A stretch of DNA of 63,827 nucleotides, the filler included, from Hyphochytrium catenoides (Eukaryota; Protista; Hyphochytriomycota): NCBI GenBank assembly GCA_900088475.1. It is 10 parts of 10 records of this genome, joined end to end, with 100 filler letters (N's around TTAATTAATTAA, not from the genome) between each part and the next. Parts side by side here need not be neighbours in the genome. Positions count along the whole stretch, not along the records: positions 62,759 to 63,827 come from FLMG01003549.1; 9 more parts are not named here. The stretch is one strand, 5' to 3'. The position numbers were made by a program, and so were the translations under genes. This document shows positions 1 through 63,827 of the stretch, piece by piece. How positions within the stretch are numbered: the first letter of the stretch is position 1; the number at the start of each line of letters is the position of its first letter. The notes under the pieces were generated by a model. That model saw only the letters and a program-made list of their open reading frames with translations. It made no database searches and had not been told where the DNA came from.

Positions 1-699
1 TGGGACAACATTTGGACGACTTGGTGGAAAGTCTCTTCATGTCTGCCATGCATAACGGACAGGTTCGGACCATGAAAGCGAACTACAAGATTCAAGCGGG
101 AGACATACAGGTCATCCGGCCCTTAGCCTACGTCCGAGAGCATGAGACCAAAAAGGTAAGCCAGAAATTGGCCTATCCACAATTACTCCTTCGTCCGGTG
201 TCTGCAGGGTTTTCCCCTTCGAGCCTGTGTTGAGTGTCTTTCTCCCCCTCACTCTCAACGTGATCTTAACGTCTCGTTCCAACAGTTTGCCCAGGAGGCG
301 CGGTTGCCGGTTATCAATGAGAATTGCCCAGCTTGCTTCGAGCAACCGAAAGAGAGGCATAGGATCAAAAAGATGCTGGCCAAGGAGGAATCGCTTTTTC
401 CTGACATCTTTGGCACCATGAAAAAGGCGCTGGTTCCTCTAATGGACGAGGCAATGTATCCCCTCATGACCCAGATAGTGGAGAGGGTGGAGTCCCGCTC
501 CCAGCAGAACAAAAGAAGAAAGCCTGCATCGGCATCGGTGAACCCTACTGAGGCCCGAGAGGAGGCAAAGCGAGCAGAGGAAGAAGAGAGGCGGCGAAAA
601 GAGCTTCTCAAACTGCTAATTGACGTGGACGAGGACACACTGCGGGCTGAACTAGAAAGGCGAAAAGCCAAGCGTCCACGTATCGAGATCGAAGAGTAG
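1..699 (+). CDS. TtcA-like tRNA 2-thiocytidine biosynthesis protein (PP-loop ATPase), 5'-truncated
   Basis: Exon GQHLDDLVESLFMSAMHNG...VIRPLAYVRE, GT-AG intron 156-285, then FAQEARLPVINENCPACF...KERHRIKKML. The H-x-DD-x-E, IRPL and CxxC motifs fit the TtcA family. Confidence 0.85.
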
Positions 700-1305
700 A
701 ACCGCTCCCACCTTTGAAAGAGGCATCTTAAGAAGGAGAGACTTCTAGTCAAAGAGGGGCCCGAGGGCTAAGTTTCCAGCAGCCTTTGTAGGAGAGGATG
801 ACGACACCTCCGATAATAATGCAGTCCTGTACATTAGTTGTGGTCTTGTCGATATAATATGAGCAGTCCCCTTCTTCAAAACGAAAGGAGTTCTGCGACG
901 ACCGCCTGCCTAGTCCCTTACGAAGCCCCACGCTATCAGTACGCATAATGCTCTTGCGATGCTTTTGCCGCCAAAGCGGTTCCTCCTAAGGTGCTTATTT
1001 GGAGGCTTCGCAGTAATGGGAAAATCGCCCAGGGGTAGTGGGACATAGACAGAGCGGCCCCTCCAGGACCTTCACCTACTAACAACAATCATCAAACTAT
1101 CACTTTCAAGGAAGCCGCAAACATTGAGGGCGCCGTGGATAGAATGGACTAATGCACACAGCGCCAGACGAACCAAGCGGGTTCGCCGGTGCCCTCTAAA
1201 AGATAGAGCGCCGAGAACGGCCTCGAACTGGCGGAGAAGATGTGGAAGAATATAACAATTCTAATAAGAGGATAAAGGAAGACGTCCCTTGAAGAGTGAA
1301 CGGGT

Positions 1306-1386
1306 AGCAGCAGCAGCAACAGGAGCAGCAGCAGCACCAACAGCAACAGGAGCAGCAGCAGGAGCAACAACAGCAGCAGCAGCAGC

Positions 1387-1431
<45 letters not shown>

Positions 1432-1465
1432 GCAGCGCAGCAGCAACAACAGCAGCAGCAGTAGC

Positions 1466-1498
<33 letters not shown>

Positions 1499-1566
1499 GC
1501 ACCAACAGCAACAGGAGCAGCAACAACAGCAGCAGCAGCAGCAGTACCAACAGCAACAGCAGCAGC

Positions 1567-1611
<45 letters not shown>

Positions 1612-1799
1612 GCAGCAGCACCAGAGCAGCAGGAGCAGCAACAACAGCAGCAGCAGCAGCAGCGCAGCAGCACCAACAGCAGCAGCACCAACAGCAGCAG
1701 CAGCAGCGCAGCAGCAACAACAGCAACAGCACCAACAGGAGCAGCAGCAGCAACAGCAGCAACAGCAGCAGCAGCAGCACCAACAGCAACAGCAGCAGC

Positions 1800-1845
<46 letters not shown>

Positions 1846-1977
1846 CAGCAGCACCAGCAACAACAGCAACAGCAGCAGCAGCAGCAGCAGCAGCGCAGCA
1901 GCAGCAACAGCAGCAGCGCAGCAGCAGCAACAGCAGCAGCGCAGCAACAACAGCAGCAGCAGCAGCAGCAGCAACAG
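1306..1977. repeat. Long degenerate (CAG/CAA)n repeat with recurrent CG interruptions
   Basis: About 670 bp of CAG/CAA/GAG/CAC triplets, punctuated by cagcgcag units that shift the triplet phase. Confidence 0.95.
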
Positions 1978-2136
1978 TGGCCTCAGAAATCACCTCTTGT
2001 CGAGTTTGAGTCCTACTCAGTTGGCACCAACGCGGCACCAGACTATCGATCGGTTATCTCTAAGAGAAACTAGGGCATTGTGAAGAAACACCGAAACTAA
2101 AGTTTGTTGAAACAAAGAGCAACTGGAAAAAAGATT

Positions 2137-2220
2137 TCCGGCCTGCCGGAATCGAACCAGCGACCAATTGATGTCTGTTACTACTACAGTCAATCGCTCT
2201 ACCAACTGAGCTAAGGCCGG
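2137..2220 (-). tRNA. tRNA-Tyr(GUA) with 11-nt canonical intron
   Basis: Minus strand reads CCGGCCTTAGCTCAGTTGGTAGAGCG ATTGA CT GTA G [tagtaacagac, 2173-2183] A TCAAT TGGTC GCTGG TTCGATT CCGGC AGGCCGG A, followed by a T-run Pol III terminator. Confidence 0.95.
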
Positions 2221-2694
2221 GAAATGCTTGATACAGTGATTTCATCTTGGGTATATATAGGTGAAATGTAACATCAGGGCCTCTGCAGACAGGCGCCACT
2301 GGTTGCGCGGATCAGAACCGTCATCGAAGAGTATGAGTTTACGAGCCGACAAAAGGCAAGAAAAGAACTCAGTGAACCGACATCACTTCTTCTGCCCCAG
2401 AGATCCACCGATCACAGCTTCTGTGACGCCGTTGAGCCCTCGAAGAAGGTTTATTTGGCCCTGGTGACGGCATTTCGCGTCCTCTTGCACGTGTCTGAAA
2501 GTCTTGTCCGGCTGTTTGCGTCCAGCCACTGAGGAGAAGCAGCAGCAGTGTTGCCAATCAGGCTGGGAGGAGTACCCTCTGATCTACAGTCCACACGAAG
2601 AGGCTTACACCTTCTCTTCGTCTGAGAGATTCACCAGGTTTGAAGTGCCTTTAATCAACCTGGCTGTTACCAAGGCTTCATAGATTTGCGGTGA

Positions 2695-4782
<2,088 letters not shown>

Positions 4783-4918
4783 GCCTCCTGGAGGCTGAGG
4801 GCTGCACACGCCCTTTATAGTTTGTACATTAATTATCTATACAAGAATCTTGTTGGCTTTCTAAGGTTGCACAGTCTGTGCTCTCTATCTGAAGCCACCG
4901 ATCTATCTAGAAGGACTG

Positions 4919-7900
4919 TCAAACCTGCTCAGTCTGCCATCCAATGGAGTGCAAAAGCTTCTGTAGTTTGGCCTTTTCTCTGGCTGACTGACGGCCATTG
5001 TGTCCACAGTTCAATGGGATCAGATACCCTAACTCTGGATCTGCGGACATCTTTCCTGTCCTTTCAAGCTCTTCCCGTCCCTTCTTTTGTGTTTGCAATC
5101 TCTCGCTAAAGGTATCTACCAGGTAAGAGATAAACCCAACTAAGAAGGCGACCTCTGGATCGCCATTGAGAGCCGGATTGCTGGCAAGTACCTAGCGCGA
5201 GGATGCGGCAAAGCTGAGCAAGGCAGGCACTAGAAGAGTAATAGCACTTCAATCCGACAAATGCAACTTCTAATAACATAGAGGCAAGCGACAGCAGGTC
5301 CCCAGGGCAAGTGCAGGTGAGAGATACAGGGCCACGACTACAAATAAAGCGGGAGCTAGTCTTCGCCAAAGTACAGTGAGTTTTGGCAAAAGATGACAAC
5401 GTCAGAGCTTACCTGTCCTAGTTTGCCCTCTGCTTTCACGAGGCCTACTGGCACGATTCTCGTGGCAACATGCTGATCTACCAGGCACTCTGACCCACAG
5501 TTCGCCAGCACTTGCGGACCCCATGTTAGAAGCGAACAGCACCAGGAACGTACACCGTCTAGCCCTCGACCTAAGGCTTGACCAAGAATCTGCCCACAGT
5601 GACCGTCACAAGCCACTAGAGCCATCCAAAGCTGTGTGAGGAGACAGTAGGATCCTTCAGCTGAAGTTATACCAAACAGGAGATCATAACCGCTAAGGGG
5701 AAGGACCAACCTGCACCATATCCGAAGAGGGACCCTGAGGGTCGTGCACCTTCTCACCAAGCTTCCGTAGTAGCACATAAAAGGCTTGGATATGCTCTTC
5801 TCTGAGGGCTATACCTGGGAAGATCAAGAAAGTCCTTGAGACATCGATGGCAACTTTTCATTTAATGATATAAGAAGACTTCAAGCCGAGAGAGTGCTTG
5901 CCACAATGTAAGCCCAGACTTCCATCGAGAAGACGCTTTCGAGCCTCTAGGAGATAATGGTTGTGAAAAGTTCAAGCGGTCGAAAAGAAGCGGAGAAAGG
6001 CAACGTACCTCTTACTGGAGGCATTAGCCCGTTAAGATCTCTCAGCTTAGGATCGAGTGGTCTGTTATATTCGCAATTATAGCCAAGCTCCTTGATCATG
6101 GCAATTCCCGCTTTTAGTGACGAAGGGTCGGTAACGATCTAAGAGATATAATGGAGTGTCTAAGCCTTACGATATCAGTTTTAGAGCCACTATCCAGAGC
6201 GTGAGACTCACCTCGTCTTCTGGGTCACAGCAGACGATCTTTAAACATCTCGCTTCCAGGTACCTGAATCCGATTCCCATGGGCACAACTACTTAGCAGC
6301 GTGGATATCAACACATACCCCTTGGCGTGGATTCTTGTCTCACCTTTCCACATTATCCGATTGCCAAAAAGTTGCCCATTTAAGGCCCGCTCCCGCCCAA
6401 GGGGCAATCAACTTCCTCGCGACTGCCGGCAAGTTGGCGAACGTCCTATCGGCAACGACAAAATCGACATCGCAGTACCTACACGATAAGAAGAAGATCG
6501 AGACGACGTTGGGCCTATCGTCAGAGACTGAAGTGGACAGATGGTCATCTTTATGAGTTTGATAGTTTGAATTAACCACCGGTGGACGCTCCTATACTCC
6601 CTCTTTGCCGTTTATAGTGATACAAGCCTTACCTCGCCAAATATATGGCCACCATTCCTCCTATGGACTCTCCGTGCACTCCTATAGACTTCATGCCCCT
6701 AGAACTTCGGAGATACTCGACAACCGCCTCCCCGTCTCTGTTATTGGCGTCGGGAGAAGGAGATCCGGTACTCCTAACGTAGCTTCCAGACACTAGAGTA
6801 AGTTATCAAGTTGTTGCCGTTGCCAATCGCTCCCCTCTCTCCTTTTGATTGTCTGCACACAAAAAGCGCAATCTCGTAACCTCATCAACCCGTCTCGTGA
6901 TGCCTGGCTTTATCTTACTCTTCCTAATTCTCCTCTACCTTACCCCCTGTAGTTCCAGACAAACACATTGCAGCCGAGCTCTGTGTAGAACTGCACCCAG
7001 TCCGACTGAATAGGCTGGCACTCATAGATTCCAGCGTTGGGATTACAGAGAATCACAATACGGGAGGACGGAGAAGCGGAAGCTCCTTTGCTCGACGTGG
7101 GAGGTATGAACATCCCGTCAATCCTGTTCTTATCTTTCCCTACAATGACAATCTCCTCGCCGCTAAACCTGCATGAGAAGGAAAGAAGAACGTTAACCTC
7201 TTAGTTGGACTCGTACATCTCTCATCATACCCTCATACACCTCCCGTCAAATCCTCCTTTTGATTGACTACATCAACTCTCATCTTCTTACGGCTGTTGA
7301 GTTCCTTTATCGTATCCGTTCCACTTTCATAGATTCGCAGTTTTTTCTCTCAGCGCCTTATAGGCTTTCACTTTCTTCACTTTTCCTCTCTCTCTTGTCT
7401 CTCTCTCTTTCTCTGTCAGCATGGAACCGGCTTTCCTGTTATTGTTATGCCGTCTATGTATTCTATATCCTTCTCTTCACAAACCCAAACTATAGTAGCT
7501 GACGCACCGGTTTGCCAAGTCTGCGCGCATAAGGTTCAGATTTGCGGCGCCTGCAGAGGAAGGTCGAGGGCAGTCTTAGAGCACGAATAAGAAGACAATG
7601 AAAGCGACCAGAGCGAGCACAGAGAGCCACACGGGAACTCCAGATAGGCTGGCTCGTAGCGTCATAGAATCGGCAGCAGCTAGACCAAAATTTATTCTAC
7701 CTGAAAGCGGGAAGCGAGAATGGTAGCACTGGTAAACAAGCCCCAACGGTCCCGAGAAGGGTCTTTCGCCCTCTCCCAAAAGGTCAGAAGAGAACGCTAG
7801 CTTCTTCGCTGAGGTTTCCAAGGCCTTAATGCTAGGATAGTAGCTCTCGCCGTGAGAGTTTGAGCTCGAAGTGCCCTTCTCCTCTGCCGCGCGTGCAGTT

Positions 7901-9278
7901 AAACGCAGCCTCTCCGTCTCGAACTGCGAAATAGTTGCATGGTCTAGAGATGCTAACAGAGGTTCGAGAGCCTTTATACCTTGCACCACTTCGAGGAGAA
8001 GTTCGCTCAGCTGCAGCCAACGAAGGTGGAGGTTAGACAGGATCATGGTGGCAAGTTGACAATTGAGGGAGGACAGCGTTGATGCTAGCAAGAGACGTCT
8101 CTCAGCATAGAGAACGCAGGTGTCAAACGTCAGGTTTCAGTGAATTCGGCCCAATTCAGTAAACTATTGAAGAGGACCACAAGGACATCACAAGGCTCTT
8201 CGCCCTTACACTATGTCCGGCCTCTGTGATAGTGCCTCTTGTGTCTTGAAGAGAGAGAGCAGCCTGAAGTGGCGCCAAGTGCTCCTCTTGACAATAGTTT
8301 ACGTCCTAAAACCGTGCACATATTGTCACGTTAGAAGTCTTTTGGAAAGCTGTACTAGGACCGTAGGGGTGAAGCGAAGGACATTGGGCTGACGGAGCGA
8401 GCAACGGAGATATTGTCACCTGGAGTGCATTCCCGAACTCAAACTTTCTCCCGTTTTCCTGGTCAGCTGCCAGCAGCATCTGACACAAGTCGAGGAGAGC
8501 CTCTGAGGACACCATCAGACGTTTATTGAGCATGCGGGCGTACTCATGCTCAATATCCCTAATGACCATAGGCATAGCTCCGGGATAGGTAAGGGATCGA
8601 GCCAAAACAAAAATCGCCGTATAGCAGCCTGTGATCGAGAAAGAGAAAAAGCAACGTTTGATGAGTTGCTGTTCACTCTCCATAGACAAGGCCGGTCTCC
8701 TCCCAGCCCAAGAAGTAGTCATAGGGAACTCGCACCAGAGCGCTGGTTGTAAGATTGGAGAGGAGATCAGAGTCGAAACACCACGACAAAAGTTGACGGA
8801 TGGGTCAATCGAGGCAACAGTCTAGGAACAAGATAAGGTAACGAGAGTTAATGCTAAGCCATGGTGACAGGAGCAAACGACCAGGTGGAAGTGGGGCAGT
8901 GAAGTATCTATAGGGCAAACCTAGGAGTATGAGGGCCAAGAGACCAGGCTGCGTGAGGACGCTAGCTAGCCAACGGAAGGTAACCCATGTGGTGGCAAAG
9001 AGAGCTTGAAGCACAAGAACCACCATCGCAGTTAATTTTGGGTTCACGATGAGGATGCGAAAAGGGAGCCACAATTGCTCTGCTAGGTAGACGGGGTCCC
9101 CGGTTTGCTCGTCCTCTGGCCTCTTCCCTCTCTCGCAAGCCCGTGCCTGGGGTGCCATTTGGGCTTCTGAACTATCACCTCTCTGCTGGACCATGCATTC
9201 TTCTAGGGCTCGGGGACTTGTATCCTCCACAAGTGGCTGGAAAGCAGGCGCGGTCAAGTTGACTCGCACATCAGCCAT
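4919..9278 (-). CDS. Membrane-anchored alpha/beta hydrolase (ABHD/BEM46-like), many short exons
   Basis: Hand-spliced minus-strand exons: ILCNPNAGIYE...WVQFYTELGCNVFVWNYRG (~6945-7168), GVHGESIGG nucleophile elbow (~6650-6680), VVADRTFANL, CDPEDE|IVTDPSSLKAGIA, and C-terminal LIPLNCGHNG with stop at 4919. Hydrophobic N-terminal exons correspond to ORFs 8805-9302, 8306-8722 and 7576-8091. Start codon and some exon borders are approximate. Confidence 0.8.
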
Positions 9279-9688
9279 GCCTTGCCTGGCACTACATCTC
9301 ACACAGACATCATCATTGGGAGAATTAGTCTACGGCTGAGACTCTACCAGCGCGCACTGCATGCGACGGTATGGTTCTGATGCCCCTAATAATGATAGCC
9401 TTGACGCCATGCTCGTGCAATGATCTAGGCCCTCAGTCGGCAAGGGCTTCAATCCTAATCTTAGCCTCGAGGCACCTCTGGGACTGGGTGCATCACATTC
9501 TTCGTCCCAACTCGCTGTTTCTCTCTCATCTCGTTACTCGGAGGACAGCCTCCCTCTTCCCTTCTCTCTCCCTCCTATAAAAACTCTCTCTCTCCTCTCT
9601 CCCTCTCTGTATCCATCTCTCTCTCTCTTTTCTCTCTGTCTTTCACACACTCTCTCTCTCTTTCTCTCTTTTTCTCTCTCTCTCTTTT

Positions 9689-9742
<54 letters not shown>

Positions 9743-10347
9743 CTCTTTCTTTCTTTCTGCCTGTTTCCGTCTTACTACCGCTAACGGCACTATATCCCTA
9801 ACCAGAATGAATAGTTCCAAATACAGTGCGATTGTAGTACTTGCAGGAAAGCGGCTTCAGGGGCCAAAGTCCTTCTTCTATATTCAGGCCTCACTTTCAC
9901 TAAGGTCCGAAATCATGCGACTGACCAGGGGTTACTTCAGAAATCATCTTCGGAAGCCGCTTTGAGTGATCTTTCACGTTGCGTTTGCCAGGTAAATATT
10001 AGCCTTTAGCGCTGCGTGAGTGAACCCATCATCTTTTGGAAAGTGTGTCTTTGATGATTGGCAAGCTCTGTTGATTCTTTCTCTCTCTGGCGGTGATGGG
10101 CCGCGGCGACCTAGGCCTGACGTCCAGGTAAGGAAGGAGAAGCTTTTTATCGGCGACTCAGCCTGCTGCAGGGCTCAATGGGCGGAGCAGGGAGTGGTAG
10201 TAAGAAGAGCCACAGCGACCAGCTCTTAGGTTCTGCAGATTTGTTAAGGCAGGTGCTATTGGCCATGCGCTAAAGACGGAGGATTGAACACTTGATTAGT
10301 CTGGAGAGATAGCAAGCTCGTGCGGCGAGTAAATTGATCCTCACAAG

Positions 10348-13300
10348 ATGGCTCGGACGATAGAGGTGAAGCAGGTGAAGGCCAAGAAGGATGGAAGTAA
10401 GTAACACGGAAAGTTGAGACCAATTTTGTTGACGGGATATCTAACCCTACAGTCTCCGACGTACCTCTCTATTTCTTTGCAGAATGCCTGGCCATCCTTC
10501 TCTACGCAGTTCATACCATTTCACTGGTTTTTGCTGTGCTCCTGGCGCTGACAGCACTATCGGTGATGGGCTCACCCTCCTCTAGAGTGACTCTGCCCAG
10601 CTTCGCACAGGACATTTGCCTTTACTTTGGCATCATCTCCATAGCGGGCTCTATCATAGCTATCGCTGGAGTGCGCATGCACATTACCTACATTCTAGGC
10701 AAACAGTTCAATGTTCTCCTCTGTCTGGTGAGTAAACGCTCAGACTATTCATCCCATGCACAGCAAGGCCTATCATTGAATGTTTTTCTTCCCAGTACTT
10801 GTTGGTGGCCATAATATCTGCAGGACTCATAATACTAGGGGGAGCGGCGTCCATTGCCATGACTAACGTGATCCAGGACGTGGCGGAGATACATACGCTG
10901 CCCCCAAGAACAAAAGTGCCATCGGAAGCCGTGAAAGCGTTTGAAGTTTACAGCATCGAGTCTATCGCTACTCTATCGTCGGCCAACCCTGAGAGGTGGC
11001 TGCAGATCCAAGGAAGTCTAAGCTGTTGTGGGTACACTAATGGCTCCAAGATTGACTGGTACATTGAACCAGAGGTGAGGGGTCTGAGAAATTCTCTAGA
11101 CTCTACTTGCTCCTGCATTTGTGAAGGCACAAACAGCTTGTTGAGCTTCGATAGAATATTGGTCCTAGTCTTTGTACAACGTTAGAAGCTCCTCCATTCC
11201 CCACCATCTCCTGCTTTCCGCTGTCTCTCTCCTAGCCACACAACCCTCTCTCTCTTTCCCTTGCTCTTATAGTCAGATCTTCCCTCCCTTTCATCCCTGT
11301 TTTGCGTCTCATCTTGACTCCATCCATCTTCAAGTCTTTGGTGGCCTTCATGTGCAACTGCCCTACTCTTCTTCTTCTGATCGCCCGGTGGTTCCTACGT
11401 TAGATCGTAGCTCTAAACGGCAAAATTCAAACGTATGAAGCTGCCTGCCACTCCCGTTGCTATACGGCTAAGGGCCGTGGTGGTACAGCTGAGTGTCCCT
11501 CTGTCTCTTGGTGCAAGGAAGTAGTTCTAGGGATCGATCACGTCAGTCTCTTCTACATGGGCTTGGGCATGATTCTCTATGGCAGTTATCAGGTACCCTC
11601 GCGGCACTCTAGGGAGTCCAACCACCTTCATCCCCAGTCTTCCTATCCACCATCTCCCAGTGAAGACAGCTTTACGCTCTACATTTCTCATACTGAGTTC
11701 TGGTTTAGACTTCTTTAGGTCCTAATTTTTCCTCCAACTGGCCGCTGTCCCGTTAATTATCTGCTCGACCTCTATGCCGCCTATTTGATTCCATTGTCAT
11801 CCCTTCTGCTATCCATCGTAGGTCATCTTGGTGCTGGTGACAGCGTATTTCTTTATCCTATGGTATCCCAAGCACCTGAAGGAGGGAAAGAGTCCTAGGG
11901 CTAGCCCTCGGACGAGACGTGCCTCTCCTACGGCAAAACGCCAGTCAGACTTCTCTTCTGCTCCACCTGACCTAGAACAGGGCCAGGTTAACCCCCAGGA
12001 ACAAGTAGAAGAATCAGGTAATATGAGCAAGAAATCCCAAAATTCAAAAATAGACCTAATCCTTTGCAAGCCAATGCAGGGCAACACGATAAAACGTTAA
12101 ACGGGGAGATCCAGCAGTTCAACTCCTCCAGCCCAGCTGATCCTGACCCATCGGCTTCTGCTAGTCCCCATGCTGAAGTTATTGAAGAGCAGAGACAACT
12201 GGACTCTGGAGAGGCTGATGAAAAAGCTGAGAGCAGTCCGCAGCCAGTTGAGCCTCAGACAGCCGGAGATGTAGTACCTGCAGTTGGAGGCGATAGCGAG
12301 CAAAGTGCGATGATCACACCTGTGATCCCGGAGGAGCAGACGTCCATTCCACCTGTGGATCTTTGCGAGGGCGAGAGGAGTCAAAATATCACTTCCCCGT
12401 CTAATCCTAGGCAGAGCCCAGAGCAACCATCGTTACCTCTAGAGGACAGTTTGAAGCGCACTCCCGAACCTACAGATTCAGCACAGGCTGCAGAAGCCCC
12501 TGGGTGTCAAGTTCAAAGCCTGGGTGAATTAACATACGACACCCCGGCTGGTCCTCTGCAGTCTGGACTTAAGGAGAGCCCGGAGGAGGCAAAGATATCT
12601 GAGCCGACGGAGCCGCTGATGGACCAGCCAGTACCTACTAACGCCTACGGAGTAGAAGAAGCACCGATACCAGATCCTTGTGGCGGTGCTGACGCTAACT
12701 CCACTCCAAATGCATCAGAGGAGAGTATCAACGCAGCGCCAGCCGATGTTACCTTGACTGTCGAAATCCCACATTCTCTTACCCCAGAGAACATCCATGC
12801 CCCTCCTTCGGTCTCTCACGCAGCTATTCTAAGCTCAGGAGAGGCTGACTCCAGCTCACACTTGGGGCGGGACGTCGAGCCGAGCAATACGCTCTCACAC
12901 TTGCCTGATGGTACCACCCAGGAGGCTGCAGCGTCCACATTGCTCGATCAAACAGAGACAACTACAAACACGGCTGCGGAATTGGTCGCGAAAGGGGCGT
13001 CAGTACCACCAACGGCTCCTGGAGATACTCTAAACATTGCCCCTGCATCTTTGTCTAACACAACTGAGTTAGCAGGTTCAGCCAGCAGTGCGCATTCGAA
13101 CGAAACAAGCGTGCCAAATGGCTCAACAAATGAATCCACCCATACTAAGCAGGATGGCTCAGATGCCGTCGTGAAGGGTGCGGAGGACCAGTCCAAAATC
13201 CCAACGGACAGCGGCCCTGTTGCTCCTCTTCCTCATCAGGTTCAGCAAGAGGCTTCAGCTCCCATCGCAGAGTCTGACGAGACAGACCTGCCAAGGGCCC

Positions 13301-13446
13301 CAGCTAGTGAATCTGATCCTCCATCTCCATCTGCTCCACCTACATGCGACACTGAAGAGAGTGGCAAGAAGGAGCATGACTCTTCAGGCAATCTACTAGT
13401 ACCAGATTCTATAGTCAATGAGCAGAAGGGTCAGCCTTCATCATAA
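10348..13446 (+). CDS. Tetraspanin-family protein with long acidic Pro/Ser/Thr/Glu-rich C-terminal tail
   Basis: Three N-terminal hydrophobic segments, a large loop with WLQIQGSLSCCGY (CCG motif) and further Cys, a fourth TM (ILVLVTAYFFILW), then the ~460 aa low-complexity ORF 12064-13446. Joining the tail requires an inferred intron at ~11988-12070. Confidence 0.7.
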
Positions 13447-14269
13447 AAGAAGGTTAAGTCCGGGAGCTCTATCAGCTCTATCGGATGGCTCCACAACTCG
13501 CTGCATAGCCGAAAAGTCACGGGAACAAGTATTCGTTACTTCTGAAAGTAAAAAACTTAGTTGGGGTTACAACTAATGAACGAAAGCTGTCAAGTGCGTC
13601 TTTGAGTCCGTTAGTAGTCTTTGCGGCGTCTCAGCTTTGAAGAAACGAGGGCTTTAGCAAACATTAAACACCGCCTAGTCTAGCTGCCTAGTCTAGCTGC
13701 CCGGTGCCCACGATAGGACCTACCAAGGCTACGCATCGAATCGAATGGACTTGACATGTTCTTGCATCTCATTTCGCCTACATCATGGCCCGGTGGTCTG
13801 CCAATTCAACCATACATTGCGCGGAGACTGCCTTCTTTGCTCTGCCTCATTCCCAATCAGCCACCAGCCATCTTCTTGCTCCTTCTTGTCTCCGTCATCC
13901 ATGACGCTAGCCTTTTTGCACGGCAGATAGCTCATAGCTCCGGCCTCTCAGCATCGTCGAGATAAGCAGTGCAACGCCTGCAACACACTCATCACCGCCA
14001 CAGAAATTTCCGTTTCAGTGGCAAATGTGATAACCAAATTAGAATCAGACTGTCTAGTTTTTTGGCGCCAACGGCGTGAATTTTGCTTCAACTCCTCCTC
14101 CTCCTCCTCCTTTCCTCCTCCAGTCCCAAAACTGATGGGAAGCTTTCTCTCTCTCCCGCTCTGTCTCTCTCCCTGGCTCCACATCTCCCGCTGTTTCTAT
14201 CCAGGTTTCCCTCGCTCGCTCGCTCGTCTCCTTCGTTCTGCTTCTCTTCTCCGTATCCCTGACTTACTA

Positions 14270-14303
<34 letters not shown>

Positions 14304-14565
14304 CCGTGTTGTTTCGCACCCCCGTCGTGGTCTGTCATACGAGCCCATCCTCCAGTTTGTCTGGCTTTCCTCCGTGCAGCTGCTGCGCTGCATCCCGCCG
14401 AGTGGTCCTTCTAAGCTGCTTCCCACCATTATTTTGGCGCTCACGCAGAGCTCCGATTCAGCTGTTTAAAGAGGCGTCACGCTTTGGCAGGGTCTAGATC
14501 GTCTCTTGCCCGGGCGGAAGAAGGGAAAGACCCGGCTCTGGACCGCACTCTGGACAGCAGGAGTC

Positions 14566-14721
14566 ATGATTGGGCAGGTTGTGGCTCGATTGCTCTGGTA
14601 AGCACTTAAATTCTTCATCTTCAGCCGCGCCCTTGCCACAGCCACATAGTGCTGAGAATGAAACTCTGCAGTGACGTGATAGGATGCCTCTACCCTGTTT
14701 ACGCCTCAGCCAAGGCCGCGC
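14566..14721 (+). CDS. HVA22/REEP/DP1-Yop1 family ER-shaping protein, 5' end, cut by gap
   Basis: ATG at 14566, intron 14598-14671 (GTAAGC...CTGCAG). Spliced product MIGQVVARLLCDVIGCLYPVYASAKAA matches the REEP/HVA22 G-x-L-Y-P-x-Y-x-S-x-K-A N-terminus. Confidence 0.75.
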
Positions 14722-14821
14722 NNNNNNNNNNNNNNNNNNNNNNNNNNNNNNNNNNNNNNNNNNNNTTAATTAATTAANNNNNNNNNNNNNNNNNNNNNNN
14801 NNNNNNNNNNNNNNNNNNNNN
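14722..14821. other. Artificial contig-joining spacer (44N-TTAATTAATTAA-44N)
   Basis: The same 100-nt spacer occurs at 18008, 24117, 26084, 29040, 41321, 55062, 61478 and 62659. The 12-mer carries stops in all six frames. A plain 47-N gap lies at 31190-31236. Confidence 0.97.
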
Positions 14822-17800
14822 CGGCGCTCCGCTGACGCCTGATGGAGGGTCATTCTGAAGCTTCCGGAAATCTCTCATTAATCTTCGACGCGCTGCCGTT
14901 GACATTGTTCTATATGCGAGGCTAGTCTTTTACTCCGGTCCTATTTCTAACAAATGGGTAGCGATGGGCCATACGGCGATATAGAGAGAGGTAGGTGAGC
15001 GAGGAAAGGTTGCGTATCAGTAACGTTTTACAGCAAAGAGTCATGTCTGCAACCGAGATGGGAACGCACCTCAGTGGACAAGGAAAACTCAAGGACAGAG
15101 GTATTGCTTTGCTACCCAGTACAGAAGGATGTTTAGCCACTCTCCACCAGCCGGCAATTGCAAAGTTGAGTTCCTCCCCGGCGAATCTTCACGTATAGAG
15201 GGCTGCAAGAAGTGGGAGTGGAAGTTAGGTCGTCAGGTCCTTTACATAGAGCAAGCACACATTGTGGACGAAGCCGTCGCCTACCTCTTTCTGTCACTCA
15301 AGATCCTGATACCTATCCGCAATCGGCAATTCCTTCCTTTCTGCTAACGTCCTCGGAGCTTCTCTTCTTTCCGCGTTCTGATTCGCAGTTCCATAGGCCT
15401 GGAAGAGCTCTGAAAGCTCTCTGCATCCTCTGGGAGAGTTCTGCAGTCTTTGAGGACTTGCCTGCAGGAGTGTTCTCACACCTTCCTTTATCGCCTGCGC
15501 CGCGCCGGCGGAATGGGTAAGGATAAGTTGCGATACAGAGTAATTAGAGCTACAAGAGGGATGAGTCCGATTAGGTGTATCTATAGGAATAAGTTTTAAA
15601 GAGCTAGATTTCGCAGTGAAGTAGAGTGAGGCGAGAGACGTAGAAGAGTTTCTCAAAGGGAAAAGAGCGCTTTATGGTTCATAGATGTGCAATGTGGTGC
15701 TGTATGACGTGCTGGAGGACGCCAGAGGGAGAGCGCACCTCGATGAACTATTGACACTGATATCCCTACCTGTAGAGGGTAATGTGCGATTTCCGCACCT
15801 GCGTAGATGTACAAATCGTGGGAATGCACCAAGCCTTCGTTGTCTTCCCTCCTTACAAAACCTGGCTCTGAATCAATAGTCAGTTATCTTTAAGTCGTAG
15901 AGTTAAAGGTTATCACGAGAGACATTGGGATCTTAGACTGACAGAGGGATCAGCAAGCAAGCAAGCCCTGTCTTTTTCATTGATGCCATCCGTTGGGCAT
16001 CCGTCTGACCATCTCCGCGCTTGACGACTTCTGCGCCGCGGGGTGGCATGCACCAAACCTCTGTCCTCATCAGCTGTTGCTCCTTGGAGAGCAATTTGCC
16101 AAGCTGTTGGTTAGGTTAAGCGAAAGCTTTGTCTGTGCTTGCGATGGTGTCTCCGTCCCTCTACGCTGCATCTTCTCCTTTTGACTACATTTAGACGACA
16201 CTAGTGGGAGAGAGAATGAGCGGCCTTCCTGCCGCCGGCTACATTGAAGAACATTAACCCTAAGCTTTGTTATATGCTTCTCCTGCACTGAATAATAGTC
16301 TTCCTCCTTCTACGCTGCATTCTCTTTTGACCAAGGTGCTGTTGGTGATGCTCTCCATAGTCTTCGTCCCCAGACCGTCGATACTATCTATTGGTTAAAA
16401 TGTCGCTCATAGTTGGGAACATCATCGTGCATAATAAAGTGAGACTTCACCCGGGAGGCAACAAAGCCTCCAGGGAAGAGAGTCTCGACAAAAAGAGAGC
16501 GGGCACGGGGTCAAGAATAGGGGCGACAATGGTTTATTCCCTCTGGCATCAGAGGCTCTTGTGAATGTTTATACTATGGGGGTCTGCACAAGGATAGATT
16601 TAGCTTGCTTAGCCGTTCTTACGCGCAAGCTATGTTCGAAACGGGTACACATGTTATTGTTGACTTCACACAGCGTTAGGAGACGGTGGTCGTGGCTCCA
16701 ATGCTGCCAAGCTTTTAGAGGAAAATGGAAGAATATTCAAACAATCCTGCACTCAAGCTTTGAAGTGCATGGTCATTGAAGAAGGCTGTGTGAGCTGCTG
16801 ATCTTACTACTGTCAAAGTGCCAAGAGAAATAGACATAAGAAAAGTCATAGAAGGTAACAGGAGGAGCCTAAGTTTCCATTAGGGAGTTACCGACAAGGA
16901 GTGCTCGAAGCTCTTAACCTTTTTACAATGAAATAAAGTGAGTGACCTGTGGCTTGAGAGCAGAATGGCAGCGCCAAAACGTGACCTAAGGAGGCTTTTT
17001 GCACCGTGCGAGAGGACGTCTCTGAATATAATAGGGACTGGCAGAGCCCATGATTCTCTGTTGCTGCTAGTCCTTTGATCTGAGACTCTATCGCTTATTG
17101 CCGCGAAGGGAGGGGTGGTTCCTTACTGCTTCACTTCAATGCCCATACTAATTAACACGGTTTCAAATGCTCACTCATCTCGGCTTAGAGAGCTGCTTTA
17201 CTTCGTCGGAGCAACACTGTAACATGACCATGGGGTATTTCAGGGGTGTTTTAGGAGTATTTGATGGGTAAAGCGAGGTATTCTTCCCCATTCTCGTGAA
17301 GCAGCCCCACCAAAACCCTGAAACAGTAGATCTATTGTTTGAACCCCTGAACAAAAGGTTGTCAGGAGTAATTGAGGTGTGAATTGGTGTATTTGGGGAG
17401 TAAATTAGTGTATTTCAGGGGTAGACGATCTCTTTGGGGCCTTCAACAGCCTCCAATCTGTCCTGGAGTAGATGTGGGACAATCCAATCCTGGGAGTTGC
17501 CTGGAATGGAGGGGGAGGCGGAATTTGACAAAGGTTGTTTACCTCCTCTTCTCTCTCTTCTCACCAAACAACTAAAAGGCTCCATGCATCCAAGCTCCGG
17601 GTGCCATCCGACACATACCCTGGGTCCTGAGCCCCGTACAAACCATGGTCTGTTACTAGGCAAACCCCTCTACCCCTATTATGAAAAAGGCATGCACTTC
17701 TTATGTTTAGTAATACACCAGTCAGGGTGTTGGTAGTGCAATACAGGAAGCCGGGTAGTGGTAATACCAATAATCTGGACTTGGGCTGGAGCAGCTCGCT

Positions 17801-18107
17801 GGAAAACGGTGTCCATCGAGGCTGCAGAATTTGAAAATCAAAATCTGTAGCAGAGGCAGCATCGTAGAATCTTGAGATAGCAGCTTTTTAGAATCTCCTG
17901 CTGAACACCCACATGCCAGCCAATGGCATAGCGGTGGCGGCTACGAAACGCGATTGCCATCAGCTGCGCAGAAGATCAGGAACAACGCACTGCGCGACAA
18001 GATAGGANNNNNNNNNNNNNNNNNNNNNNNNNNNNNNNNNNNNNNNNNNNNTTAATTAATTAANNNNNNNNNNNNNNNNNNNNNNNNNNNNNNNNNNNNN
18101 NNNNNNN

Positions 18108-18295
18108 CTCTCACTCTCTCTCTACTCTCTCTCTCTCTCTCACTCTCTCTCCTCTCTCTCACTCTCTCTCTCTCTGTCACTCTCTCTCCTCTCTCTCACT
18201 CTCTCGCTCTCACACTCTCTCTCACACTCTCTCGCTCTCACACTCTCTCTCACACTCTCTCGCTCTCACTCTCTCGTTATCCCTCTCGGACTATC

Positions 18296-18348
<53 letters not shown>

Positions 18349-18795
18349 TTGTCTTTGTCTTATCTCCTCTCTTCCTATCTTTCTCCATTATCTCTTTCCA
18401 CATTCTCTCTCAAATTTCTTCTCTCTCTCTCTCTCCCTCTCTGTCTCCTCCGCCCGCACCGCCTGCTGCTGGCTCCGATCTTCTCTTCTCTCTCCTCCCC
18501 TGCTTCTTATTCAGCACAACTTTTTGCTCTCCTCTTTCTTCTTCTCGTCTCTTGCTCAAACGATGCACGCAGCTGCCGGCAATCGAGAGAAGGAGGCAGC
18601 GTCTCTGTGCCATGGGTCCCAGCGCTTTCTCCTCCTTTTAACCAGTCGTAGAATGATTCAGCACATTGTTCTTAGCTCGCCACGTCCCTACCTTTCTCTC
18701 GAAAGTGCTATTGTCTCCCCGCTGTCTTTCCCCTCTCCTTTCTCTCTCTCGCTCTTTCCACGCTCTCTCTCCCTCTCCCTCAGTCTCTCTCTCTT

Positions 18796-18827
<32 letters not shown>

Positions 18828-18836
18828 GCTCTCTCG
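18108..18836. repeat. (CT)n-rich microsatellite region with CA/CG variant units
   Basis: Long CT tracts, including repeated ctctcgctctcacactctct units. Comparable tracts lie at ~9580-9760, 23350-23450, 25775-25940, 31520-31600, 47590-48100 and 49050-49295. Confidence 0.9.
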
Positions 18837-19002
18837 CCCTGCCTGGCACGTTCCCGCTATCCTTGACCGCCAGCAAGATGAGCGCCAAGCCTCAGTTCCC
18901 AAAACTTACCACAGACTCAACAAGAACCCCAAGAAGCCCTAACAACAGCGACCTCACCGTCTGCCCACTTGTCGCTTCGGTCCTCACCTGGAGACAAGCA
19001 TC

Positions 19003-19581
19003 ATGGCCCTTGAGCTGAGAAAGCTTCCCGAGCTGTACGCACTCGGTGCTCACGTTCAGATCATCAAGAAAGATTTTGGAAAGGCTGCAGAGGAAGCCTT
19101 CCCCAAGCTCTTCGCCTTCCTAGAGGCCCAGAACCTCTACGACCTGGTCGTGCCGCAAGAAGACGAAGGGGCAACGGCCTTCTTCTATCATCAAGATCCG
19201 GAAATCGAGCCAAACTTTGGAGAACCAGCGCTTGTCCTTCAGGAAGGTGCAGACCTTGAGCGCATGAAGAAGGCGCTGGAGACAGCGGACAATCCGAGAG
19301 AGAACTTTCCGGAGGGAGAAGGAGAGAGACTGTTCCGTTTGATGCACATGAAGGCGGGAGAATGGCTTGTCTACACACTGAAAGGCTCTTATTCCAACCT
19401 AGGAGAAGGCTGGACCACTGTCTTTCAGCAGCTGGAGCGCCCTTTCAAGGATGGGAAGAAGTACGAGATGAACTGTGACCTTGGCTGCTGCTATGAGCTC
19501 TATGTCAAGTCCTGTTCCTCGGGAACGCCAGAGGAAGAGATGATCACGGAGATAAGAGTCCCCGTCAAGGCCGTCCAATAA
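19003..19581 (+). CDS. GyrI-like / AraC effector-binding small-molecule-binding protein, intronless
   Basis: 192 aa: AFPKLFAFLEAQNL, MKAGEWLVYTLKGSYSNLGEGWTTVF, CYELYVKS...EEMITEIRVPV. These are typical GyrI-like domain motifs. Confidence 0.8.
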   Translation: MALELRKLPELYALGAHVQIIKKDFGKAAEEAFPKLFAFLEAQNLYDLVVPQEDEGATAFFYHQDPEIEPNFGEPALVLQEGADLERMKKALETADNPRENFPEGEGERLFRLMHMKAGEWLVYTLKGSYSNLGEGWTTVFQQLERPFKDGKKYEMNCDLGCCYELYVKSCSSGTPEEEMITEIRVPVKAVQ

Positions 19582-20271
19582 GCGTTCTTTCTGATCTCGC
19601 CTTCACTTCTGAAAATCTCTTACTCTTCTCCGTGTTTGACTCTTTCCCTTGTTCTCTGTCGTTAAACTTCCCTTTCTCCCAGGGTTGTTAGACTCTCGCT
19701 AGCCCTCTACGTCATCAATAAAAGTAACACAAGCTCTAGGAAGACTCTTGATCGCGGTGCTCTGCATTAGATGTGTTTGCACTGGAAGCTTACTTCGCTC
19801 CCCTTCTCTTCGTCGTTCTCTCTCTCTCTCTCCCTCCCTGTCTTTTTCTCTCTTTCGTCTGTCTCTTGCCCACAAGTCGGCAGGTGCTGTTTGGCTCTTG
19901 GCTTTCTCTATATCTTCCCCTTTCTATCAGGCTCTGGCTCTGGCCTTGCTCCCAGTCCTGTCTCTCCTAACCCCGTGCATCTCTCCTGCTTGCTTGTTTC
20001 TCTTCTCTCTTTTTGACGCTTCTGTCGTCGAAGCCAGGAAGAATAGAGCTACTCCCATTATAATGTGCTAAGACTTGAATGAGGAAGAGAGAACCTTATG
20101 ACCGTACGTAAATTTATCTCCTTGGCAGCTCGTCTCCTCTTTGTCGTCTCTCCTAGTCCTCTCACATTTCTGGGCTTCTGTCGAGATGCTGCTCTCTCTT
20201 TCTCTCTTCCTTTGTCTCTCTTTGTTTCTCCTTATCCTCCTTCCCTCCCTGTCAAGCCTTCATCTCTCTTG

Positions 20272-23118
<2,847 letters not shown>

Positions 23119-23352
23119 GCTGCCTAGGAGAACCGGATGGACAAGGGGATTCGGAGATGGAGGCATAAAGAGGAAGAGTAGAGAGTTATTTGGACGGCTG
23201 ACGGACAGACAGAGGCCGCACTTATACATAGATATATTGGATATGAGAGAGACTGAGAGACTCACAGTCAGGGAGTAAAACCCAGGCAAGGAGAGAGAGG
23301 GAGAAGTGCCATCATAGGACAGGGAGACACAGAAGAAGAGGAAGGCGAAGGA

Positions 23353-23425
<73 letters not shown>

Positions 23426-25831
23426 AGAGGGAGTGAGAGAGAGAGAGAAAGAAAGAGAAACAGAGAACAGGGGGAACAAAGAAGAGAGAGAGAAAGAGAG
23501 GAGAGAGAGAGAGAGCTTGATTATGCTTACCACTCGCTATAGCCTGGCCCTGCATTTGATATGCAGCTGTCCTTGGTTCCAAATAGTTATTGATTGCAGA
23601 GATGGGAGGAGAAGGGAAGACTGTCACTTGGGCAGATGGTGGAACCGAAGACAAAGATGGGAGAGGTGCTGAGGATGTAATTGCAGGGGGCGCCGGGGGA
23701 AGAGGGGAGGAAGAGAGAGATTGTCGAAGAGCGCCGGATATTGTCCATCCCATAGAGACATCGACGAAACGAAGCTGCGTTGGCCTTTTTGCAGCTCTCA
23801 GTCTGCTCCATTTACCGATGAAAAGAGCGGAATGAGCAAAAAGATTAGGGAGAGGAAAGGAGACAAACAATGGTGAAGTCAGTAATTGGGACAGGATGAA
23901 GCTCTGAAAGGATAAAGGGTAGACTGAGGTTAGGTTTCTCCCCACTCCCATCCCCCTCTCTCTGTGTGTGTGTGTGTTTCTTTGTATTTTATGCACTCTT
24001 TCACGCCTTCTCTTTCTCCTTTTCTCTTTGCCCACCCTATCTCATTGTTCTCTCTTCTGCACCCCGATGGGACCTCACCTCTCTATAACTTCATTGAATG
24101 GCATATTGAGTAAGTGNNNNNNNNNNNNNNNNNNNNNNNNNNNNNNNNNNNNNNNNNNNNTTAATTAATTAANNNNNNNNNNNNNNNNNNNNNNNNNNNN
24201 NNNNNNNNNNNNNNNNCTCTCTCTCTCTCTCTCTCTCTCTCCTCCTCTTGCTCTTACATCTTCGTCTCTCTTTTCTCTCTCATGCTCTCTCTCTCCTTTC
24301 CTCTCTCTTTTCTCTTGCTCTTCCCCTCTCTCTCCTTTCTCGTCATCACTCTCTTCTTCCTCTTGGTCGTCTGATGCTCTCTCTTATGTTCCCTTCTGTT
24401 CGTCTGCTTCCCCTGTCTTGTCGACTGTGGAGAGAGAGAGAAGAGGAGAGAGAGAGAGAGAGAGAGGGTCGGGCAGTGTTCTTGGCTGGGTTTCACACCT
24501 TTTCTATAGATTAACTTAGGCAGAGGGTTGCAGCATATATTCCTCAACTTCTGCATGTTTATTGTTAGACAGATAGAGCCAACACTAACTACAAGCCAGA
24601 GTCCCGGCTTGAAAGATAGATTACCACTAGGTACGCCCACGGATCCATTAAAAATATTGAAAAAGAGTCAGATTATTGAGAGGAATGGCTGATTTAAAAG
24701 AGATACGAGGGGGAATGTAGGCGGAGAAGGGCGGAAAAGTCAGAAAGTACAAAGGCAGGAAAATAGGGGGTCCTAAGACGAAAACAGCGATTTTTTAGAG
24801 TGTTTGACCGATTTTCAAGGGTCTGGAGGGAGCCTATGGCGGAGAGAGAGAACGAGAGAGAGAGAGAGACCACGGTGGGAAAGGTGAAAAAGGGTCATAC
24901 CCACCTGTTAGAAATATTGAGATTAAATTTCTGTTCGTCTTCCTCTTCCAGGGCTCGCCACCCGAAAATGACTGCCAGGAAAGAAAAGAAACCTACTAAA
25001 TAGATTTCACATAGTTTCCGACCAAAGTTCAGCTCAAAAGTGTATATACAGAGTCCAGTTTGTTACAGCGAGATGGATGGAGCCGCATCCTACAATAATA
25101 ACGTTAGGGAACAGTCAGAGAGTGTGCCAGACAGAGAGTGTTAGAGATATGACTACTAGTCTCCTATATGTAGACAATAAGGAGACAGAATAAACAAGAC
25201 TTATGACGCTTGATGAGGAAAAGATGTCTCCGTGCCGTTAGGAAATTATAGAGGCTTGAGTGCATCAACCTAATGGAGCTTTTACCTTCTACTTGTACCC
25301 AGATAGTCTACATTAGCTCGCGCTGACTCTCTCTCTACAGTGTAAAGATAGACCAATAGCTAGGTAATTCCTAGACTGATAGACCAACTATAGAGAAAAA
25401 AAGACTCATCAAGGGAGAGGAAAGAGAGAGAGGTCAACTGATCGTTATGGATGGTGAGTGCCATTCACCCCTTTACAATGCCCATGCTTGGGAATACTCG
25501 GTGTTCTCATTTATCCTCGTATAATTTACATTATTATCGGTCTCCTGGCGATAGCGTTCGTCAAAAGAATAGTATGGAAGCTCACATCGAAAAGACTTGC
25601 AAACTCATGATGCTCATAGTTTTGGCAGCGAGACTTTAATTCCGGGCTATCAGGGACAATTGAACTGAACAAACATCAGTCAAGGGAGAGACAAGGACAG
25701 AGACAGTAGTGAAAGCCGAAGGGCAGCGAAGAAGAGAAGAAGAAGCGGTGCTGTGGTTGAGTGGCCTCCTGAGACGAGAGAGAGACAGAGAGACAGAGAG
25801 AGAGAGAGACAGAGAGAGAGAGAGAGACAGA

Positions 25832-25863
<32 letters not shown>

Positions 25864-26195
25864 CAGAGAGAGAGAGAGAGAAGCAGAGAGAGAGAGAAGC
25901 AGAGGGAGAGGGAGAGAGAGAGAAGCAGAGAGAGCGAGAGAGTCTGGCAGAAACATTGTTTGGGGTTTGAGTCGCCAACGCTTGCTCTGCGTTTGGCCAT
26001 CGACCTCGTCACGTCCGTTGCCACCTGCTACAGACAGCAGCACTTGTGGTGACTCTCTCTCTCTCCCTCTCCTCTCTCTCGCTNNNNNNNNNNNNNNNNN
26101 NNNNNNNNNNNNNNNNNNNNNNNNNNNTTAATTAATTAANNNNNNNNNNNNNNNNNNNNNNNNNNNNNNNNNNNNNNNNNNNNCAGAGAGAGGAG

Positions 26196-26236
<41 letters not shown>

Positions 26237-26417
26237 GAGACAGAGAGAGCGGCGCAAGGAGAAGAGAGAGAGATATTATGGCTGAGAGTAGAAGCACTTG
26301 GCTAGCACCAAGCGAAACATAGGCCCATCGTCAAGCCTTTTGCCTATACCAGTGTCTCTCTCAAAGCCGTCACTAAATCAAAGAGAGATGGTTCGATAGC
26401 TTTCCTCTTAGACGTAC

Positions 26418-26665
26418 CTCCTTCTCCAGTTTGACTGGTAGGTGATAGCAGATGAGATAGAGTTTGTCTGTCTTGGAGGGTGTCCAGCACTTATCTTTCT
26501 CTTCAAAGTACGGTTTCTTTACACTGGGACCACTCTTCACCGCCATGGTGCTAACCTTACGGGACAGCGCCCGCGTGGAGCCTTGGAAGGGACTGAGAGA
26601 GCATTACACAGAAACGAGGGAGAGAGAGAGAGAGGCGGAGGAGCGCGCGCGCGAGAGAGAGAGGG

Positions 26666-26704
<39 letters not shown>

Positions 26705-27869
26705 AGAGAGAGAGAAAAGGGGCAGTGTTTAGCTCCGAGGTGGGTGATAACAGGAAGAGAGAAAGGCAGTTCAGAGGCAAATGTTGGCAACAGATATGCT
26801 CCTGAAGGAGAACACCAGGAAGGTAAAAGAGAAAGAAGAGTAGCAGAAGGACCGTCAAGAATCAAATGGGAACGATGCAGAGAGAGAAAAAAACAATTGA
26901 TAATAGCTGTTTCAAGGAAAGAGAGACGTACTCATTGCACTACCAAGGTCAAGAGGGTGGCAGCCCAAAGGCAACGAAGAGAATGGTGGCAGGTGGTTAC
27001 ATATAAGCGTCTCTCTCTTCTTCTGGCACGCTCTCTTTCCCTTCTGCTCTCTCTCTATTCTCTCGTACCTGGATTCTCCCTCACTGACTCTTTGATAGGT
27101 GAGCCCCATATCGGTCTCCTTTCGCTGGAGTTTCATGGAGATGTCATAGTCGCCAAATACCTCTTCAATCTGCGATAACAAGAAGGCCAGTGAATCTAAG
27201 TATGTGACAGCACACACCAGTCCGAGATATTAAAGAGAGAGAGAGGGAGGGAGAGAGAGAGAGAGAGAGAGAGAAAAGTGTTGGAGGGGATGGAGAGGGC
27301 AAGAGGATATATACAGAGAGGATAGTAAAGACTGTCATAGTTCAACTTCCAGTCCATCAGACTGATATCCCACGACTGTAAAAGAAAGAGAGAGAGACAG
27401 AGCCAGTAAAACGAGAAACAGCAACAGAAAGCTAGGGACTGAGAGAGACAGACAGAGGGCGAGGTAAGAATCTATTTCAGATGAAGAGAAAGGCTCTTCC
27501 AGGAGCGCTAAGGTGGTGCGGTTTAGTCCTTACCGTCATCTCCAGTCCTTCTGGAGTCAGCTTGCGTTCATACTCTATCGGCTCCCAGCTGCTAAGCTCG
27601 CCCCCAGAGAAGACCGAGTACATGTATGTCGCAGGGACACCGCGAGGAAGGATAAAGGGCTTTACAGTGTACCATATCGGATAATCTTCAGGAGTAGTGA
27701 CTAGCGGTCGGGCTTCGGAAGGATTGTACTGCCCAAAGGCTAGGCTCGCTCCAGAGATGTGAACTCGCTCGCCTAACCGCGTCTCGGCTCTTACACGGAA
27801 GTTCACCCGTGTGTAGCATCCCATCCCTAGCTCATCCACCGCCTGCTCCTCCTGAACAAAGTCTACCAT
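26418..27869 (-). CDS. CBM20-containing trehalose-6-phosphate synthase/phosphatase, 5' part, interrupted by gap
   Basis: VNFRVRAETRLGERVHISG...GQYNP...LVTTPEDYPIWYT is CBM20-like. The third exon ends KLYLICYHLPVKLEKE, matching the L-P-V strand that opens the GT20 domain. Confidence 0.7.
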
Positions 27870-28925
27870 ATGCAGAGTCAGACCCAGATTTCAGCAACAG
27901 AAGTCTTTCAACAGCCTATACCTGGCGTCCCTGCCATTCTTCCGGGATTCAGGTTTGAGACTCTCACGGCGATCAGCCCCTCAGTAGCTTCGCAATGACC
28001 GACCGCAGGGGTGGCATTTAAACTCTAACAGCGCTTAGAGTCCGCACTTCAACCCGAAGAAGATACGAGGCATGCCAACTTCTCCCCTGGGTCGAACCGA
28101 GGGCGTCATTGGCCTCAATAAAGGCGCAATAATCTCCGATCTGGGTCTCTGCGGAAGCTTCATCATCTGCTGCTGGGTCTGCGGATGTATGTGCCGGGGA
28201 ACGAACCTTGTCGTTCATCCTCGTCCTGCGGCAACTGACAAAAAAGCCTATATTCGCAAGCCTACAAGTATAATTTACAATATCTGTCAAGAACGTTGTG
28301 AGTTTTTGAAGATTGAGGGAAGATTCGGGACGGTTTAGGGGTGTCAAGAATACAAATTGTAAGATACTGGTCAATAATGAAAATTTGGCGGTCTCAACAG
28401 GATTAATGTCTCCTCGTGGTTAATTGTGCGCAGCAGAATTGTCAAGAAAGTTGTCAAGTTGGCTTTATTGACATTTCTTGACAACGAGATGAGGAGAAAG
28501 TTTGTGAAAACTGAAAGTAACCCTTAAATTATGTCAGAGCATACATTGTAGGTTGATGGTTTCCAGAAAAGGTTCCGATCGTATGTCCGTTCTAAAGATG
28601 TTCTGAACCTCAAGGCCCTTATGAACGGGATCCCCATATTGAGAATCCAGCTGATTTTCTTGGCTAGTATTAGAAATAATGATTCACTCTGTCTCTTATG
28701 GTCGGGAAACTTATCACGTTCCAAACGCAGAGCGTCTTCAAACTCACAATTTTGTATATAGTACTAAGAAAATAGGCTTAGAGAGTAAACACATTCCAAT
28801 CAATAACCCAAAGTGCCTTTCTAGGCCCAGGACGAAAGGTTGTGAATAGTAATCTCCTTTCTTTCTTGATAGCGACCCCCTGCGAGACAGAGCAGCAGGA
28901 GAGAGCAAGTGCGTGTGAGAGAGAA

Positions 28926-28958
<33 letters not shown>

Positions 28959-31528
28959 GCAAGATATATATAGGGAGAGGGAAGGAAGAAGAGGAGGACA
29001 AAAAGAAGAGAGAGAGGGAGAGGGAGAGGGAGAGGGAGANNNNNNNNNNNNNNNNNNNNNNNNNNNNNNNNNNNNNNNNNNNNTTAATTAATTAANNNNN
29101 NNNNNNNNNNNNNNNNNNNNNNNNNNNNNNNNNNNNNNNTGCTGACATCTTACTGCCAGGAGTTGCGGGAACAGCAGGTGACTGGCATGATTGGGAGGAG
29201 AGCCGTATATTTTTTGATGAGGTGCCGGAAGGTGTTAGGCGGGGGAATTTTGGAGTAGAGTAGGCTCTGGACGTTAGCGAGCTGTCAGGAGAAACGCTGA
29301 CAGGGAGGAGGCTCAGGAGCTCCGCAGATTGAGAAGATTGTCACGACGAGGGAAGAGCGGGAGCTGGTGATGAGATGTTATGGGGCTACTTGGGACTACT
29401 TGTGAACTTATATATTCTGCCAAACAGTTAGCTTCCTCGGGCTCCTTGATCCCTCGGCCGTCGGAGGACGGAGATGACTTAGGTTTGGCCGCACTTAGAG
29501 GTAAAGACCAACGCTATCCTTGTCTATATGTACCCAGACCTTCCTCACATAAGCCTTGTCTGCCGTTGATCTCCTTTGCCCTCTTGTTTCGCTGACACGC
29601 TTTAGCCTCTAGCTCTAGCGAACTCCAGACTCCAGCTGAAGGAAAGGCCAACGGACTTGAGACTGACGCGTCTCAAAGCTCCTCAGCTGCAAAGAGAAGG
29701 AAGGAGCACTAGAGCAAGACCTCCTCTAGCAGACCCTGATTTCCTCCGTTGTCGTCCTGGCCTTTCTCTCCCCCGATATTCTATCCCCCTGAACTCCGGA
29801 CCCGCATCGTCCGTGTTAGTGCAGAAGCACATCGAAGAGGCGGCCTCTATTCTCAGTTTTCAGTCTTCCCGTAAGACGCCTGTCAGCCTGGAGCCTGCTT
29901 TCGCAGTTCCAGACTACGGTCTACCTCCTAACTCACCCACGTTTGCAGTCCCCGTTGGGCGAGGAAGGAGCATGGAGATACTTCAAAGAGGAAGAATGAC
30001 AATGTCCAAAGGAGTCGGAGGAGCGTCAAGGGCCTGGTCAAGTAGGTTATCGTTGAGATTCAATTGATCATCTATGTGACTGAGGGAAGAAAGAGCTGCG
30101 CCGCCTCTTCTCTTCTGGACTTGTAACATAGATGATCGTCCAAAGGAGTCGGAAGAGCGTCAAAAGCTTGTTCGTCCGAAGCCGTAATGGGCACTTTATG
30201 CCCCGGCGTCATTTAGACTATCTCTTCGTGCCTGTGGACGCTGGATCGCACCCAAAAAGGTGTGACTACTGATGGTCAAGCGCAATCCTGATTGTGAGGG
30301 GTAAGAGAGCTATCTACGGAAGGACCTTTGGGCTCTTGGAGGTGAACCAGACTCTCTCTCAGGCTCGTCAGAGTCTCCCGACGTGAATGCAGGACAAGGA
30401 GACTTCTTTCGGTCCTCCGTCCTACTGAGGACATAGGAGTAGAGGGCCTGCATACCTTGGTCGCCCGTGGAGCTTCTTATATGTTTAGCGTGACGTCTCT
30501 CTTACCTGGTGGACAGTAGACGCGCCATTAACTATTGAACTATATTGGAAGTCCTTTATGGATAGAAATTGTGACGCCTCTTCCTCTCTACACGGCTAGT
30601 ACTTAGACTGGACAGGACCTAGGACATTCCTGTGGTGCGGGGCGGTATGTCTATCGCTATGGCCAGAAGGACCTGGGTGCACAGAGCAACCACCGTGTGT
30701 CGGAGATGTGTCAGTGTACCCATACCGCCAAGGATCTACCTACACAGTGGTCAAAGAGCCTTCTGCGAGGCTGTGCTGATTGAAGCGGCCCCTACTACTA
30801 GGAATCGATGCATGTTTGCGTGCGTTCACATTCACTAGGCCCATCGCTACGCTGAAGGATGACCGAGCCACGTTTCAACGAAATACGGGCGTAGATCGCC
30901 TTGCTCCGTCTCTAACCGTGGGGTCCTGACATATCTAGACATCTGGTCATCCTTGACCCTAATCCAGCCCATCGCCATCGGTCCCAGCCCTTGTAATGAG
31001 TTCAGTAGGTCAACCTTCTTTGGCCTCAGCTATCGGTAAAGCTGCAGCGAAATAAAACATCTAAAGGAAGACGATAACAGACGTAGAGAAGGTGGAATCA
31101 GGCAGGGCATGGAGTGGAGAGGGAGGAGAGAGAGAGGAAGAGAGAGAGAGAGCGAGAGAAAGAGAAAGGAAGAGAGAGAGAGAGAGAGANNNNNNNNNNN
31201 NNNNNNNNNNNNNNNNNNNNNNNNNNNNNNNNNNNNAGAGAGAGAGAGAGAGAGAAAGGATGATTCTATGAGGGAACAGGGGTGTTACTTCAGCAGGTGA
31301 AGCGCCAGATTGTTTTATCATGGTTCTGGTTTCAAAAGCAGTATTATTCGGAATGGGTTCACACGAGCCCCAGTCCCTTCCAAATCATTCTGCTAAAATG
31401 CCATTCAGGTTCGGAACAGAGGGGTTTGTAACGGTTCTGGTTGAGGTTGACATGAGGAAATAGAACTTAGCTTCCTGCCCTCTCTCCCTCTCCATGTGCT
31501 CTCTCCTCTGCTTGTTTCTCTCTCTCAC

Positions 31529-31604
<76 letters not shown>

Positions 31605-32095
31605 ACTGTCTTCTCACGTTTCCCCCCCTCTCTATTCTTTCCTAGCTGCTGCCATCTCCCCGACCTCTTCTCTCTTCCCTCCGGTGTCCGTCTCTCCATC
31701 TGTCTCTCGCTAACTTCCTCTCTTTGATGGTCTCCTGGTGCTTCCGCGCCCTCCTCTTCTCTCTTCTCCATAGTCCTCCCACTTTCTCCCTCAATCTCTT
31801 CCCGTTGTTCCCTTACGTTGCCTGTTCCCTTCCGCTTGCTTGTTAATAAGCCCAAGAGGGCTATCATTAGTTCCAGAACAGTGATGAGACGCCGTCCAAG
31901 GGAAGTCTTTCGCCGCTGATGCCCTGAGGACGGAGCTTCAGAGACCCACACTGGAAAGAAAAGCCCGAGCTCAATCAGAGATTGAAAGCTCCAAGGAAGC
32001 GGGGCGTGGGGCCAAGCAAGGGCATGCCAGGAAGGCACAAGGGTTGTCTTTATTGCTAGACAAGACGGTGACTTCACCTGCCGAGTCTCCCAATC

Positions 32096-34807
32096 ATGCT
32101 GCCAGTGCTTGAATCCTCTGATTCATATAAAGATATGTCCACCAAAGATGTGGGAGGGGCGCCGGCCCCAGACTCTAAGAAGCTGGATGAGGTCCGAAGA
32201 GTGTCTGGCTATACCATCAAAAGCCTAGAAGATAACGAGCCAGAAAGCGTCCAGAACCTGAAAGAAAGGCTTCATGCCGCTAACCTGGAGATCAGCTGGC
32301 TTCAGAACCAGCTCCAGCAGCGCCAGGCAGCGGCTAACAGCAGCCGTAGTCCAGGAAAGGTTAAGCAAGGGAGGGACAATAAGAAGAGAGTCAGCTCTCG
32401 CTCAAGCTTCTCACTGACAGACAGGTAGCATGCTCCTCATGAGCTATTCCTCCGTAGTCCTAGGGCAGCCGGTCCCTTTGTCTGTGCGCCATTCTCAGCC
32501 TTCTCTGCCCTCCAACAGAGTCCTTCTCTATGTCACTCCGCATGTTCTGATGGCTCCCCTCTCCTTTCAGCGTTCTTCTTATAAGTTGTCCAACGCCACA
32601 TCTCCGTCGTGAGGGAGCCGCGTCTAACAACTCTCTCTCTCTCTCTCTCTCTCTACTCTCTTTCTCTCCCCCTTTCTTTTTCCCCCTGCTCTCCCATTGC
32701 TCCTCCTCCTTGTCCTCTTCTCGCTCCCCCACATCCCACAAACTCCTTTCCTCTCCCTGTTCCCGCCATCGCCGGCGGCTTTTCCCAATATCCTTCCTTC
32801 CAGCCTCATCATCAAATCCAAGGAAACCGAGGATCATATCTCTCGAGCCCGGGAAGAGATCTCCGACGCCGTCTTCTCCTATGTAAACCTCATTGACTTG
32901 GTACTGAAGATGCGCCTGAAATACCTCGCTCTCGTGGACGCTGAGATCTGCAATATCTATCTCACCAACATCGGGACCACACAGATGCTGACAGCGGATG
33001 GGGCGGTAGAGACTGACAGAGACAAGCGCGGACTCATCCACGAGGTCATGCAGACTAAAAATATCATCTACATCCCGTCAACCAAGGAAGATTTGGGGTT
33101 TGACCCAGCCAAGGACGGGCTGGAAGGAGTGGACGTGAAGACCGTTATCCTGGCACCTCTCAGCGTTGAGAAAGGCAGAATCTTGGCGGTGGTGGAGGTA
33201 AGTGCCTGGAGAAGCTATGGAAAGCTGTTGTCTGAATATGTACTGATCTCTATACTTTCTCTAGCATTCTCCTGTCTGCCTGCTTTCGTACCTCATGTCC
33301 TCCTATGTATCCTCTCTATTCTTCCACGCGCTCCTCCTCGATCCCACCTTCCAGGCGTTTGATCCTGCCATTAATCTTTTATGCCTCCTCCCCAGCTAAT
33401 CAACAAAGTTGCTGGAGAAGAGTTTGATCTGGAAGATGTGGAATCCATCCGCTGCTTCTCCGTGCATGCAGCTAAAGCATTGGACCTTACTAAGCGACAA
33501 GATGACATCGCCGCCAGCACCCGTCTGTCAGAAGCAAAGATGAAGGCTACCTCTGAAGGCAAGTGTTCATTAACCTTACTGTTGTCTTTCGGGTCCCTCT
33601 GTTATCGCATCAGGGCCTTCGTCAGCCACCTCTCTCAACTAAAGCTCTTAGGACTCGCCTTCCTCCTTAGCAGTTCGAGAACTCGCTCCTCGCTTCTAAC
33701 TCGTTGCTGCTCTCTCAGTCGTGTCAGGCTTCGAGGGTCAGGAGGCGCTGCAGAATGTTGTCACGATGTTCATGAACCTTGTGAGCGCGGAGAAGTGCAC
33801 CGTCTACGAGGTGGTAGAGGAAGAAGGTTTGTCCACCTCTCACATCGCGATGTTTTGCAAGGGTCACTCTCCTCCGCTTTCCACCCCAAGTGGCCTTGGG
33901 TGGACCTCTATTGCCGCTCTCTTCCTAGTGTTCTGGCTTCCTTCTTCTCCATTTTCCGTCTGCTGCGCTTCACCTGCACTGACACAAATCACAGGGGCGA
34001 TCGTCTCCAAGTTTGGCGTTGATACAGCGATCAAGCTTTCTCTGGGAGAGGGACTAGCAGGACACACCGCCCTTAGCGGAGAAACCATCGCCGTCGTCAA
34101 CGCCTACCAAGAGCCGCGCTTCAACCCTGTCTTTGATCAGAAATTTGACTTCGTAACGCGCAGCGTCCTTTGCATTGCCTCCAGAAATGCCCAGGGAAAG
34201 GTAGAATAGACAGTCTGTTCTTCTATGTTGCGCTCTCTTAGTCGTACGCTCGCCCTCTTCTCTTCCACAATGTCTCAGCCTTCTTCTTCTCCACTTAACT
34301 CTTTGCTCCATAGATCGTGGCAGTCATAGAACTGTTGAATAAGAATGGCGGGGAAGCTTTCACTGCGGGAGACATCGCTCTGTGTGAGAGCTTGAGCCTC
34401 CACGTGTCCGCCGCTTTGAACAATGTGAAGCTGAAGAACGCGGTGGTACGTCTCTCCGTCACGTCGTCTTTTATACACCGTAGCAGCGCGGACTGACCTT
34501 GCTCTTCTTGTACCTCTTCGTGCTTTTCTTTCTTGCTCACTCAACTTTTCATTTACTCTCTAACTCTCTCTCTCTCTGGCATGGCATACCCATAACTTTG
34601 CTTGGCAGATGCGCGCTGAAGGAAAGGCCCAAACACTCCTGGAGCTCTCCTCTCTCTTCACAAGAGAGCTTCACATAGACAACCTTCTCACAATCATTAT
34701 GGTCAGTAGATTATCCACCATCACATAAGCCCCACCTCCTACTGACCTTACCCTTTATCGTTTTTTTAACTCGTCTAACTCTCTCTCTCTTACCTCTCTG
34801 TCTCTGT

Positions 34808-34862
<55 letters not shown>

Positions 34863-37814
34863 CTACCACTTCTCCACACAGCAAGCGTGCAGAAAGCCTT
34901 TTGACTGTGAGAAATGCAGTATCTTTATTGCGAGCGATGACGGCAAGGAGCTGTGGCAGCCGACTGGAAGCGAGCTGGACCATCTCAAGATCAGGATCTC
35001 AAGTGAGCAAGGTACCTCATTCTGACAGAAGTCTACGCGCACATTGATCCTCGCTCACCTTAGACTTGGAGCCGGCCCGGCTCTGACGGTTTCTTTCTTC
35101 TGTTGCCACTTTAGATCCTCTATCTTTTGTCTTTCTTTCTTTCCCTCTCCGAGATCTCGTTTTCTCTCTCTCTCTCTCTCTGAGATCTCTTTCTCTCCCT
35201 CTCCGAGACCTCTTTCTCTCTCTCTCTCTCTTCCCCCTCTCCCTCCAGGGTTCCTCTATCTCTCTCGTCCTCTCTCTTTCGCTATTTCTCTCCTTCTCTC
35301 TCCAATTCTTCTCCGTCTCTTTTCCGCTTCTACTTCGCCCCGCTTTCCCTTTGTCTTCTTATTCAAATAACTCATGCTGCCTTGCTTTTCCCAGGCATTG
35401 TCGGCGCCTGTTTCACTTCGGGAAAGAACCAGAACGTCCCTGACGCCCATGCAGACCCCAGATTCTGCATCGATGTGGACAAGAAGACGGGCTATCACAC
35501 TAGAAGCATCCTGGCAGTTCCTATCAAAGGTTCGTTGATCTCCTTTCTTCTCATTTTCCCTGTAGCTTTCTCACTTTTGGCAGCGCACACACCGCTCCTC
35601 ATAGTGAACAGAAGCTCTGAGCGATGTCTCTAGTGCCTCGTTGTTACCGTTTCTATGAGCTCCCAACTTATGTTCCTTGCTTGCTCAGGACCCAAGGGAG
35701 ACAACATTGGCGTGTTTGAGGTGCTGAATAAGCTGACAGAGTCGCCTTTCAACAAGGCAGACGAGGAGTTTGCTGAAGCTGTGACCAGCCAGATCGGCAT
35801 CGCCATTCAGAACGCAAAGCTCTTTGCTTCTGAGCAGCGAGCGAAGAACAGAAGCGATGCTCTGGTGGAAGTGATGAAGGCCAACTCCTCGGCCAAGTCG
35901 GCTCGCCAGGCTATTGATCAGTTGGCCTCCGCTGCATGCAAGGTAGGGGGGCGTCATTAGATGAAGAGATGTCTGGCATGGGTTCAGAGCAAGAGTCAGC
36001 TAGTTTTAGGAGAGGAAGCAAGCAGTGCGGCCAATGGGCACAGTTTCTAGGCTAATCTGCCTCTTCCTTCTCTGCAGATCCTCAATGCGGAGAAGGTGTC
36101 ACTCTTTCTGTACGATGACCTCAACAGCACGCTGTATTGCAAGGTAGGCAAGGATGTCAAGGGTCTGGTCGTTCCTCTGGGCAAGGGCTTTCCAGGCACT
36201 GTGGCGCTGAGCGGCAAGCTGCTGAACATCCGTAACGTCAAGCACAATCCGCTCTACGACGCCGCGCACGACATCGCCATCGGCTCCAGCCCTCGGAATC
36301 TACTTTGTGTGCCGGTAAACTCAGGAGGAAAGGTGGCTGCGGTCTTGCAGGCGGTGAACAAGAATGAGGGAGTGGCCTTTACAGAGGACGATGAGATGCT
36401 TCTAGGAGCCATAGCTGAGGAGTTTGCCGTGGTGATTGAGAAGCGCTCCTCGGAGTTGGCCTTTGAGGCCGTCTACGCCCATGAGAACCACAACATGGAC
36501 GGAGACATGACGACGACGTTCCTCTCTCAGTACATGTCCAAGCAACGGCTAGCCTTCGCCAAAGAGAACCAAGGTAGGAGGAGACATTTTTTCTCTAATC
36601 TCCTGTCTTAGGGTTAGGTACACCCTCTCCCCTGGCTCTCGGTCTCTCTCTCTCTCTCCATCTTTTCTCTCCTTCATGGTTGCGCCTTATGGTCCATGTG
36701 CGATTCGCTGGTTCTGAATTCTCTCTCGTGTCTCCGTTCCTGTCTTTTCATCTCCGGCTCAAATTGGCACGATGGCCTAAGCTAACTGTTGTTGGAAGCA
36801 GGGCACATCCGCCTGCCAATCAGTGGGATCACCAGCCCTAGAGAGGGCAACAGGTTCCAGGGTGAGATGGCCAACGAACTGCGCCGCTGGGACTTCGATC
36901 CCTTCAAGTTTTCTACTGAGGAGCTGCTGGGATACGTTGTCGAGATCTTCTGCGCGCTGAATGTCGTGGCGAGGTTCCGGATCCCTGAGGACAAGCTCCA
37001 GCACTTTGTGGTGGCTGTGAAGAACCAGTACAGGGACAACGCCTATCATAACTTCGTGCATGGCTTCACGACGCTGCAGGTTACCTTTGCGCTCACGACG
37101 TCAACCAAAGCCGCTAGCTTGCTGGACAGCATCGATTACCTGTCACTAGCGATCGCCTCGTACTGTCACGACATGGGACACAATGGCCGAAACAATGACT
37201 TCCACGTCAAGAGTAAGAGCGACCTAGCTCTGACGTACAATGACCAGTCTGTTTTAGAGAATCTCCACTCTTTCCTCTGCTGGGATACGCTCAAACAGCA
37301 GCACTGCAACATTCTTGAAGGCATCACGGACGTTGCAGACTATCGCCGCATCAGAAAGACAGTGGTCAATGCGATACTAGCCACTGACATGAGCTTCCAC
37401 GTGAAGATGACGAACAAAATGCAGGAGCGACTGCGTCACGGGACTTATAGCAAGGACAACCCAGACGATCGGCTTCTGTTAACCTCAGGGATTGTCCATA
37501 GCGCGGACATTTCCAGCCCCATCTTGCCCATTGCTCTGGCAGAGGAATTCGCGAACAAGGTGATGGAAGAGTTCAATGAGCAGTATGAGGAAGAGGTCCA
37601 GCGAGGCGTCGCTCCATCGCCTTTCATGGCTGCGAAGGTGGGCTCACCGGAGCACGCCAAGCTTAACCTTGTCTTTATCGACTCGTGCGTCTTCCCTCTG
37701 TGGAAGCTGCTGTCGGAGTTCTTGGGCGGGCTAGACAGCTGCATCAGTAACATTCAGAGGAACAGGAGTAGCTGGGAACAGAGGGCATCAGCTGCCGTTC
37801 CCTCCGCAAAGTAG
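32096..37814 (+). CDS. Class I 3',5'-cyclic nucleotide phosphodiesterase with four tandem GAF domains
   Basis: Four GAF repeats, each ending in an NK..F..D motif (LINKVAGEEFDLED, LLNKNGGEAFTAGD, VLNKLTESPFNKADE, AVNKNEGVAFTEDDE). Catalytic motifs YHNFVHG, HDMGHNGRNN, LENLH, ILATDM, HSADIS, EEFNEQ. Confidence 0.92.
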
Positions 37815-37994
37815 ACCCGAAGAGTGACATAATGTTCAATTACTTTGTATCTTTATATAATTCAGTCATTGCCATTAAGCGGCGGAAGGGAGAAAGAGAG
37901 AAAGAAAGAAAGAAAGGTAGAGAGAGAGAAAGCTTGAGATAGGTTAGCACTGCTCTTCTCGTTCAAATTATCGTGAGTCTCCCTGGTTGACTGC

Positions 37995-39837
37995 TTACAT
38001 ATGCTTAAATATTGCTTCCATTTGCCTCCGCCGCCGTTCTCTCATTGCCCTTGAGCGCTCTAATTGGTGGAGAATGTACTCGCTTGTCTTTCTATGCCCT
38101 GCAAGACGCTCTGACGCCTTTCCTCTCTCCTCATGGGCTAAGAACGACCTAGAGCAATTTCTCTCTGATGGCTCGGCAAGGGAGAGACCTCTTTCCATCC
38201 TGCGGCCTACTATTCTCTCGCCCCGAGTTGGCTTGCGGCTTGCGTCTAGGTAACAGTGATCCTTGTCTCCTTTTGATAACAAGTCTCTGTCTTTCTTTGT
38301 CCGGCTCTGCTGCCATTGAGGTGTCGGATCATCGCACCTGAAGCTGTAGGATGCTGCTCTAGCTTCTTCCTCTCCTTCTCCTTCCGTATCTGTGCCAGTA
38401 AAGCCATAAGAATGCCGCCCTTCTGATTGGAAGAGTGAGGATGAGAGTCGACCCGTATCCCTGGGAGGCAAATGGGTCTCTTCCTCCCTAAAAGACACGG
38501 GACGAGGTCGTCTTCTCCCTTGACTCCTGCTCCTGGTCGGCGGTATGCCTTCCTCCAGCCTGGTTGCAGCTTTGGCAAGGTAGTCAAAGTATTCCATCTG
38601 ATCCCATTGACTGAATATCTGCTCTGCTTGTGAAGGCAGAGCTCTAGGATGCATGTTCGGCTGCTTATATAGGGCTACTCCTGGCTCTCTCAAGCCTGGG
38701 AAAGGAGAAGAAGAGAGATATGCAGCTCCCTTCCTGGTTGGGAGAGAAGAGAAAGAGTGATCTTCTTCCTGATAAACGGAGTGAGAGAGGTGAGGTTCTC
38801 TCGCCGAGATCTCTTCCCATCCGTCCGTGATGTCACTCAGCCTGTCCTCTCCCATGACTCTCACCTAATGAGGCGACGGCAGTGGAATGAGCAAGAGAGA
38901 GACAGCGAGAGCGAAGAGCAAAAAGAGAGAAGGACCACGCGGGAAGACTGTGGACCAGAATAGAGAGAAGGAAGAAGAGCTAAGGGTACCTTCGCTGCAA
39001 GATACTCTTGCCGCTCCTGCTCAGCCAATGCTTCTGCCTGACGCTCTTTTTCCTGTTGCTCTATGCGCTTCTTGATCTCTTCCTCTTGTCTCTTTTGCTC
39101 TTCCTCCGCTTCCTGCTCATCAATCCTCAGCCGTCGTTTAAGGGCCAGGATCGCAATGTCTAACTCTTCTCTGATGGCAGTGACCGCATCCTCATATTTC
39201 TCTGAGCGGAGGCATTCAGTGAGCTGAGGACGGAATGGAAGGGACATCTCGTCCAGCAGAGATAGAACATAAGGAGACAACGCGAAGAGAGAGGAAGAGC
39301 CCTGAGAGAGATATAAAGGAAAGACGAAAGTTGAATGAGAAAAGAGAGAAAATGAGAGAGGGATGAAGAGAGACACAGACGAGAGGGTGCTAAGCAGAGT
39401 CAAGGCTTTACCTCTCCCTGGTGCCAGATGCGGTAGACTTTGATCATCTCCCAACGCTTTCGAGGTGCTCCTCTTCTCGTCCTGAAGCTGATTCTCCTCT
39501 GAGTTCTGAGTCCATCGCAGGGGCGCTCCTTCGAAGACTTCCAAAGCCCACTTTTGCTGCGCCTCGTGGAGCCTCTGGAGAGTGAGTTCAGTCTCTTTCT
39601 CATCCTCCTCCAAGGGGGCCTCCACGTCTTCCTTGGAGTCTTCTCCTTGTTTGACGGTAGCTTCCTTTGACTTGCCAGGCTTGCTGCTCGCAAACGGAGC
39701 ATCTGGCTTCGTTGTGAACCTACGGACAGCACGCTTAACGCGTCTCTTTCTCTTCCTTTTTCTTTCTCAGTCTTCCCGTTCATACTTCAAGTCCTTTTAA
39801 ATGCTTTCTTTTCCCTTCTTCTCTCCTTCCATTTGCA

Positions 39838-39870
<33 letters not shown>

Positions 39871-40417
39871 GTGGCCTCACCTGCTGTTGATTGACGCTAG
39901 CGCTGTCTCCAAGTCCTGGGCAATCTGTGCGATGGGTGGAGGACCACCATTCTCGCTCTTGCCGCCACTGAACGAGTCTGAGTGAGAGAGTCCTGGCCAC
40001 TCTTCCATGCTGAACTCTTCTATCGGTTTGGAGAGGCTGAAAGAACGGGGAGGGATAGACCCAGAGAGAGGGAGAGAGACAAAAGAGAGAGAGAGACAAA
40101 AGAGGGAGAGAGAGGGAGAGTCAGCCACGGAATACGGGTAAGAGAGACCCTCAAGGCACTGCTCTCACGTGTGTTTGAGTCGTGAAACCACGTTATCGAG
40201 GCTTCGCTCGATGTCTTGCAGAGTGTCGCTGGCCACCACTGAGGAGGTTAGACCGTCTAGGTCTTCAAATACGTCTAAGAGAGAGAGAAACAGAGCTTAG
40301 TAAGACAAGAACAAGCTGCGGGCAAAGGCAAGAGAGGAAACAAGCAGCACTGAGGCAAACGAGAGTTCTGGATGGACGATGAGGAGGAAGAAAAAGGGAA
40401 GGACGCAAGAGAAAGAC

Positions 40418-40448
<31 letters not shown>

Positions 40449-40606
40449 AACTTCTGGGAGAAGAGGAGAGAGAAGGTTCGGAAGGAGCAGTGGACGAACT
40501 GAAGATGTCCTGAGATTGGCAAGAAAGCTTGCAAGAAGCAGGAAAAGAGGGTCAACGGGGAGAGAGAAGAGAGGATGGAGAGCAAGCAAACGTTCGAAAG
40601 ACAAAT

Positions 40607-40645
<39 letters not shown>

Positions 40646-41072
40646 CAAGCAGCCTGCCACACATACTGGAGCCCAGGAGCGGCGGAAAGCTGTCTTTGCT
40701 TCCTGAAACTGAGAAATTATCAGCAATTGAGCGCCTTCTCTCTCCCAAAGGGTGGGACAAAGCGATGATCTGCGCAGCAAAGTCATTGTCATACTCTCGG
40801 CCGCCATCATCTCCTTCGGTCTCTCCCTCTTCTCCTTCTCTCTCTTCTTCTCTCTTTCCGAGAAGATCTGCGCGGATGGGAGAGACAGGAAGAGAAGGAA
40901 TGCGCCTTTCTTCTTCTGGCAGAGTTTTTGACTTCATCAGTTGGCGCAGATCTTTGACGATCAGAGCGTCTATGGGATGGATCATCGGCTTCAATGCACC
41001 GCGCTGCCCAGCCTCCGGACTCTTAGGCCGCTCCGTCCAGCGAAAGGATGCGGGGAGAGGCTCGGACTCCAT
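37995..41072 (-). CDS. Hypothetical multi-exon charged/coiled-coil protein
   Basis: Non-repeat parts of ORFs 40275-41072, 39877-40128, 38861-39625 and 37995-38864 are separated by CT-rich GT-AG introns. An E/Q/R-rich helical segment is present; no domain recognised. Confidence 0.5.
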
Positions 41073-41278
41073 CCTCAGAGAAGGAGAGCAAAGACAATGC
41101 TCTGGAACTTTGTGTCTCTCTCTCTCGCCTTTGGAACTTTTACGGCTCGCGCCTGCGACAGGAGGATTTGGCTGTGTATTAGGCTCCTTGTGCTGCAGCG
41201 GTGGCTAGAAGGTGTTGATGAGTGGCGAGTGGAAGCGATGAAAAGGAAAAGGGACAGAGACAGAGAGAGAGAAGATAT

Positions 41279-41309
<31 letters not shown>

Positions 41310-41420
41310 AGAGAGAGAGANNNNNNNNNNNNNNNNNNNNNNNNNNNNNNNNNNNNNNNNNNNNTTAATTAATTAANNNNNNNNNNNNNNNNNNNNNNNN
41401 NNNNNNNNNNNNNNNNNNNN

Positions 41421-41431
41421 CGGGCTCCTTG

Positions 41432-41475
<44 letters not shown>

Positions 41476-41952
41476 GGTACGTGGGTTAGTAGACGTTTGC
41501 AAGACAATGAGAGAGAGAGAGAGAGAGTATGTGGAAGGCAGAGAAATGAGAGACACTGAGTTTGAAAGGTGAACTTGGCGTGGACTAGAAAGGGAGAAAC
41601 AGGGAGAGAAAGTCACCACCGAAAAGGCACAAAACGAGAAAGAGAGAGAGAGAGAAGGAAAAGGAGAGGAAGAGAGAGAGAGAGAGAGAGACTTACTATT
41701 TCCCTGAATAATAACGGCAACGATAAGGCCGTAGATACCGAGCACACCAGCCATGACAACGGGAATGATGTTCCTCATCGCCATCTCAGGGCGCATGACG
41801 CCCATTGAAGAGATGCCCACGCCTGCCTTGGCCGTGCCATAAGCGGCGCCCAGGTCTATTGGGAGAGAGAGCGTGAAAGAGAGAGAGAAAGAGAGAGAGT
41901 TAGATCGTTGCGGCATCCAAGACACTCTCTCTCCAGGCACAACTTTAAGTGG

Positions 41953-41991
<39 letters not shown>

Positions 41992-42142
41992 AGAGAGAGA
42001 CTACTAGCCTACGCTGGTGAGACTCTACAGAGGACAAACAATTGACGAGGAAGAGGCCACGATTGAGGGCAAGAGACAGAGGGGCTAGACAATCTCAGAC
42101 AGAGAAAAGAGAGAGCAACGAAAGAGAAGAAGGGCAATACGA

Positions 42143-42191
<49 letters not shown>

Positions 42192-42338
42192 AAGAGCACT
42201 GCACACCAAACAGATGCTGAGACACCAAAGAGGGAGAGACTTACTTGCGAAGACGAGAGCCGCGCTCACGCCCATAAAGCCAAAGAAGGAGGCCGAGGAA
42301 GGACAGATATCGTCGACAGCCATCAGGAGAGACAACAT
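41421..42338 (-). CDS. ATP6V0C: V-type H+-ATPase 16 kDa proteolipid subunit c, 3'-truncated by gap
   Basis: [21 protein letters not shown]|[52 protein letters not shown]; a third exon (VKEP) runs into the N spacer. Confidence 0.95.
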
Positions 42339-42808
42339 GTTTCCTTTCTTTTCTTTCTCTAGCTTCCTAGAGCTTTTGATATCAACTTGGACGTCTTTTG
42401 GGGACGCAGCAGAGAGATAGATTGTCTTAGATCGCCTGGCAAGTTACGCTCTTGCTAAGGAAAGATTCACGAGACAGAGAGAAAGAGAAGAGAGAAAGAA
42501 AGAGAGAGAGAGTTACAGAGTAAGAGCTCTGAAGAACTTACCTGTGGCTATCGGCTTTTCAGATGAAGCTCTAAGTCTGAAAGGCTTGTGAAGGAGAGAG
42601 AGCTTGGGAATCGTGTTGTGAGATCTGCAAAAAGAATAGAAAGATCCTAGGGAAGAAGCAAAAGACGAGAGAGAGAGAGACCATTGAGTGTACACAGAGT
42701 GACACCATTCGAGAGACAGAGTCATGGAAGAGAATGGAAAGGTATAGGATTCTAGAGCAAAAGAGAGAGAGAATATGAGGGGGAAGAGAGAGAGGCAGAG
42801 ACGGAGAC

Positions 42809-42855
<47 letters not shown>

Positions 42856-45569
42856 GAGAGAGACGTCCGATGACTGTGGCAGGAAAGGTTCGAGCAGTCT
42901 TCTCTCTCTCTCTCTCTCCCTCTCTCCCTCTCTCTCTTCGGGAAGAGTGGGTGGGACCCGACAGCGAGTCGACGGCTCCTCATTCCAAACCCTTCAGGAG
43001 GGAAGGTTATCCGTAATCTTACTATTGATATTATATATAATACCACCATATCAACCCACTATTGCCGACAACTTGCACTTTAGACCAAGATTTAGATTAG
43101 CTGCATTGGTTATGAATTGATAACTTATTTATTCAGAATACACATATCCCAGACTCCCACCCAACACCTCTGGATTTGCCGTTGTCCGTCTGGCCCACAG
43201 TTCAACTGGAGCTTCCTTATCTCACACGACTCCGCTAAACAGCTCCACGATAGAACCGCCAATATTCCAGTTCACTATGTACCTTCAGTGAGCCATTTGC
43301 GGAGTTATGAGATATCTGAAAGATTCTCTTTCTTCATGAATCTCCTTCGTCTGGTGCTTCCACTTCTCTTTGGCAATGAAAAAGCTACTTCCTGGATGAA
43401 CGGGCTTCACAGCCCAAGGCTCACAGCTCTTGTTCTGAGCTTCAGTGAAGATTTTGGGGTTGCCCGAGAGGGGTTGGTCTCAGTGATGAGGGCCAGTACA
43501 CAACGATAGCTTAGACCTAGGCCAGCAGGATCGGGTGGGACGCCCTTGGGAATCTCTTTTAGAACGCGCTGACCTTGTGAACGATTAGTTCCAAGGTCTC
43601 TATCTCTCGTCCTTATAGGTACAGCACTCTCTAAAGCTCAATAGAGAAGAAACTCTATCTTGCGATATTAGCTGTCTGTTAACTTGTAGAACGTAGAAAG
43701 GACGAGATCCATTGCTTTCCTCTACGAGGATGAGAGAGTGAGCTCCTGCTGTACAACTAGGAATCCTCCTCAAGGCTGCTTTCTGTTGTGCTGCTTATTA
43801 TAACACCAGGCTTGCCATTGGAAACCACTGCCAGCTCACAAAAACAGCTCCACGTAGATGATAGTCATGGTGCTTTGTTGCCAAGGTCCCTTGCTGCCAA
43901 CCTTCCACTACCATCTTCTCAAGCATAGAAGCAGTACAGTTCCTCGTCCCTGCTCTCCTACAGCCAGACTTGTCAGAGGTAGAAAGAGCCCAGCACGGCG
44001 GATAGCGGCGACAAGGACACACTTTCATTCTCTTCCTTTGTCCTGAGACTCCTCCGGCGCTGGTTTTGCCGATAGATTGCCCTCTTCGTGCTTGATAAAC
44101 GCCGAAACCAGCGGACGGTCTCGGGTCTTGTCAAAGTCTTTGTGAACCTGTCGTCGGCCCTTATTAGGTACTTCAGGGAGATAATACTCTCCTTAGCCAC
44201 CTGCTGCAGAGTAGTACGAAGGGGTTCCTCTCTGTTGATAGAAGTAGTAGTGCTGTTGCCTGAGATAGGGAGCTAAGCCGTCCTCAGCGCTGAGGAGAGA
44301 TAGAGCTGGGAACGTGGTTGACTTCATTATACGTCAACATACGCTATCCTCTGATAGTGTGGCTTACAGTCAGGGTGTGCCTTTCTAGGGTACAATCCTC
44401 TTCAAGTACCTGCTGAGGAGGATGAGGAGCTGGCTGGCAGAAGCACACTCTTGTGAGAGGAGGCAGACCCTAGTACGCTGCCCTGCTTCCGTCGACAAAA
44501 AGCACCGAGAGGCAACAGCAGAAGGAACAATAGCTGCAGCACCAGTGATAAAGAACGACTCCTTTATAACTATTGAGATTGCATGCCTGCTGCTGGGACG
44601 TGGCGAAGACGACCTTCTTCAAGGCAGTAAGTACATCAATGAGGCGATAGATTTTCGGTGAAGAAGCCTTCCTCCTCCTGTCAATGCTGCAACTGTGAGA
44701 CAAAGAGAGAAGAGAGGCAGAGGAGAGAGAAGAGGTACCGGAGAAGATCATCACCATCAAAGCTACGCCACTTCTCGAGGGAAGATACGTGATGATATAG
44801 CACGCACGCCGGCCTCCAAGAATAATTCTAACGGCGGTGGTTGGCCCATGCACGCCCCGAGCAGCATCACTAGCTTCAAGCTACCGTCAGTTTGGCGGAA
44901 GTCAGCATCTCTTCTTCTGCCTCCTTCTCGAGTCAATAGCGACATCTCTGGGGCTTGGACTATTATCATTATTCCCATCTTCTCTCACTCCCTGTCTCGC
45001 TAGAGTCCTTTCTCCTGGTTATCATCTTCTTCATGGGCAGGAGGAGGAGAAGCGAGTGGCTTATGCATGGGGACACTTCATCGACTTCTCTCTCCAAAAA
45101 GATAGGAGAGTGATGCCATTCCTAGTAACCTCCTCTCTTCTTCCTTATCATTGTCCTCTTGCTTATAAAGAAAGGTATGAAAAAGAAGAATAGAACTTCG
45201 TGGCGTTAATCTGGGCTCTTTTCTCTGCTCTGGGTGACCATCATGCGTTCTCTTCTTCCCACTTCCAGTCCTTCTTAGAGCATAACCTTCTCTCTCTCTC
45301 TGTGTTCATCTTTCTGTCTCTTCTCTCTTCCGACAGTCTTCCCAGCCTATCTCTTGAGAATGTAAAGCAGACCGTCTCGATCGCAGGAATGGGGAAGAAT
45401 ATGTATGGATTCAAAGAGCAACAGCGGGTTGCCATTATGGTGACCAATAAATAATAGAAAATATTCAACCTTTCCAATGACAGAAGAACTACGAAGCCCC
45501 AAAACCACGATCCATCACTTCTCTCTCTCTCTCTTCTCTCTATACCCATATATTCCAGACTCTATCTAT

Positions 45570-47195
45570 CTAGCACACGGAAGTGGCAGCAGGTGGATCC
45601 TGTGTCTTCTCAAAGACCTGGTTGCTGCACTTGCAGAAGAACGGCGCACTTCCTGCGGTATATTTAAACCGCGTGTTAGGCACAGGAGAGTTCGTGTTGC
45701 CTCCGCTAGGACAGAAGGTCACGACCATGCCCTTGCCCTTGGTCACCGTGTAGACAGGGTTAAAGTCATTGTGCCCGATCTCACAGATGTTATACGCGTC
45801 AGGGCAGTTCACGTCCTGGCAGACGATCTTATGTCCGCCTGGATAGTCAATAGACGCACCAAAGTTGAAGCCCTTGATCTTGCTAAGATTGTAGCTCCAC
45901 TTGTCTCCATGACTTGCGATCTCTACCAGCGTACGAGCGCCAACGTTGGACCACAGCCCTCTCGCCACAAACAGGTTGAAGCTCGCGACATTGTTGAAGT
46001 CAGAGCAGAACTTGCCATTCATGCAAGATTCAGGCAGGGCCCCGTCGTGAGAAGAGGAGAAGACCTTCTCTCCGCAGTTATTATAAACAGTTATGCCCAC
46101 GCCATTAGGGACTGGGGCGGGGGCAGGAGGAGCTGGCGCTGGAGGAGCAGGGGCAGGAGGAGAAGGAGTAGGCTTTGGAGCAGGAGCCGAGGTCGGAGAA
46201 GGTGTGGGAGAAGTAGAAGGAGCCTTGTTGCTCTTCTTCTCTTCTTCTTTTACCGAGCTGCTCTTATTTACCAAGTTGCTCTTGTTCTCTTCGTCTTTTG
46301 AGTCCTCCTCCTTTGTCTCTCCAACAGACGTTCTCCCTTCACCTGAAGCCGAGATCGTAGAGTTCTTCTCCTCGACTTGTGCCTCAGCTTCAGTGCTATT
46401 GCTGTTGGTGCTCTCAGAAGTCGGAGCAGAAGAGACCGGGTCACAGTCCGTAGGGCGCGTCTCTCCTGGGCAGAGAGACATGTCTCCCGCCTTGGAAGCA
46501 TCGCAGACCACGCCCTTGGGGCAGCAATAGTATGAGCGAGAGGTAGACGTCTCTCCCTCGGCTGCACAAGGGAGAGGGAAGGCTTGACTGCTGCAGAAAG
46601 CGCGAGAAAAGACAGGCTTAAGCTCCTGCACAGGTCTCTGGCAGAACCAGTCGTGGCCCGTCTCACAAGTGGAAGGAGAGAGAGAGACATCGCACTCGGA
46701 GAGCTCTGCCTCTTCGCAAGCACCGCCTTGTGAGGTCACCTTGCAGCACTTGACGTCTCTGGTTCTTCCCTCCACGCAAGGAGAAGATTCTTCTTGGCAG
46801 AAAGAGGCTGCCCAGTCTTCTCCCTCAGGATTCTTGCACAGCCAACGCGAGGCAAACTGGTTCACTTGGCCGTCTCCATTAGAAAGAGTCTGTTCCTCTC
46901 CCTTGGTCTTCTCTCCTTCTCCGCCAGAGAGAGAGACAGCGAGAATGACGATAAGAGCGACGACGCCAAGCGCGCCTGCGATGGCCACGAACTTGACGTT
47001 TATCTTTCTCTTCGGGGAAGAGAACTCTTCTTCGTCAAGATATTGAAGAAGATCAACGTCTCCCTCCTTGGCAGTGCCAGGAGTGACGTTCTCTCTATAG
47101 ACATTGAGAGAGACAGAAGGAGAAGCATTGGCTGTCTCCTCTTCAGGTTTCTCTCCCTTGATGCGGGAGAACATATCCTTGAGATACGAGTTCAT
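45570..47195 (-). CDS. Type II membrane protein with two 8-Cys repeats, Pro-rich stalk and C-terminal small thaumatin-like domain; intronless
   Basis: TM at aa ~69-89; ITVYNNCGEKV, RTLVEI, SYNLSKIKGFN, CQDVNCPDAY and VVTFCP are thaumatin/PR-5 signature-like motifs. Confidence 0.8.
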   Translation of the reverse strand: MNSYLKDMFSRIKGEKPEEETANASPSVSLNVYRENVTPGTAKEGDVDLLQYLDEEEFSSPKRKINVKFVAIAGALGVVALIVILAVSLSGGEGEKTKGEEQTLSNGDGQVNQFASRWLCKNPEGEDWAASFCQEESSPCVEGRTRDVKCCKVTSQGGACEEAELSECDVSLSPSTCETGHDWFCQRPVQELKPVFSRAFCSSQAFPLPCAAEGETSTSRSYYCCPKGVVCDASKAGDMSLCPGETRPTDCDPVSSAPTSESTNSNSTEAEAQVEEKNSTISASGEGRTSVGETKEEDSKDEENKSNLVNKSSSVKEEEKKSNKAPSTSPTPSPTSAPAPKPTPSPPAPAPPAPAPPAPAPVPNGVGITVYNNCGEKVFSSSHDGALPESCMNGKFCSDFNNVASFNLFVARGLWSNVGARTLVEIASHGDKWSYNLSKIKGFNFGASIDYPGGHKIVCQDVNCPDAYNICEIGHNDFNPVYTVTKGKGMVVTFCPSGGNTNSPVPNTRFKYTAGSAPFFCKCSNQVFEKTQDPPAATSVC

Positions 47196-47460
47196 CTTCC
47201 ACTCCTTTTCTCTCTCTTTTCTTCTCTCTTTCGTGCTATAAGGCGGTATCAGCAGAAGGTCTCATATATAGAAACGGAGGGAGAGAGAAAGAAAAGAGGA
47301 CAGAGATTAGAGAAAAGGCAAGTGTATATATCCGCGGCGATGTGACGAGAGAGAGAGAGAGACGTCGTCACAGGTGAGCCGGTAAAATGAAAAGTGAAGG
47401 TCAGTTGCGAAGAAATGGTAGCGGCGTTTCTGACGGCAAACTATAGGAGGCCAGATAACA

Positions 47461-47493
<33 letters not shown>

Positions 47494-47607
47494 GCAGAGG
47501 GGAGAGAGACGGAGAGTTGCTTTTTTCGGAGGAAAGAGGGAGAGAGATGGCGAGCTGACGGGTTATAAAGCCAAGAGTTGACTTTGGTAATAAAACAACG
47601 GATAAGA

Positions 47608-47661
<54 letters not shown>

Positions 47662-47863
47662 GTAGGAGAGAGAGAGATTTGGGTTCATCTGGAGAGAGAA
47701 GCAGCATCCAACCCATCAAGGGGTGGGACGGACGATGATGCCCAAAGGGAGAAGCAGGGATGAACCGAGGAAATCAGGGGAAAATTTGTTCCTGTCTCTC
47801 CACCTCCTACCGCTGGTCATTTGAAAGTGCCTGACTGACCGGTTATGATGGCGGCTCCACTCG

Positions 47864-47895
<32 letters not shown>

Positions 47896-49244
47896 CTCTT
47901 TTTCTTTCTCTTTCTCTCTTTCTCTCTCTCTGTCTCTCTCTCTCTCTCTTTCTCTTTCTCTCGCTCTCTCTCTGTCTCTCTCCCTCTCTCTTCTCTTTCT
48001 CTTTCTCTTTCTCTCTCTCTCTCTGTCTCTCTCTCTCTCTCTTTCTCTTTCTCTTCCTCTTTCTCTTTCTCTCTCTCTCTCTGTCTCTCTCTCTCTCTTC
48101 CTCAGACCCTTTCCTTACAAGAAATGGAGCGACGAGAGGAGAAAAGAGGGACAGGCCTCAATAAGTTTCACTAAAGTTTGCAATAAATGAATCCTTCCCG
48201 GCAAGTAACTCTCAGTCTTCCATACATTATGAGGCAAACAATCATTTTCGGTGTAGATTTCCCATCGAAAACTGCTGAATCTGTGGTGGGTACTTTTATT
48301 GAGCTTTTATCTTAGATGGAAGTTTATTGAGCTACTGGCCCTCAGTTCTATTCTTAGCCCATAGAGAATAACCTGAGATATGACCAGCCAATAGAACCTC
48401 CCAGACTCTCACGCCATCAGTCATGGCAGGGGCATCACAGCCAATCAGCGCCCAGACCGCAGGTGCGGGGAGAGATCACCTTGGGTTTCGATCAAAATAG
48501 CGTTCCTATTTAGGATACATCCCACTCTAGAGCTATAACCCGAAATCGATGTCGGTATTATCCTGGATGCGCACATTGATGACTACTGGGGGAGCTTAGG
48601 AAACTAGCCAGTTCTGCCCTCAGAGTGGCGTGACAGGTCCATCAGGTCCATCAGCTATCGTACCTCCAAACGAATCTTTCAATTCACGTATAGGTTTCCA
48701 TTATTGCCAATGATTACCTCAAAACGAAGAGGGAAGTCTATTATTGGAGGTATTGGCCAATGTTTCGGAGGAGGCATCATCACCCTTTTCTCTCACGCCT
48801 TGTCTCTTCCCTCTCCCCTCTGTTCTCTTGGTTCTTTTCCCCGGCCTGCTCTTAGTATAGACAGCTATATAATAACAGCTTCAACTGCAAGCGGACCCAG
48901 CCACCAAAAATACGACGAAAGGAGGAGAAAGTGGTCGCTCAAGCTGCGTCAAATGACAGCTGGTGGAGCTGCTGGTGGGATAACTTCGCGACGATAATGG
49001 GGTTATGGGAATGTGAAGTTGTGGTAGCTGTTGTGGTCTCAGAAAGATGGGAAGAGAGAGAGGAAGAGAGAGAGAGAGAGGGAGAGGAAGAGAGAGGAAG
49101 AGAGAGAAGAAGACAGAGAGAAAGAGAGGGAAAGAGAGAGGAAGAGAGAGAGAGAGAAAGAGAGGGAGAAAAAAAGAGAGAGAGAGAGAAGAGAGAGAGA
49201 GAAGAGAGAGAGAGAGAAGAGAGAGAGAGAGAAAGAGAGGGAGA

Positions 49245-49295
<51 letters not shown>

Positions 49296-50040
49296 AACGC
49301 CACAGACTGTCTCTTTCTCGATAGCTTCCAGGTCCTCCCTCATCAGTTCTCTGTCTTCAAGAGAGATCCTAGTGCTTCTGCCATGGCGTCTGGTACGACA
49401 GGTTGTCAGCCTTTACTTTCCCTGTGCGACCCAGGGTCTTCATGATACCCTTGAGGATCGTGGGACAATGGTGGATTGATGGCTCAGATGTGCAGCCGCC
49501 TGATGAGGGAGAGAGACGATAACAGAAGCAGAGAGACAGATAGTTCTCCTAAAGAAAAAGAAGATACAATGAGCGTGTCTTCTTGCGATCTTCCCACCCC
49601 AATTTTTCTGTGAGTGTACATGTGTAACAGTAGGTTTTTAGTCTCCAGGGCAGGTACTATGTATGGCGTATGAAAGAAGTTGTATGAGATGAAGCTGGGT
49701 GCATCTCTACCCTTCTTTCTCTCTCTCCATCAATCTCTCTCTCCTTTTTCAACAGTAGTTCTAGGTAGGTAGGAAGGGTGAAGTCAGTCATCTCTTTCTC
49801 TTGTCGTACGAGTAGCTCCTTTGCATATAGTTCTACTGCTGGTACAGTACTACAACGCATACGATGCAAGCACACCACCACTAGCGCCACGCATCACGTC
49901 TTCTTCTGACTGTTCACCTCTGACGGCACCCGCTGTTGTCAGAAAAGAGCGAATTGATTGTTTCTTGTACAAGTAAGACTACTACGAGTACCCTTGCACA
50001 CAGGCAAAACTTCAAATAATATTGTTGCACAAAGACTTAT

Positions 50041-50300
50041 TCAGAAGAGAGAGACATCTCCTCCTCTACGAGCAGGGAGGTTCTCTTCTCCCTTGAGTGC
50101 TAAGCACGTCTGGCTGTGTGCATACGGGGTGTCCTTTCCTCCGTTTCCTATCGAAGTTGCATGTGATGATAGGAGCATTGTTGCCATCGATTTTATGAAA
50201 GGCTGAAGGGGCAAGAAGGACAAAGGAAGTACATATTGCACTAAAATGAGGAAAGATTATTTGCCAGAGCGAAAGAGACTCATCTTGGCCATTGTCTATG
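50041..50300 (-). pseudogene. Possible decayed hAT transposase C-terminal (dimerisation) region
   Basis: PFIKSMATMLLSSHATS...YAHSQTCLALKGEENL resembles hAT P-x-L-x-x-x-A-x-x-LL-S-x-x-ATS...R-x-x-L. The conserved ER-x-FS is missing and frames are broken. Confidence 0.3.
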
Positions 50301-51882
50301 ATGCTACATCTGTCTATTCCACCTTTTCCTTCTTCCCACTTCTGACCACAAGGACAAGCAACAACAACCTTGTTCGGTGGTGATGACGGGAATGCAGTGG
50401 TTGACATTCTCTGTTGGTTGCGGGAAGGAAAAAAGCATGTGCCAGGAGAAGTAGGAGTATGACGGGCCTCTGTCGTCAGGCCACTTGTAAGTATGCCTCA
50501 TGATCTCTATCAGCAGCAGCAGCAGCGTCATAGAAGCAGCTTGGAATCTGTTTCCTGGCTACTTCCACATTGTTATCAATCTAGCCGCATGGCACTCTTT
50601 CTACTGAGGAAAGAGAAGAACTTTCAGCTGTGTTGTACAACGATGATTTATACAAGAAGGGAAGAAGAAGAAGCGGTAATCTGCTAACAAATTTGGCGTG
50701 CAATACCGGCTAGCAACTATGAATTGGACAGGACAGTTTGGCCGTTCTTCATTCAGTTATCTACTGACTTCAGCAAGCGTAAGCTTGAGCTCTTTGAAGT
50801 CATCAACAACTCTATCTTCTGAAGAATCGTTACTAAGTTGTTTGACATGAGGGTAGTAAGATAGCTAGCTTTAGAGGTTTCCGCCAAGCTAAGAGAAGCA
50901 AATTCCCAATGAATATTTATTGCTAAGGATGAGGGTGAATAAAAGCTATTACATCTGTGTCGCCTACTCCACTCGAAAGAGAAAGAGGACACACCGAACG
51001 TTCGATCAGTAAGTTATTCTATCTCTGCACTTCTTAAAAATATTTGTCAGTCTCGTCATTCGTCAGTCAATCATTCAATGTAGATCTTATCTACCAAGAA
51101 GGAAAGAAAAAAATGACGACTGCCATCATCATGAGGATGCCAATGATCATTATGTGCCCCCCTTCGCGGTGTTCTATTATACGTTGCAAAGAGAAGAAGT
51201 TGAGCCCATAATAATGAACCTAATAGAGAGTAGAGACATAACCACTACGCTGTCGTCTATTGTAGAAATAAGTGAGGAGAAAGAATTGAGGGTTACTACC
51301 TGATGACACTTATAGTAATATTGGTAAGGAAGAATGTCTCCGTTCTCCATCATCATATCGTGGAGTTAGGCCTTCAACAACGCTGTAGAATAAGAAGACA
51401 CACACTGCTAGATCTACCATTGTCTTCTTGAAATAAAGGGTTGGTTGATGCGAGGGCACTTCTTTCTCTAGCTCACACATCCAACACCGTGCTGGCAGCG
51501 CAGCAGCAGCAGCCCTCCAAGCTCATCGTGATCAATCAACAATATCTCTCAATTATGGGCAGACTTCCCGAGGCCGCCCGCGGTGGTGCCCCATCTACCC
51601 TCGCTGAAAGAAGCCTCACCACCTTATTATACAGCCACCAAACAAGAAGACATCGCCGTCCATAATAGCGTATCATTGGTAGTACAGAGCGGAGATCCTC
51701 CCTTCCGATTATGATGACTGACTGGCGATGATGGCCGCCGCGCCGCCTCGCATCTTCTACAACGAGGAGGGAAGTGTTCTAAGTGTTCCTACAGTGCAGA
51801 AGAAGAGGGGCAGCAGAATTTACTCACCTGGTTAGCGTGGCCACTATAAATTGGGTAGTTGTGCCAAGTTTTTCAGCTAACA

Positions 51883-51955
51883 TCCCAGTTAGTCTAGGTG
51901 GTTAGGATAGCTGGCTTTCACCCAGCAGACCCGGGTTCGAGTCCCGGACTGGGAA
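51883..51955 (+). tRNA. tRNA-Glu(UUC), copy 1
   Basis: TCCCAGT acceptor stem pairs with ACTGGGA; anticodon arm GCTGG CT TTC AC CCAGC; T arm CCGGG TTCGAGT CCCGG; T-run terminator downstream. Confidence 0.96.
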
Positions 51956-52112
51956 ATCTTTTTTTGTCGTCCATGCTGCTACTTGTACAGTGTTACAGTG
52001 ATAGAAAGTAGTTCTACTTGTAGTATCTCAAATCAGTTCAATAACTTGGATTCTTGGATTCAAAACTAGTGTAGTTGAAATCAAGAATGATATCTCACAA
52101 TCTTCCTAAACA

Positions 52113-52185
52113 TCCCAGTTAGTCTAGGTGGTTAGGATAGCTGGCTTTCACCCAGCAGACCCGGGTTCGAGTCCCGGACTGGGAA
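52113..52185 (+). tRNA. tRNA-Glu(UUC), copy 2, identical to copy 1
   Basis: Exact copy 230 bp downstream, with its own T-run terminator. Confidence 0.96.
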
Positions 52186-52624
52186 ATCTTTTTTGTCATC
52201 TCTGCCACAGTGTTACCACGGTCATATAATGAAGTACAACTGTACAGAGTACTCAATGAGCATGTCTCTACGCTATATCGAATCAGTGCAATAATGTGGC
52301 TTGGATTCCAAACAGTATGGGTGGGATCAAGAATATCCGTCATGTTCCCGCTAACGGCCTCTAACCATAACATCTATTGCAACCAGAGCTCCCCCAGAAG
52401 GATGAAGCGACATGGGTAACGAAATCTTCAGAATTGGAGGCTGCGGTCTGCAGCTCTGTCAGAGCTCTGTCTCTGTCATAATCAAGGCCGTCAGCAGCTC
52501 TGAGGGAGCTCTGAAGACTGAGATTGAAGCTTGGCGAGGCGAACGAGCCTTCTGCTCCATCTGTCAGAGAAGTAGTGAGGCCAGTATCCTGGCTGTGCTG
52601 GATGGGTATTTCGAAACGGGAGGA

Positions 52625-54882
52625 ATGGCTGACATCTACCATGAGACGCAGCAGGCTCGAGAGATGACATGCGGTCAGCACTGTCTCAATAACCTGCTAC
52701 AGGGTCCATACTTCTCAGCTGCAGACTTATCCGTTATTGCCCAGGAAATGGACGAGAAAGAGCGCCAGATAATGTCGGTTTGGATCAACTTGAGCTCTTC
52801 CTATCTTCCTTTTCTAATATCTCTTCCGCTGGCTCTCCCACCTTCCCTGTCATGTTCAATGGCGCATATATCCATCGCTCCTTCAGGCTAGAGAACGGCG
52901 CAGATACACTGGATGCGCTACAATTCCTCGCTGTAAGCGCAGTATGATTACTGATAGGCGTTTCCTTCTCTCCCTGGTCTTTGTCCTATTCCGCTCTCTT
53001 CAAGTCGTTCTCCCAGTGACAGATTTCTGTTATTGCCTCTTCTTTCTGCCCCTACCGACTGCGGTGGCAGATCTCTCGCTCTCTAGCTCTCTCATAAGCT
53101 TGCGGTCACTCTTTGCTCTCTTCTCTTTATCTATCCACGTCCGTTTGACTCTTCTTTTTCTTGGTCTCTGCTCTATGCACATCCTCTCCTCACTTAAGAA
53201 CGCTGAAAGTCTATGCTCCTGTGTCTCTCTCCCCTCTCTTTCTCTCGCTCTCTCTTCTATCTCCAGGAAGGATCAGGAAACGTGGATGACTCTGGAAACT
53301 TCTCTGTCGATGTCCTAAGAGAGGCGCTGGCTCGGTCTTGGGCCCTGCAGTTGCTGAACGTCAATAGTGAGGAGGGAAGGAGGTTGCAAGGGCAAGAAAG
53401 GGAGAAAATTGAAGGCTACATCTGCAATCATGCACGTCTGTGGAGCGCATTTCTCTCTTAACCTTTCTTTTTCTTTTTTCCTCTCTCTGCCTCCATCTTT
53501 CATCATCTCTCTGTCCTTCGCTGGCCAGGCTTCAGCCCTTGTATGACCTTTTCCTATCTGAGTCTCCTTTTTACGCACGTCTCCCCGAGAGACTCTCTTA
53601 CTCTCTCTCTTTCTCTCTCTCTCTTGTTTCTCTTTTCGCGCACGCGTCACCTTTTACGTGTTTCTCTCTCTCTGTCCTATTCTGTCTTCTTATTCTTACC
53701 TAGTCCCTGACCCACCGCTGCTATCCCGCAGAGCACTGGCTTTCTATAAGAAAGTTGGGAGATCGCTGGTGGAATCTCAACAGCCTTCTCCCTCGCCCAG
53801 AGGTAAGGGCCAGAGAGAAGGAGTCAAAAAAGGAGGAGTGATGAGTGATGGAGATAAATGAAACAGGGTAGGAGGAGACAGGTGAAAGAGAAAAAGGAAG
53901 ATGTGTGAGATTATGGAGAGCAAAGAAGCAAGAGAGAGAGAGAGCGCGCGAGAGAGAGAGAGCGCGAGAGAGAGAGAGAGCGCGCGCGAGAGAGAGAGCG
54001 CGCGCGAGAGAGAGAGGGAGAGGACGAGGAAGAAGAGGAGGATCAAGCTGGACAAAGGAAGAGAAGATTAGACGATAAAACAGGCGGGAAGGTTAGGAAG
54101 CGGAATCCCTCGGCGGACTTTATTCTCTGAAACCTTTGGCCCTTGCCCTCTCTCCTCTCTCCCCATCTTTTTCGGCAGCCCATCAGTGACTTCTATCTGG
54201 ATGCGTTCCTTTCCTCTCTCCAAGCGGAAGGGTGGAGCTGCTTCGTGGTTGTTGGCTCTCTTCCTCCCCCCATCAGGTCGGCCACCACTCTTTCTTCCCT
54301 TGCAAAAGTTCCGTCTCTCTCTCTCTCTCTCTCTCTCTCCATTCTCTCTATTTTTCTATCTCTTTTCTAACGCTATCCTCTCTGTGTGTGTCTCTCTTGT
54401 CCGCTCTATGCTTCTCTCCTTTCCTCCCTTCTAGCACATCTTCTCCGCTCTTTCTCTCTTCACTGTTCATGACGTTGCCCCACACGCTCGCTCTTCCAAA
54501 GCCTCTTAACCCTCCTCCTCTGCCGGTGACTCTCAGGATAGTCATGCTCTGTTATCTCTCTCTCTTTGTCTTCTTCTCTGTCTCCCCTGTGCTCTCCCCC
54601 TCTTCTCTTTCTTTCCCTTTTCTCCTCTCTTTGCCCTCGTACTTCTGCTATTCAACTAACTAATAAACCCATAGGGAAAGCGTGTCCTTGCAAGAGGAAT
54701 GGGAGGCGGTCCCTTCCTCTCTCCTTCAAGAAGAGACACAAGGTCGGCCCCTTGTCTCACCTCTTTCCCCTCCCCAGGCAGAGAACGGACCAAACAAGAC
54801 TGACAGAGCTGGAGGGGAGGCGCTTAAGGTCAGAGCAACAGTGGAGACGCGAGGGAAAGAAAGAAAGGGAAAGAGCGATTGA
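52625..54882 (+). CDS. Ataxin-3-like Josephin-domain deubiquitinase, multi-exon
   Basis: IYHETQ...TCGQHCLNNLLQGPYF (catalytic Cys), SGNVDDSGNFSVDVL, ICNHAQHWLSIRK (His), WWNLNSL (Asn), PISDFYLDAFLSSLQAEGWSCFVVVGSLP. The final exon assignment is less certain. Confidence 0.9.
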
Positions 54883-57375
54883 TTAGAGTGAGAAAGGAGG
54901 ATAATGCTCGGACTGTAGCTCCCCGCGCTCTCTTTCATCTTCCGTCTTGACAACATCTCTTCTCGTGTCTCTCTTTCTCTCTCTCACAATTTCGTTCCTC
55001 TCTCTCATTCTCCTTACTCTCTACCTTACTCTCTCTATGCCACTCTCTCCCTCTCTCTCTCNNNNNNNNNNNNNNNNNNNNNNNNNNNNNNNNNNNNNNN
55101 NNNNNTTAATTAATTAANNNNNNNNNNNNNNNNNNNNNNNNNNNNNNNNNNNNNNNNNNNNGAAGCCAAATGAGACCGAGGAGGTGATGAGGGGTGGTAA
55201 GGTCACTCTTAAGCAGTGTCGTGTCGCCTGACTCTAGGAGGTTTGAGTCTATATTCAAGGGAGACTCATCGAAGCAAGCGCCAGCTGGTCTGGCCCACGG
55301 AGACGGATGTAAGAAAGAGCAATAATGAAAGATCCTCCTTTCGGCAGATGCGCCGTAGGAGACCCCGGAGAAGATCGCCAAGGAGAGGACACATACCTCT
55401 TCCCTCATGATTTGATAATATCACTACTGCTGAGGATGCGCAGTCAGCTAGCTCAGTGGCCGCTGCCAGGAAGATCTCAAGCAACAACGCACGTCATTGC
55501 CTTCCACACATCGAGCGTTCCTCCTTTCATTGAAAGACATTGCGAATTGAGCAGCTGCGAGGCAGCAGAGCAGGAACTCTGTCCGTTTGGATCTCTATCT
55601 CTATCTTTGCTGCCCACTTTATTGTGTCGAGCGAGGAGCTGATGAGCTGTCTTTTCATTCTTTACAATTTCTTTATAGGATTTTAGTGTCCTTCGGGTAA
55701 ACTCAATTCCCTCCTTATCATCTGTACAGGTAGGTTCTCGAAGAACTAGGCCTTTTTATCCAAAGTGCCAACAAACTAATCTCTTTATAAACAAAGCTTT
55801 TATATTTTTTTCAAACCCATAAATAAATACAGGCATGGCACACCTTCCACAAACTGTTGTACAAAACAAGAACACAGAGAAAAGGGCTGAAAAGAAGGGA
55901 GGAGGAGGAAGCGATCAGGGCCTCCTTGGTTCCCCCCATGTTACGACCTCCTCCCTCCCGTCTATAGTTCCTGGACTTCCTTACTTCTATATTATATTTA
56001 TTACTGAGAAGGGCGCTGCTTTGATTACTATAATAATAACCAATAAATAAAGATGTAACTTAAGGCCTTCTTATACATACAAAGGACTCTTATTACCTAT
56101 CTTTGCAAACTCTGTATAACAGGGGGGTCTTCACTCACGACACAACGGAGACTCTCCCCGTAGCAGATATAAAGTACAATAGGTAGGTAGGAGGGAGCAA
56201 TGTGGGTTTGTCCCCTGTGCCGTGAGGTATTCACAGAAATTGTTAGTGCATTGATGATGGATCTGGCGCCCGCCATGAGTGCACAAGAAGCCAGCAGAAA
56301 GGGCATCACAAGGATGATATTGGTCGCTAGGTCGGCCCTCTTTCTCCAATGTGGTCCTACCTTGCACTACTACTGCAGATGGCCATCTTGACTACTGCTA
56401 AACGAAGACTAGGACTAGGAGTTCTTATGCTCTTCCCTTGCTTGCCTTTCTTCGCTGTCCAGTTGAGGGGAACAGGAGAGATCAAGGGGTTGATCTTCCT
56501 AGCTAGACGAGCCGCACAATCGTCTCCTTATCGAACGGTTCACACAAGGATGACTGGCTCTATCATCTTCTTCTCCGAAAGAAGAGGGGAAAAGTGAGCT
56601 GGAGAGCAGAAAGCCAGCTTCGACCTGTCTCTTGCTGGAGCCGCTCACCCCGCTGATGGTTCAAGCTGCTTGCACCCGTTCTGCTCGTCAGTAGGTAGTA
56701 GGGAGGGGTAGTTGAGGAGGAGGAAGACGATAGAGCAAAAACTGCTCGTAAACTTCATGAAAAGCTGTCCAGCTTGTTGCCTTCGTCCTGGATTCTTCTC
56801 AAAAGAGATCTATTTCTAACTTGTAAGAGTTCTCCACCAAACGAGTCAATCGATCATCACGTATCCCTCCTGAATTATCAAGCTTGGCATCCGGCCTCAT
56901 TCAGCAATTTGCCTCTTGTTGCTAATAACGAATAAGACGCATCCGTACTTATTATCAGCCCAAGCTTAGTGGTAAGGACCACGGCGGCTGCTGAACCTCG
57001 TCTCTTCTTCTTCCTCCTCGACACCTTCTCGCTCTCAGGCTTTAGGCTCTCTTTGTCCACGTTTAGTGGTCAAGATTCGAATTTAGCCACTCTGTCCGCC
57101 TCAGGCAAGCCTCCTCTTTGTTCTACGATCTTGAACTTATAGTCCGGAATGCAACGGAGCTTACCAACTAACGGGTCTTCCCTTCCGAACCCCAACCTTT
57201 CCCCGTCTTTCTCCCTCTCTCTCTCTTCTCTCTCTCTCTCTCTCTCTCTCCCTCTCTCTCTCTCTGTCTCTCTGTCTCTCTCACCACACTACCTCTCTCT
57301 TACTCTCGTTCCTGCTTGTTCTTTGTATAACCTTACGCCGTCTCCTTCTGGGGGGATCATCATGTTGCAGAGAAA

Positions 57376-59319
57376 ATGTCCGGTCCCCCTCCTCCAAGCG
57401 GCTACTATCCTGCTTATCCTCCTGCTGATGGTGGTGCTGGAGGCTATCATCAAGGAGGTAGCGCTGATCCGTCTCTTAGCCCCCCGCGGCTGTCTAGTTC
57501 TAGTTCCCTCGTCGTATACGATCGATATTCTTCTCTCTTTCTCTCGATAACAGCAGCCTATGGACGTCAAAAGTCTCCGTTGTGTCGCCTGACAATATCC
57601 CGATTCTCGTCGCTCTCTGCTATCTCCTTAGGCGTTTTTAACTCCTCTGCCTCTCTCCTCTTACTTCTTGGATGAATTTGGTCCTCCATCGCTTAGTCGC
57701 CTCACGGCAGCGCCGCCCAAATTAATCTCACATCTGGGTCGAGCACTCTGTCTCGGCTATGATGATCCCCTTGTTGCTCACTCTGCGTAGCTTTAATGGT
57801 CTTGCACAATGCAGTAATGCTCTCTCACCCTTATCATCTGTAGGCCAGCAATACCCTCCACACCAGCTTGCTCAGCAGCAGCAGTATCCGCCCCAGTACC
57901 AGCAGCAACAGGTTGTGAAGCCCCAAAGCGGCAGCAGCAACGGCGTGATCCGTCAGACGACGGGGAGCTTCAATGGCGTTAACTATTCCATTGACCATAG
58001 AGACTGCAACACCATAGTTACCGTCAACCTGCCGCACAATGTGCAACTCTTTGCAAAGCCAGGTTGGCGTGTCATCTTCTTTCGTTTGTCTCTTATCTTC
58101 CTCCTACTCTCTACTCGTCTTGGCGCGCATAAGGCTTCTATTCAATGATCATCATTATTCGCTTTTGATACCGTTTGCTGTTCGCCTTCTGTTGCTACCT
58201 GTTATTAGTCTGCGGCTCTAACCAGTCTTCGCTCCGTGGTGCATTCACCTGTCTTTAATTGGCACTTCGTCTGTCGGGCCAAATCCTTCAGGCTCCATGG
58301 TTGCGATGTCGCCCACGGTCTCGCTAAAGGGCAAGGTCAAATTCTCTTTTACCAGGGGATTCAAGGGGGAATCTACCTACAGCGGACCTGGGGAGATCCT
58401 CCTTGCGCCGCCAGCCTATGGAGATATCATTGCCATCCCTCTGGACGGACGGCAGTCCTGGAGCGTGGCTCGGGATGGCTACTTGGCCTACACCGAAGGA
58501 GTAACGAAGGAAACAAAGACTCAGGGACTGGGAAAGGCGCTATTTTCAGGAGAAGGTTTTTTTGTATGGCGCATATCGGGCCATGGATTCTTCTTCGCCA
58601 CTAGTGTGGGCGCAATTATAGAGAAAAATGTACTGACATCAGGCTCCTCTAGCTGACGTAGCCATTTCACAAGAGCGACTTCTTTCCTCTCTTGCTTTTT
58701 TTAGCTGAAGCTAACTATCTGTGGACTATGTATCTCCTCCTTTCTCCGCCACGAGATCACTCTATTCCTTCCTCTTACTTAGTCACTGTTCCATCTGCCT
58801 TTGGCTCTATTCTTGTTTAGCTGACGCTTGGCTTGCTGGTTATACGCGCTTTCTTACTCTTTATCCTGTCCTTCCCTCTTTCCCTCAGTTGGCTGCGGGA
58901 GAACAATATATCGTGGACAACGATCATCTAGTGGCATGGAACTGCAACTATAGCATTGAACGTGTTGCCAGCGGAGGCTTCATCAGCAATTCTGCTGCTG
59001 GAGAGGGATTGGTTTGCAAGTTTACAGGTATGTGACTTGAAGAGTTTGCAAAAATCTGTACTAATAACCTCGTTCCATGTATGGACTCGTTCACTTTCTC
59101 CTGCTGAATATTCGAGTTGCGTCTCTCAATTTTGCTGTGATGCAATTAAATGATGCTTGTCTCCGGCAATACGCATGTGTTGAACATCTATCCCTGTGAT
59201 AATGATGTTGAGGACCGCGATGCTGAGAGTCTGCCTCCCTCCGATCAGGTCCTGGCAAGGTCTATTTGCAGACACGCAATCCACAAGCTCTTGGAGAATG
59301 GATTGCCAGTCATATGTAA
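57376..59319 (+). CDS. AIM24/TIGR00266-family protein with P/Q/Y/G-rich N-terminus, five exons
   Basis: AKP|[45 protein letters not shown]|[11 protein letters not shown]; stop at 59317-59319. Confidence 0.9.
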
Positions 59320-60079
59320 GCCAGCTTCTTTCCCTACCTCGTACTATCTATCCAGTATCTTCTGTTCACGTACCTTTCGTCTCGTTGCCCGGCACAACTC
59401 TCTGTCAATGCTCTAAGCTGTATATTCTCTGATATCAGACTTTACTTCGCGGGGCCCACACTTTGCTTGTCGTCCTGTGATGCCTGACAGTTCTGCTATC
59501 TAAAAGTCATGCGTCTCCCTGATGTAACCTCTTCTTACCTCTCCTCCTTCATTCTTCCTATGTAACCTCTTCTTACCCGTTCTTCACTAATCTTCTTTTG
59601 CATGTCATCAGGCCGGGCGCTAGTTAGTAGTAGCGGTACAGGAAGCAGGGCTGCAGTTCTTAGTCATCGCTTCTTTATTGACACCCCAAAACCGCCAGTC
59701 CCATGACGTAGACCTCAGTACTCTTCGTCCATCCCGCTCCTCTGAGTAACTGATTTGCTCCTTCGCAAGCCAATCATCAGCAGCGTCGTCCTGCTATTGC
59801 AGGAGAATGAGTACGTAATCGGAGACAAAGCAGCATGACGTAAGAAGGATTGACCGAACGTGTATGAACAGAGAGAGGGAAGCACCAAGGCAACATACAC
59901 ATAATAAGCAGCAATAGAACTTCTATTTCTTCCTTGTTAAGCACAGCCAGCATTCATATGACTGTTCTCATGCACCTTCTTTTTCTTTATCCAAGGGTAG
60001 CTATGCCGCTGTTGAGGTAAAAGGAGAGCTTGATAGTGAAGAAGAATCGAGCTCTTGCGCAGCCATGATGACTGGTGTT

Positions 60080-61477
60080 GGATGTATAAATGTACATTGT
60101 CTTCGGGAGCGCATCACGATGACCTTGGAAGGGATGTGCTGGTTGAAAGTCCTCAAGTCTGTTTGTGGCTGGTAGTGAACTCATCGCACAGCCATAGTGC
60201 TCACTTTTCTTGAGAGTAGACTCTTCGGAGTTCTGTTGGCTATTTAGACGCATTTCTCATAAAGGACTCTTGCTGCTTAATGAAGAGTTGGGAGGAATAT
60301 GGTTTGACAAAGAAAATACGGGAGAAAGAGGGTATTACCATGCAATAGCTGCGCAGAGCCGCAGCGCTTCAGTAAAGTAGCAATGGACAGACGACCGGAC
60401 GCCGCGCACCGGACTGGGAACCACACATTATTCGAGAACGCAAAGGCTCACCGTAAGAGGACAGACGATTGCTGAGAAGGATTTGCCGATAATAAATCTG
60501 CAAGAAAGTCAGCAACAGAAGCCTTAGAGGAAGAAGCAGGGCAACCTTTAAAGAAAGGATACAGGTCTGCGGTGATGTTTCTGGGCTGAGGGTTTTTGGC
60601 ATCATTCGAGATTGATGGTGATGATGGTGGTCAAAGGCGGTCTTGATTCACAAGGATTTTAAGGAGATTGACGTCATTCGAGAAGAGCTCCCGGAAGCAA
60701 GGCCCGTACTCTGCCTCCTCCATGTAAAGACATATTTAGGAGAGCGCATCACTCAATCCGGTTTACCATCCGGTACTCGGTAGGCAATATTTGATGCCTT
60801 TCAATCCCGTCACGCTGATACTGGATTTTTGCTTTCCTTGATCGTGTTATTAACCCTCATACACATTGCTGTCTTGTGCCTTAGATGTCGCCAGTGCAGC
60901 AACCAAGATTCATGACTATGTGATGGATGTTCAGAGAGAGAGTTGGACGACAGCTCAAATGATCTGGTGGCCAAGCTGACAGATGTCACGAGAGCTAAAG
61001 GAGAAAACTTCTGGACATAATTTCAGGCCAATTGCAAGGAGATCTGGGTGACCTTTGAGAGGCAAAAGGTCCTCACTCTGGGTCATCGCACCACCAACCT
61101 TATTGAATATCGGTGGCGGGAGGAGGTAAACCAGGACTGCGGTCGCGGCAACGAGGCCTGGGAGACCCTAGAGGGCATCACATGGCTCTCAGATACGCAG
61201 GAAAGGAACTTCCGGACCCAATGGCATGATCGGCGCAGGAAACGAGTAGTGATTGACGATCAGCATGCTGAGCTCTCCCATCTGGGAACTCGCTACACCA
61301 AATTTGCCATTGAACAAATGTGTCCTGAGCTAGATAAGGCGAGGAGGAGCTTCAGAAACATGAGCTACCTACTCAAGGCCAAGGCAGGTGGCACTTTATG
61401 CACAGACAGAACGACAGGAAACCAATATTTGGTCGAGGAGCAGAGAAGCGGTGTGCATGGCCTCTGCAATTGTCCTT
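60080..61477 (+). mobile_element. Decayed Mutator-like (MULE, ZSWIM-type) transposase with SWIM finger, cut by gap
   Basis: Motifs in the expected order, across stops and frameshifts: AIAAQS / QRFSKVAM..DAAH, VLIHKDFKEIDVIREELPEARPVLCLLHV (D-K-D..E..P..LC..H), LGHRTTNLIE (TNN..E), and GLCNCP (start of SWIM) at the gap. The 5' border is approximate. Confidence 0.75.
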
Positions 61478-61578
61478 NNNNNNNNNNNNNNNNNNNNNNN
61501 NNNNNNNNNNNNNNNNNNNNNTTAATTAATTAANNNNNNNNNNNNNNNNNNNNNNNNNNNNNNNNNNNNNNNNNNNNC

Positions 61579-62247
61579 TATGAAGAGCTAATTGGTGACA
61601 GCTTCTGGCACGGACTCTCTAATACGCGGAACACTCTCCTCAAGAGCTGTAGGGATATGATCCCGCCGATGGAGCGACTGGATCTTTTGATTAGCGTCAT
61701 TCAAAGTAGAAACCAGAATGACGGTCGGGTCTCAGTCTATGAAACTGAGCTCCACGACATGCTCTCGTTGGAAACAAGATCACCATCTGTTATGCGAGCT
61801 GTCGACGACGCAAAAGGTCCCAATCAGGAACTGAAGACGCAAAGAAGTGGGGACGATGGCGTGAGAATAGAAGGAGAAGCTTCTAACCTGCAGAAGGAAG
61901 TTCCTCAGACGGCTCAGGAGTCCAACGTCGAAGACGTTATAAAAGCGGAGATTAAGCTCGCGATAAGCAGTATAATTGACGAGATCGTTGAGATTACGTA
62001 CCCACCCTCACGGACGATCCGGGAGAAGCTCTTTAAAGGACCAACCCCAAGGGAGAAGAGAAGGCGTCGGAAAAGAGCTGAAGTTCTGAAGGCTCATCTG
62101 GCGGAGCAGCTCGTGAGCCTCAACCCAAAAATGCTGGGATTGACGGTCCTCCTACTTCCAGGCCTCAATGAAGCGGAGCTCATTGGGCTTATGGTGGACA
62201 GAGCCATCCTGGAAAGACGGAAGAAAAAGAAGGAAGTACAGACGTAA
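61579..62247 (+). CDS. Hypothetical protein, 5'-truncated, with possible C-terminal MLLE/PABC-like domain
   Basis: The frame is open from the gap (YEELIGDSFWHGLSNTR...). The C-terminus HLAEQLVSLNPKMLGLTVLLLPGLNEAELIGLMVDRAIL resembles MLLE P..AGKITGMLLE...ELL.L. Confidence 0.5.
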   Translation, partial: YEELIGDSFWHGLSNTRNTLLKSCRDMIPPMERLDLLISVIQSRNQNDGRVSVYETELHDMLSLETRSPSVMRAVDDAKGPNQELKTQRSGDDGVRIEGEASNLQKEVPQTAQESNVEDVIKAEIKLAISSIIDEIVEITYPPSRTIREKLFKGPTPREKRRRRKRAEVLKAHLAEQLVSLNPKMLGLTVLLLPGLNEAELIGLMVDRAILERRKKKKEVQT

Positions 62248-62758
62248 TGGTAACGACGAAAGCTTTTCGAAGGACGAGAAGAAGAAGAGAAGAGTAAAGG
62301 CTGTCAGAGAAGAAGATCATACTACGCCCATCTTCGTGGTTCTCATCATTTCACGCAATGGAAGAAGATCGTTCTCTCTTCTTTCCTATGATGTCACCCT
62401 ACATCCAATCCCCTGCTTCCTCTCTCGTGCTTCCTCTCCTTCTCTCTCTCTCTGCTTATCTTCTCGCTTTGTCACTAACTAGGTGTTTTCGATATATCAT
62501 TCTTTGTACCAGTCTGCTTCTTTGGTCCAGGTTGTTCTTTATCTGCTGCACTCTTGCTCATATGGATATCAGTAGGGCACCCCTTTCCCTTGTTATTCTT
62601 TTCCTTCCTCTTCCTAGATCTAGGAACAATCTCTCTTTGTCTCTTTCTCTCTCTCTCTNNNNNNNNNNNNNNNNNNNNNNNNNNNNNNNNNNNNNNNNNN
62701 NNTTAATTAATTAANNNNNNNNNNNNNNNNNNNNNNNNNNNNNNNNNNNNNNNNNNNN

Positions 62759-63827
62759 ACGATCCGTCCTCTTGTCAGAGTTGCCATCCCATTGCGCACA
62801 ATCAAGGCCCAATTCATCGCACCGCCGTTTTAGATCCGCTTTCAGCGCCAAGAGCGGAACAATGACCACTGTGGTTCTCGCCTTTTCTTTCCTTGCAGCC
62901 TCTATAAACGCCGGGAGCATAAAGATCAAGCTCTTCCCTCCTCCTGTCGGAAGAATTACCAGGAGATCACCGCTCTTACTGTCCATCACTTGCGCTACTG
63001 CGTATGCTTGCAGTGGTGACTTGAAGCGAGGCGGCGACGTCGGTTCTTCACTACTGCCCGGTGTCAAAAACTTTTGCAGAGCCTCCGCCACTGAGTGCGG
63101 CAAGGACATCGAAGTTTCCGGAATAAGCCGTACAGCTGCAAATGAGAGGAAAAACAGATCTATAAGCATTAACCATGTTTCAATCAATAACCATCATAAG
63201 GATCAGTTCCTACCTGTGGGAAACTGGAAATGGCGAGGATAGACATTGACAGTCTTCTGAATAATTCCTCGAATAGGAATCTTATGTGGGACGCCGCCTT
63301 CACATGCCGTGACGCCTTCTATCTGTTGGTAACGACCACTAGTATCACTCATCATGCGGCTGGAAAGTGGAGCTCGGACACATGGCGGTGCAGGAGATTC
63401 GTCCTGTCTTGGCATTACAAGTTCATGCCATGCCAAGGAACAGCGATGGTACCTTTCTCTTTGATCGGTACCAAGATTTGGGAAGTATGAGCCGCCCATC
63501 CTCGCATAGATTGCGTTCGCTGTTCGTGAACTATGGCCCCGCTGTCCATCCTCAATAGAAGTGGCTTGAGGGGACGCTTGGGCTACTTCAAAGGCATTTA
63601 CACCAAGATGAGCTCGTGAAAATGCTGTGGCGACATGCCGATACTGGCCAAACGAAATTTTAAGCTCAGCTTGAGAAAAGCTTCCTCGAAGGACCCGCCG
63701 GATGGCGTCTGCCGTCATCTGCCTTCCTCTTGTGACAAATAGATAGCTACCATGTACTCTCGATGCGTCACGGTTTCCATAGAGGACACTTGCTGCCAGT
63801 CTAGGCACAAGAAGAAGAGGAATACGT
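62759..63827 (-). CDS. Tyrosine-recombinase-like domain fused to RecQ-type SF2 helicase (telomere-linked-helicase-like), truncated at both ends
   Basis: Upstream exon has GQYRHVATAF...DGQRGHSSRTANAIYAR. A 78-nt GT-AG intron at 63136-63213 removes the only in-frame stop. Downstream exon has FKSPLQ (motif 0), LLVILPTGGGKSLIFMLPA (Walker A) and TVVIVPLLAL (motif Ia). Confidence 0.8.

What the first reader, a model, noticed from the sequence alone, without database searches (positions are those of the whole stretch)
62759..63827. Spliced tyrosine-recombinase-like / RecQ helicase fusion: candidate YR-helicase mobile element
Seen: the two minus-strand ORFs (63203-63808 and 62711-63187) share a frame and are separated by a clean 78-nt intron (GTAGG...TTTGCAG), so they form one protein. 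The N-terminal part carries YRHVAT ... QRGHSSRTANAIY and the C-terminal part carries RecQ motifs 0, I and Ia. Known: tyrosine recombinases use H-x-x-R, (L)GH and a Tyr about 9-10 residues after that His, which matches the spacing here. Similar architectures occur in fungal telomere-linked helicases, which are usually annotated only as helicases. Inference: this may be an autonomous excision/integration element pairing a YR with its own helicase, in an apparently non-fungal host. The His of HxxR is not conserved here, and the first catalytic Arg would lie outside the window.
Basis: partly seen in the sequence, partly recalled or inferred. Interest (0 to 1): 0.78.

Follow-up and report, generated by a model that had tools for sequence, protein, structure and literature searches.

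The report
Telomere-linked helicase with tyrosine-recombinase domain
This 1-kb piece is a fragment of a fungal-type "telomere-linked helicase" gene, and the family's long-unexplained domain ahead of the helicase folds like a DNA-cutting tyrosine recombinase and keeps its active-site residues, so these chromosome-end genes probably cut and rejoin DNA as well as unwind it.

Summary
On the minus strand there is one reading frame, open to both edges of the piece. It is broken only by a 78-nt GT..AG intron (63213-63136), which holds the frame's only two stops and is AT-rich.

Exon 2 is the start of a RecQ-like helicase (motifs 0, I, Ia). Exon 1 matches no Pfam, NCBIfam, PHROG or PDB sequence. It does belong to a family of 50 proteins and 107 metagenome loci with a conserved R..E / K / R / H / Y pattern.

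A confident AlphaFold model of a complete homolog matches only tyrosine recombinases and type IB topoisomerases (XerA Z 11.2; top 29 chains). In 61 of 64 loci the helicase directly follows this domain.

Nine contigs end in telomere repeats, always downstream of the gene. Full ORFs read OrsD/C2H2, then the YR-like domain, then DEAD and Helicase_C. That is the published telomere-linked helicase (TLH) architecture and orientation.

So this is a divergent TLH-family fragment, and the "TLH domain" is a tyrosine-recombinase catalytic domain. I found no paper saying so. Autonomous mobility and a non-fungal host are not shown.

The parts
63407..63826 (-). Exon 1, residues 1-140. This is the C-terminal two thirds of a tyrosine-recombinase-fold catalytic domain (the 'TLH domain'), cut at its 5' side by the edge of the piece. 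It holds Arg II (R63, 63640-63638), His III (H98, 63535-63533), the Tyr nucleophile (Y107, 63508-63506) and a conserved Trp (W133).
   Evidence: R, H and Y are invariant in homologs; the homolog model matches the YR/topo IB fold. Arg I and Lys lie upstream of 63826, outside the piece.
63214..63406 (-). Exon 1, residues 141-204 plus the first base of the split codon. This is a poorly conserved linker between the YR-like domain and the helicase.
   Evidence: similarity to the nearest homolog P0001 continues to ..YPR..FPT and stops exactly at the exon end; linker length fits that of continuous homologs.
63136..63213 (-). Intron of 78 nt, GTAGGA...pyrimidine tract...TTTGCAG, phase 1.
   Evidence: it holds the only two in-frame stops of the piece, and its GC is 0.35 against 0.50 and 0.53 in the exons. 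P0001 loses similarity at the same codon (FPT|G). No RNA evidence.
62759..63135 (-). Exon 2 (two bases of the split codon plus 125 codons), cut at its 3' side by the edge of the piece. It holds the linker end and the start of the RecQ-like SF2 helicase core.
   Evidence: Pfam DEAD 2.5e-11 and ResIII 1e-4. PDB RecQ5, RecQ, RecQ1, RecQ4 and BLM at 3.8e-5 to 3e-3.
62984..63025 (-). Helicase motif 0 (F37-M50 of exon 2, FKSPLQ...).
   Evidence: it aligns with the same block in L089 (FKSEEQ...).
62909..62953 (-). Helicase motif I / Walker A (LPTGGGKSLIFMLPA).
62831..62872 (-). Helicase motif Ia (TVVIVPLLALKADL).

Best explanation
The piece is an internal fragment of one spliced gene of the telomere-linked helicase (TLH) family. 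This family sits in the subtelomeres of fungi and some other eukaryotes. Its full architecture is an N-terminal OrsD/C2H2 zinc-finger region, then a roughly 260-residue 'TLH domain', then a RecQ-like helicase.

Shown here: the TLH domain is a tyrosine-recombinase / type IB topoisomerase catalytic domain that keeps Arg-(Glu)-Lys-Arg-His-Tyr. The window copy keeps the three of these residues that fall inside the piece.

Inferred mechanism: the Tyr attacks a phosphodiester to form a 3'-phosphotyrosyl link, and the nick can be resealed or transferred to another strand. The fused 3'-to-5' RecQ motor unwinds or branch-migrates the same DNA. One polypeptide can therefore make, move and resolve recombination joints.

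Inferred role: copying or holding the TLH-bearing subtelomere block at chromosome ends, whether for the cell's benefit or the element's own.
For: Gene model: (one frame; stops only in the AT-rich GT..AG intron).

Fusion:
- More than 24 homologous proteins carry both parts in one ORF, in the same order. The gap between the two matches is 40-270 aa. From the exon coordinates, without joining, the window's would be about 100 if spliced, against 74-111 in seven continuous ORFs.
- 61 of 64 loci that were fetched by a YR motif alone have the helicase directly downstream.

YR fold:
- AlphaFold2 model of homolog P0023 with a 51-sequence alignment: pLDDT 81, pTM 0.78.
- VIA-align against 48,161 chains: ranks 1-29 are all YR or topo IB superfamily. 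Examples: XerA Z 11.2 at 3.3 A over 164 aa; XerD; XerH; Cre 9.0; topo IB 7.7; Ndc10; Flp.
- Foldseek ranks 1-27 are all YRs.
- Language-model neighbours with names are ResT/TelK, NDC10_II, DUF3435 and Phage_integrase.

Active site: in 28 full domains found by plain phmmer, Arg I, Glu, Lys, Arg II, His III and Tyr are each 28/28, at about 24% median identity.

Selection: dN/dS of the domain is 0.04-0.22 in 8 of 11 diverged pairs.

TLH identity:
- 9 of 107 family contigs end in telomere arrays, always downstream of the gene and 0.5-5.4 kb from the stop. One copy is truncated inside the gene and capped by a telomere.
- This is the orientation, distance range and truncation described for M. oryzae TLH (PMC1635262).
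- Telomere-adjacent ORFs of 1628-2077 aa read OrsD ... DEAD, Helicase_C.
- This matches the C2H2 / TLH domain / RecQ layout (bioRxiv 10.1101/2024.02.27.582403) and the Fusarium subtelomeric 1454-aa DEAD+Helicase_C+OrsD protein (bioRxiv 10.1101/2023.02.05.527183).
Against: - No sequence-level link to any known YR family: Pfam, PHROGs and NCBIfam on 27 members and a PDB profile search are all blank. Foldseek E-values are only 0.035 and up.
- The fold was modelled on a homolog about 28% identical to the window, not on the window fragment. The fragment's own single-sequence model was useless (pLDDT 34). The Tyr-bearing helix of the good model has only pLDDT 57-66.
- The His of HxxR is absent in the window (G60) and in most of the family.
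- Arg I and Lys of this copy lie outside the piece, so its intactness is unknown.
- TLH identity rests on architecture, telomere linkage and orientation. I could not align a named TLH protein.
- The window contig itself shows no telomere.
- No biochemical activity is known for this domain.
Confidence: 0.78

Rival explanations
1. This is an autonomous YR-helicase mobile element. The YR excises and integrates a discrete element, for example through a circular intermediate, and the helicase assists. Telomere ends would be its preferred target.
For: - The catalytic residues are kept under purifying selection across very divergent copies.
- The family is multi-copy, with diverged paralogs on different contigs of one project, tandem copies (L071, L085), and internal as well as terminal locations (L052, L029, L108).
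- Orientation toward the telomere is uniform in 8 independent lineages.
- Distribution is patchy, including a TTTAGGG-telomere organism (L012).
- M. oryzae TLH regions have discrete boundaries at repeats with telomere-like motifs (PMC1635262).
Against: - I found no terminal repeats, target-site duplications, empty sites or circular junctions.
- Similarity between paralogs ends about where the ORF ends, which coding constraint alone explains.
- Subtelomeric recombination or break-induced replication explains copy spread and preserved orientation without transposition.
- Nothing can be said about the window's own 1-kb contig.
Confidence: 0.28
2. The YR-like domain is a catalytically dead, domesticated DNA-binding module, as in Ndc10, DUF3504/ZMYM and QRICH1. 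The protein would then act only as a helicase.
For: - The HxxR His is missing in most members.
- Ndc10 and QRICH1 appear among the structural matches.
- There is no sequence similarity to active YR families.
Against: - Arg I, Lys, Arg II, His III and Tyr are each 28/28 in unbiased homologs at about 24% identity. Domesticated YR folds have lost such residues (established knowledge).
- The best structural matches are active Xer and Cre enzymes, at Z 9-11 against 5-6 for Ndc10 and QRICH1.
Confidence: 0.1
3. The domain works as a type IB topoisomerase-like swivel that only relieves the torsion made by the fused helicase. This would be a single-chain analogue of the RecQ-Top3 pairing or of reverse gyrase, without site-specific recombination.
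For: - The conserved set R-K-R-H-Y without His II is exactly the topo IB pentad (established knowledge of vaccinia topo IB).
- Topo IB chains score Z 6-7.7.
- RecQ helicases normally work with a topoisomerase (established knowledge).
Against: - Xer and Cre recombinases match better than any topo IB.
- The conserved Glu after Arg I (RxxE) is a Xer/Cre-type feature.
- The zinc-finger N-terminus suggests site recognition.
Confidence: 0.2
4. The motif match is chance, or the two ORFs are unrelated neighbouring genes or a dead pseudogene fragment.
For: - The piece is only 1069 nt.
- No RNA evidence for splicing.
- The donor GTAGGA is not the commonest fungal donor.
Against: - E 1.7e-24 to 1e-3 for 50 relatives among 1.84 billion proteins.
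- Collinear fusion in dozens of single ORFs.
- No stop or frameshift in either exon.
Confidence: 0.03

Closest known systems
Telomere-linked RecQ helicases (TLH): M. oryzae TLH1, S. pombe Tlh1/Tlh2, U. maydis UTASa, Metarhizium TAH1, F. oxysporum TLH, Monosiga TLH
   Same: Same order of parts: C2H2/OrsD, then a conserved domain of about 250 aa, then a RecQ-like helicase. Proteins are 1450-2100 aa. The gene lies 0.5-5.5 kb from the telomere repeats with its 3' end toward the telomere. Copies can be truncated and healed by telomeres. The genes are multi-copy.
   Different: The window copy is very divergent: at most 50% identity to anything found, and about 30% to most members. It has an intron between the two domains. 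The papers I could read call the upstream block a 'TLH domain' of unknown function; here it is read as a YR catalytic domain. Direct alignment to a named TLH protein was not possible.
Xer/Cre/lambda-Int tyrosine recombinases (Pfam Phage_integrase, PF00589)
   Same: Catalytic-domain fold (Z 9-11). Arg I in a G..R..E block, Lys after a beta hairpin, Arg II followed by His (RH), and G-H-S...Y with 9 residues from His to Tyr, as in XerD.
   Different: No detectable sequence-profile similarity. The His of HxxR is usually replaced. There are large helical insertions. The domain is fused to zinc fingers and a helicase, and it is eukaryotic and subtelomeric.
Eukaryotic YR elements: Cryptons, and Starship 'Captain' (DUF3435, PF11917)
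   Same: Fungal proteins with a YR fold, often with zinc-finger DNA-binding parts. DUF3435 clusters are weak language-model neighbours (0.78-0.85).
   Different: No member hits PF11917. Cryptons and Captains carry no helicase and are not telomere-linked. No element termini are known here.
Type IB topoisomerases and telomere resolvases (ResT/TelK)
   Same: Same superfamily fold. The same minimal R-K-R-H-Y pentad without His II. ResT/TelK is the top named language-model neighbour (0.88). They act at DNA ends or telomeres.
   Different: Structural scores are lower than for Xer and Cre (topo IB Z 6-7.7; TelK appears only in the weak Foldseek list). No hairpin telomeres are involved; these loci end in ordinary TTAGGG arrays.
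Helitron RepHel (HUH nuclease fused to Pif1 helicase)
   Same: One polypeptide joins a tyrosine-based DNA-nicking domain to a helicase. It is an analogy for how a nick-and-unwind machine can move DNA.
   Different: The folds are unrelated, and the polarity is opposite: a 5'-phosphotyrosine with a 5'-to-3' motor in Helitrons, against a predicted 3'-phosphotyrosine with a 3'-to-5' RecQ motor here. This is analogy only.

Membership tests
Tyrosine recombinase / topo IB superfamily | Catalytic-domain fold | tested here: met
   Model of the complete homolog P0023 (pLDDT 81). All of the top 29 VIA-align chains and the top 27 Foldseek chains are YR or topo IB. The test was on the family, not on the window fragment itself, whose own model failed.
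Tyrosine recombinase / topo IB superfamily | Tyr nucleophile, with His/Trp III 9-10 residues before it | tested here: met
   Window H98 and Y107, spacing 9. Both are invariant in 50 homologs.
Tyrosine recombinase / topo IB superfamily | Arg II | tested here: met
   Window R63, invariant in homologs.
Tyrosine recombinase / topo IB superfamily | Arg I and the beta-hairpin Lys | not testable with these tools
   Both lie upstream of the piece's edge. In the family they are 67/67 each (G..R..E block and Y.K block).
Tyrosine recombinase / topo IB superfamily | His II of HxxR | tested here: not met
   The window has G60 at R minus 3. In the family this position is variable (S, A, Q, L...), with His in only 7 of 67. 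Topo IB also lacks this His, so the feature does not define the superfamily.
Tyrosine recombinase / topo IB superfamily | Sequence-profile match (PF00589 or related) | tested here: not met
   No hit at E<=10 in 27 members. PHROGs, NCBIfam and the PDB profile search are blank.
RecQ-family SF2 helicase | Motifs 0, I and Ia | tested here: met
RecQ-family SF2 helicase | Motifs II-VI, Helicase_C, RecQ zinc-binding/RQC | not testable with these tools
   These lie outside the piece. Homologs have DEAD plus Helicase_C. RecQ_Zn_bind was seen in only 1 of 52.
Telomere-linked helicase (TLH) family | Conserved 'TLH domain' directly upstream of a RecQ-like helicase in one protein | tested here: met
   By position and architecture. 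There was no direct alignment to a named TLH protein, because none could be fetched.
Telomere-linked helicase (TLH) family | N-terminal C2H2 motifs | not testable with these tools
   These lie outside the piece. OrsD (PF12013) is present in full-length relatives.
Telomere-linked helicase (TLH) family | Location next to telomere repeats, 3' end toward the telomere | tested here: inconclusive
   The window contig is 1 kb with no flank. In the family, 9 of 107 contigs end in telomere arrays and all 9 are oriented this way, as in M. oryzae.
Crypton / Starship Captain (DUF3435) | PF11917 or Crypton YR sequence signature; element termini | tested here: not met
   No PF11917 hit in any member. There are only weak language-model neighbours, and no termini were found.

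The most novel reading that the evidence does not exclude
TLH blocks are a so-far unrecognised class of eukaryotic tyrosine-recombinase elements that live at chromosome ends. A zinc-finger-guided YR nicks or exchanges strands at subtelomeric or telomere-like sites. Its own RecQ motor then peels or branch-migrates the DNA, so the block copies itself onto other, eroded ends. This would be a mirror image of the Helitron nuclease-helicase logic (3'-phosphotyrosine with a 3'-to-5' motor). It would explain why TLH genes are multi-copy, uniformly oriented, patchily distributed from fungi to choanoflagellates, and dispensable for normal telomere function.
Probability: 0.25. Interest if true: 0.85.

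Novelty: new member of a known kind. Interest (0 to 1): 0.64.

Why it matters
TLH genes have been known at fungal chromosome ends since 1998, and their conserved 'TLH domain' since 2009. [quoted passage not shown]

Reading the domain as a tyrosine-recombinase catalytic centre with an invariant R-K-R-H-Y set gives the family a concrete chemistry that can be tested: a covalent 3'-phosphotyrosyl DNA intermediate coupled to RecQ unwinding. It turns 'why is a helicase parked at telomeres?' into experiments that can be done in S. pombe, such as a Tyr-to-Phe mutant, trapping of the adduct, and survivor formation without telomerase.

It would add a fifth kind of eukaryotic YR-bearing repeat beside DIRS, Ngaro, Cryptons and Starships. 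It also bears on how subtelomeres are copied between chromosome ends.

The window piece itself is only a divergent fragment of this family. The value lies in the family-level reading that it pointed to.

Tried and rejected
Searches and models that gave nothing:
- Pfam, PHROGs, NCBIfam and PDB sequence or profile searches of exon 1 and of 27 family members. None returned a YR family.
- Word-index protein search with exon 1. It was blank because of its length window.
- Single-sequence AlphaFold of exon 1: pLDDT 34, unusable.
- The search for related loci with the wide alignment. With window+P0001 in prokaryote genomes and viral contigs it found no relatives.
- A second word-index search with the N-part of a long homolog: 5 hits and no informative names. 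I therefore could not align a named TLH. The third costly search was not spent.
- Repeat search for element ends around an internal copy (L111): nothing convincing.
- blastn and tblastn of the piece against the 119 loci: no close relative, so the full contig was not recovered.

Rejected hits:
- P0002 and P0003, as low-complexity artefacts.
- 12 of the 119 motif-matched loci, as not family.

Literature: five full-text searches found no paper joining TLH, the TLH domain or subtelomeric helicases with tyrosine recombinase, integrase or Crypton. The key 2009 paper is not held.

Step left out: the two exons were never joined.

Full report
**1. What is in the piece**

The real sequence runs from 62759 to 63827. 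On the minus strand one frame is open from the upper edge (63826) to the lower edge (62759). It has only two stops, and both lie in a 78-nt stretch (63213-63136) that begins GTAGGA and ends with a pyrimidine tract and TTTGCAG. The other two frames have 22 and 18 stops. The 78-nt stretch has GC 0.35, against 0.50 and 0.53 on either side.

It is a phase-1 intron: G at 63214 plus CT at 63135-63134. Exon 1 (window:63215-63826:-, 204 codons) and exon 2 (window:62759-63133:-, 125 codons) were searched separately by reference.

**2. Exon 2**

Pfam gives DEAD at 2.5e-11 and ResIII at 1e-4. The best solved relatives are RecQ5, bacterial RecQ, RecQ1, RecQ4 and BLM (3.8e-5 to 3e-3). Motif 0 (F37-M50), Walker A (LPTGGGKS) and motif Ia (TVVIVPLLAL) are present. 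The rest of the helicase lies beyond the edge of the piece.

**3. Exon 1 has no named relative, but it has a family**

Pfam, the PDB sequences and the word-index protein search gave nothing. The exhaustive phmmer scan of 1.84 billion representatives gave 52 hits at E<=1e-3, the best being P0001 at 1.7e-24 and 50% identity. Two of the 52 (P0002, P0003) are low-complexity artefacts.

Aligned, the family shows these blocks in order: G..R..E, then Y.K, then YL...RP, LFV..G, YRH.A.AF, D.QAGHS..TA...YAR and S..WH.LL. The window's R63, H98 and Y107 are invariant in every homolog. Q95, S130 and W133 are nearly so.

The His-to-Tyr spacing is 9, as in XerD (my knowledge of that family). The residue at the HxxR His position is G60. 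In the family this position is variable, with His in 7 of 67.

**4. The fold**

A single-sequence model of exon 1 was useless (pLDDT 34). I therefore modelled P0023. It is a 447-aa homolog that contains the whole region, and it is about 28% identical to the window over the shared part. With a 51-row alignment that includes the window, the model reached pLDDT 81.2 and pTM 0.78.

VIA-align against 48,161 representative chains put only tyrosine recombinases and type IB topoisomerases in ranks 1-29:
- archaeal XerA: Z 11.2, 3.3 A over 164 residues
- a second XerA and XerD: Z 9.7
- XerH 9.3; Brujita integrase 9.2; Cre 9.0; bacterial topo IB 7.7
- integron and Tn1549 integrases, Ndc10, Flp, SSV1 and lambda integrases, and QRICH1

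All eight chains with Z>=8 are recombinases. Foldseek's first 27 rows are also all recombinases, but with weak E-values (0.035 and up). The protein-language-model neighbours of exon 1 that carry a name are ResT/TelK, NDC10_II, DUF3435 and Phage_integrase (0.85-0.88; leads only).

Caveats: the model is of a homolog; the helix carrying the Tyr has pLDDT 57-66; and no sequence-profile method links the family to a known YR family.

**5. Active-site conservation and selection**

In 28 complete domains from the unbiased protein search, Arg I, the following Glu, Lys, Arg II, His III and Tyr are each 28/28. In 39 more domains from metagenome loci they are 38-39/39. Median pairwise identity is 24%. The loci were fetched with a pattern that contains the His and Tyr, so for those two residues only the 28 protein rows count as evidence.

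dN/dS of the domain between diverged copies is 0.04-0.22 in 8 of 11 pairs and 0.4-0.85 in the other three. Domesticated, inactive YR folds such as Ndc10 and DUF3504 have lost these residues (established knowledge), so a dead DNA-binding module is unlikely.

**6. The fusion is the rule**

At least 24 of the protein hits carry an exon-1-like and an exon-2-like match in one ORF, in that order. In seven continuous ORFs the distance from the end of the YR-like core to helicase motif 0 is 74-111 residues. From the exon coordinates, without joining, the window's would be about 95 if spliced.

Of the 64 with at least 1.5 kb downstream of the domain, 61 have the helicase right after it on the same strand.

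The nearest homolog, P0001, loses similarity to the window exactly at ..YPR..FPT|G. That is what a shared intron position read through by a gene caller would give.

**7. Which family this is**

Nine of the 107 contigs end in telomere arrays. Eight carry TTAGGG, and L012 carries TTTAGGG. In all nine the array lies downstream of the gene's 3' end, 0.5-5.4 kb from the stop. In L015 the array abuts a copy broken inside the YR-like domain. L081 and L102 are the same sequence, so this makes eight independent cases.

The telomere-adjacent ORFs of 1628-2077 aa read OrsD (a C2H2-type module), then about 600 aa without a Pfam match that contain the YR-like domain, then DEAD and Helicase_C. This is the published layout of telomere-linked helicases:
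- Two N-terminal C2H2 motifs, a roughly 250-aa 'TLH domain' just upstream of the helicase, and RecQ motifs (bioRxiv 10.1101/2024.02.27.582403).
- A 1454-aa Fusarium subtelomeric protein with DEAD, Helicase_C and OrsD (bioRxiv 10.1101/2023.02.05.527183).
- In M. oryzae, the 3' end of TLH faces the telomere at distances from 5.5 kb down to truncation inside the ORF (PMC1635262).

The identification therefore rests on architecture, position, telomere linkage and orientation. I put it at about 85-90%.

The YR-like block is the only conserved block between OrsD and the helicase, so it must be the 'TLH domain'.

**8. How it most likely works**

Shown: a YR/topo IB fold with an intact R-(E)-K-R-H-Y set, covalently fused to a RecQ-like motor, in a telomere-linked, multi-copy family under purifying selection.

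Inferred from the known chemistry of the superfamily: the Tyr forms a 3'-phosphotyrosyl bond, and the free 5'-OH can reseal the nick or attack a partner strand. RecQ motors move 3' to 5' and branch-migrate junctions, and they normally need a topoisomerase partner. A single chain that can make, move and resolve joints fits a role in copying the TLH block between chromosome ends.

It is not decided whether this is strand exchange at specific sites (recombinase), a mere swivel (topoisomerase-like; the pentad without His II is the topo IB set), or true transposition.

I found both terminal and internal copies (L052 lies 40-47 kb into a 90-kb contig), tandem diverged copies (L071) and paralogs at 87-89% identity. 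I found no element ends, target duplications or empty sites.

**9. Novelty**

The gene is a new, very divergent member of a known family. What may be new is the reading of the TLH domain. Five full-text searches found no paper that joins TLH, the TLH domain or subtelomeric helicases with tyrosine recombinase, integrase or Crypton. The 2024 TLH preprint does not contain the word recombinase. [quoted passage not shown] No Pfam model covers the domain.

The library lacks most subscription journals, including the 2009 paper that defined the domain, so prior notice cannot be excluded.

**10. Host**

The piece carries no host information. Its nearest language-model clusters are Ascomycota, and nothing related was found in prokaryote genomes or viral contigs. 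The piece is not human-like.

Noticed in passing
L090:1-8724 (Ga0181457_10100): The whole 8.7-kb contig is bracketed by a perfect 1643-nt inverted repeat (1-1643 against 7082-8724), around a TLH-like gene on the minus strand. This is either an assembly artefact or a real long terminal inverted repeat.
   Followed up: partly
L012:4169-10017 (end of the 179-kb contig Ga0102593_1000151): A full OrsD + YR-like + DEAD + Helicase_C ORF lies 600 nt from a TTTAGGG (not TTAGGG) telomere array. The family therefore also sits at chromosome ends of an organism with the plant/alga-type repeat.
   Followed up: partly
L015:3-481: A CCCTAA array directly abuts a copy broken inside the YR-like domain. This is a chromosome end truncated within the gene and healed by a new telomere, as reported for M. 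oryzae telomere 1.
   Followed up: yes
L071:4633-10749; L085:1330-10546; L007:3552-7543: L071 carries two diverged copies in tandem on one contig (88.6% identity). L085 has two family hits. L007 has a 2-kb internal direct duplication at 90% identity.
   Followed up: partly
L052 (39.9-47.4 kb of a 90-kb contig), L029, L108: These family copies lie well inside long contigs, so they are not at an assembled end. Paralogs from the same project (L029, L052/L111, L114, L078) are 87-89% identical over about the length of the ORF only.
   Followed up: partly
Protein atlas neighbours of P0032 residues 1-930: Large Ascomycota clusters (621 and 71 members) of roughly 910-930-aa 'hypothetical proteins' carry OrsD but no DEAD. 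They look like the N-terminal part of TLH and may be helicase-less OrsD + YR-like proteins.
   Followed up: no
L049:5281-5664, L092:5125-5454, L005:2392-2610: These are the three loci, out of 64, where no helicase follows the YR-like domain. They may be degenerate or rearranged copies.
   Followed up: no
L027, L058, L051, L013, L076, L077, L060 (ORF pieces of about 170-200 aa): In many loci the C-terminal part of the YR-like domain sits in a short separate ORF piece, with the helicase in another. Introns around this exon therefore seem common in part of the family, as in the window.
   Followed up: no
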